DNA from: Gammaproteobacteria bacterium
GTDB taxonomy: Bacteria; Pseudomonadota; Gammaproteobacteria; UBA6429; Thiohalophilaceae
Assembly (NCBI GenBank): GCA_023135195.1
Contig: JAGLTQ010000129.1
Location: 1 to 26,350 of the forward strand
DNA: 26,350 bases
Direction of reading: 5' to 3'
Made by a program: the position numbers and the translations under genes. The notes under the pieces are model-generated. The model did not search any database. It was not told where the DNA came from and saw nothing but the letters and a program-made list of their open reading frames with translations. Shown piece by piece: positions 1-26,350 of the stretch. How positions within the stretch are numbered: the first letter of the stretch is position 1; every line of letters begins with the position of its first letter.

Positions 1-180
1 CGGGGTTTTTGGCGTGCAGGTTTAGCCAGCATCATTGCCAGATTTGAGGCAAAGTCACCATGACTTGGGTCACGGGTATGTTCTATAACAATCTTTACGC
101 TGACATCGTCAGCTAAAACACCGTCTTTTTTTAGTGTTGTGATGACTTGTTCGAGTAATGTGGTTAATGCTGCTTTCATG
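1..180 (-). CDS. argS: Arginyl-tRNA synthetase, N-terminal 60 codons only; the gene runs off the window's left edge.
   Basis: The reverse complement of 1-180 translates to MKAALTTLLEQVITTLKKDGVLADDVSVKIVIEHTRDPSHGDFASNLAMMLAKPARQKP. The PSHGDFASNLAMMLAK block is the conserved N-terminal Add-1 domain signature of ArgS. The ATG is at 178-180 on the minus strand. Confidence 0.8.
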
Positions 181-258
181 ATTTAGATAGATAACCTGAT
201 AATTTTACGGTTGAGCTTAAATTTGAGGGGATTATATCACTGGCTAGGAGGGTAAAGG

Positions 259-316
259 TACCGGAGTCACTACTATTTGGGATTGCTATCTTGTAGTAGT
301 AATTCCGGTATTTTAG
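259..316. terminator. Imperfect hairpin (arms taccgga..actacta / tagtagt..tccggta) followed by TTTT on the + strand, in the intergenic region downstream of the minus-strand gene that ends at 330.
   Basis: Arms at 259-275 and 294-310 are complementary apart from a 3-nt bulge, with an 18-nt loop and a T-run at 311-314. The U-tract sits on the strand opposite the adjacent gene's 3' end, so function as a terminator is uncertain. Confidence 0.3.
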
Positions 317-329
317 TTACATTCTTTGT

Positions 330-1703
330 TTACTTAGGTTTGGAGATTAATTCTATTTTGGAAAAATAGGCTTCGATGCTTTTAACCTTTGCACGAGGAA
401 CTGTCATGGTGAATTTGCCACCTTTGACTTTCTTTTGCACGTAAAGATTGGTTTTGTCGATACGTATTAATTGCCCGTTTCTTTTATTTCCATTTTTAGT
501 TGTGACATGAACAAAGTCACTCAGGTGTTTGTTTATATCGGAGATTTTAATTTTATGATATTTCGCCGGTGCCTTTGCATAGACCTTGGGAGCAAGCACT
601 GGAGCAGGTGGCTTAATGGGATCACCGCGTAGCAATGACTCAAAATCCAGGCTCTTTGCCATGCGTTTTTCAAAGTTCTCAGTAAACTCTGCAGGTGGCA
701 ATGTATAGCTCATATCCGTCACTAAAAGCCCATTAATTTTAAGCTCAACATTTAATGCGCTCATAATTTCATCAGCTGGCATAGTAGGGAGCATCATGGG
801 ATTAAATTCTTCATTTTGTGCCATCGTCAATGTGACTAAATCTGGTTTTAACAAAAAGTCCTTATAGGCATCACGTAAACCTAAACCGGGTGCGAATCCC
901 CAAACCATATAAAAATAATTATCGGATTGTTTAACTTCAGCATCGATGAACTCTTCTTTTTTCATGTTGCTCAGTTCAGCGCAATATTTCAGCAGGCGCG
1001 GTGTATATGTTTCATCTTTATATGTGATTTCAAGATTATCAAGACGAGGCATTCCGCTTTGCATCATTTTGTCTGGAGACATGCCGTCAATATTTGAGAT
1101 GTTGATATTGACCTTTAAATTGCCTATTTTTCGGCTATTTTCATCAATAACAATGTTGAGTGTTTTTTTACTTTCGTTAAAGTCATAGGCCATTCGCATA
1201 TTGGATAAAATACGGGTGTAGCCCATTTCTTTATAATCACTTGGGCCAAAAACACTTTTACCGCCACATATTTTACGTTCATTAGCAAAAACAGGTTGAA
1301 CTCGTTTTACTAATCTATCCAGCCATTCAGCAGTGTCACCATGCAAATCGAGATAAAAATCATCAATTGCAAATCCAAGGCGTTTAGGGAGCTCACCTTT
1401 TTTAATATTTTCAGAACCATTGAGCATGTAAGCAAAGCCCGGTGTTTCGAAAGTTATATTACCGATGGAAATTTCTTCAGGTAAAAAATTACCTGAGACA
1501 CGAACATTCTGTAGTTTAACTTCACCTGAAAGCATTGAGGTTGTCAGGTCGCTGTACTTAACCTGCACGAAAGGTCGAATGGAACTTAACGTGTTATCAA
1601 TATTTGTTTTGAACTGGTGATGTATATAACCATTAATACCTGCAACAAGTGCAAGTATTGCCAGTAATGCTGCAATTAATATGTTTCGAATGTGTCGTGG
1701 CAC
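330..1703 (-). CDS. Hypothetical 457-aa protein with a single N-terminal transmembrane anchor. It is co-operonic with, and downstream of, the flotillin-like gene.
   Basis: Complete ORF with a GTG start at 1701-1703, preceded by AAAGAGGA seven nt upstream. The N-terminal hydrophobic segment is ILIAALLAILALVAGI and the rest is hydrophilic. No motif I can name with confidence. It lies 46 nt downstream of the flotillin stop on the same strand. Confidence 0.6.
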   Translation of the reverse strand: MPRHIRNILIAALLAILALVAGINGYIHHQFKTNIDNTLSSIRPFVQVKYSDLTTSMLSGEVKLQNVRVSGNFLPEEISIGNITFETPGFAYMLNGSENIKKGELPKRLGFAIDDFYLDLHGDTAEWLDRLVKRVQPVFANERKICGGKSVFGPSDYKEMGYTRILSNMRMAYDFNESKKTLNIVIDENSRKIGNLKVNINISNIDGMSPDKMMQSGMPRLDNLEITYKDETYTPRLLKYCAELSNMKKEEFIDAEVKQSDNYFYMVWGFAPGLGLRDAYKDFLLKPDLVTLTMAQNEEFNPMMLPTMPADEIMSALNVELKINGLLVTDMSYTLPPAEFTENFEKRMAKSLDFESLLRGDPIKPPAPVLAPKVYAKAPAKYHKIKISDINKHLSDFVHVTTKNGNKRNGQLIRIDKTNLYVQKKVKGGKFTMTVPRAKVKSIEAYFSKIELISKPK

Positions 1704-1749
1704 AATAAATCCTCTTTCGTGAGCGATGATTTCTTTTTAATTTATAATT

Positions 1750-3441
1750 TTAGCGTTTTTTTGAATTAGCTTTTAAGCCTTTTATTGTTTCTAACAAGTT
1801 CGATGCGCCTAAAACAGCGGCAGCACCTGCATAACCTGTACCGGTTCCATTAACTAATACGGTAGGCACTTTAACAATGGCCGGGTTTTTAATTGCTGCA
1901 TCTAACGTTTTCTCTAATGCTTGTAATTGCATTGCACGTTCTTTGCCTAAAACATTTGCTTGCGCTTGTTGCCCTTTAGCAATTTCAATAAGTTTGAGTT
2001 TTTCACCCTCACCTTCTAATTGTAATTGACGTTTACGATGTTTCGCAGCTTGTTTCGCGATTTCTGCTTTAACGAGTTGACCTTGTTGATCAGCAGTCGC
2101 ACGTTCACGTTCAACAGCAATCCGTTGTTTTTGTGCTTGTTGTTCTTTTATATAGGTTGTTTTCAATTGTGCTGCAAGTTGTTCTCGCAAAGTTGCGACA
2201 AGTAACTCAGGTGGAATAGCAGGTTCACCCATACGTACTTCCTGAATACTGACCCCTGCTTTTAAACCTTCTGGCACAATTGCTTTTTCGAGTAACGTCA
2301 CAATCTCTTCACGTTTCAGCATGAAATCCAGTGCTTTACGTTCTTTTACTCCACCAATAGTGCGTAAGATGTCGCGGATAGCGGGAGTAATAATATTATC
2401 TTCAACTTTTTGCAGGTTACCAATCGTAGCAACGACGATAGGTGCATTTTTAGGATGCACTTGAACAACAACACGCATTTCAACAGGAACGGTCCAGCCC
2501 TCGACGCGAACTAAAATCGCTGATGAGGCAGCATTTTTTGGTACAGGAAGCTTTTCTGCTGTTTCGGTTTGACTAATTTTCCCATTATCATCAACACGTA
2601 AATCAATTTTACGCCTGGTATAACCGCCTTTATAAACCCAGGTTCTTAAACGAGTAGGAATAATTGTTGGGATGTAAGCACGATTATTTAAGTAATATCG
2701 TCCAGGTGGTAATGGCTCATCCCAAACACCGATACAACCTTTAGGTACGATAGGTGTTGCAACATGTGCGCCTTCTTTGCCATTTTTTAAGGATGTCGTA
2801 GGGCAACTTTTATTTGTTTGCACATTTGAGCGAATGACCGCAACGTGTCCTGTGGGTACATCGAGTGCTTTTGCAGCTTTGACATCAAATAGATAACGAT
2901 TAATACGATATTTACCAGGACGTAATACGGTTAACTGTGGACCTTTTTGACCTTTGCCTTCAGTCAGGAAGTGGGTGGCATTAAGCATCTGTTGAAATTT
3001 TTCTTCTTGCCATTCATCGGCGATGAATTGTCCCTGACGCAAGGGCAAGCCATCTTTTGCATTAAGAATACCGTATTGCCCTTCTGCAATTTCAACAACG
3101 GGAACATCGGTATTAACTTCATTAAGAATACGAACAAAAGGCATAAAGTGAAAGCCCGGGCCAATAATTTCTGATTGCGGACCTTTTTCACCGTCAGGAG
3201 CGATAATTTTTCCAGGTGGTAAGTTTGCTGCGAGGTATATACGTTCGAGATGACCAACTTCATTAGCACCGATAATGACAAATGAACGAGAACCTAAAAG
3301 AAATAAACCGATACCAACTAAAGCGAATTGAAGAATGCGGGTATAGACTTGTGATTTTTGTTCATCACCTTTATTAATAGGATTTTTGAGCAAGTAACCT
3401 GCCCACGCTAACATCGCAATTGAAATCAAACCTAAAAACAT
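1750..3441 (-). CDS. yqiK: Flotillin-like SPFH/band-7 family membrane protein (YqiK-like).
   Basis: 563 aa. It has an N-terminal TM segment, an SPFH core, and a C-terminal Ala/Glu/Gln-rich coiled-coil tail (EQQAQKQRIAVERERATADQQGQLVKAEIAKQAAKHRKRQLQLEGEGEKLKLIEIAKGQQAQ). These are typical of bacterial flotillins. The RBS GGGG sits seven nt upstream of the ATG. Confidence 0.8.
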   Translation of the reverse strand: MFLGLISIAMLAWAGYLLKNPINKGDEQKSQVYTRILQFALVGIGLFLLGSRSFVIIGANEVGHLERIYLAANLPPGKIIAPDGEKGPQSEIIGPGFHFMPFVRILNEVNTDVPVVEIAEGQYGILNAKDGLPLRQGQFIADEWQEEKFQQMLNATHFLTEGKGQKGPQLTVLRPGKYRINRYLFDVKAAKALDVPTGHVAVIRSNVQTNKSCPTTSLKNGKEGAHVATPIVPKGCIGVWDEPLPPGRYYLNNRAYIPTIIPTRLRTWVYKGGYTRRKIDLRVDDNGKISQTETAEKLPVPKNAASSAILVRVEGWTVPVEMRVVVQVHPKNAPIVVATIGNLQKVEDNIITPAIRDILRTIGGVKERKALDFMLKREEIVTLLEKAIVPEGLKAGVSIQEVRMGEPAIPPELLVATLREQLAAQLKTTYIKEQQAQKQRIAVERERATADQQGQLVKAEIAKQAAKHRKRQLQLEGEGEKLKLIEIAKGQQAQANVLGKERAMQLQALEKTLDAAIKNPAIVKVPTVLVNGTGTGYAGAAAVLGASNLLETIKGLKANSKKR

Positions 3442-3657
3442 AACAAACCCCTTTATTCTTCCTTAAATTAATGTACGTATGAGGTTATGAAGTTAGGAGA
3501 GATATTGCAAGCAGGGAGCGGGTTTCATTGGTATGAATAGTGATTTTATTTATCCATAAACAGGCATGATTAAGATTAGTTCCTAATTATGATAAGTTAG
3601 CAGGCTGGATGTGATATAAAAAATATCATATATTTAAAATAAAATTTTCTACAGGTA

Positions 3658-5202
3658 ATGAAATTGAGTGCATGGCAAGTTTTAGGTATCGCGCAAACGA
3701 CTAATAAAAAGCTTATTAAACGCGCATATGCGAAATTATTAAAACTTCATAAGCCTGAACAGGATCCTGAAGGCTATCAACGTCTTCGTAACGCCTATGA
3801 TAAAGCTATCGTTTATTGTAAAAGGGAGAATGTAAATTCTATTGAAGATTTTTACAATGATGTTATTGCTTTAGACCTTCCGGTTCAGCTCTCTCATCGT
3901 TCGGAGTTTCAATACAGTGAACCAGACATAGAAAACATGGGATCTGTAGTGGATGATTCCCCTGATGCTCGTATTTTCAATGATATTAATAATGCTGTTC
4001 AGAATGTTTTTTATATTGAGTCCCCAATAGAATCACTTAAATCATTTAAGACTTTGTTGAAGTCAGATTTATTACTCAATATTAAAAACAGGAAGTTGTT
4101 TTCACTATTATCAATAGAAAAAGGAATTAATTGGGATGGTGACTTTGAATATCCCTATGTGCTTTTAAATGATATGGCCACTGAGTTGGCCTGGTTTGAT
4201 ATAAATGCCAAGTATGAATCAGTCAGCGATGAAGATATTCATTATTTACAGTTACGAATAAAAGCAGGTTTAGAGTACCAGGCTTTGGTAAAGCTATCTA
4301 AACAGCGCGCATTTTTCAGCAAAGATAGTTCAGACATTCGAGCGGCTCGTTTAATTTTAGGTGAGTATCATCCTGGGTATTTTAATTTTCAGGCTTTTAT
4401 TTATTTTAATCACAGTTATTATGCGACTAAAAATATCATTGATAAATTTACTCAGCAGTATTCTTTAGAGCTTTGCCCACAAATAAATACGCCATCATTT
4501 CGATGGTGGCAAAAACGATTAAACAGACATGCCTACTCAATTATTGATGTCATTATTGCTACTTCTATTGTAGTAGTTTTAATAATGTTGAATGACATGT
4601 CTATTATTAGTATTTACAGTCTTTCCCTTGACCATTCTATAGTTACTGGTTTTAGCATCTTATTAATGGTTATTCTATCTATTGCTGTTTGGTGGATGAT
4701 TAACGTCTTGCTAAAAGGGTTTCGTTTTACAGCATCAAAAGTAAAAGAATATTATAAAGTTTTAAAAGATTATATTAGTGAATATTGGAACAGCATTAAA
4801 CATCGACCTTTTGTTTATTATGGTGTAACCAGCATTTATATATTTGTTTTTTTATTAGCTGGCTATTTAAAGGATTCAAATTATGATACTGGTTTATTAT
4901 TTTTAGGCAGTATATTGCTTTTTATAATGCTTGAAGCAAAAATTATATTGTTATGCGTCGCTTATCTTCCTTACGTTCTTGTGAAATCGGAAATAGAATT
5001 TATTGAATTACCATTAACATTAAATTACATATTTGTTTTTGTTGCATTATTAAGTATTGTTAGTTTTGAAAAGTTACAGGAAATTGAGCTTGCTGAATGG
5101 GCAACAAGGAGTACGCTTGGCGTGATTCTTAGCATGAGCATTGTTACCAGCTTAGTCAGTTTTGTCCTGCTTAAAAGTTTAAATTATATTATCTTGTTTT
5201 AA
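3658..5202 (+). CDS. djlC: Membrane-anchored J-domain co-chaperone, DjlC-like, and probable partner of HscC.
   Basis: The N-terminal ~65 aa form a J domain ([29 protein letters not shown] contains the HPD-type tripeptide as HKP..DPE). The C-terminal ~200 aa are strongly hydrophobic with several predicted TM helices. The gene sits immediately upstream of an HscC-type Hsp70, mirroring the E. coli ybeV(djlC)-hscC arrangement. Confidence 0.7.
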
Positions 5203-5216
5203 AAAGTGAATATTAT

Positions 5217-6917
5217 ATGTCTATGATAGGTATTGATTTAGGTACAACAAATAGCCTGGTAACGTATTGGGATGGGAAACAGGCAAGCTTGATTCCCAAT
5301 GGGCTTAATAAAGTTATGACGCCTTCTATTGTTGGTATAGATGACAGTGGTGCGATTATTGTTGGTGAGGTTGCCAGGCAACGATTACAAACTCATTCCG
5401 ATAAAACCCTTGCAAATTTTAAACGTTACATGGGAAGCAATAAAACGTTTTCTCTGGGTAAAAATAAATTTCGTCCTGAAGAGTTATCCGCATTGGTATT
5501 GAAAAGTCTCAAGGCTGATGCAGAGGCTTTTTTAAATGAAGAGGTAACGGATGCAGTCATCAGTGTGCCTGCTTATTTTAGTGATGCGCAACGTAAGGCG
5601 ACTCAGGCCGCAGGACAGTTAGCAGGACTTAATGTTAAACGCTTAATTAATGAACCGACCGCCGCGGCTATAGCCTATGGAATGCATGAGAAAAAGGATG
5701 ATATTACTTTTTTAGTCTTCGATATTGGTGGCGGCACATTTGATGTTTCAATATTAGAACTCTTTGATGGTGTCATGCAGGTCAATGCTTCATCGGGTGA
5801 TAACCGCTTAGGTGGAGAAGATTTTGTTGATGTGCTGATAAGAGCATTTGCAGAACATCATAATATGAAGCTTGATAAATTAAAGGGACAGCAACTGGCA
5901 AACTTACGTTTATCCGCAGAGAACTGTAAGCAAGCATTGACCTCTGAAATGCATTCAAGTATGAGCATACGAGTAAAAAAACAGAACTATGATATGTCTG
6001 TGAGTCGGGAACAGTTCAATGATTTTAGTGCTGATCTATTACAACGCTTAAGACAGCCTCTTGAGCGTGCACTGAATGATGCAGATCTGCATGGCGATGA
6101 ATTGGATAGCATCATATTAGTGGGTGGGGCATCACGCATGCCGATCATTCGCTCGCTTGCATCAAAGATGCTTGGGAAAATTCCTTCAGCACATATCAAC
6201 CCTGATGAGATTGTTGCTTTAGGTACAGCCATTCAGGTTGGTCTAATACAAAATGATGAGACATTAAAAGAGATTGTACTAACGGATGTATCGCCTTATA
6301 CCTTAGGTATAGATATACATAATGAGAATGATCAGGGTGAAAGTGGTTTATTGTTTCATCCTATTATCGAACGTAATTCTCCTGTACCAATTAGTCGAAG
6401 TGATTTGTTATATAACGCAAGTGATAACCAATCCAAAATTGAAATGGGTATTTATCAAGGTGAAGCACTCTATGTAAGGGAGAATATAAAACTGGGAACA
6501 CTTAAATTAAAAATACCCAGAGGACGAGCAGGATCTGAAAGCATAGATGTTCGTTTCACCTACGATATTAATGGCCTGTTGGAAGTAGAAGTGATCGTAA
6601 CTTCAACGGGTAAAAAAGAACGTGTCGTGATAGAAGGCAACCCCGGTCTTTTAACACAAAAAGAAATTGAACAGCGCTTAAAATCTTTACAGGGATTGAA
6701 AATTCACCCCCGCGAAAAACTTGAAAACTCAGTATTAATGGCTCGGGGAGAAAGATTATATGAAAATGCACTGGGAGAAAAACGTGCGTATATAGCAGAG
6801 TTATTACAACTATTTGAGAAAACATTGAACAAACAAGATTTGGCTGAAATTAAATCTCTGGTTAATGAAATTACTGAAATCTTTGATCAGTTAGAGCAAG
6901 ATTCGCCGCTGCACTAA
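5217..6917 (+). CDS. hscC: Hsp70-family chaperone, HscC subfamily.
   Basis: 566 aa. It carries the Hsp70 N-terminal ATPase signature [10 protein letters not shown], plus [26 protein letters not shown] and [10 protein letters not shown] motifs. The length and shortened C-terminal lid are HscC-like (E. coli HscC is 556 aa). It follows a J-domain membrane protein by 15 nt. Confidence 0.85.
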
Positions 6918-6931
6918 ATACAGTAATGGCT

Positions 6932-9133
6932 TTACATCAAATCCATCGGGTCTATATCAATAGACCAACGAACTTTTTTTGCAGTCTTGTCGATTTCAAT
7001 TTGTGGAATGCTTGAGGCAAAGAGTGTTTGTAGTTGTTTACGGTTGTTAGCCTGAACGAGTAACTGTGCACGATAACGTCCGGCACGACGTTCCATTAAA
7101 GCGGGGAACGGACCAATTAATAAAACATCATTTTGTTTATTTTGTTCTAACAACAAACGCGCTTGTTCTAAAAATACCATCGGACTTTGTTGATCAACCG
7201 CTTCTGCACGAAGTAATGCTAGATGAGTAAAGGGCGGCAACTCTGTTTGCTGGCGTTCTTCGATTAAGGCTTTTGCAAAACCGGGATAGTCATGTTTAAG
7301 CAACGGTTTAAATAAGGGATGATCTGCATGATGAGTTTGAATAAGTACTTCACCCTCTTTTTCTTCACGTCCAGCACGTCCGGCGACTTGTAAAATCAAT
7401 TGTCCCATACGTTCTGAAGCACGAAAGTCTGAACTGTATAAACCATGATCCGCATTTAACATGCCGACCAATGTTACGTTAGGAAAGTGATGCCCTTTGG
7501 CCAACATTTGTGTGCCAATTAAAATTTGTCGCTTACCATTATTGATTTCATTTAGCAGTTTTTCCATTGAACCTTTACGGCGCGTGCTATCGCGATCAAT
7601 ACGGATCACCTGATACTGAGGAAAGAGTTCATTGAGTGCATGCTCAATGCGTTCGGTACCAAAACCCATTTGTAATAGATCATCGCACTTACATTTTGGA
7701 CATGCAGAAGGTTTATATTGTTCGGTACCACAGTGGTGACAACGTAGTTGTGAATTACTTTGATGCAAAGTCATGTGGGCATCGCAACGTGGACATAGAG
7801 CATGCCAGCCACACTCATGACACATGAGGACAGGAGCATAACCACGACGATTTAAAAATAATAAAACCTGTGAATCATTCTCAAGATGTTCTTTCATTTT
7901 ATGCAGCAGTTGTGCTGAAACACCGTGTTCCATTTTTTGACTGCGTACATCGAGCAAAGAGATGGTGGGTGGCTTTGCATTACCGGCACGTTCAGGTAAT
8001 AACAAGGTTTCATAACGACCTTGCAAAGCATTATATAAGGTTTCTAATGAAGGTGTGGCTGAGCCTAATATAATAGGGATATTTAAATCGCGTGCGCGTT
8101 TAACCGCAAGGTCACGTGCTGAATAGCGAAAGCCATCTTGCTGTTTAAAGGAGAGATCATGCTCTTCATCAATGATAATGATACCGGGCCGTAATAGGGG
8201 GCTAAATACAGCAGAACGTGTTCCTATAATAACGTCGGCTGAACCGGCCTGGGTGTGCAACCAGGCCTGTAAACGTTCTTCATCATTTAAACCGGAATGC
8301 ATGATGGCAATGCGGCCATCAAGACGTTGTAAAAACCGATCCATCAATTGTGGGGTGAGCCCAATTTCAGGAACCAAAACGAGCGCTTGTTTTCCCTGCT
8401 TGAGAACATCTGCAATGACCTGAAGGTAAACTTCAGTTTTACCACTGCCGGTTACCCCTTCAAGTACATAGGCATGAAAGCCGTCATCTTTTTGTTCAAT
8501 AACACGATTAATAGCGTGTCGCTGATCATGATTAAGTTTGTGGGCAGAAGTGATGGTTTGTGCAATTGGTAAGGCGTTTTCTTCAAATGATTCTACTAAG
8601 CCTTTTTCTTGCAGCCGTTTCATTACCGGACGCCAGCCAACATGGTGTTCACTGAGTTGAGAATCTAATAAGCCTGAAGTGGATTGCTTGAGATCACCCA
8701 TTAGTGCAACTTGCTTGGCAGCTCTTTTTAAGCTCAGCAGGTCGAGCTGCTGGCCCTCAGGCGTGAGCTGCCAGCGCCTGATACCTTTTATATGAGTAGA
8801 AGCACCTTGACGTAGCTTTACCGGTAAGGCATTTTGCATGACCTCTCCGATAGGGTAGTGATAATACATGCTGCACCAGCGAAGTAACTGTAAAAGCTCA
8901 GTGTCAAAAACGGGTTTTTCATCCAGAATTTCAATGGCGTGCTTTAATTTTTGCACAGGCACATTGGTTTCATGCACAACGTCCAATAAAATACCGATTA
9001 GCGTTTGGCGTCCAAAGGGCACCTTTATGCGCACCCCTGCTGGAGGGTGTTTTGCCTGAAAATTTGCCGGCACAAGGTAGTCAAAATAACGTCGAAGCGG
9101 GGTTGGAATGGCGATGCGTAAATAGTTGTTCAT
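6932..9133 (-). CDS. priA: Primosomal protein N' (PriA replication-restart helicase).
   Basis: 733 aa. Walker A GVTGSGKT and a DEEH box (IIIDEEHD) are present. The Cys-rich zinc-finger insert CHECGWHALCPRCDAHMTLHQSNSQLRCHHCGTEQYKPSACPKC is characteristic of PriA. Confidence 0.9.
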   Translation of the reverse strand: MNNYLRIAIPTPLRRYFDYLVPANFQAKHPPAGVRIKVPFGRQTLIGILLDVVHETNVPVQKLKHAIEILDEKPVFDTELLQLLRWCSMYYHYPIGEVMQNALPVKLRQGASTHIKGIRRWQLTPEGQQLDLLSLKRAAKQVALMGDLKQSTSGLLDSQLSEHHVGWRPVMKRLQEKGLVESFEENALPIAQTITSAHKLNHDQRHAINRVIEQKDDGFHAYVLEGVTGSGKTEVYLQVIADVLKQGKQALVLVPEIGLTPQLMDRFLQRLDGRIAIMHSGLNDEERLQAWLHTQAGSADVIIGTRSAVFSPLLRPGIIIIDEEHDLSFKQQDGFRYSARDLAVKRARDLNIPIILGSATPSLETLYNALQGRYETLLLPERAGNAKPPTISLLDVRSQKMEHGVSAQLLHKMKEHLENDSQVLLFLNRRGYAPVLMCHECGWHALCPRCDAHMTLHQSNSQLRCHHCGTEQYKPSACPKCKCDDLLQMGFGTERIEHALNELFPQYQVIRIDRDSTRRKGSMEKLLNEINNGKRQILIGTQMLAKGHHFPNVTLVGMLNADHGLYSSDFRASERMGQLILQVAGRAGREEKEGEVLIQTHHADHPLFKPLLKHDYPGFAKALIEERQQTELPPFTHLALLRAEAVDQQSPMVFLEQARLLLEQNKQNDVLLIGPFPALMERRAGRYRAQLLVQANNRKQLQTLFASSIPQIEIDKTAKKVRWSIDIDPMDLM

Positions 9134-9270
9134 TATTTTAAAAAATGGGCTTATTAAAGCGATTTTTTCTCTCTTATTTATACATCTAATAATCTTACAG
9201 TTAGCGTAACTACCTAATAATTTTTCTAGCTTAGTGTTGCTAAGTTGTTGTCTCTAAATCACTTTGTTAG

Positions 9271-9305
9271 TTATCCACAAAAACTGTGGATAAGTCTGTG
9301 GATTA
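9271..9305. promoter_or_regulatory. Cluster of three DnaA boxes, ~140 bp upstream of the priA start codon. Box 1 is TTATCCACA (forward, 9271-9279), box 2 TGTGGATAA (reverse, 9285-9293) and box 3 TGTGGATTA (reverse, 9297-9305).
   Basis: Direct reading gives two perfect matches to the DnaA box consensus TTATCCACA in opposite orientation, plus a third one-mismatch box. The spacers are 5 and 3 bp. Confidence 0.6.
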
Positions 9306-9672
9306 AAAGAGAAAATCTGCTATTTATACTGCTATTACAGCGATAATGTTAAATTGGTTACAATTTGTACTGAAAACTTATTCCTTAATTTTCAATAGGT
9401 TATATTGTTTTTATAGTATTTTTCACATTTGATGACATTTTTATGAAGCTAAGTCGTTGTTATTGTTACTGCTGTGCATAAAAGTAAATTTTCTTTAGAT
9501 TTTTGCTTGATCTGCTGAAAATTTTCATGTAATTCGAAATAAAAACAGCCCCTTTTTAACTAAATGTTGTGAAACTTAAGCAAAAAAGTACATTTGCAGT
9601 TTATCATTAATCATCAAGAATAAACTGCATGAAAATCGTTAAGTAAAATCAATTATTTTTAGGGAGAAAGGT

Positions 9673-10572
9673 GTGCCGGATTGGTCAAAAATTGAACAAG
9701 ATATATGTTCATCAATAGACAAGCCTTTTCAGCTTAAAAAGCATTCTGTGGTGCTTGGTGGTGATATCAATCAGGCCTTCCAGCTAAGTGGAAAAATTGA
9801 TAATGAAAATATGGATATCAGTTTTTTTATAAAATTTAATCAAAAAGACCTTCTTGATATGTTTACCGCGGAAGCAGCAGGACTTCAGGAAATTGAGCGG
9901 GCACAAGCTATTCATGTACCGAAGGTAATTTGTACTGGCACAGATGAAAATCAGAGCTATTTGGTTCTGGAAAATTTGCTGTTTACGGGAGCTTCTTCTA
10001 ACTCTGCAGAAAAGCTGGGGCATAAGTTAGCTGTCATGCATAAACAGACTGCTCAGCAGTATGGTTGGTCGAAAAATAATACCATTGGTTCTACTAAACA
10101 AATTAATACGCAAGCTGAAAGCTGGATTGATTTTTGGAGAGAGTTTCGTCTTGGTTACCAGGTTAACCTTGCGGATAAAAAAGGTGCTGCACAATCATTA
10201 ATTATTAAAACTAATAAATTATTAAATAGTCTGGATGCCTTTTTTGTAAGCTACTCTCCTGTACCTTCGTTACTTCATGGTGATTTATGGTCAGGTAATT
10301 ATGCGTATCTAAAAAATGGAGAGCCGGTTATTTTTGATCCCGCTGTTTATTATGGTGATCGAGAGGCTGATATTGCGATGACGGAATTGTTTGGAGGGTT
10401 TCCTGGTGAATTTTATACCGCATATAATGCAACCTGGCCATTAGACAAAGGTTATCAACAACGTAAAACGTTATATAACCTTTACCATATTTTAAATCAC
10501 TATAATTTGTTTGGTGGTGGCTATGCCATGCAGGCAGAAAATATGACAGATCAATTATTAGCTATGTTATAA
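9673..10572 (+). CDS. Fructosamine/ketosamine-3-kinase family protein (YniA-like).
   Basis: 299 aa. GTG start with GGGAGA five nt upstream. It has the kinase-like motifs HGDLWSGN and DPAVYYGDREADIAM of the fructosamine kinase (PF03881) family. Confidence 0.75.
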   Translation: MPDWSKIEQDICSSIDKPFQLKKHSVVLGGDINQAFQLSGKIDNENMDISFFIKFNQKDLLDMFTAEAAGLQEIERAQAIHVPKVICTGTDENQSYLVLENLLFTGASSNSAEKLGHKLAVMHKQTAQQYGWSKNNTIGSTKQINTQAESWIDFWREFRLGYQVNLADKKGAAQSLIIKTNKLLNSLDAFFVSYSPVPSLLHGDLWSGNYAYLKNGEPVIFDPAVYYGDREADIAMTELFGGFPGEFYTAYNATWPLDKGYQQRKTLYNLYHILNHYNLFGGGYAMQAENMTDQLLAML

Positions 10573-10807
10573 AATTTTTCACTGCTGTCCCGTTAACATA
10601 TTAGTAATTTATAGTACGTCACTGATTTTGTGAAAGATCGGACTGTTCGAAGAAATTGAAGACATGAGATTGCACAAATACATATTCGGTGTAATTCCTT
10701 CTCCCTCCGGGACGACTCCATGGATGGAGGAGATAGGACGAAGTTTGGAACCAGAGTCGAGAAGGTTAGGATGAGGGGGTTAACGGGACAGCAGTGAAAA
10801 CTTTTAT
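10569..10807. repeat. About 224-bp element bounded by 22-bp perfect terminal inverted repeats (ttttcactgctgtcccgttaac at 10576-10597; gttaacgggacagcagtgaaaa at 10779-10800). The repeat extends to 29 bp with one mismatch. Candidate MITE or structured RNA between convergent genes.
   Basis: The inverted repeat was read directly from the sequence. Its core (10640-10780) is visibly GC-richer than the flanks and contains internal stem-forming segments (ccttctccctcc ... ggaggagatagg; palindrome tccatgga). Each terminal arm overlaps the stop codon of one of the two convergent flanking genes. Confidence 0.6.
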
Positions 10808-11745
10808 GCTTCAGCATAAGCCAGTGAGAATGATCCCGGACCAACATTTACCGATGCTGTTGTACTCATAATAGACATTAGTGTTCTTACGTTTTTACTT
10901 TTTGCATAGGTAACAAACTTTCTATAATCAGACCTAGTATAGATATCATTTAAATCACCGGCATAGCTCATAACAACAACATTGATTGACAATTTATTTT
11001 CAATTGCACTTTTTGTTTTTTCAAATAAATTAACCAGACCTTTGTTAAAGCCCATAACTTTATCTACTGGTTCAGTATGCCCTTTGTAACACTGTATTAT
11101 AGGCTTTACATTGAGCATGTTACCCATTTGATAACTTAACCAGCCTACGCTGTCATCACCTTTTTTGCTTGCCCTGTTTTTAAGGTGATATAAATCTTTT
11201 GGTAATAAAAAGGCGCGAACTTTATCTTTTAATGGAACTAGTTTTTCAACAACTTGAGATATATTAAGCTGTTGTGCTTTTAGTAAACGAAGTGCTTCGT
11301 AAACTAATACACCTTGTCCGGTAAACAGGGTGCCACTGTCAAAAACGCGAATTTTAAAGAAAGGAGACAGACCTGCTTTAGTGCGGGCCTCTTTAAATTT
11401 ATGCTGGCTAACAAAAACAGCATCACGAACATTTTTATAAATTTCACTTCGTGCTGAATTAATAGTAATGGCCAATACTTCGTCATATTCAAAAATAAGT
11501 TTTTCTTCCAGAAGTGAAGACATTTCTTTTACAGAAAAGGGTTCTGTTTCTGCATCAAAACTTTTTTTACCCATATCACTTAAATAAAACTGAATCGTTT
11601 TCTCAGGATCACGATTATCAATAAAGTTATTGCCACCTAGTTTGAGTGTAATGGGGAGTATTTGCAGATCCTGTTCTTTAAAAATAGCAGCAGGTAAATC
11701 ACAAGCAGAATCGACAGCAATGCAAGTTCTTTCAGACATATTCAA
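10804..11745 (-). CDS. DegV-family (EDD-domain, fatty-acid-binding) protein.
   Basis: 313 aa. The N-terminus CIAVDSACDLPAAIFKEQDLQILPITLKLGG matches the DegV consensus (..IAxxTDSxxDLP..). The length is typical of the family. Confidence 0.7.
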   Translation of the reverse strand: MNMSERTCIAVDSACDLPAAIFKEQDLQILPITLKLGGNNFIDNRDPEKTIQFYLSDMGKKSFDAETEPFSVKEMSSLLEEKLIFEYDEVLAITINSARSEIYKNVRDAVFVSQHKFKEARTKAGLSPFFKIRVFDSGTLFTGQGVLVYEALRLLKAQQLNISQVVEKLVPLKDKVRAFLLPKDLYHLKNRASKKGDDSVGWLSYQMGNMLNVKPIIQCYKGHTEPVDKVMGFNKGLVNLFEKTKSAIENKLSINVVVMSYAGDLNDIYTRSDYRKFVTYAKSKNVRTLMSIMSTTASVNVGPGSFSLAYAEA

Positions 11746-11923
11746 AGGGCTCCAGTTAACTATTATGAGATAAAATAAGGGGGATAGAGGCTATATACAC
11801 AATATTAACACAGGAATTATTTGCTTTTGAGTTAAAATATCATATTCTAACTTTAGAATTTAGATTATAGTCACTAATTATAAGTAACAATAAGAATAAT
11901 TTATAACTTTAGAGGTTAGTTTG

Positions 11924-12460
11924 ATGTTTGATTTTTTAAAGAAGAAAAATAAGAAAGAAGATGTACAGGATAATAGTGGGTCTCAACAAGTTGCTAACAA
12001 TGTCCATGCTGCTGCTCCGGGAACCCAGATTCGATATAATCCGAATTTAATTAATAAACTAGAAGATGACCATCAAGCATTGTTGAAAATATTTGGTGAA
12101 ATTAATGCGGCGGTGACTGCTGCCAATTACCCTTTAGTTGCTGAAAAGTTGAAAGAATTTAAACAGGGCTTTTTGGATCACATCCTTGTCGAAAATGTGA
12201 GTCTTTATGTATATATGAAGAGTTCTTTTAAAGGCGATGAAGGGAACATTGGTTTGGTGCAAGAGTTTCGCAGTGAAATGGATGAAATTGGTAAAGCCGT
12301 TAGAGCATTTATTCTAAAATATGAAACAATCGGGATTAATCAAGATGTAGCCTCCTCTTTTGCGGAAGAATTAGGTGGTATTGGTGAAGCGCTTGTTGCT
12401 CGTATTCAACGAGAAGAAGGTACGCTTTACCCGTTATACCAACCTGCTTACGGTTCTTGA
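11924..12460 (+). CDS. Hypothetical 178-aa soluble protein. The ORF track starts it three nt earlier, at TTG 11921.
   Basis: Complete ORF. The ATG at 11924 has GAGG eight nt upstream. It has its own AT-rich upstream region divergent from degV and a clean intrinsic terminator downstream. No domain I can name. Confidence 0.6.
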   Translation: MFDFLKKKNKKEDVQDNSGSQQVANNVHAAAPGTQIRYNPNLINKLEDDHQALLKIFGEINAAVTAANYPLVAEKLKEFKQGFLDHILVENVSLYVYMKSSFKGDEGNIGLVQEFRSEMDEIGKAVRAFILKYETIGINQDVASSFAEELGGIGEALVARIQREEGTLYPLYQPAYGS

Positions 12461-12511
12461 GGCTCAGCCCATTAGAAAACTTTCTAATTCAGATTGAGCT
12501 AAATACAAAGC

Positions 12512-12542
12512 AAAGATGCGTTTAAAAGCGCATCTTTTTTTG
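12512..12542. terminator. Bidirectional Rho-independent terminator shared by the convergent genes 11924-12460 (+) and 12545-12721 (-).
   Basis: Stem aaagatgcg (12512-12520) pairs with cgcatcttt (12529-12537). The loop is tttaaaag. It is followed by a TTTTTTTTGTTTT run on the + strand, and flanked by an A-rich tract on the + strand, which gives a U-run for minus-strand transcripts. Confidence 0.8.
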
Positions 12543-12544
12543 TT

Positions 12545-12721
12545 TTATAAGCAGTCGTTATCCTGACAAGCAAGTTCACTGCGAGCAGCATTAACGCGGC
12601 TTAACAGAACTGCATAATTCGCAGCGTCATCCGCAGATTCAAGAGGACCTTCAAGTCCACCAGGCGTCTTTACACACCAGCCATCTCCACAAGGTTGTAT
12701 TAAAGTTGAATCAAAAGTCAT
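12545..12721 (-). CDS. Small 58-aa cysteine-containing protein, absent from the ORF track because it falls below its length cut-off: MTFDSTLIQPCGDGWCVKTPGGLEGPLESADDAANYAVLLSRVNAARSELACQDNDCL.
   Basis: Hand-translated from the minus strand. The ATG is at 12719-12721 with a perfect SD AGGAGG (caggaggtgaaccATG, six-nt spacer). Four Cys sit as two CxxxxC/CxxxxC-like pairs near the N- and C-termini (C11, C16, C52, C57). It ends at the bidirectional terminator and has a 268-bp upstream region of its own. Confidence 0.6.
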   Translation of the reverse strand: MTFDSTLIQPCGDGWCVKTPGGLEGPLESADDAANYAVLLSRVNAARSELACQDNDCL

Positions 12722-12989
12722 GGTTCACCTCCTGTAATAAATTAACGAGCTATATATTCGACTGCCGAAAATACAAATAAGTTCGTTGTTTGTTTCTTCG
12801 TTATTACCAAGCATAGCGTTATAGAAAGTATTTGTGAACCAGTTCACATAATTTTAACAATAGATTTAAATAATCCCACTTAATGATGGGTTTATTCTAT
12901 TATTTATCTTTAATAGCGAATTTTAATAGCACAGAAGAGAAACATATAAAATTATTTAATATTCAGGCTTAAGTGGAGGTGTCTGACCA

Positions 12990-13763
12990 CTAATCCGCCT
13001 CTTTTATAGAGTAAAGTGGGGATAATGCGGTGCGTATGCTGTTAAATAAGCCATTGTTGTGGGATTCTTCCTTAGCAAGAAGTTGTTTCATATGTTCCCG
13101 CTCAGTGGGCATATCATAGCAGGCAGGGCAAGAATCAGGGATCACTGGTAAATCAAATTCTTTCGAAAATTCAGTAGTTTGGCTTTCCCTCACATAGATC
13201 ATAGGGCGGATAATACGTATATCTCCGTCCTGATTAGTGTAATTTGCCTTCATTGTCCTTAATTGCCCACCGCGAAAAGCGGACATTAAAAAACTTTCGG
13301 CCAAATCATCTAAATGTTGTCCAAGAGCAAGCACATTACAGCCTTCGCGCCTCGCAACGGAATACATGATTCCACGTTTCATACGGGAGCAAAAAGAGCA
13401 GAAAGAGTCATTCTTCATTTGCTCTTCGGCTTGCTTTGTAATGTCATGACTTTCATAAAAATACGGAATATTAAGATCAGCGAGATACTGTTTTAGCCTG
13501 GAGGGATCAAAACCTTCGATTTCAGGATCAACCGTGATGGCTGAGATGGAGAAATTTATCGGTGCATGGCGTTGCAGGTGACGCAAAATATGTAATAAAG
13601 AAAGAGAATCTTTACCACCGGACAATCCAAGTAAAACATGATCTCCCTCTTTGATCATTTCAAACTCAGTGACTGCTTTACCAACGGGTTTAATGATAGA
13701 TTTCGGGATTTTTAATATCTCACCACGGTTTAGCGGCTTCTTTATTTGTGACTGCGTATTCAT
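12990..13763 (-). CDS. ttcA: tRNA 2-thiocytidine(32) synthetase TtcA (PP-loop ATPase).
   Basis: PP-loop motif SGGKDS (LGLSGGKDSLSLLHIL) is present. Two CxxC motifs (CSFCSRMKRG and CPACYD) would coordinate the Fe-S cluster. Overall similarity to E. coli TtcA. Confidence 0.85.
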   Translation of the reverse strand: MNTQSQIKKPLNRGEILKIPKSIIKPVGKAVTEFEMIKEGDHVLLGLSGGKDSLSLLHILRHLQRHAPINFSISAITVDPEIEGFDPSRLKQYLADLNIPYFYESHDITKQAEEQMKNDSFCSFCSRMKRGIMYSVARREGCNVLALGQHLDDLAESFLMSAFRGGQLRTMKANYTNQDGDIRIIRPMIYVRESQTTEFSKEFDLPVIPDSCPACYDMPTEREHMKQLLAKEESHNNGLFNSIRTALSPLYSIKEAD

Positions 13764-13982
13764 ATGCTTACCTGTTGAGTGATATCTGGGCTTATTTTAC
13801 TTTATATAAATGTCTTATGATGTACTTTAATTAAAAGTGATCTGTAGTGAAGAGAGCTATGACCTTAAATATCCACATTTAGTTTGCATATAAGGTGGTT
13901 TTAATCATTTTCAAGTCTTTCCAGTTCTAAAATAAAAGCGTTATAGTGGTTACATTATTAAAAAAAGCAAAAAGGAAATCTT

Positions 13983-14903
13983 ATGTTTGGGTTTGCAGAA
14001 TTTGTTATTTTCCTCGCGGTACTTGCGATTATTATTGTCATCCTTGGCGTTAAATCAGTAACTCAGGGGACAGAATGTACGGTTGAACGCTGGGGTCGTT
14101 ACACACGAACATTAAGTCCGGGTTTAAATCTGATTATTCCTGTGGTTGATAGAATAGGCAGAAAAATTAATATGATGGAGCGCGTCATGGATGTGCCATC
14201 GCAGGAAGTTATCACCAAAGACAATGCAATGGTGCAAGTGGATGGTGTGGTTTTCTTCCAGGTGCTTGATGCCGCTAAAGCCTCTTATGAAGTAAATCAA
14301 CTTGAACTGGCTATCCTTAATCTCACCATGACAAATATTCGTACAGTAATGGGTTCGATGGATTTAGATGAGCTGCTCTCAAAACGTGATGCAATCAATG
14401 CACAACTGCTTAACGTAGTTGATGATGCGACTTCACCCTGGGGCGTCAAAGTCACGCGTATAGAAATTAAAGACATTACACCGCCACGCGATTTGGTTGA
14501 ATCCATGGCCCGACAAATGAAAGCAGAGCGTGACAAACGTGCGGCAATTTTGACAGCGGAGGGTGAGCGTCAGGCAGAAATTTTAAAGGCAGAAGGTGAA
14601 AAACAAGCTGTCATTTTGGACGCTGAAGGTAAAAAAGAAGCGGCCTTCCTGGATGCCGAAGCACGCGAGCGTGAAGCTGAGGCCGAAGCGCGCGCAACCT
14701 ATGTTGTTTCTGAAGCCATTGAAAAAGGTAATATAAACGCGATTAACTATTTTGTTGCAACCAAGTATATTGATTCTTTGCAAAAAATTGCATCTGCTCC
14801 AAATGAAAAGTTGGTATTGATGCCACTCGAGGCATCCGGTGTAATTGGTGCGCTTGGTGGTATTACTGAACTATTAAAAGATACGATGAAAAAGGGTTCT
14901 TAA
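13983..14903 (+). CDS. qmcA: SPFH/stomatin-like membrane protein QmcA (YbbK).
   Basis: 306 aa. It is near-collinear with E. coli QmcA ([57 protein letters not shown]). An N-terminal TM segment is present. Confidence 0.9.
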
Positions 14904-14907
14904 TAAT

Positions 14908-15348
14908 ATGGAAGACGTAACTTTTTGGCATTGGTGGATACTCGCTATTGTGCTGATTATATTTGAGGTTTTCGCACCGGGAGCCATTTTTCTTTGGTTA
15001 GGTGTCGCGGCAAGTGTGGTGGGTGTCATTTTAATGCTTTTACCTAGTGTGAGCTGGGAATGGCAATTACTTATATTCTCCATCATTTCAGTGTTATCGA
15101 TAGTTTTATGGCGCAAGTATTTAAATGATCATCCAACCGAAACTGATCAACCTCGCTTAAATCGAAGAGGTGAACAATATGTGGGTCGTACTTTTACTCT
15201 TGATGAAGCCATGACAAACGGCATGGGTAAAATTCGGGTTGATGATACCACCTGGAAAGTCAGTGGTGAGGATTGTGCCGGTGGAACAAAGGTAAAAGTA
15301 ACCGGTGTAGATGGTGTATTGTTAACGGTTGAATGCCTGGACACATAG
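14908..15348 (+). CDS. ybbJ: NfeD-family membrane protein (YbbJ-like), partner of QmcA.
   Basis: 146 aa. Two or three N-terminal TM helices and a C-terminal OB-fold-like beta domain (GTKVKVTGVDGVLLTVE). It starts four nt after the qmcA stop. Confidence 0.8.
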   Translation: MEDVTFWHWWILAIVLIIFEVFAPGAIFLWLGVAASVVGVILMLLPSVSWEWQLLIFSIISVLSIVLWRKYLNDHPTETDQPRLNRRGEQYVGRTFTLDEAMTNGMGKIRVDDTTWKVSGEDCAGGTKVKVTGVDGVLLTVECLDT

Positions 15349-15366
15349 TCAGTGTTTTAAAAACAA

Positions 15367-15885
15367 ATGATGTTTATAAATGCCGATGAAATATTTTCCT
15401 TAATAATATTATTAGTGGCTTTATACCTCTTTTTTAAAGCGGTTAGATATAATTGGCGACGTTGGCGATTTTATGATCGTTGTGAAGTAACAAAGGCCCA
15501 AGTGATTCAAAAAGATTTAAAAGAATTATCAGATGAGGATTCGATCTTTGAGAAAAAGTCATTACGTTTTGTGAATAGTGTTGGACAGGTTATTGTCTAT
15601 GAAACACGTTGGGTAGGTAAAAGTGATCCTACCCAGGCATTACATAGTGATGGTATTGAGATCATTTATGATCCTGAGAATCCATCTGATATTCAGTTAA
15701 ACAATTTATTGCGTATTTGGTTTTGGCCGTTAATTTTGTTGGCGCTGGCGTTTATATTTTTTATGTCGACTTTGCATGAGAGTATTGATAACGGTGCGCT
15801 GGATAAAATGATGTCACCCATCATCCGTTCAGTCAAAACGAATACAGTGATTGAATATAAAGATACGTATTTAAAACAAATTTAA
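15367..15885 (+). CDS. Hypothetical membrane protein with a TM / ~100-aa soluble domain / TM topology (DUF3592-like).
   Basis: 172 aa. Hydrophobic segments lie at residues ~10-25 and ~118-135. The DUF3592 family assignment is recalled from topology only. Confidence 0.5.
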   Translation: MMFINADEIFSLIILLVALYLFFKAVRYNWRRWRFYDRCEVTKAQVIQKDLKELSDEDSIFEKKSLRFVNSVGQVIVYETRWVGKSDPTQALHSDGIEIIYDPENPSDIQLNNLLRIWFWPLILLALAFIFFMSTLHESIDNGALDKMMSPIIRSVKTNTVIEYKDTYLKQI

Positions 15886-15901
15886 AAGAGTAATAGTTAT
15901 T

Positions 15902-16330
15902 ATGACTTCAAGCAGTGTTAAAACAATATCGCCTAAAGATGCCAGTCAATTATTGCAGCAAGATCCACGTGCATTATTAATTGATGTGCGATCAAATATG
16001 GAGTTTTTATTTATTGGTCACCCGGTAGGTGCTATTAGTATCCCATGGATCGATGAACCTGATTGGGTGGTGAATCCAAACTTTGCTGCTGATATCAGAA
16101 AGTTAATTTTAGGTGGTCTTGATCATGACAGCGGCGGCCATAACGTACCCATTTTGTTAATTTGCCGCAGTGGTAAACGTTCCATGGAAGCGGGTAATTT
16201 ATTGTTAAAAGAAGGTTTTCATGATGTTTATAATGTTGAAGATGGTTTTGAAGGTGAGCTGGATGAAAGCCACCACCGCAGCACCTTAGCTGGTTGGCGT
16301 TTTGATGGTTTACCCTGGAATCAGTGTTAA
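15902..16330 (+). CDS. Single-domain rhodanese (thiosulfate sulfurtransferase-like) protein.
   Basis: 142 aa. Active-site loop CRSGKRS. LLIDVRSNMEF is typical of the rhodanese fold. Confidence 0.75.
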   Translation: MTSSSVKTISPKDASQLLQQDPRALLIDVRSNMEFLFIGHPVGAISIPWIDEPDWVVNPNFAADIRKLILGGLDHDSGGHNVPILLICRSGKRSMEAGNLLLKEGFHDVYNVEDGFEGELDESHHRSTLAGWRFDGLPWNQC

Positions 16331-16418
16331 TCGAGATTTGGACGTACAAAAATATGCAGCTGTTTGCTGTGAGAGATAACAATTTCGATTGAATTATGTA
16401 TAATTAAGCCTACACGGA

Positions 16419-17336
16419 TTGGCAATATCACACGGACGAGACATGCTTACCACCAACATTATTCAAGATGAATTCGGACAACGTTATGTCCTGAAAACAT
16501 CGTTAGTTCACTTCGAACAAAGTGACTTCAAAGCAAAATCATTCTGGAATGCTGAATCGACACGATCTTTTGTACAAAGACTAAACGTGTCTCATGGCTA
16601 CTGGCCTGTTTTATTACAGCAATTCAGTACCCTTCCTGCATTACACACTCTGCAAAAACAGCAAATTGAGTTTTACGTTAGCGAATTGTTAATTTCCGGC
16701 AAAATACATCTATACCCCTTACCTAAGCAAAAAAGCGATGAGCACGCACCCCAAAAGCGAGCAATTAAAAGCAGTGATAATGTCACCTATCTTTTTGCAG
16801 AAGCAAGCTTATTGCTTACATCAACACCGAAAGAAGTAAAATATTTTTCATCTTCAGAAGATGCAGAAACTTTTATAAAAGAGTTGAGTCCAGATGATGA
16901 AAAACTTCAAACCATTGCTTCTGAGTTAGATATCAAAGTTCCGACAACGGCATCAGTTAATCCTGCTGAATTAACAACAGCAATTTGTAGCGCTCTTGTA
17001 GCAGGTAGCGTTATCGTACTCGTTGATCGTATTTCTACCGTACCTGCTTCAGCAAGCGAGCTGGTTGAGGCCGTTGGCCCAGGCAATAAAAAAGCTGATT
17101 TAGGCCCTGCTCCCGATGAATTCAAAGAAATTAATATTGAATTAGACGATGAATTTGAAAAAAATATGGCGGCACATTTTAGTTTGTTTGATGGTTTGGA
17201 ATATAAAATTAAAACGGACATAGGTGAGGAGCATAAAGGAACAGTTGAAAACGGAAAAATTTTTATCGCAAAAGCAAAAATGAACAGCAGCTTTGAGATA
17301 GAAATAAAAGATTTACCGGCATTTATGGATAGCTAA
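16419..17336 (+). CDS. Hypothetical 305-aa soluble protein, first gene of the uncharacterised operon. The true start may instead be the ATG at 16443 (297 aa).
   Basis: Complete ORF with no recognisable motifs and no TM segments. Its stop lies 16 nt before the GTG of the 963-aa gene. Confidence 0.55.
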   Translation: MAISHGRDMLTTNIIQDEFGQRYVLKTSLVHFEQSDFKAKSFWNAESTRSFVQRLNVSHGYWPVLLQQFSTLPALHTLQKQQIEFYVSELLISGKIHLYPLPKQKSDEHAPQKRAIKSSDNVTYLFAEASLLLTSTPKEVKYFSSSEDAETFIKELSPDDEKLQTIASELDIKVPTTASVNPAELTTAICSALVAGSVIVLVDRISTVPASASELVEAVGPGNKKADLGPAPDEFKEINIELDDEFEKNMAAHFSLFDGLEYKIKTDIGEEHKGTVENGKIFIAKAKMNSSFEIEIKDLPAFMDS

Positions 17337-17352
17337 ATTCGAGGAACGAACA

Positions 17353-20244
17353 GTGGGTGTAGAAGATTACAGACATATAAAAGTTAAAGATGCAAAAATC
17401 AGTGTGTCGGATAAAAATGAGTTAAATGGTAGTAACTCTAAAGAAAAAAAATATCAAATTAGTTTAAAGCCTGCTGATGTGGCGATTTTACATCCGTCAT
17501 TTTTATGCCCGGTATTAAAAAAAACAGACGATGAATTTAGCATCATTGTTTTAACAGATAAGTTGTTTTTTAATACCTACGAAAAGGCGGAAGGGAAAGA
17601 AGAAAAAAAAGCCGGCCCTGCATTATCTGGCGCAGTGAACCGTTATATAAAAATTGTTAACTGGTCTGAAATAGACAAGTCGTGTCCTGCCAGCAAACCA
17701 TTATTTGAGTCATTAGATGAAGCAAAAGAAAATATTGAAGTTCATTTTTTATGGAAGCTTGATGAGTTAGAAAATCATCTCCTAACAAATAAAGATGAAA
17801 AAATATTTGCTCAAATTGATCCTCGGGTAATGAAAATGTATCAAGACAATGGTCTTGTACATGGTTTTGAAATTGTTATTAAATCATTACCAAATGAATC
17901 TACAGGTCTCTTTGATATCTCATGGATGAATTACGCAAAGCCAAAAGAAGACGATGAGTCGGGATACTTCTTTGAACTGCAAGATGAATATATTGATGAA
18001 TACAATATGGATTATCGTGCGGACTATTTAGATCTTAAGTGTGACGTAGATGATAATGATGCACCATCTTTTACTGAAGAGCCCACCGAAATTCAAAGTT
18101 ATCATCCACTTTATATTTCAGATAAAGAAAGCCTGGATATAGGTCATCTATCGGATGTGCATGTTTCTTCACGCCAGCATATTTTTACTCAAAGTAAAGC
18201 ACGTTTAATCGATGGAAAAGAAGGAGATGATAATCGTTCAGATAAAATTGGAGATATGGTAAATACAAGCTACGCGACACTCAAAGATCTGATGAAGCAA
18301 ATGGGTAGTGATATTGATTTATTGATATTCACCGGTGATTTAATCGATTACAACCGAAACTTCAATCCTGATAATTCAAGTAATGGTATAGAAGAAATAG
18401 AAAATAGTAGTGATATTTGGGCAGCTCTCAATCTTGATAACCTTTCTGATAAACAACAGTACCCAATTGGTATTGATAATCTTGTTATGTATGAGTTATT
18501 TCGCTGGTATTACAAAAAATATAATAAGCCCATTATGTTGGTATCCGGTAATCATGAAGCCTATACCTTGCCGTATGGTATTTCACCAAGAGTGAAACTT
18601 GCTCGTGCTGCTAATAGTTCTTATAACCCTTTCTTCAGTAATAAAACTGAAGATGAGATGATTAAAAAAAGCATCGAACAAGCTAAAGATGATAAGGAAG
18701 AAAGTAAGAAAAAAGGGCCAGATATTTACGATAACAGAGCAAATGAGGGAATTCCTGCGGATCATAATTTAACTATTCCTGAAGCCATACTGATGTACGG
18801 CTCTGATTATGCCCGCATTGTTATGTCAGGTTCGTTTGACATAGGGGGTGAGAAAAATTTTAAAGCAGAAAATCTAGAGTGGTTCTATAAGATATTTACG
18901 CCTCTTAGTAGTTTTATTACCACCTATAACGACCAATGTTTTATCGCTTTGGGTTGGGGTGGTGATGAAAGTTTTATAGATGTTATTCCACTCGAGCAGG
19001 GAAGCTGGTCAAAAGGTGGTGGTTATCTCCCAAGATCTCCTAAGGGTGTGTCTGATGAACAGCTTGCATTACTTGATCGAGCTTTCGAATATGAAAAAGG
19101 CATAAATATTTTGTGTTCACACTTTACCTATATCAATTATGATACGAAGCAACCCATCAGCAAAGAAGGTAACATTAACTATAATGGTTTTTGGCGTGAT
19201 TATTCAAAATATGATTATGGTACTTTTGAGCAGAATCGGTTTTCAGTATACGAGAAAATTAATGGCTTGGATAAAGGGAAAAAAATTCATTACACCTTAT
19301 CTGGTCACTCACACCGTAGCGGCCTTTATCAAGTGATCAATAATGATGTGGATACTTTTCGTTCAAACATGACAGTAAAAGGTATGGTGGTAGGAGAGGA
19401 TAATAGTTTTAATCTAGATGATGAAGATTTAGGTGGATGCCGTATTTTAGTAGCGAGCTGTGGTGGTCCTATCGCAGTACAAAATCATCAAAATGAGTTT
19501 TTTAATTGGGGACTGGACACACCGTCAGGCAATATTATTAAATTTACTGGTGGCAAAGAAGACAATGTCGGTATATTGAGACCAAAAGATGGCTTGGGGA
19601 TACCACGGCTGGCAGTAGCATTAGATTATGCTGATATTTTTTTGCAAGAGGCTGATGGTGAGGATAAAAAAATAGGCAAGGGTAAAGGTTTGTTTTCGAG
19701 CATGGATTCAAGTAAAAATAAAAGCCCATTGACTATTAAAATAAATGAACTATCTAATTTGCTAGCGATTGATTTTATCGATAAAATTTCAATGGTGTTT
19801 TATTCAAAAGAAGGGAATGTTATTAATATAGAAGGTCTTTATGAAAAAAATATCACTACAGGTGATATGGAATTTAAACCTAGTAATAAAGATTTTTATC
19901 AGGATTTTGGTGACTCAGCTGATTATCAGTTTATGGGGTTCATTACGATAAAACTCAAAGCATCTAGCGCTCCAACGGTTAAGCATTATGATACGGAAAA
20001 AAAATGGGTTTATCCGGCACAAATGTTTACACAAAAAAAGCTAGCTCTTGATGGTTTGTCCGAAATTGTTGAGTCCATGTCTGTACAGGGTATAGAGGAC
20101 TATATTATTTCTGATTATGAAGATAGAGAAAAAATGAGAATAAAAAACGAAGTTCGTGGTTATTCTGTACAACGACATAAAAAATACGGCGAAGTGCCCT
20201 TTTTTGATTGGTATGAAAAAAACTTTGAACATGAATATGCATAA
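17353..20244 (+). CDS. Large (963 aa) protein with a central calcineurin-like metallophosphoesterase domain, flanked by ~250-aa N- and C-terminal regions of unknown function.
   Basis: GTG start with GAGGAA six nt upstream. The metallophosphoesterase motif set appears in order: DIGHLSDVHV (D-x-H), LLIFTGDLIDYNRN (GD-x-x-D..N), LVSGNHEA (GNHE), ILCSHFT (H) and LSGHSHRSG (GH-x-H). No signal peptide or TM segment. Acidic and E-rich C-terminus (...DWYEKNFEHEYA). Confidence 0.7.
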   Translation: MGVEDYRHIKVKDAKISVSDKNELNGSNSKEKKYQISLKPADVAILHPSFLCPVLKKTDDEFSIIVLTDKLFFNTYEKAEGKEEKKAGPALSGAVNRYIKIVNWSEIDKSCPASKPLFESLDEAKENIEVHFLWKLDELENHLLTNKDEKIFAQIDPRVMKMYQDNGLVHGFEIVIKSLPNESTGLFDISWMNYAKPKEDDESGYFFELQDEYIDEYNMDYRADYLDLKCDVDDNDAPSFTEEPTEIQSYHPLYISDKESLDIGHLSDVHVSSRQHIFTQSKARLIDGKEGDDNRSDKIGDMVNTSYATLKDLMKQMGSDIDLLIFTGDLIDYNRNFNPDNSSNGIEEIENSSDIWAALNLDNLSDKQQYPIGIDNLVMYELFRWYYKKYNKPIMLVSGNHEAYTLPYGISPRVKLARAANSSYNPFFSNKTEDEMIKKSIEQAKDDKEESKKKGPDIYDNRANEGIPADHNLTIPEAILMYGSDYARIVMSGSFDIGGEKNFKAENLEWFYKIFTPLSSFITTYNDQCFIALGWGGDESFIDVIPLEQGSWSKGGGYLPRSPKGVSDEQLALLDRAFEYEKGINILCSHFTYINYDTKQPISKEGNINYNGFWRDYSKYDYGTFEQNRFSVYEKINGLDKGKKIHYTLSGHSHRSGLYQVINNDVDTFRSNMTVKGMVVGEDNSFNLDDEDLGGCRILVASCGGPIAVQNHQNEFFNWGLDTPSGNIIKFTGGKEDNVGILRPKDGLGIPRLAVALDYADIFLQEADGEDKKIGKGKGLFSSMDSSKNKSPLTIKINELSNLLAIDFIDKISMVFYSKEGNVINIEGLYEKNITTGDMEFKPSNKDFYQDFGDSADYQFMGFITIKLKASSAPTVKHYDTEKKWVYPAQMFTQKKLALDGLSEIVESMSVQGIEDYIISDYEDREKMRIKNEVRGYSVQRHKKYGEVPFFDWYEKNFEHEYA

Positions 20245-21388
20245 CAAAATTATAATAACATTATTACTAAGCATGGCTTTTTTGCTTATGCCGGAGAAAT
20301 CTATGGCCTTTTTTAAAAGTACGTTAAATGTTGATGAGTTTTATCAACTTATTGATGAAGAAACTAAAAGTAATGGAACAACTGCACAAGTCAATAATAT
20401 TGAAATATTAGATTTCACATTAACTGAAAAGAATATTGAAAATATACATTTTAGTAATACCAGCTGGACTAATATAAATGCAGAAAATAAGACCTTTAAT
20501 AATGTTGTTTTCCAAGACTGCTCGTTTAAGAATGTTAACTTTAGAAATTCAACGCTAATTAATGTTGTATTCAAAAACTGTGATCTTAAAAATGTTGTTT
20601 TAAATAACAGCACAATTAAAAATTTACGTTTTGAGAGCAGTAAACTCATTAGTACAGACACAAATGTCAAAAATAGTTATAGAGAGCTTGTTGCGGATAA
20701 AATCAAATTTGACAAATCAGAGCTTAAAAATATTAATTTCTTTGATAGCAAAGCAGAGTTTTATTTTAATAATAGCAAGCTAGATGATGTCACTGGGATG
20801 GGGTTAAAGTCAGGATCGGCATTATACTTTAATAACGTTAATGCATTTGATATTGATTTTAGTAGTTCAAATTTATCAACCCTCGAAGTTAAAAACAGCA
20901 CTATAAAAAACTCAAAAGCTAATGGCTGTACTATTGGCACGCTACTACTCGAAGATAGTAAGCTTGATTTCCCTATTGGTTTTGGTAAAAGCTATGAAAC
21001 GGTAATTGCAAAGAATGCTGGCAGCGTTCTTGTTGCAGGTACACCTACTAAAAAAATTAATATATCTAGCTGTCCTAAAGACACTCGAGTAGTGTCATTT
21101 GGTGGAGATGCTTTCGATTCAGTTGAAATAGAAGGCTGTAATGCGAGTGAAATAAAATTTTATAGATCAACAGGTAGATATGTGTCCATTGAAAATGCTG
21201 ATGTATATATGTTGGATTTTAGCTCATCGAATATTGAACATTTAAAATTAAATAACGTTAATATTAGAACGGAGCTGTATTATGATAATACCAATATCAA
21301 AAAACTGGAAGCCACTAACATTAGTTTTGAAGATGGGCTTGAACATACCAGAGAAGGCTCTAATATTGAGATTAAGGCAGACAAATAA
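20213..21388 (+). CDS. Secreted pentapeptide-repeat protein. The start is uncertain: candidates are the ATG at 20213, 20231 or 20237, and all overlap the upstream gene's 3' end.
   Basis: The N-terminus MKKTLNMNMHNKIIITLLLSMAFLLMPEKSMA looks like a Sec signal peptide with an AxA-type cleavage site. The centre has tandem 5-residue repeats (NVVFQDCSFKNVNFRNSTLINVVFKNCDLKNVVLNNSTIKNLRFESSKL), consistent with a pentapeptide-repeat beta-helix. It overlaps the upstream gene by 14-32 nt, suggesting translational coupling. Confidence 0.65.
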   Translation: MKKTLNMNMHNKIIITLLLSMAFLLMPEKSMAFFKSTLNVDEFYQLIDEETKSNGTTAQVNNIEILDFTLTEKNIENIHFSNTSWTNINAENKTFNNVVFQDCSFKNVNFRNSTLINVVFKNCDLKNVVLNNSTIKNLRFESSKLISTDTNVKNSYRELVADKIKFDKSELKNINFFDSKAEFYFNNSKLDDVTGMGLKSGSALYFNNVNAFDIDFSSSNLSTLEVKNSTIKNSKANGCTIGTLLLEDSKLDFPIGFGKSYETVIAKNAGSVLVAGTPTKKINISSCPKDTRVVSFGGDAFDSVEIEGCNASEIKFYRSTGRYVSIENADVYMLDFSSSNIEHLKLNNVNIRTELYYDNTNIKKLEATNISFEDGLEHTREGSNIEIKADK

Positions 21389-21432
21389 GTTAGGAATGCT
21401 GGACTAAACAAAATAACCTGGTTTGAATCTGT

Positions 21433-21861
21433 ATGAGAAAACCTGTTGAAATAATCCAGGGAGATAAATCGTTACGGCTTAATTTGTATATTATTGTCGC
21501 GTCTTATCTTCTGATTGTTATATTGATTGAGCCCGCAATTGATTTTTTATTGCTCTCGCTTCTAGAACAGAAGTCTCCCGCTTCTATTGAACAAATTAAT
21601 CAAATAAAGCTTATTGTTAGTACCTTAATTTATGTTTTATTAGGCTTAATTCCTGCCATATTTACTAGCTGGTTTGGTTATCGTGTCGTAGCATCGTCTA
21701 AGCTGCCTCCAGTCTTGTTATCGGGAAAAACACATTTCCCTTTTACCGTTGTGGTTATTAAAGGGCGATCTGCAAAAATGTTTGGATTGTTAACAATTAT
21801 CATTTCTTTAGTACTTATTTTTCAGTTGTTTTTACACTTAATAAAAATACTTTTTTTATAG
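21433..21861 (+). CDS. Hypothetical small integral membrane protein (142 aa, 3-4 predicted TM helices).
   Basis: Complete ORF with hydrophobic stretches at 17-40, 58-82 and 115-140. Same strand as the preceding operon, 44 nt downstream of it. Confidence 0.5.
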   Translation: MRKPVEIIQGDKSLRLNLYIIVASYLLIVILIEPAIDFLLLSLLEQKSPASIEQINQIKLIVSTLIYVLLGLIPAIFTSWFGYRVVASSKLPPVLLSGKTHFPFTVVVIKGRSAKMFGLLTIIISLVLIFQLFLHLIKILFL

Positions 21862-21940
21862 TTTGTCGCTTGCACTTTATTTCTTAAGTTAAGTCTTATT
21901 TGGCCGATAAAATACGTACTAAAAGCGTAATAGGACTTTC

Positions 21941-23062
21941 ATGCATAACTTAACCGAAACATTAGCTGAACAACTTAATATCACTAAGACTGAAATAGAG
22001 CGTCGCAAGAAGCTATTAGGATTCACAGAAAGAGATGTGGAACAGTTGGTGTTTTTTAAACCGATGATTGCGAAACATTTAAGTGGAATTATTAAAAACT
22101 TTTATGATTTTATGACTGGCTTTAACGAGGTTTCTTCGATTATCGGCGATGCTGAAACAATGCGGCGTTTATCCAGTGCGATGAATATGTATGTGCTCGA
22201 TTTATTTGATGGGCAGTATGATGAGGATTATGTCAATAAACGATTAAGAATTGGGCTAGTGCATAAGCGTATTGGGGTGCCATCCGAACTTTATTTAGCG
22301 GGTATATATCAACTTCAGTTAAATTTACATAACACGATGGCCATGTATGAATTCGATGAAGAAAAAATTAATGGCGAAACTATTAGTGTTTTTGCAGCAA
22401 AACAATCGATTAATAAACTATTAATGTTTGATATGCAGTTTGTATTAGATACATATTTTTCAAGCTTAATGAAAGAAGTCCAAACCGCAAAAGAAGAACT
22501 CAATGTGTACACTACTTCATTGGAAAAAATAATTGAAGAAAGAACGCATGAACTTGAAGAATCATCAATGCGAGATATGTTATCTGGATTATATAATCAG
22601 CGTGCATTTTTTGAGCAACTAAGAAGAGAGCTTTCTAATGCAGAACGGTATAAAGAATCATTGGTTCTTTGTTATCTTGACTTAAATAATTTTAAAATTA
22701 TTAATGATGATAACGGTCATCAGGCAGGAGATAAGATATTAGCTTTGGTTGGCAAAATTATAACAAATTGTTTGCGGGGATCTGATATAGGTTGCCGTTA
22801 CGGTGGAGATGAATTTGCGATTATTTTACCGCATACAACACTGGATGATATTGATATTTTCACTACACGTTTAATTGAAGATTTTGAAGCTGAAGATATG
22901 CACGGTGTGAGTTTTAGTATGGGAATAGCCAGTGTTGGCCCAGAAGAATTTGTGAATTATGAAGTTTTACTAAAAGCAGCAGATACCGAGATGTATAAGG
23001 CAAAGGAAAAAAATAAAAAAAGTGCTGGATTTTATATTTCAACTATTTACGTTAGAGAATAA
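21941..23062 (+). CDS. Globin-coupled sensor diguanylate cyclase (N-terminal protoglobin/globin-sensor domain plus C-terminal GGDEF domain), DosC-like.
   Basis: The C-terminus has GGDEF (GCRYGGDEFAIILP) and the upstream RAFFEQ/DLNNFKIINDDNGHQAGD I-site region. The N-terminal ~160 aa carry the globin-sensor hallmark RLRIGLVHKRIGVPSELY, a proximal-His-containing segment. Confidence 0.75.
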   Translation: MHNLTETLAEQLNITKTEIERRKKLLGFTERDVEQLVFFKPMIAKHLSGIIKNFYDFMTGFNEVSSIIGDAETMRRLSSAMNMYVLDLFDGQYDEDYVNKRLRIGLVHKRIGVPSELYLAGIYQLQLNLHNTMAMYEFDEEKINGETISVFAAKQSINKLLMFDMQFVLDTYFSSLMKEVQTAKEELNVYTTSLEKIIEERTHELEESSMRDMLSGLYNQRAFFEQLRRELSNAERYKESLVLCYLDLNNFKIINDDNGHQAGDKILALVGKIITNCLRGSDIGCRYGGDEFAIILPHTTLDDIDIFTTRLIEDFEAEDMHGVSFSMGIASVGPEEFVNYEVLLKAADTEMYKAKEKNKKSAGFYISTIYVRE

Positions 23063-23174
23063 ATTCTTTTCAGTCATATTTTTCCCATCTACGGTCAAAG
23101 TTTAATCGTGTTCCCCATGCTTTAAATCTGTTAATATTGCCCTGTTTTTATTCCCGCAAAGAGATAGTATTAAA

Positions 23175-26100
23175 ATGGCAGATATCCTAGACATTCTTAA
23201 GCAGCGTATCGTTATTCTCGATGGCGCAATGGGCAGTTTAATCCAGACTTATAAGCTGGATGAAGCAGGTTATCGAGGTGAGCGTTTTGCTGATTGGCCA
23301 TCAGATGTAAAGGGCAATAATGATTTATTGGTCTTAACACAACCACAAATTATTAAAGATATTCATAAAGCCTACCTTGAAGTCGGCGCCGATATTGTCG
23401 AAACGAATACCTTCAATGCGACCTCAATCTCCATGGCAGATTACGGCATGGAAGAGCTTACTTATGAAATTAATTTTGAAGCTGCCCGACTTGCCAAAGA
23501 AGCATGTAATGAAATTGAAGAGAAAGAAGCAGACGATGCACATGGAAGTGCGAGTGTCGCGGGAGGCACGAGCCCAGGGATGGGCGAAGGTAGAACAATG
23601 CAGGAGCAATTGTCGAGGACGCCGGAAGCGACCAAGCCGCGTTTTGTTGCCGGTGTTCTTGGCCCAACCAATAGAACATGTAGTTTATCACCGGATGTGA
23701 ATAATCCGGGTTTCCGTAACATTACCTTTGATCAGCTTAAAGTGGCTTATACCGAATCATTGAGTGGTTTGATTAATGGTGGTGCAGACATCATTCTGGT
23801 CGAAACAATTTTCGATACTTTAAACGCAAAAGCGGCTTTATTTGCGATTGAAGAATATTTTGCGAATAACAATATGACTTTGCCGGTAATGATCTCCGGT
23901 ACTATTACCGATGCATCTGGCCGTACCTTATCAGGTCAAACTGCAGAAGCTTTCTGGAATTCGTTAAACCATATCAAGCCAATCAGTTTTGGTTTTAATT
24001 GTGCATTAGGGGCAACTGAACTTCGTCCTTATATTGAAGAGATTTCAGGCTTGGCCAATTGCCATATCAATACGCATCCCAATGCAGGATTACCTAATGA
24101 ATTTGGTGAATATGACGAAACACCTGAAGCAATGGCCGCTGAAATTGAAGACTGGGCAAAAAATGGCTATCTCAATATTATCGGTGGTTGCTGTGGTACA
24201 ACGCCTGCACACATTAAAGCGATTGCCGATGCAGTTGGCAAATACCCGCCACGCAAAATCCCGGATATCCCGGTTGCTTGTCGTTTAAGTGGTTTAGAAC
24301 CTTTTAATATTACTAAAGATTCTTTATTCGCAAATGTGGGTGAACGTACTAATGTTACCGGTTCAGCAAAATTCAAACGTTTAATTCTCGAAGAACAATA
24401 TGATGAAGCATTAACAGTAGCGCGTGAGCAAGTTGAAAGCGGCGCACAGATCATTGATATCAACATGGATGAAGGCATGCTTGATGGCGAGAAAGCCATG
24501 ACAACCTTTTTAAATCTGATTGCATCTGAACCTGATATTTCGCGTGTGCCAATTATGATTGATTCATCCAAATGGCCGATTATCGAAGAAGGTTTAAAGT
24601 GTATCCAGGGTAAAGGTATTGTTAATTCAATTTCACTGAAAGAAGGTGAAGAGAATTTTATTAAACAAGCCAGGTTGTGTCGTCAGTATGGTGCCGCGAT
24701 TATTGTTATGGCGTTTGATGAAACAGGTCAGGCCGACACCATGCAGCGCAAAATAGAAATTTGTGCCCGCGCGTATAAAGTCTTAACTGAAAAAGTAAAC
24801 TTCTCGCCAGAAGATATTATTTTTGATCCAAATATCTTTGCCATCGCAACGGGTATAGAAGAGCATAATAATTACGGTGTTGATTTTATTGAAGCAACAC
24901 GTGTGATTAAAAATACCTTACCGCATGCAATGGTTAGTGGCGGTGTTTCAAACGTTTCATTCTCTTTCCGTGGTAATAACCCTGTACGTGAAGCGATTCA
25001 TGCGGTCTTTTTATATCACGCGATCAAAGCAGGTATGGACATGGGGATTGTTAATGCGGGTCAGTTAGCCATCTTAGATGATATTCCAAAAGAATTACGC
25101 ACTGCTGTTGAAGATGTTGTTTTAAATAAAGATGATGGTGCAACCGAACGTTTACTCGATATTGCTGCAGAGTTTATGGGTGACGGTTCTACTAAGAAAA
25201 AAGTAGAAGATCTTGAATGGCGCAAATTACCCGTTGCGAAACGTATCGAGCATGCATTAGTCAAAGGTATTGATACTTATGTTGTAGAGGATACTGAAGA
25301 AGCGCGCAAAGAATTTGCAGCACCGATTGAAGTAATTGAAGGCCCACTCATGGATGGCATGAATGTGGTTGGTGATCTCTTTGGTGATGGTAAAATGTTT
25401 TTACCACAAGTGGTGAAGTCTGCGCGTGTTATGAAAAAGGCCGTGGCTTATTTAATGCCTTATATTGAAGATGAAAAAGATGGCGCAGTACAAAGTAACG
25501 GTAAGATCTTAATGGCAACCGTTAAAGGCGATGTGCACGATATAGGTAAAAATATTGTTGGCGTGGTATTGCAGTGTAATAACTTTGAAATTGTTGATAT
25601 GGGTGTCATGGTTGCAGCCAAAGATATTTTGGAAAAAGCCAAAGAAGAAAATGTTGATATTATTGGTTTAAGTGGTTTGATCACGCCATCACTCGATGAA
25701 ATGGTGCACATGGCCAAAGAAATGGAGCGCCTTGGTTTTAAAGTGCCGATGATGATCGGTGGTGCAACAACATCAAAAGCACATACTGCGGTTAAGATAG
25801 ATCAACATTATCATGGTGCAAATGTGTGGGTTAAAGATGCTTCGCGTGCAGTAGGTGTTGCGCAAAAACTCATAAGTAAAAATTCAAAAGAAGATTTCAT
25901 AAAAGATTTGGCAGTAGATTATGAGAAAGTGCGTATCGCTCACGCAGGAAGACGTGCACAAACAAAATGGTTATCACTGGAGCAAGCTCGGGAAAATAAA
26001 CAACAAATTGATTGGGATGAATATACTCCACCTGTACCAAGTGATTTAGGTTTGCAGGTTTTTGACGATATGCCCTTAGAGTTTTTAGTGCCTTACATAG

Positions 26101-26350
26101 ATTGGACGCCCTTCTTCCACACGTGGGAATTAAAAGGTTCCTATCCAAAAATTTTAGAAGATGCAGAAAAAGGTGAAGAAGCAACTAAATTATTTGCTGA
26201 TGCTGAAGAAATGCTGGCAAAAATTGTTGATGAGCGTTGGATTAAAGCTCGTGCTGTTGTTGGTATGTTCCCTGCGAACAGTATTAATGATGATGATATT
26301 GAAGTCTATACAGATGAATCACGCGAAGAGGTTAAAGTTACTTTACATCA
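23175..26350 (+). CDS. metH: Cobalamin-dependent methionine synthase MetH, 5' ~1058 codons; the gene runs off the window's right edge.
   Basis: Hand translation from the ATG at 23175 is continuous to 26350 and collinear with E. coli MetH. Matching blocks include [39 protein letters not shown], the pterin-binding [18 protein letters not shown] and the B12-binding DxHxxG ([12 protein letters not shown]). The ORF track does not list it because no stop codon falls inside the window. Confidence 0.9.

Follow-up and report, generated by a model that had tools for sequence, protein, structure and literature searches.

DARS loci hold a central place in models of initiation timing in E. coli. DnaA boxes I–III are essential for ADP dissociation at these loci (PMC11724364), and the 5 bp that separate box I from box II form part of a model in which a head-to-head DnaA dimer is the proposed ADP-releasing unit (PMC6868365). 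DARS1 needs no accessory protein (PMC11724364); DARS2 requires IHF at IBS1-2 and Fis at FBS2-3, and a 5-bp shift of these IHF and Fis sites is more damaging than a 10-bp shift (PMC4245941). Fis itself is described as conserved only in E. coli-related gammaproteobacteria (PMC4245941). Reported carriers of DARS are Shigella, Pectobacterium, Yersinia, Photorhabdus, Rahnella, Vibrio and Shewanella (PMC4245941, PMC8682772, PMC4585315, PMC6090056), with homologues reported at uvrB or mutH positions (PMC4585315, PMC6090056). Within the literature examined, in which the original Fujimitsu 2009 study is represented through later papers, DARS-like sequences are reported only in E. coli-related species, and a literature search for DARS together with priA or with Burkholderia returned nothing relevant.

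Two spacers of E. coli MG1655, bioD-uvrB (L091) and rppH-mutH (L092), were fetched and scanned for DnaA boxes, placing the DARS1 core at L091 808-842, which reads TTATCCACT-ATTCC-TGTGGATAA-CCA-TGTGTATTA, and the DARS2 core at L092 1136-1170, which reads TTATTCACC-TTTTC-TGTGGATAG-AGT-TGTGAAGAA. In the window, i.e., the whole 26,350-bp stretch of DNA that was analysed, positions 9271-9305 consist of TTATCCACA, the 5 bp AAAAC, TGTGGATAA, the 3 bp GTC and TGTGGATTA, which correspond to the following features:

9271..9279, plus strand: DnaA box I, TTATCCACA, perfect consensus, head-to-head with box II
9285..9293, minus strand: DnaA box II, TGTGGATAA in plus-strand letters, perfect consensus, 5 bp from box I
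9297..9305, minus strand: DnaA box III, TGTGGATTA, one mismatch, co-oriented with box II and 3 bp apart from it

The cluster exhibits three 9-bp boxes with box I opposed to boxes II and III and with spacers of 5 and 3 bp, as does a DARS core, and it occupies a non-coding chromosomal location, the 539-bp spacer between priA and a fructosamine-kinase gene. The first-pass annotation of this DNA had described forward-reverse-reverse boxes with gaps of 5 and 3 bp at 9271-9305, which the letters confirm exactly, and had likened this architecture to that of the DARS core; the comparison proved equally exact, the 9-5-9-3-9 layout and the orientations being equal to those of both DARS1 and DARS2 of MG1655. 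Boxes II and III on their own represent a generic high-affinity arrangement, the so-called ‘double DnaA box’, which is also seen at DnaA-regulated promoters (PMC11317965). Boxes I and II are the sole perfect DnaA 9-mers in the window, and a scan with the gapped triple-box pattern, allowing up to 3 mismatches, returned a single match in the window, with none of 100 dinucleotide-preserving shuffles of the window yielding any match.

The cluster is located between two divergently oriented genes:

6932..9133, minus strand: priA, encoding the replication-restart helicase (NCBIfam NF004067, 995 bits; TIGR00595)
9673..10572, plus strand: fructosamine-kinase family gene, the divergent neighbour (Pfam PF03881, E=9e-107)

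The priA gene reads away from box I, its start codon being 138 bp from the start of box I (annotated at the first pass as ~140 bp), and the 539-bp spacer has a GC content of 0.33-0.34, in agreement with the earlier description of a 539-bp AT-rich intergenic region; the source is a GC-poor (about 38%), uncultured gammaproteobacterium. The single GATC that had been counted is indeed the only one in the spacer and falls within a block at 9506-9533 (GCTTGATC ... TTTTCATGTAAT) that is kept in close relatives. This block may be the promoter of the fructosamine-kinase gene (TTGATC, 15 bp, TGTAAT), about 140 bp upstream of the gene start. Genes for dnaA, ihf, fis and hda are absent from the 26,350-bp window. 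Rfam searches of the whole window at gathering thresholds gave zero matches and a tRNA/tmRNA search detected none, and thus the presence of a known RNA in the long spacer is unsupported. Promoter and terminator scans showed no excess over chance and no terminator, and scanning of the priA strand from its ATG to box I revealed no sigma-70-like promoter.

Elsewhere in the window (3658-6917), a gene for a 566-aa Hsp70-family paralogue comes immediately after a 514-aa ORF without a Pfam or NCBIfam match; the paralogue scores well under the cut-offs for DnaK and HscA. Both ORFs also occur on L081, a sequence with an identical priA that was considered as a divergent upstream variant and rejected, as it represents the same genome with two 100-nt scaffold gaps.

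Loci containing priA were fetched at graded levels of PriA identity, and fourteen priA-upstream regions were aligned. Relatives of PriA with identities between 94% and 57% come exclusively from metagenomes, and the same PriA is also present on a marine-type metagenome scaffold. In every fetched metagenomic relative (PriA 59-100% identical) the box cluster is found 119-172 bp upstream of priA, and among species-representative genomes it is also present in MAGs of Thiohalomonadaceae and Thioalkalispiraceae (PriA 50-57%) and of other gammaproteobacteria. Absence of the boxes upstream of priA in relatives had been named in the first-pass annotation as the outcome that would count against its reading; the opposite was observed, the cluster being conserved. 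Box I is invariant in 13 of the 14 aligned regions and faces priA in every PriA-anchored relative. Spacer lengths within the cluster are constant among the relatives; that between boxes I and II is 5 bp in all of them, although its sequence differs (AAAAC, AAAGC, GAAGC, GCTTC or GTTTC in the window orientation). Across the 626 kb of PriA-anchored loci, perfect box pairs are exclusively head-to-head with 5 bp between them; perfect pairs at any other spacing from 0 to 15 bp, or in other orientations, were not encountered in these 626 kb. A PriA scan of genome contigs returned, among the matches listed, mostly Pseudomonas and enterics at 47-57% identity, and the core cluster is absent from 65 canonical divergent rpmE-priA loci (Pseudomonas, Enterobacterales and others).

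The pairing of priA with the fructosamine-kinase gene is retained in relatives. The trio of priA, module and fructosamine-kinase gene is intact in relatives with at least 68% PriA identity; in the relative at 59%, a PNPOx gene has been inserted and the module remains with priA. Beyond this trio, the genes vary in nearly every relative (ferritins, MCP, SBP_bac_11, argS, Band_7, GGDEF/EAL).

Alignment of the fourteen priA-upstream regions, combined with a fixed-register scan on the box III side, revealed that the three boxes are part of a larger arrangement of about 210 bp, which contains the following features in addition to the core:

9271..9481, no strand assigned: the whole proposed DARS2-type module, comprising core, Fis-like site, IHF-like site and distal box
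9356..9370, no strand assigned: Fis-consensus-like palindromic site, GGTTACAATTTGTAC, 0 mismatches to GNNYANNNNNTRNNC, with the binding protein a predicted one
9390..9402, plus strand: predicted IHF-consensus-like site, TTTCAATAGGTTA, 1 mismatch to WATCAANNNNTTR
9473..9481, minus strand: distal DnaA box, TGTGCATAA, fitting TTATNCACA, co-oriented with boxes II and III, the IHF-like site starting 83 bp before it

The Fis-like site is located at the same position in ten of thirteen relatives (+85..+99), and the IHF consensus, at no more than 1 mismatch, is present at the same offset in all thirteen, being perfect in three of them (L088, L001 and L002). A DARS2-type IHF site flanking the core is in this manner present at the sequence level. 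The distal box lies at +202..+204 from box I in twelve of the thirteen relatives, and approximately one helical turn farther in the thirteenth. Between the sites the sequence is free to vary in the PriA relatives, whereas the distances are constant. The earlier count of only three boxes holds for the core triple but not for the locus, as the fourth box, TGTGCATAA at 9473-9481, had been overlooked, together with the conserved Fis-like and IHF-like blocks that separate it from box III. The Fis-like block may bind a protein other than Fis. Of note, the plus strand has a promoter-like match (TTTTCA, 17 bp, TATAGT) at 9389-9417, in overlap with the IHF-like site; only in close relatives is the -10 element of this match kept, whereas the IHF consensus persists in distant relatives.

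The distribution of the module outside the priA context was assessed by scanning metagenomes with the pattern TTATCCACA-N5-TGTGGATAA-N3-TGTG, which matched at least 120 stretches, with 80 loci listed. Since this set was chosen for perfect boxes I and II, it is uninformative regarding the conservation of these boxes, on which the PriA-anchored set alone informs; the accessory features are outside the search pattern. Redundancy among the loci is minimal, 72 of them giving 71 clusters; they span a GC content of 36-73% and include Burkholderiales-named DNA, and the composite module is present in at least 70 non-redundant loci. An IHF consensus with no more than 1 mismatch is found at +118..+123 in 39 of 74 loci, against about 0.26 expected from the flanks; a Fis consensus with 0 mismatches is present at +85..+87 in 28 of 74 loci, against an expectation from the flanks of 0.18; and a distal box in the orientation of boxes II and III is located at +191..+217 in 45 of 72 loci, with 0.9 expected from the flanks. 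Family-wide conserved bases are T85, G86, A90-93, T96 and C100, G86, A90, T96 and C100 being exactly those conserved for the Fis-like site; no conserved sequence is shared across the family to the left of box I. The distance from the start of the IHF site to the distal box falls into classes of 72-75, 82-85 and 92-95 bp among the metagenome loci, with the window, at 83 bp, in the second of these, and the steps of ~10 bp look like helical phasing. A further locus, which was reached by XseA homology rather than by the pattern, carries the core, together with a distal box at +191 and, at +86, a perfect match to the Fis consensus.

The occurrence of the module does not depend on particular neighbouring genes. 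Among the listed loci, the neighbour is rpmE (with hemW and rph) in 24, priA in nine and exbB/xseA in twelve, the remaining 35 being diverse. One XseA from the exbB/xseA context is 100% identical to a protein labelled ‘Burkholderiales bacterium’ at NCBI, and for the rpmE group the closest relatives with a name are uncultured Gammaproteobacteria. At L097 the module is situated between the 3' ends of convergent genes (encoding an AFG1/ZapE ATPase and a deacetylase), and at other diverse loci it lies just past the 3' ends of recG, proS or metC.

The adjoining genes are often involved in repair or replication (priA, xseA, recG, sbcB; dnaX within 3 kb), which recalls uvrB at DARS1 and mutH at DARS2 of E. 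coli. The idea that the rpmE- and priA-linked copies are the two halves of an ancestral priA-rpmE spacer was considered and found to fit poorly, as both genes face box I; it is also countered by the canonical priA-rpmE pairs, which are without the core.

Base preferences are also apparent between boxes I and II. Position +13 (9284 of the window) is a C in 67 of the 80 listed loci, in the window, and in both DARS1 and DARS2, and A is preferred at +10 and +11 across the loci, indicating that the spacer sequence is partly constrained. Box II may extend by one base into this spacer.

The layout of the DARS core was also found in 34 phage contigs (IMG/VR, L215-L248), which form two recurrent sequence families. 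In the first, three perfect boxes (TTATCCACAGTTTCTGTGGATAAGTATGTGGATAA) are positioned beside repressor-like genes, and in the second, TTATCCACAACCTTTGTGGATAAAGCTGTGAACAT is located at the 3' end of a gene for a DNA helicase, the surrounding module including an exonuclease gene as well; examples are L233 6370-6399 and L242 7799-7828. The IHF, Fis and distal-box features and the chromosomal neighbours are all absent from the 34 phage contigs, and such bare cores demonstrate that the accessory features of the chromosomal loci are not a by-product of the search pattern. The phage copies may represent origins of the phages or ‘bare’ DnaA elements that phages carry.

The segment 9271-9481 is best read as a DARS2-type chromosomal DnaA-regulatory module, in which DnaA and IHF would cooperate to recycle ADP-DnaA; judged from the sequence, this reading is given a probability of roughly 0.58. 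It follows from a DARS2-like list of parts at positions comparable to those of DARS2, which points to a nucleoprotein complex of that type. In the mechanism that we infer, DnaA molecules, including the ADP-bound form, would occupy the perfect boxes I and II in a head-to-head manner, facing each other over the 5-bp spacer, while box III would be bound by a third DnaA, head-to-tail beside box II. IHF would sharply bend the DNA at 9390-9402, probably assisted by a Fis-type protein at 9356-9370, and the predicted loop would bring the distal box (9473-9481) with its bound DnaA back to the core. The strained DnaA oligomer would then let go of ADP at the head-to-head pair, allowing free DnaA to rebind ATP and replenishing the active initiator; the direction of the effect would thus be towards ADP release and not towards ATP hydrolysis or simple titration. 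If priA transcription is affected at all, this would be a secondary consequence.

With respect to that direction, a datA-like function is a real rival, since the box-IHF-box layout resembles that of datA. According to this explanation, which we consider unlikely albeit deserving of serious attention, the DnaA-IHF complex would drive the hydrolysis of ATP by DnaA-ATP (DDAH), or would titrate DnaA, and thereby act as a brake on initiation. When the two are aligned by their IHF sites in one orientation, 56 bp separate boxes 7-2 of datA from the IBS and 84 bp separate the IBS from box 3, with box 4 another 3 bp on; in the module, about 60-70 bp separate the distal box from the IHF site and 85 bp separate the IHF site from box III, which is followed after 3 bp by box II and after a further 5 bp by box I. 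Both have DnaA boxes flanking a single IHF site, with arms of similar length and the same relative orientations, and perfect boxes would be good titrators of DnaA as well. However, the pair that defines DARS, head-to-head with 5 bp between and with a third box at 3 bp, is present in the module and absent from datA, in which the head-to-head pair consists of boxes 3 and 4 with a 3-bp spacer, box 4 being merely stimulatory (PMC11724364). Furthermore, the essential tandem boxes 7-2 of datA lie on that side of the IHF site on which the module has only one box.

That the boxes form a DnaA-controlled promoter element, repressing or activating priA (and rpmE or exbB elsewhere) and thereby tying restart capacity to the level of the initiator, is distinctly improbable. 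E. coli DnaA does control replication and repair genes through double boxes, for example polA, nrdA and, at DARS1, uvrB (PMC11317965), several neighbours of the module are themselves repair or replication genes (priA, xseA, recG, sbcB), and in the priA, rpmE and exbB/xseA contexts, as in DARS2, the gene reads away from box I with its start 70-230 bp off. However, the module recurs at unrelated genes, between convergent genes and at 3' ends without a promoter (L097, L093, L109, L158), its setting beside varied and convergent genes indicating that it is more than a promoter element; in addition, family-wide conservation stops at box I on the left, the priA strand from box I to the ATG is devoid of a sigma-70-like promoter, and the canonical divergent priA-rpmE pairs of Pseudomonas and enterics do without the boxes. 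Between the two functions that the first-pass annotation had put forward, these observations (unrelated or convergent neighbours and the lack of a sigma-70-like promoter between box I and priA) favour an autonomous recharging or titrating locus and disfavour control specific to the priA promoter, although some transcriptional effect on priA may exist alongside. Co-oriented boxes with a 3-bp gap, the ‘double DnaA box’, are the preferred in vivo binding unit of DnaA (PMC11317965), and those at the polA, purH and nrdA promoters are the same unit as boxes II and III of the window (PMC11317965). Unlike the module, the polA, purH and nrdA double boxes are bound to specific promoters. To our knowledge, neither a third inverted box at 5 bp nor phased IHF, Fis and distal sites have been described for them.

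A more speculative proposal, which appears slightly more doubtful again, is that a single locus controls the DnaA nucleotide cycle, a DARS core on one arm of an IHF bend being combined with a datA-like box-IHF-box layout such that the occupancy by Fis and IHF and the ADP/ATP state of the distal DnaA would switch it between recharging and inactivation, and that such a locus was the ancestor of both DARS2 and datA. A chromosomal or secondary origin of the oriC type is hardly credible despite the AT-rich 539-bp spacer, the four DnaA boxes and the IHF-like site, since the cumulative GC skew climbs steadily through the site with no switch in the window (which also bears out the earlier statement that this is not a full oriC), the sign of the skew is equal on both sides in nine of eleven long-flank loci (the two exceptions being near zero), none of dnaA, dnaN, mnmG and rpmH is nearby, the module occurs in at least four genomic contexts across taxa, and four boxes compare with the five or more expected of an oriC.

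If the DARS2-type module is indeed a working DARS, then DNA-based recharging of DnaA would be a widespread trait of beta- and gammaproteobacteria, extending to Burkholderiales as well as to marine or sediment lineages that are uncultured. The module would also provide a sharper consensus than that of E. coli, with perfect boxes I and II, a fixed 85-bp IHF arm and a helically phased distal box, and this consensus would predict in a testable manner how the IHF bend activates the core, as well as supplying a sequence signature by which such loci could be found in any genome. It is furthermore relevant to a possible common origin of DARS and datA.

Among the described systems, datA of E. coli has the function, ATP hydrolysis, that is opposite to the one proposed for the module. 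DARS1 shares the core layout with the window, has a perfect box II and a nearly perfect box I, and is likewise upstream of a DNA-repair gene; it differs in that scanning found no IHF or Fis consensus within 200 bp of it, whereas in the window a distal box is present along with IHF-like and Fis-like sites that are conserved. The differences from DARS2 are several. Boxes I and II are degenerate in E. coli DARS2 but perfect in the window, and DARS2 has two adjacent IHF sites where the module has one. The essential Fis sites of E. coli lie beyond IHF, whereas the order in the module is core, Fis-like site, IHF-like site and distal box; FBS2-3 overlap low-affinity DnaA boxes beside box V, whereas beside the distal box of the window no Fis consensus with 0 mismatches occurs. 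This distal box is also opposite in orientation to box V. DARS2 is located in the rppH/ygdT-mutH region, whereas the module is found away from the mutH position, beside priA in this uncultured, GC-poor gammaproteobacterium and beside rpmE or exbB/xseA elsewhere. In MG1655 coordinates, the distance from oriC amounts to about 40% of a replichore for DARS2 and about 20% for datA.

There are also several likenesses to DARS2. The core orientations and the 5-bp and 3-bp spacers are identical in E. coli and the window; an IHF site is present on the box III side, with IBS2 at +109 and that of the module at about +120, approximately one helical turn apart; and both loci contain Fis-consensus sites (PMC4245941; PMC8682772). 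Each has an isolated extra box, box V at +211 and that of the module at about +203, and the 102 bp from IBS2 to box V in DARS2 extend the 72-75, 82-85 and 92-95 bp series of the module. Each locus further has a gene whose reading direction leads away from box I, with rppH starting 158 bp and priA 138 bp from that box. The core is a known one and the accessory sites are of known kinds in a rearranged order, and it is the genomic positions and the lineages that are new.

Follow-up and report, generated by a model that had tools for sequence, protein, structure and literature searches.

A very probable 217-bp MITE with IS4-family ends between convergent kinase and DegV genes in a gammaproteobacterial genome

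Correia elements of Neisseria and the ERIC-type MITEs that are found in 3' UTRs are short intergenic elements with terminal inverted repeats. They are co-transcribed and form long hairpins, which can be processed by RNase III or RNase E. Correia elements duplicate TA upon insertion and, to our knowledge, have no IS4-family parent. Within the IS4 family, the MIC231 cassettes of IS231 from the Bacillus cereus group are non-autonomous elements that have the ends of the IS and are moved in trans by the IS transposase.

Membership in the IS4 family is recognized by the Y-(2)-R-(3)-E-(6)-K signature of the transposase and by direct repeats of about 8-13 rather than 4-6 bp (PMC2266710). The IS4Sa subgroup comprises elements of 1150-1750 bp with ends of the form CA------T and direct repeats of 8-10 bp (Table 1 in PMC2266710). 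MITEAba12 of Acinetobacter, which is mobilized by ISAba12, is a small non-coding element that makes 9-bp duplications and is identical to the co-occurring IS in its terminal repeats only (PMC6382973).

The element described here is located in a stretch of DNA of 26,350 nt (the window), in the gap between two convergent genes. It is very probably a 217-bp non-autonomous MITE with IS4-family ends, which was moved in trans by an IS4-family (IS4Sa-like) transposase. Its size and the lack of credible coding capacity both fit a bacterial MITE (about 50-600 bp). The element and its surroundings consist of the following features:

9673-10572, plus strand: gene of a fructosamine kinase family protein (Pfam PF03881, E = 9e-107), with an intact C-terminus
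10571-10579, no strand: left copy of the target-site duplication, AAAATTTTT, a direct repeat of 10797-10805 at 8/9 positions
10580-10597, plus strand: left terminal inverted repeat, CACTGCTGTCCCGTTAAC, 18 bp, equal to both ends of the 1271-1275-bp IS copies with an IS4-family transposase
10598-10778, no strand: non-coding interior, 181 bp, 42.5% GC, with no Pfam or Rfam match
10658-10668, plus strand: subterminal motif GAAGACATGAG, in which GACATGA begins 81 nt from the left end
10779-10796, minus strand: right terminal inverted repeat, GTTAACGGGACAGCAGTG on the plus strand, the perfect reverse complement of 10580-10597
10797-10805, no strand: right copy of the target-site duplication, AAAACTTTT, equal to the left copy at 8/9 positions
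10804-11739, minus strand: gene of a DegV family protein of 311 aa (Pfam PF02645, TIGR00762), with an intact C-terminus

The inverted repeat and the family that shares its ends

A repeat search of the window recovers two inverted arms of 29 nt, 10569-10597 and 10779-10807, which differ at a single position and are separated by 181 nt, much as the original prediction had it. These arms are the best inverted repeat of the window, the runner-up having 27 nt at 81%. The perfect 22-mer contained in them, TTTTCACTGCTGTCCCGTTAAC, is present in the 26-kb window at 10576-10597 (plus strand) and 10779-10800 (minus strand) only, and it occurs in none of 100 shuffled sequences. By our own estimate, a 22-nt perfect inverted repeat within 300 nt would arise by chance somewhere in 26 kb with a probability of about 5e-7. 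The repeat is genuine and far above chance, in line with what had been claimed for the 22-mer.

An exact search with the 22-mer, in which each species was represented by one genome, gave 59 loci. Nearly all of them belong to uncultured Gammaproteobacteria (Thioalkalispiraceae, Ectothiorhodospiraceae, Sedimenticola, Thiohalobacter and others), and a few to Nitrosomonas, Flavobacterium and Calditrichia MAGs. The sequence beyond the 22-mer varies widely among these loci. The 18-nt core of the repeat, CACTGCTGTCCCGTTAAC, was then searched in the 59 genome loci and in the window, with up to three mismatches allowed per match. Inward-facing pairs of the 18-mer delimit 11 elements of 1271-1442 bp and 24 elements of 110-371 bp, the one in the window included. 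Both size classes, the long IS and the short non-coding elements, are flanked by 9-bp direct repeats, which match at 9/9 positions in 20 of the 35 elements and at 8/9 positions in seven more. The window element is among the latter, as its two copies, AAAATTTTT and AAAACTTTT, differ by one mismatch (T/C).

Each element of the long class contains one ORF. The IS at 3251-4521 of locus L019 begins with CACTGCTG, ends with CAGCAGTG and is enclosed by two copies of TGTTGTTTT; it has the same 18-mer ends and a perfect 9-bp duplication. Its ORF (3353-4501) matches the Pfam families DDE_Tnp_1 (PF01609, E = 2.6e-31) and DUF4372. The NCBIfam model NF033592, 'IS4 family transposase', is matched with 257.7 bits in L019 and 268.8 bits in L024, the cutoff being 115, and the L019 transposase carries the Y-(2)-R-(3)-E-(6)-K signature as YKARWQVELFFKWIK. 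The length of the presumed parent IS (1271 bp), its ends (CACTGCTGT), its 9-bp repeats and its YREK signature all fit the features tabulated for the IS4Sa subgroup, to which it is provisionally assigned.

The anatomy of the L019-type copies therefore establishes that the real terminal repeat is 18 bp long and that the IS makes 9-bp target duplications. The repeat of the window element is perfect over 18/18 bp and is identical to both ends of the transposase-bearing IS copies of 1271-1275 bp. The duplicated target is 9 bp long in the window, in the full-length IS copies and in the other short elements alike. Each 29-nt arm is thus composed of the 18-bp terminal repeat and of 11 nt that represent the near-palindromic 9-bp target duplication plus AT. 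The repeat appears stretched from 18 to 29 nt because the AAAAYTTTT target is nearly its own reverse complement and because AT follows on both sides. Consequently, although the perfect 22-mer put forward as the terminal repeat does exist, the terminal repeat proper comprises 18 bp rather than 22 or 29 bp, and the element measures 217 bp (10580-10796) instead of the 224 bp first proposed.

At locus L052, two 214-bp copies with different target duplications are positioned 1.1 kb apart and are identical over the first 130 nt compared, which shows that elements of the short class move within a single genome. In at least 13 loci, a verifiable contig end lies no more than about 110 nt from the 18-mer, the behavior expected of a repeat in assemblies. 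The 18-mer is absent from the IMG/VR viral contigs, and a search of the PLSDB plasmids (blastn, distant mode) gave no match to the element. The existence of larger cargo elements was considered and rejected, since the long ORFs that follow unpaired ends in L008, L009, L016, L031, L047 and L048 look like ordinary host genes by their translations (PurH-, fumarase- and CbbX-like). The unpaired ends themselves we take to be lone ends or ends with a decayed partner.

Flanking stop codons, empty sites and strain polymorphism

The original prediction placed the stop codons of both flanking genes within the arms, and both are indeed located there. The kinase stop TAA (10570-10572) is inside the left arm, where the first two bases of AAAATTTTT complete it. 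The DegV stop TAA (TTA on the plus strand, 10804-10806) is inside the right arm, and the last two bases of AAAACTTTT belong to it. When the element and one copy of the repeat are removed, the site reads ...TTA TAA AAY TTT TAT GC.... In this reconstructed site, the kinase TAA and the DegV TTA flank a 5-nt spacer and overlap both ends of the 9-bp target, and the two stops were probably only 5 nt apart before the insertion. The stops came to lie within the arms through duplication of the 9-bp target located between them. Each gene therefore owns a copy of its stop, and neither C-terminus is altered. This position of the stops is a consequence of the target duplication and not a design feature.

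The kinase gene has the same length and stop position as the empty-site alleles. The DegV protein is identical to protein P0001, which is also encoded beside the empty site in contig L062. When the DegV ORF, read from its longest (TTG) start, was looked up by exact match, no record was found; the actual start codon is an ATG two codons downstream, as in P0001. PADLOC and NCBIfam searches of the neighboring orphan ORFs gave nothing that links them to the element.

Contig L062 (ENA) was obtained from a sister sample. Over 2640 nt ending at position 10803 it shares 99.8% identity with the window, and the alignment resumes from position 10578 at 93.4%. Its intergenic region is 18 nt long, ATGAGTCGCTAT AAAATTTT, with the target present and the element absent. 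The same 18-nt spacer, with AAAATTTT and no element, is found in L063 and L064, in which DegV is 93% identical. In L065 (DegV 82% identical), the spacer is 6 nt long and the element is likewise missing. The window lineage lacks 13 nt that are present in the L062-type spacer. Because this 13-nt indel separates the L062-type spacer from the reconstructed pre-insertion site, none of the sampled empty alleles is the exact ancestral allele.

The element is absent in a strain that is 99.8% identical on the DegV side and in two further lineages, and the insertion is therefore polymorphic at the strain level. By these comparisons, the element appears to have jumped recently into the tiny gap between the two convergent genes. 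The original prediction had contrasted a mobile element with a single-copy feature that is conserved in position in all relatives; in the relatives the element is absent from this position.

It might be argued that the occupied site is an artefact of assembly, in which a repeat was wrongly joined into the intergenic region of the MAG. The sole filled-site sequence read, L061 (NCBI MAG contig DAOWIG010000126.1), encodes P0001 and matches the element interior of the window at 100%; it is identical to the window and probably stems from the same assembly. In L060, a scaffold of the window strain, the region 10382-11252 is bridged by 100 Ns, and the empty allele is present in the sister sample. However, a chimeric join would not create a 9-bp direct target repeat exactly at both ends, and it would not leave both flanking frames intact. 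Furthermore, two additional contigs are listed with the gene neighborhood of L061 when the DegV protein is looked up. An artefact is thus extremely unlikely, and the run of Ns in L060 is consistent with an assembly that broke off at a repeat or a polymorphic site.

The interior and its bearing on RNA-based readings

The GC content of the 217-bp element is 44.7% compared to 37.3% for the window, which is within the top 6% of 217-nt windows. The element is GC-richer, as was claimed, but the difference is only mild. The self-complementarity ascribed to the interior is confirmed by a TCCATGGA palindrome at 10717-10724 and by a stem, CCTTCTCCC.../...GGAGATAGG, predicted by folding. The interior holds a GC-rich hairpin module (CCTTCTCCC...GAGAAGG), the loop of which carries a copy-specific insertion of 48 nt at about 10712-10759.

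Only one ORF spans the element (10593-10847, minus strand, 84 aa). It runs into the end of DegV and has no Pfam match; the element is free of a transposase, as had been stated. The 26-kb window carries one copy of the element and no IS4-group transposase. A small protein encoded within the element was also considered and rejected: the ATG of the GACATGA motif opens a frame of 36 codons in the window, and the corresponding frames of other copies stop early or differ (in L021, the frame ends after 4 codons).

Related copies were found in four contigs when the JGI metagenomes were scanned with a probe that joins the end of the terminal repeat to 11 bases of the interior. Two of the contigs (L068 and L070) match the left 134-137 nt of the window element at 88% identity, and the other two (L067 and L069) are 86-88% identical over 104-113 nt, at which point the contigs end. 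Together with L013, contigs L067-L070 mark two other insertion sites, one of which is duplicated as TAATATTAT. The alignment of this subfamily also took in L021, L017/L054 and L010. The left 119 nt of the window interior are 88% identical to the other copies of the subfamily. The usual copy is 234-261 bp long and has two GC-rich hairpin modules, whereas the copy in the window has the 48-nt insertion in the loop of its first module and is devoid of the second. The search for further copies and target-site duplications that accompanied the original prediction as a proposed check has thus yielded related copies at two other sites and a 9-bp duplication.

Two alternatives to a MITE had been offered together with it. 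According to the first, the repeat is a long-stem bidirectional terminator, or a 3'-UTR stabilizing hairpin, that the host evolved for both convergent genes. The region does fold strongly on both strands, with -84.2 and -70.6 kcal/mol and z = -5.9 and -6.3; the folding check that had been proposed gave values of z about -6. In addition, A-runs and T-runs flank the GC-rich part of the stem as they do in bidirectional terminators. The folding is strong because of the terminal repeat and the palindromic target duplication. The stem encloses 181 nt, far above the 3-8 nt that form the loop in intrinsic terminators, and the T-run is set apart from the stem by four or five A residues. A consensus scan of 10300-11100 detected no terminator-like site. 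Furthermore, the sequence of the stem is the terminal repeat of an IS family in unrelated genomes, and the element is missing at the site from the 99.8%-identical strain (DegV side) and from two other lineages. These findings make a host-evolved terminator very improbable. Termination is at most a possible side effect of the insertion, and terminator-like effects of MITEs are deemed conceivable in a review (PMC10969869). Both mRNAs may now read into a sequence able to form a 29-bp stem. It is conceivable, but rather unlikely, that the inserted 29-bp stem has become a 3'-end processing or termination module shared by both genes.

In the second alternative, the long terminal helix closes a gene for a structured non-coding RNA (sRNA or ribozyme-like module). 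The strong predicted folding and the compositionally distinct interior agree with such a gene, and some MITEs are reported to yield sRNAs, for example the QMITEs of Coxiella (cited in PMC10969869). The proposed scan against Rfam, however, gave no match at the gathering score in the whole window, and permissive matches to 10450-10950 at E up to 10 were at chance level, the E values being at least 1.9. Among five copies of the subfamily, the terminal helix is invariant and the covariation term, +1.24 kcal/mol, does not speak for a conserved structure; the copy in the window breaks most of the internal pairs of the subfamily alignment. The interiors that share this terminal repeat are not alignable between subfamilies. 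A consensus scan gave no promoter signal above chance, and a tRNA/tmRNA scan was empty. With no match in Rfam and no net covariation, an RNA gene at this locus is given next to no credence.

The interiors of most short elements have one conserved component. The motif GACATGA, usually within (CC)GAGACATGAA, is positioned 78-82 nt from one end in 17/24 short elements, 15 of which were aligned. In the full-length IS copies (11/11), it is found at 148-152 nt, within transposase codons 16-19 (P-R-H-E), and its synonymous positions are nearly invariant. Judging by the orientation of this motif, the left repeat of the window element, 10580-10597, appears to be IRL-like. The motif may act in cis, or it may be left over from the 5' end of the transposase gene. 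It is conceivable, but rather unlikely, that GAGACATGAA represents a subterminal cis-acting site in addition to the ends, which this IS4 lineage would require for transposition or its regulation, such as a putative binding site of the transposase or of a host factor. If this is true, selection for the site would explain why unrelated MITE interiors keep the motif at one distance from the end.

Insertion, origin and comparison with known systems

The IS-identical 18-bp ends, the 9-bp duplication, the empty sites and the copies elsewhere all favor the first option of the original prediction, a non-autonomous MITE in an A/T-rich site. By analogy with the IS4-family DDE transposases and the bacterial MITEs described previously (PMC2266710, PMC6382973), it is possible to outline how such a MITE would have been moved in trans. 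A DDE transposase of this IS group, encoded elsewhere in the genome or by a past resident, would bind to both ends of the element and then excise or copy it. The element would subsequently be joined to a 9-bp staggered cut made in AAAAYTTTT, between the stops of the kinase and DegV genes. Repair of the stagger would duplicate the 9 bp, and both genes would thereby keep their own stop and an unchanged protein.

The interiors of the window element and of the IS share no significant similarity. The sole clear internal-deletion derivative of the IS among the short elements is the 215-bp one in L015; the other matches of short elements to the IS are weak and 16-36 nt long (E 0.019 to 0.9), and three of these consist of the 13-nt motif. 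A simple internal deletion of the IS is therefore not supported as the source of the window copy, which may be either an old deletion derivative or a pair of ends assembled around unrelated DNA.

The annotation of the intergenic 'structure' is settled by these results: it is mobile DNA and not a regulatory RNA or a terminator belonging to the locus. The IS/MITE group with its invariant 18-bp ends occurs widely among uncultured MAGs, most of them gammaproteobacterial, where the group breaks assemblies and is polymorphic between strains; the 18-mer is thus a handy marker of assembly gaps and strain variation. The locus is also a clean case in which target duplication allows an insertion between two abutting stops without a change in either protein. 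In other respects this is ordinary mobile DNA, and the knowledge of MITEs is otherwise unchanged.

The IS/MITE family with these 18-bp ends appears to be unnamed. The window element bears no sequence relation to the Correia and ERIC-type elements. It differs from the MIC231 cassettes in that they carry passenger genes whereas it has no credible ORF, and they belong to another IS4 subgroup and to another host phylum. The closest named IS is ISAbe18 from Acinetobacter plasmids, with the ends CACTGCTGTCCCA and CATTGCTGTCCCA. The terminal repeat in the window starts with CACTGCTGTCCC, and its first 12-13 nt are common to the ISAbe18 ends, which lack the GTTAAC part. The transposases of the full-length IS copies with the identical repeat have about 50% protein identity to that of ISAbe18; the window element, in contrast to ISAbe18, is 217 bp long and has no transposase.

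MITEAba12 belongs with a different IS lineage, has another terminal repeat, and is 113 bp long with 78% A+T. Its movement was observed experimentally, whereas that of the window element is deduced from presence and absence at the site and from the copies elsewhere. Like MITEAba12, the window element has ends that match those of an IS and is flanked by a 9-bp duplication, and mobilization in trans is proposed for both.

Subterminal motif and left end of the insertion sequence

The 217-bp MITE of the window and most of the elements that share its terminal repeat carry a short subterminal motif:

window 10658-10668, motif (CC)GAGACATGAA

Among the elements of the window and of the genome loci L001-L059, 17 of the 24 MITEs bearing the window's terminal repeat have the motif at a distance of 78-82 nt from one of their ends. 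In all 11 full-length IS copies it is positioned at 148-152 nt, where it is contained within codons 16-19 of the transposase, and the synonymous sites at the motif in these codons are near-invariant.

At the left end of the full-length IS, AGGCCTGATTT and AAATCAGGCC form the arms of an inverted repeat. The repeat overlaps the start codon of the transposase and encloses the -35/-10-like hexamers TTGATA...TACAAT. This organization is found in L019, a locus with a full-length IS (left-end region 3262-3355), and in the other full-length IS copies. Such an arrangement would presumably mask the transposase start codon in read-through transcripts.

Building blocks of the MITE interiors

Behind the window's terminal repeat, the MITE interiors recurrently use GC-rich hairpin modules as building blocks:

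CCCTCTCCC-NNN-GGGAGAGGG, followed by TTGGGGTGAGGGG
CATTCCGGCGAAGGCCGGAATG

These modules occur in the genome loci L010, L016, L017, L021 and L054 and in the metagenome contig L070, and also in L006, L008, L014, L030, L043 and L056.

Neighbouring genes in the window

Other features of the window are the following:

330-1703, orphan ORF of 457 aa, near the Hsp70 paralogue
1750-3441, divergent Band_7 protein of 563 aa, near the Hsp70 paralogue
5217-6917, Hsp70 paralogue, scoring below the DnaK and HscA cutoffs
21941-23062, protoglobin-GGDEF protein, a globin-coupled diguanylate cyclase

The Hsp70 paralogue gives a weak PADLOC match to PDC-M61B, and the 514-aa ORF ahead of it (3658-5202) has no family match. 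ORF 330-1703 is overlapped at its 3' end by colinear, imperfect inverted repeats (48-99 / 403-463 and 210-236 / 723-749) of 17-27 nt, 75-94% complementary, which also extend over its downstream sequence. The neighbours of the diguanylate cyclase are a pentapeptide-repeat protein and a 963-aa protein with a metallophosphoesterase domain.

Assembly gaps and flanks of the insertion site

The ENA scaffold of the window strain, L060, has two 100-N gaps (2652-2751 and 7468-7567), one covering the MITE site (window 10382-11252) and the other window 5239-5667, where the 514-aa ORF ends and the Hsp70-like gene starts.

Two relatives with an empty site, L062 and L063, show mosaic identity to the window on either side of the insertion site (10412-10578 versus 10803-13442). 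L062 is 99.8% identical on the DegV side and 93.4% on the kinase side, and the corresponding values for L063 are 88.4% and 95.8%. This mosaic pattern hints at recombination, with a breakpoint in the kinase-DegV intergenic site or close to it.
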